Shown one piece after another: positions 1 to 6,057 of a stretch of DNA of 6,057 bases. Both the position numbers and the translations under genes were made by a program. Every line of letters begins with the position of its first letter. Position 1 is the stretch's first letter. The notes under the pieces were generated by a model. The model was not told where the DNA came from. It saw only the letters and a program-made list of their open reading frames with translations, and did not search any database. The DNA comes from a virus. The stretch lies in the IMG/VR virus record IMGVR_UViG_3300012991_000003, positions 1 to 6,057 of that record, one strand, 5' to 3'.

Positions 1-17
1 TTATGAACCAATAAATA

Positions 18-26
18 TTAATTAAA
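18..26 (+). promoter_or_regulatory. TTAATTAAA motif immediately 5' of the tape-measure-like gene start
   Basis: One of three exact TTAATTAAA copies in the window. All three are intergenic and lie 0-13 nt upstream of an ATG. I found no copy inside a coding region by eye. Function unknown. Confidence 0.25.
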
Positions 27-2987
27 ATGGCACAAGATATTGTTAGATTTATCAAGATCCAAACTGGTGATTCCGAAAGATCTATAAATCAATTAAATAA
101 AGAGATTAGCCAACTTTCTGATGAATTAAATGGATTGACAATCAATTCAAAAAGATATAATGAGGTTAGTAAAGAATTGGCTATTAGGCAGAAAGAATTA
201 ACGAGTATAAATCAATCTCTTCAAATAGCTAGTAGAACTACACAACAGAGATTTGAAAATCTTCAAAAATTTAGTTCTGGACTTACTGCTGGTTTTACAA
301 CTCTAGCGAGTACGTTTGCTTTACTAGGAACTGGTTCTGAGAATTTTGATAAAACAATTACTAAATTAACTGGAAGTTTAGCAATACTTCAATCTATAGG
401 TGGTTTAAAAGATCTTATAGAATCCTTTCCAGGAGTTATAAATGGTTTTAAAAATATAGGAGATTCAATCAAAAGATTCTTTACTGGGGCAGTTAATTCA
501 TTTGATCCCCTTGAAAGGAGACTTACTACTGCTGCTAATAATCTGAAGAATATAGGAAAGATTGATATAAAAGCAGATATAAAGACTTCTGGAACTTCTA
601 CTCAAATTAAGCCAATAGAATCTCCAGATATTGAAGATGTTAACCAAGATTTAGCTGAACAGCAAAAGCAAATCATTCCTTTAAATGAGCAGTGAGAAAA
701 GTACAATAAGCAATTAAAGGATTTAAAAACGGTTCAACCTAAATTGCAGAAACAAACCCAAGATTATACCAAACTTGCTGAGATTCAAGCAAATGCAGTT
801 AAAGAGTTAAAAGAGCAATACAATCTTTTAACTGAACTTCAACATTTAGGAACACCCTTAAGTCCTGAACAATATAAAACTTGAGACGAATTACCTGGAA
901 AAATCAAAGAAGCAGAAAAAGCTCTAGAAATTACGAATTCAGAGATAGCTAAGACTTCAGCAGTTTCTGGAGCAGTTGGAAAACAAATAGACGTTGTAGG
1001 AGGAAAGATTTCTGATACTGAGAAACAAATGAAATCTTTGGGAATTGCAACTTCTAATGTTGGAAGGGTTTTTGGTCAAATTCTTTCTACAGTTGGATGG
1101 TCACTTTTAATTGCAATAATTCTAAAAGGTATTCAAACGTTTTATAATTATATAAAAACAATTAAAACAGCTGCTAAAGAACAAAAAGAATTTAATCAAG
1201 AGTTGAATAAAACTACTAGTGAATTAAGTTCCAGTAAGTTAGCTAAGTTTTATGAGTTACAGAAAGCTTTTGAGGCTATTGGAAATTCTACTGAATCTAA
1301 GAAAAAGTTTCTTGAAGATTATTCTGATCAATTAAAAGAAACTGGTTTAGCAATTAATGACGTTCAAACAGCTGAAGATGCTTTTATAAACAATACAGAT
1401 AAATATGTACAAGCAATAATTGCTAGAGCTAAAATAGATGCTTATAAAGAGCAGATTACTAAGAAGACTCAAGAAACTCTAGAAAAGAATCTGGAATTAG
1501 AAAGGAAAATAGAATCTGGAGAATATAAAACATCTGCAATAGCACAATCTCAAGCAGGAGTAGTTGGTCAAGGATATATTTCAAAAGATGATCTAGAAAC
1601 CCAACGGAAAGTTGTAGAACAAGCAAGAAAGAAACTGGAAGATGAAATCAAAGAAAACAATAAAGAATTAAATGATTTCATTACCAATCAAGTAGGAAAT
1701 ATTTCTAAACTTAATAAAGAGTATTCTGCATTATGGGCTACTAACGATAAAGGTACTAAGGAAACTTCAAAACCAGATATTCCAGATATTCAACTTCCAG
1801 ATATTCAACCTCTACTGGATGAAATTTCAAAGGAAATAGATGATTTCATAGAAGCTGAATATGATGTTGTACTGGGAGACCGGGAGAAAGAATTAAGAGA
1901 GCTGGAAGAGAAATGATTTAAACCTTATAAGGAACTCTATGAAACGTATGGTGGTGATATAAACCAACTTACAGAGGAATATGAACGTAGAAGGAAAGAA
2001 ATTATAGATAAATATAAACCAGAACCAAAAGATACTCAGAAGGAATTGGACGATCAGTTAAAATTGATTAAAGAGTCATACGAACTAACCATTAGTCAAA
2101 TAACTAAAGAGTCTCCTAAAACTACTTATAAACAGTTTGGGCAAACGTTTCAGTATCAATCTGGTAAGGATATAGAGAAAGAGCTTAATAGTACTCTAAC
2201 ATATAATCAGAGAATTTATGAGGCTACTGTAGAAAGAATTAATAAAGAAAATGAAGCTTATCAGAATAGAATAAACCAGATTAATGAAGAATTAAAAGCT
2301 GAAAATCTTTCAGAAGAAGAAAAGAAAAAACTTCTAAAGGAAAGAGACAACCTTGAAAAGTCAATTGACAATAATGATATAGAACGAGAAAATGCTAAAG
2401 AACGCAGAGATCAAGCAAATACAGAAGCTTGAATAGCTAGACAAAAGAAAAGACAACAAGCAGCACAACAAACAGTTGCAGTTGTGTCTAGTGTAAATGC
2501 TAGTATGGGTTCTATATTTGATTCTATAGCCCAAATAAATCAAATGAATATAGACTCTGGAAAGCTTTCTGAGGAGCAAGTTAAAAAGGCAGAAAAACGA
2601 AGAGATAAAGCCTCTAAAACTGCAAAAGGATTTAAAGCTGCTCAAGCTGTTATAGATGCTCTTTCTGCTGCTAATGGAGCTTATTCTAGTATGTCAAGTA
2701 TTCCTTATGTTGGTCCTGCTTTAGGAGCTGCTGCTGCGGCTGCTGCTTTGATAGCTGGATATGCTAACGTTAAACAAATATTAGCTCAAGATGTTTCCGG
2801 TAGTACAATTCAACAAGCTACTGGTACTCCTGCAAGTGTAAATGTACCAGCAATTTCATATACGCGTAACCTAGTAGGAGATAAAGAATTAGAGGAAATA
2901 AATAAACCACAAGTTTGTTTAGTAGTTGAAGATTTAAATAACGTCCAAAATAGAATGCAAGTAAGAGAATCTAATGCTACGTTTTAG
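27..2987 (+). CDS. Large coiled-coil tape-measure-like (or ejection/internal virion) protein, 986 aa with TGA read as Trp
   Basis: Track ORFs 27-695, 1029-1916, 2046-2432 and 2484-2987 all share one frame (start coordinates divisible by 3). I translated the gaps by hand and they hold no TAA or TAG, only in-frame TGA at 693-695, 882-884, 1914-1916 and 2430-2432. The protein continues sensibly across each TGA: NEQ-W-EKYNKQLKD, QYKT-W-DELPGK, LEEK-W-FKPYKELYE, NTEA-W-IARQKKRQQ. Composition fits a tape measure protein: long K/E/Q-rich heptad-like stretches plus Gly/Ala-rich hydrophobic segments (GFTTLASTFALLGTG near nt 290-335, GWSLLIAIILKG near nt 1095-1130, YVGPALGAAAAAAALIAGYA near nt 2706-2765). 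The true stop is TAG at 2985-2987. The CDS itself is well supported. The functional call rests on composition only. Confidence 0.6.
1773..1811 (+). repeat. Short in-frame tandem repeat (CCAGATATT; CCAGATATTCAACTT; CCAGATATTCAACCT) encoding PDI-PDIQL-PDIQP
   Basis: Read directly: ccagatatt (1773-1781), ccagatattcaactt (1782-1796), ccagatattcaacct (1797-1811). It lies inside the tape-measure-like CDS. Confidence 0.7.
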
Positions 2988-3035
2988 AAATTAAAAAAGT
3001 TTCCATTTATAAAATTAGTTTATTTTTAGATAGTT

Positions 3036-3590
3036 ATGATACCTATTTATTATTTAACTTTAAATCCTGAAGATAAGATTAATTTTGTTTCTATTGTAGA
3101 TAATCCAGCTAATGAAATGTTTTTTGAAAAGTTTAGTGAACCTATGAAAGAGCAATTTAGTTTAGATACTGAGAAACAAATAATTACAGGATTGATTGTG
3201 AGTCCAGATACTCCTATACTCAGAAAGAAAGGAGATCAAGAATATTATGTTGCTTTTAATGAAGATTCAATTAGAGAAATAGCTAAAAAGATTATAGATA
3301 ATCCAGAAGCAGTTGATATTCAACATAATGGACAAAAAGTAGATGATGTTCATCTTTTAGAGATTTATATTAAAGATTCAGCCAGAAATATTAATCCAAA
3401 AGGCTTTGAAAGCGCTCCTGATGGAAGTTTATTTGCCAGTTATAAAGTAGATAATCTTAAACTGTGAGAAGGTCTTAAAACGGGTTTATTTGGCTTTTCT
3501 ATTGATGGTTTGTTTCATCTTGATAATTCAGAATTAGATGATTACAAAGAGATATATGAGATTTTAAACAAATTTAAAAACATTAAGTAA
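3036..3590 (+). CDS. Prohead (capsid maturation) protease, XkdF-like (Peptidase_S78_2-type), 184 aa with TGA read as Trp
   Basis: Track ORF 3036-3467 ends at TGA 3465-3467. The same frame runs on to TAA 3588-3590 (LKL-W-EGLKTGLFGFSIDGLFHLDNSELDDYKEIYEILNKFKNIK). From memory, these motifs match XkdF-type phage proteases: N-terminal FVSIVDNPANE, central VDIQHNGQ, and W-x-x-L/V-K-x-G-x-x-x-GFSI-x-G. The position directly upstream of scaffold-like and capsid genes fits the canonical protease-scaffold-capsid order. Confidence 0.72.
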
Positions 3591-4127
3591 ATGAATGAAT
3601 TAACAAAAATTAGACTTAGACTTTCTAAATTGCTTGTTAAACTTAGTGAAGTTCCAACAGATCTTGGAGTTCTCTATAAATCAGAGGATGGAGAATTTGT
3701 AGTTGGAGATCTTGTTTACGTTACTGAGGAATCTGGAGAGTTTATTCCTGCTCCTACTGGAGATTATAAAGCAGAGAAAGTTACTTACAAAGTAGTTGAT
3801 GGAAAGATCAGTGAGATTGTAGAAGAAACTGTAGAAGAACCAATTAAAGAGGAATTAGAAGATGTTCCTTCTCCAGATGGTTCTGTAGAAGCTGTTCCAG
3901 AAGCTATTGTAGAAATCAGAAAAGAAGTAAATGAGCTTTATAATATTGTAGATAAGCTTGTTAAGAAAATGGAAGAGATTGATTCTAAGATTGCTGATAA
4001 TCAGACTACTATTGAAAAGATGTCTTCTATGAGTGCTGCTAAGCCAGCTGTAGAAGAGATTGAGAAAGTTTCTAAGTCTCAATCATTTAAAGATATTGTA
4101 AATGAAGCTAAAAAGAATTTTCGTTAA
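3591..4127 (+). CDS. Scaffolding-like protein (acidic, C-terminal coiled coil), 178 aa
   Basis: The ATG at 3591 abuts the protease stop directly (TAA-ATG). The protein is very acidic and E/K/V-rich (VEETVEEPIKEELEDVPSPDGSVEAVPEAIVEIRKEVNELYNIVDKLVKKMEEIDSKI) and has no Trp. It lies between the protease and the major capsid gene. The call rests on position and composition only. A head decoration protein is an alternative. Confidence 0.5.
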   Translation: MNELTKIRLRLSKLLVKLSEVPTDLGVLYKSEDGEFVVGDLVYVTEESGEFIPAPTGDYKAEKVTYKVVDGKISEIVEETVEEPIKEELEDVPSPDGSVEAVPEAIVEIRKEVNELYNIVDKLVKKMEEIDSKIADNQTTIEKMSSMSAAKPAVEEIEKVSKSQSFKDIVNEAKKNFR

Positions 4128-4138
4128 ACTTTTAAAAA

Positions 4139-4147
4139 TTAATTAAA
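4139..4147 (+). promoter_or_regulatory. TTAATTAAA motif 1 nt upstream of the major capsid gene start
   Basis: Exact repeat of the motif at 18-26 and 5055-5063. Intergenic. Confidence 0.25.
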
Positions 4148-4148
4148 T

Positions 4149-5048
4149 ATGGCTAATCCTGTTATTACTACGCTGACTAATTATATTCAGCAAGAAAGAC
4201 TTCCTCTTATAAGCAAAGCTGTTTTGGGAGCTAAGTCTATTAAAATGTTTTCAAAGCAGACTGGTATTAAGACTTCTGCTGCTATTAATCTACTCACCAC
4301 TGACGTACAGTTCCAGGACGGGAAAGTATGTGGATTCCAAGATGCTGGTACTCAGGAGCTTTCTCAGAGAGTACTTACTACTGGAGTTATTAAGGTAAAT
4401 CTTGAATATTGCAAGAATAAGATGCTTGATAAATGGATGCAATATGAAATTTCTATAAAAGTTGGTGATGAGAGACTTCCATTCGAGCAGGAATTTGTAG
4501 AAGATGTTAATAAGGACATTCAAGCCAAACTTGAGAAAGCTGTTTGGCAGGGAGACACTGCTTCAGGGGATGAAAATCTCAAGTGGTTTGATGGTTTACT
4601 TAAGATTGCCACTAATGATGTTTCTGTAAATAAAGTAACCATTACTGGAACATCTGCTTACGATGATATTATGGCAGTTTATGCTGCTATTCCTGAGCAA
4701 GTTCTTGATAAGGCAGTTATCTTTGTAGGTGCTGATGTTTACAGAAAGTTTGGTACAGAGCTTGTAAATAAGAATTTATTCCATTTTGATAGTTCATATT
4801 CAAATGGCGAAGTTTATATTCCTGGTACTTCTACAAGAGTTGTTAAGGTTAACGGCTTAAATGGTACTGATAAAATCTTTGCTGCTGATCCAAATCGAGT
4901 TTATTTCGGTTGTGATATGGTAGATGATTCTGAGGAATATGATTTCTGGTATAGTAAGGATAACGATTCTTATCGTTTAAATGTTAGATTTAATGCTGGA
5001 GTTCAGTATCCATTCTCTAACGAGGTGGTATTAGGAGCTAAAGCGTAA
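4149..5048 (+). CDS. Major capsid protein (presumed HK97 fold), 299 aa
   Basis: Uninterrupted ORF ending in TAA. It follows the protease and scaffold, and its size fits small HK97-fold capsid proteins. The C-terminal region (SYRLNVRFNAGVQYPFSNEVVLG) resembles capsid-protein C-termini I recall. All four Trp residues use TGG and there is no TGA. The family assignment was not checked by search. Confidence 0.72.
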   Translation: MANPVITTLTNYIQQERLPLISKAVLGAKSIKMFSKQTGIKTSAAINLLTTDVQFQDGKVCGFQDAGTQELSQRVLTTGVIKVNLEYCKNKMLDKWMQYEISIKVGDERLPFEQEFVEDVNKDIQAKLEKAVWQGDTASGDENLKWFDGLLKIATNDVSVNKVTITGTSAYDDIMAVYAAIPEQVLDKAVIFVGADVYRKFGTELVNKNLFHFDSSYSNGEVYIPGTSTRVVKVNGLNGTDKIFAADPNRVYFGCDMVDDSEEYDFWYSKDNDSYRLNVRFNAGVQYPFSNEVVLGAKA

Positions 5049-5054
5049 TTTTTA

Positions 5055-5063
5055 TTAATTAAA
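5055..5063 (+). promoter_or_regulatory. TTAATTAAA motif 13 nt upstream of the GIY-YIG endonuclease start
   Basis: Exact repeat of the motif at 18-26 and 4139-4147. Intergenic, just after the capsid gene stop. Confidence 0.25.
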
Positions 5064-5076
5064 AAATTCACACAAA

Positions 5077-5733
5077 ATGAAACCTCAAAATTACACAGGA
5101 CTCATTTATTTAATCGTTAATGTTGTTAACAACAAAAAGTATGTTGGACAAACAGTTCAAAATATAAAAGATAGATTTTGGGCACATTGTGCTAAAAATT
5201 CTCAATGTCCAAAACTCAGAAATGCAATTCAAAAGTACGGTAAAGAAAACTTCAAAATCATAACTTTAAAAGTATTTGCTTGTAGTGATTTTGAAACTTT
5301 ACACAAACAATTAGACTACTGGGAAACTTGATATATTGAATATTACCATTCAGTAGAACAAGGATATAATTGCTCTGGTGGAGGACAATTTAGCACAGTG
5401 GTTTCTCAAGAAACCAGAGAAAAGTTGAGAAAAGCAATGACTGGAAAAACACATTCCGAAGAATGAAATAAGAAAATAGCGGTATCCCATAAGGGAATTA
5501 AACCTTCCGATGAAACAAGGAAGAAACTCAGTAAAATTCATAAAGGAAAAATACTTTTTTCTATAAGAAAACCGGTAGATCAGTTTGATTTAGACGGGAA
5601 TTTTATAAAACATTGAGATTGTATCTCTGATGCTAGGAAATTCTTCGGGGTGGATAATTCTCATATTTCTGCTGTTTGTAAGGGAAAAAGAGAATCAGCA
5701 TACGGATATAAATGAAAATATTCATTAATTTAA
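5077..5733 (+). CDS. Free-standing GIY-YIG homing endonuclease (I-TevI/Seg-like) with NUMOD3-type repeats and a C-terminal NUMOD1/IENR1-like DNA-binding module, 218 aa with TGA read as Trp
   Basis: Track ORF 5077-5331 ends at TGA 5329-5331. The hand-translated frame continues through TGA at 5464-5466, 5614-5616 and 5713-5715 to TAA 5731-5733. The catalytic-domain landmarks appear in I-TevI order: GLIY, KYVGQT, R in DRFWAH, KYGKENF, E in DYWET-W-YIEYY, and GYN. They are followed by SQETREKLRKAMTGKTHSEE-W-NKKIAVSHKGIKPSDETRKKLSKIHKGK (two NUMOD3-like repeats) and DLDGNFIKH-W-DCISDARKFFGVDNSHISAVCKGKRESAYGYK-W-KYSLI (helix-turn-helix tail with the typical G-aromatic-K-W-x-Y ending). Confidence 0.9.
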
Positions 5734-5748
5734 AAATAGAAAATAATT

Positions 5749-6057
5749 ATGGCTTGTCCTATTACATTGGCCGGAATTCAACTTTCGTGTGAGTCGAGTG
5801 TTGGTGGCCTTAAAACAATATATCTCGTTCAGTCTGATGATGTTACAGATGTAACTCTGAACGAGGAAGGTACTATGATTTCTAACATTACTTTAAAGTC
5901 TCCTGCTAAATGGCTTGAGTATCAATTCCGTAGAGGAACTAGTTCATTTACTTCTACGTTAAGCGCTGATGAGACTACGGGTAATAACTTTGTATCTTCA
6001 GAGATCACTTTGGTGTTTACTAAAATGGAAACATCTAAAAGAATTGAAGTACAAGCA
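5749..6057 (+). CDS. Virion structural protein, 5' partial (possible tail tube / major tail protein); runs off the window
   Basis: ATG at 5749, preceded by an in-frame TAG at 5737-5739. There are 103 open codons to the window edge (MACPITLAGIQLSCESSVGGLKTIYLVQSDDVTDVTLNEEGTMISNITLKSPAKWLEYQFRRGTSSFTSTLSADETTGNNFVSSEITLVFTKMETSKRIEVQA). It is absent from the ORF track, presumably because it is open-ended. The pattern C-x4-GG-hydrophobic-K-x-hydrophobic-Y-hydrophobic followed by beta-rich T/S segments reminds me of some major tail proteins. That is recollection, not an alignment. Confidence 0.4.
   Translation, partial: MACPITLAGIQLSCESSVGGLKTIYLVQSDDVTDVTLNEEGTMISNITLKSPAKWLEYQFRRGTSSFTSTLSADETTGNNFVSSEITLVFTKMETSKRIEVQA

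Follow-up and report, generated by a model that had tools for sequence, protein, structure and literature searches.

Gene content of the window

The window analysed here, i.e. the whole stretch of 6,057 nucleotides, is 92-98% identical to ~26.3-kb contigs originating from pig-gut and other metagenomes; the DNA of genomes L001, L008 and L009 is likewise 92-98% identical to the region of its first complete gene (g1). The following genes were delineated:

1..25, + strand: 3' end of an upstream NUMOD-type homing endonuclease gene, with TAA at 23-25, matching L001 gene 5045-5884 at its end (last residues SYEPINID)
27..2987, + strand: g1, tape-measure-like protein, 986 aa; four in-frame TGA, two TGG; TAG end; open only if TGA is sense
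3036..3590, + strand: g2, XkdF-like head maturation protease (Peptidase_S78_2), 184 aa; one TGA, no TGG; TAA end
3591..4127, + strand: g3, acidic protein, 178 aa, between the protease and capsid genes; neither TGA nor TGG; TAA end
4149..5048, + strand: g4, major capsid-like protein, 299 aa; no TGA, four TGG; TAA end
5077..5733, + strand: g5, GIY-YIG/NUMOD homing endonuclease, 218 aa; four TGA, two TGG; TAA end
5749..6057, + strand: g6, 5' part of a virion protein of ~174 aa, orthologue of L001 11575-12099; no TGA

PHROG tape-measure profiles match residues 197-449 and 661-927 of g1, across TGA sites. The g2 product scores 32.3 bits against Pfam PF14550 (cut-off 24) over residues 44-158, again across its TGA site, and also matches phrog_3017 (head maturation protease); 2663 homologues were retrieved for this XkdF-like family at E<=1e-3, and g2 sits upstream of the scaffold and capsid genes, as an XkdF-like prohead protease should. 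Judging from its position, g3 probably encodes the scaffold. The g4 product matches phrog_11320 and phrog_1623 (virion structural protein), and tblastn returned weak matches, to Nonlabens phages only. A tail tube role for g6 is a guess.

The g5 product matches the GIY-YIG domain PF01541 (E 1.6e-10, 41.6 bits, cut-off 22.6, residues 8-98), NUMOD3 (24.2 bits, cut-off 20.4) and phrog_314 (E 7e-34), with a NUMOD1 match in residues 165-197 that lies below its cut-off; the GIY-YIG and NUMOD1 matches also continue through TGA sites. A profile of its homologues matches the I-TevI catalytic domain 1LN0 (E 4.6e-15). The gene occupies a polymorphic slot after the capsid gene, where L001-L006 carry another endonuclease and where the endonucleases differ among L001, L054 and L007. 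Catalytic domain, NUMOD-type modules and presence/absence variation among near-identical genomes together point to a GIY-YIG homing endonuclease.

TGA is a sense codon

The sequence-only reading had proposed that nine in-frame TGA codons interrupt three otherwise intact genes, and all nine lie in the coding frame exactly where it had placed them (listed below). When TAA and TAG are taken as sole stops, g1, g2 and g5 are single ORFs of 986, 184 and 218 aa, which need no frameshift and contain neither TAA nor TAG. As also claimed, none of the five complete genes ends in TGA (TAG, TAA, TAA, TAA and TAA, respectively). TAA plus TAG amount to 8.3% per codon in the off-frames of the three genes; the odds of a frame staying open past its first TGA are therefore ~2e-29 (763 codons), 3e-2 (40 codons) and 1e-5 (133 codons), so that chance does not account for them. 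TGA makes up 0.65% of in-frame codons vs 2.9% off-frame, a rarity that is as expected for a Trp-like sense codon.

Gene calls were compared across genetic codes, as had been proposed. ORF cover of the + strand over positions 1-5748 rises from 79.5% under table 11 to 97.6% with TGA as sense; reading TAG or TAA as sense gives 82.1% and 82.2%, respectively. The sister genome L001 shows the gain too: over 20.9 kb of it, cover goes up from 64% to 93%.

Under table 11 the genes do look fragmented, and some gene callers split those of L007-L010, as would be the case if the TGAs were true stops, i.e. the marks of decaying pseudogenes, assembly errors, selenocysteine sites or occasional programmed readthrough. 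Against this, identical TGA sites turn up in dozens of contigs, independent of each other and from different studies, the interruptions are always TGA and never TAA or TAG, both homology and the codon-position bias of substitutions persist downstream of TGA, TGA columns are Trp columns in homologues, and seven TGA within the essential terminase gene rule out rare readthrough. An Rfam search found no SECIS-like RNA. We therefore give true stops a negligible probability.

Evidence that TGA encodes tryptophan

Each TGA of the window was placed in the alignments of its gene family:

693..695, + strand: TGA, g1 residue 223; relatives have TGA, TGG, or Leu/Val/Ile codons in a weakly conserved column
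882..884, + strand: TGA, g1 residue 286; closer relatives have TGA, distant ones TTT, GCT and others
1914..1916, + strand: TGA, g1 residue 630; aromatic column, TGA in five closer relatives, TAT/TAC in seven distant ones and TGG in three
2430..2432, + strand: TGA, g1 residue 802; relatives of 50-90% identity have GCA/GCT (Ala), distant ones TAT; Trp is not conserved here
3465..3467, + strand: TGA, g2 residue 144; near-invariant Trp column (W in 143 of 147 non-gap representatives)
5329..5331, + strand: TGA, g5 residue 85, two residues past the catalytic Glu; TGG in the three closest relatives
5464..5466, + strand: TGA, g5 residue 130, in a NUMOD3 repeat; distant homologues mostly have Thr, and Trp is not conserved
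5614..5616, + strand: TGA, g5 residue 180, in the NUMOD1-like module; W 31, F 30 and Y 26 among 94 distant homologues (87 of 94 W/F/Y)
5713..5715, + strand: TGA, g5 residue 213, within the C-terminal motif G-x-x-W-x-Y; 78 of 90 distant homologues have W

The residues that homologues carry at the TGA columns of the protease and the endonuclease, a check suggested beforehand, are thus predominantly Trp at 3465 and 5713. At the former, distinct family genes use TGG (10 of 22) or TGA (12 of 22); at the latter, W is conserved at >=90% in alignment A2. The wider statement that several TGAs match conserved aromatic or Trp positions held in part: it stands for 3465 and 5713 (Trp) and for 5614 (W/F/Y), not for 5329 or 5464. 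In particular, the TGA at 5329 had been equated with the Trp of I-TevI; it aligns instead with the Phe of E-N-F-W-I, in a column that varies in distant homologues (Y, E, L, F). Conservation is poor at the four tape-measure sites, and four of the nine window sites lie in poorly conserved columns that are uninformative about the amino acid.

Genes outside the window gave a concordant picture. At four of the seven TGA columns in the terminase of L001, Trp is invariant among 86 distant homologues; the DNA was read for two of these 86, in which the gene encodes Trp by TGG alone and the genome uses the standard code. Where the partner of a TGA is another codon, it is TGG in 19 of 24 pairs at >=90% identity and in 119 of 169 at 60-90%, and in family-wide codon alignments TGG is far ahead (21%), followed by TAT and TTT, with Gly codons at ~2% (pairs not phylogenetically independent in either comparison). 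Counting TGA with TGG raises Trp content from 0.6% to 1.25%, standard-code relatives having 1.4%. Trp columns in homologues, interchange with TGG and restored Trp content all uphold the original assignment of TGA to Trp (code 4).

Code 25, in which TGA would encode glycine as in phages of Absconditabacteria and Gracilibacteria, had been raised by the same reading; tables 4 and 25 yield identical ORFs, and code 25 hosts are low-GC, walled and present in animal guts. Besides the scarcity of Gly codons among TGA partners, none of 12 TGA columns compared with distant homologues lists Gly among its most frequent residues. On these alignments code 25 is excluded, and we attach next to no probability to it.

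Genome and relatives of the phage

A complete composite genome of 26.7 kb was obtained, which holds 33 genes ending in TAA (27), TAG (6) or TGA (0). No TGA stop occurs in L013, L016 or an IMG/VR relative either. In-frame TGA is present in 61% of the composite's genes, and no integrase was seen in it. Genome size ranges over 26-31 kb in the lineage, and a DNA-level comparison with the phage collection gave no match. Standard-code relatives do exist: L011 and L012 have a terminase 35% identical to that of the lineage and share its portal and DUF6712 genes, table 11 covers 86-90% of them, they contain no in-frame TGA, and TGA stops are rare in them (1 of 23 and 3 of 24).

Taken together, we consider it likely that the window, with its tape-measure, protease, scaffold, capsid and endonuclease genes, is one block of the ~26-27 kb genome of a tailed phage that reads TGA as Trp, terminates at TAA and TAG only and would infect a walled, Bacteroidota-like host with the standard code.

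TGA usage differs among genes

The use of TGA is heterogeneous among genes (Monte Carlo p 0.001). Orthologues of the capsid gene g4 contain no TGA for 92 TGG (24 distinct versions), those of the scaffold gene g3 none for 14 TGG (24 distinct) and those of g6 three for 71 TGG (25 distinct). At the other end, the terminase has 44 TGA vs 11 TGG, i.e. TGA makes up 80% of its Trp codons, and the endolysin 35 TGA vs 28 TGG. The helicase has no TGA and five TGG, and the HTH_36 protein has no TGA in four versions; both agree with the model of Borges et al., in which early genes lack the recoded codon and late structural and lysis genes are rich in it, but the avoidance of TGA in capsid and scaffold genes does not. 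TGA is scattered over most modules rather than forming a late block, and small genes beside the putative replication region carry it. Decoding of TGA is probably limiting: abundant proteins (capsid, scaffold, g6) would avoid the codon, and low-copy proteins (terminase, endolysin, homing endonucleases) would use it for most of their Trp.

Host range and the possibility of a native code

Two hosts had been envisaged at the outset, either a code-4 bacterium such as a Mollicute or a standard-code host of a recoded phage; the evidence, which is indirect, favours the second. A 1268-aa protein contains six BACON repeats (E 2.7e-33), a peptidoglycan hydrolase was recognised (Peptidase_M15_3, E 3.8e-19), and the relative L016 encodes Glyco_hydro_108 (GH108) with PG_binding_3. 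Only 2 of 33 genes are preceded by a Shine-Dalgarno core, and cultured-phage matches of the capsid are to Flavobacteriia phages only. BACON domains and missing Shine-Dalgarno sites are typical of Bacteroidota, although not exclusive to them. A direct host link was not found (neither a CRISPR spacer match nor a prophage junction, and a sole MAG match that is a phage-sized contig), nor was any match to Mycoplasma or Spiroplasma phages. These features suggest a host that has a cell wall, resembles Bacteroidota and uses the standard code, and not a Mollicute.

The main competing explanation is that the phage shares the code of a host that natively reads UGA as Trp, be it one of the Mycoplasmatales or another lineage, e.g. 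the Patescibacteriota family JAKLIH01; in such a host, phage decoding machinery would not be needed. That a suppressor tRNA is absent from the complete composite genome and from two sister sub-clades, that TGA is never a stop and that it occurs in 61% of genes and most modules would all agree with a native code, and scattered TGA fits such a host better than a timed code switch. Moreover, Mycoplasma or Spiroplasma are the hosts of most cultured table-4 phages (PMC11210395), and a walled Patescibacteriota lineage with UGA reassigned to Trp exists (PMC13092985). However, peptidoglycan hydrolases, useless against wall-less cells, are found in all three sub-clades, which speaks against Mollicutes, and the six BACON repeats, the lack of similarity to Mycoplasma or Spiroplasma phages and the existence of standard-code relatives also argue against a native code. 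So does the absence of TGA among the 106 Trp codons of capsid and scaffold (0/106), unexpected for an ordinary host codon at 30% GC. Finally, genes with an in-frame recoded stop amount to 26-71% in recoded phages of standard-code hosts and to ~90% in phages of code-25 hosts (bioRxiv 10.1101/2021.08.26.457843); the 61% found here lies inside the former range and below the value for phages matched to a recoded host. On balance, we regard a native code as unlikely.

Decoding machinery

The sequence-only reading had suggested looking for a tRNA with a UCA anticodon, which was not found in the genome. ARAGORN, run on the complete composite genome and on 58 loci (L001-L058), detected no tRNA gene, a relaxed ARAGORN run did not find a UCA anticodon, and Rfam at permissive E-values returned nothing tRNA-like. 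No genes for a suppressor tRNA, a release factor or a Trp-tRNA synthetase were found. Because the phage lacks a suppressor tRNA, decoding would have to use host components. The likeliest route would be that a host tRNA-Trp decodes UGA, with termination by RF2 either weak or blocked by a phage product. A CCA-anticodon tRNA variant with a shortened anticodon stem has reportedly been shown, in recent work, to read UGA, and a host tRNA of this kind would be a candidate.

Comparison with known recoded phages

The data suggest that the phage belongs to the stop-codon-recoded gut phages already described and not to the phages of a code-4 Mollicute. Code-4 gut phages (Borges et al., bioRxiv 10.1101/2021.08.26.457843; Cook et al., PMC11210395) likewise come from the gut, including that of pigs, have low GC, align TGA with Trp in terminase and other proteins, have dropped it as a stop and possess standard-code relatives that hardly use TGA stops. 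Most of those reported have no detectable Sup-TCA tRNA, as here, this tRNA having been detected in only 35% and 15% of code-4 phages (bioRxiv 10.1101/2021.08.26.457843; PMC11210395). The present lineage differs from the surveyed TGA-recoded phages in that TGA is not concentrated in structural genes and that there is no clean standard-code early block. Agate and Jade, the TGA-recoded lineages treated there at length, are ~127-200 kb in size and carry suppressor tRNAs (Jade also RF1 and TrpRS), whereas none of these was found in the 26.7-kb genome.

The Garnet clade, as described by Borges et al., resembles this phage in size (~24-34 kb), habitat (pig gut), Bacteroidota host (Prevotella) and high share of recoded genes (71%); the described Garnet phages are, however, temperate and recode TAG, and their integrase avoids the recoded codon. 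TGA- or TAG-recoded crAss-like phages (Crassvirales) have in common with it a likely Bacteroidota host, a BACON-domain protein and a recoded stop, but are ~90-105 kb, use the codes block-wise, carry suppressor tRNAs and have other capsid and terminase families. Mycoplasma and Spiroplasma phages, with their native code 4, share low GC and TGA read as Trp without a phage tRNA; unlike them, this phage possesses BACON repeats as well as a peptidoglycan hydrolase, and the genes for its most abundant proteins avoid TGA.

Coming back to recoding in a standard-code host, we tentatively propose, as one possibility, that this lineage of small phages (26-31 kb) reads UGA as Trp efficiently in a standard-code Bacteroidota host without a tRNA of its own. 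It may co-opt the host tRNA-Trp and/or disable RF2 through a small phage protein, and TGA would then act as a dosage dial, kept out of the capsid and scaffold genes, with enrichment in those of terminase, endolysin and homing endonucleases. The recoding of TGA to Trp is of a known but rare kind, to which this lineage adds a case with no detectable suppressor tRNA.

In-frame TGA codons in the window

The window (32% GC) carries six genes on the + strand, three of which are broken when read with translation table 11. The breaks are nine TGA codons, and each of the three genes becomes a single open reading frame (ORF) when TAA and TAG are the only stops:

693, 882, 1914, 2430, 3465, 5329, 5464, 5614 and 5713, + strand: in-frame TGA codons (reading of the coding frames)
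27-2987, + strand: tape-measure-like gene, single ORF of 986 aa
3036-3590, + strand: XkdF-like protease (Peptidase_S78_2) gene, single ORF of 184 aa
5077-5733, + strand: GIY-YIG/NUMOD homing endonuclease gene, single ORF of 218 aa

The sequence-only reading, according to which nine in-frame TGA codons interrupt three otherwise intact genes, was borne out: the positions are exact, and the five complete genes end, in order, in TAG, TAA, TAA, TAA and TAA. As off-frame TAA and TAG occur at a frequency of 8.3% per codon in the three TGA-bearing genes, the chance of a frame staying open beyond its first TGA is ~2e-29 for the tape-measure-like gene, 3e-2 for the protease gene and 1e-5 for the endonuclease gene. 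TGA represents 0.65% of codons in frame versus 2.9% off-frame. Re-calling of genes, proposed as a check of that reading, raised the coding cover of positions 1-5748 from 79.5% (table 11) to 97.6% with TGA as sense, and reached only ~82% with TAG or TAA as sense instead. Furthermore, profile matches cross the TGA sites in the protease (Peptidase_S78_2, residues 44-158), in the endonuclease (GIY-YIG, residues 8-98) and in the tape-measure-like protein (tape-measure PHROGs, residues 197-449 and 661-927). Substitutions beyond the TGA codons follow a coding-like pattern, though a weak one, since the tape-measure gene is fast-evolving.

Phage genome and relatives

At DNA level, the window as a whole matched none of 50,697 phage records. 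With the capsid protein, which is 299 aa long and TGA-free, an exact search pointed to contigs in 65 assembly-index blocks, 23 of which were examined; the protein occurs letter-for-letter on ~26.3-kb contigs and in a pig-gut assembly, among others, and the window is 92-98% identical to these capsid-bearing contigs. Samples in which the phage occurs include SRR25936350 and ERR1135281. The sister genome L001, a 26,273-bp contig, was covered over 20.9 kb, which contain 29 genes with 43 in-frame TGA and 34 TGG codons; no gene ends in TGA, and reading TGA as sense lifts + strand ORF cover from 64% to 93%. The other 5.4 kb were reached via a 951-aa tail protein, resulting in a 26.7-kb composite circle with almost every gene on one strand, in which genes stop at TAA (27) or TAG (6), never at TGA, and 61% of genes contain at least one TGA.

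The same recoding was found in more distant relatives, i.e. the loci L013 and L016 and a ~31-kb IMG/VR sub-clade (57% capsid identity). A still more distant group, represented by L011 and L012 (35% terminase identity), uses the standard code; its members have 38% GC and a BACON-domain tail protein. TGA stops occur there in 1 of 23 and 3 of 24 genes, which is consistent with TGA stops having been lost before codon recapture; loss of TGA stops ahead of recoding has been described (bioRxiv 10.1101/2021.08.26.457843; PMC11210395).

Amino acid at TGA

To avoid bias, X was placed at every TGA before homologue searches. The column of the protease TGA (3465) holds Trp in 143 of 147 aligned representatives, taken from the best 150 of 2663 matches with one per 50%-identity cluster. 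The four endonuclease columns were compared with 105 distant homologues: at 5713, 78 of 90 have W, and at 5614, 87 of 94 have an aromatic residue (W, F or Y); the column at 5329 varies (Y, E, L, F), with TGG in the nearest relatives, and that at 5464 is mostly Thr. The homologue profile matches the I-TevI catalytic domain (a single-sequence search against PDB gave chance matches only) and sets the TGA at 5329 opposite the Phe, not the Trp, of E-N-F-W-I. Of the conserved positions proposed from sequence alone, the one at 5713 is a Trp column, and the one at 5329, in its variable column, is only partly right. The four tape-measure sites fall in poorly conserved columns, uninformative by themselves.

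The terminase of L001 has seven TGA and no TGG; compared with 86 distant homologues, four of these TGA codons fall on an invariant Trp and one on an invariant Tyr, and in the two homologues whose DNA was examined every Trp codon of this gene is TGG. In family codon alignments, TGA is partnered by TGA (34%), TGG (21%), TAT (9%), TTT (6%) and Gly codons (~2%), and TGG sites have the same partner profile. Pairs at least 90% identical differ at TGA sites in 24 cases, and in 19 of these the partner codon is TGG. Counting TGA with TGG brings Trp content from 0.6% to 1.25%, versus 1.4-1.5% in standard-code relatives. By these comparisons TGA is a Trp codon, which supports the earlier assignment; Gly-dominated columns, the mark of code 25, were not found among those examined, Gly partners are rare, and that code is excluded.

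Distribution of TGA and TGG among genes

TGA use differs sharply between genes across the family.

TGA and TGG codons by gene
Capsid (24 distinct versions): TGA 0, TGG 92
Scaffold (24 distinct versions): TGA 0, TGG 14
Virion protein gene starting at 5749 (g6): TGA 3, TGG 71
Portal: TGA 30, TGG 110
Endolysin: TGA 35, TGG 28
135-aa protein: TGA 22, TGG 6
Terminase: TGA 44, TGG 11

TGA thus accounts for none of the 106 Trp codons of capsid and scaffold and for 80% of those of the terminase, and its use is heterogeneous among composite-genome genes (Monte Carlo p 0.001). Putative replication genes, namely those of an HTH_36 protein and of a 572-aa helicase-like protein of the IMG/VR sub-clade, are also TGA-free. 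Such TGA-poor genes suggest that UGA decoding is costly or limiting; each terminase TGA must nevertheless be read efficiently, given seven of them in an essential gene. In published recoded phages structural genes are recoded, whereas here capsid and scaffold lack TGA.

Decoding of UGA

No tRNA gene was detected in the window, the composite genome or the other loci scanned, and the tRNA with a UCA anticodon, a search for which the sequence-only reading had proposed, was not among them. Relaxed ARAGORN gave low-scoring calls inside coding regions only, none with a UCA anticodon. One of these calls, at composite positions 4539-4626, resembles a tRNA-Trp(CCA) and was judged spurious (mismatched acceptor stem, 3-bp D arm, no T-loop consensus). 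Rfam at permissive thresholds gave nothing tRNA-like, and a weak PYLIS_3 match in the scaffold gene (E 4.5) was attributed to chance. For the IMG/VR sub-clade, L018, L042 and L035 taken together cover the whole gene order, again with no tRNA. Genes for a release factor or a Trp-tRNA synthetase were not found either. UGA reading therefore depends on a host component or an unrecognised phage product. A host tRNA-Trp(CCA) that reads UGA would be a candidate: versions whose anticodon stem has 4 bp read it and are present in diverse bacteria, and the expression analysis of a 2026 survey covered Bacteroides oleiciplenus (PMC13092985).

Host

Two hosts had been proposed, a code-4 bacterium such as a Mollicute or a standard-code bacterium infected by a recoded phage. 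Among the proteins of the lineage is a Peptidase_M15_3 member (E 3.8e-19); L016 encodes a Glyco_hydro_108 with PG_binding_3, and in an IMG/VR relative an M15-like enzyme comes after a small membrane protein, a pair that looks like a lysis cassette. These enzymes would be useless against a wall-less host, which makes Mollicutes unlikely.

BACON domains are typical of Bacteroidota and their phages, and six repeats of this domain are present in a 1268-aa protein (114 bits, E 2.7e-33). A Shine-Dalgarno core precedes only 2 of 33 genes, upstream regions being 81% A+T, and among cultured phages the capsid protein matches those of Nonlabens (Flavobacteriia) only, weakly. These features point towards a walled, Bacteroidota-like host. 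The Bacteroidota-type -7 promoter motif TAnnTTTG occurs three times in 1.3 kb of intergenic DNA versus 0.7 per kb genome-wide, too few to serve as evidence. No direct host link emerged from a capsid-alignment profile search of genome contigs, which returned one phage-sized MAG contig. In the 2026 survey, UGA-to-Trp was confined to Mycoplasmatales, several endosymbionts and one Patescibacteriota family, Bacteroidota not being listed (PMC13092985). On this indirect evidence, we consider a recoded phage of a standard-code host distinctly more probable than a phage of a code-4 host.

Variable regions

The slot between capsid and g6 harbours different GIY-YIG endonucleases in otherwise near-identical genomes, and these genes are themselves TGA-rich:

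Window 5049-5748: 218 aa, likewise L008/L009
L001 10901-11574: 210 aa, L001-L006
L054 9971-10737: 240 aa, L054-L057
L007 7062-7759: 152 aa as called in the database, L007/L010

The alignment of the window with L001 ends at 5066. This variable slot looks like active homing or replacement. The tape-measure gene has a mosaic make-up, with replaced segments or indels, and its product ranges from 956 to 990 aa in close relatives; the stretches at window positions 594-1146 and 1526-1643 within it have no DNA-level alignment with several otherwise 92-98% identical relatives.

Further features were observed in relatives:

L001 16106-16383: intergenic stretch of 278 bp, upstream of the HTH_36 gene, GC-richer than its surroundings, with four spaced GGTGGTT-type repeats (AAGGTGGTTGTA, AAGGTGGTTCTG, AGAGTGGTTAGG, GGGTGGTTCTG)
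L055 17342-18838 and L056 17342-19261: EcoRI_methylase-like insertion of some ~28-kb variants
23098-24816 of merged L018+L042 (contig IMGVR_UViG_3300045988_023824), - strand: 572-aa helicase-like gene (0 TGA, 5 TGG), adjoining a ~400-bp AT-rich divergent intergenic region

As its repeats are iteron-like, the first region may be a replication origin. Even when read with code 4, the methylase similarity is split among four or five short ORFs in a row, and the gene could be decayed, frameshifted or in need of another kind of recoding. The helicase-like gene, on the opposite strand in its sub-clade, has no counterpart in the window's own lineage, where essentially all genes share one strand. Another ~31-kb relative (L019/L035) lies at the end of a 148,631-bp contig (IMGVR_UViG_3300045988_175865), where the 7 kb examined upstream for host DNA held phage genes only; being about five genome lengths long, this contig is probably a concatemer or mixed-strain assembly rather than a prophage.

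Significance

TGA-to-Trp recoding is established in gut phages of standard-code hosts. Recoded clades with small genomes (22-34 kb) have also been described, including one that infects Prevotella in pigs, and a Sup-TCA tRNA was found in only 35% and 15% of code-4 phages (bioRxiv 10.1101/2021.08.26.457843; PMC11210395), which are rare (0.08% of gut vOTUs; PMC11210395). The lineage therefore belongs to an already known kind of phage; its contribution is a compact, fully tiled, tRNA-less genome with a marked split of TGA and TGG by gene. Table 11 pipelines shred the genes of this phage, and public gene calls for it are already fragmented in part (L007-L010). That most code-4 phages have no detectable suppressor tRNA is recognised as a gap in current thinking on recoding, for which this 26.7-kb genome, with its signs of a walled, Bacteroidota-like host, its standard-code relatives and its sharp codon split, offers a compact test case: as few of its genes are of unknown function, the search for the UGA-reading factor is tractable.
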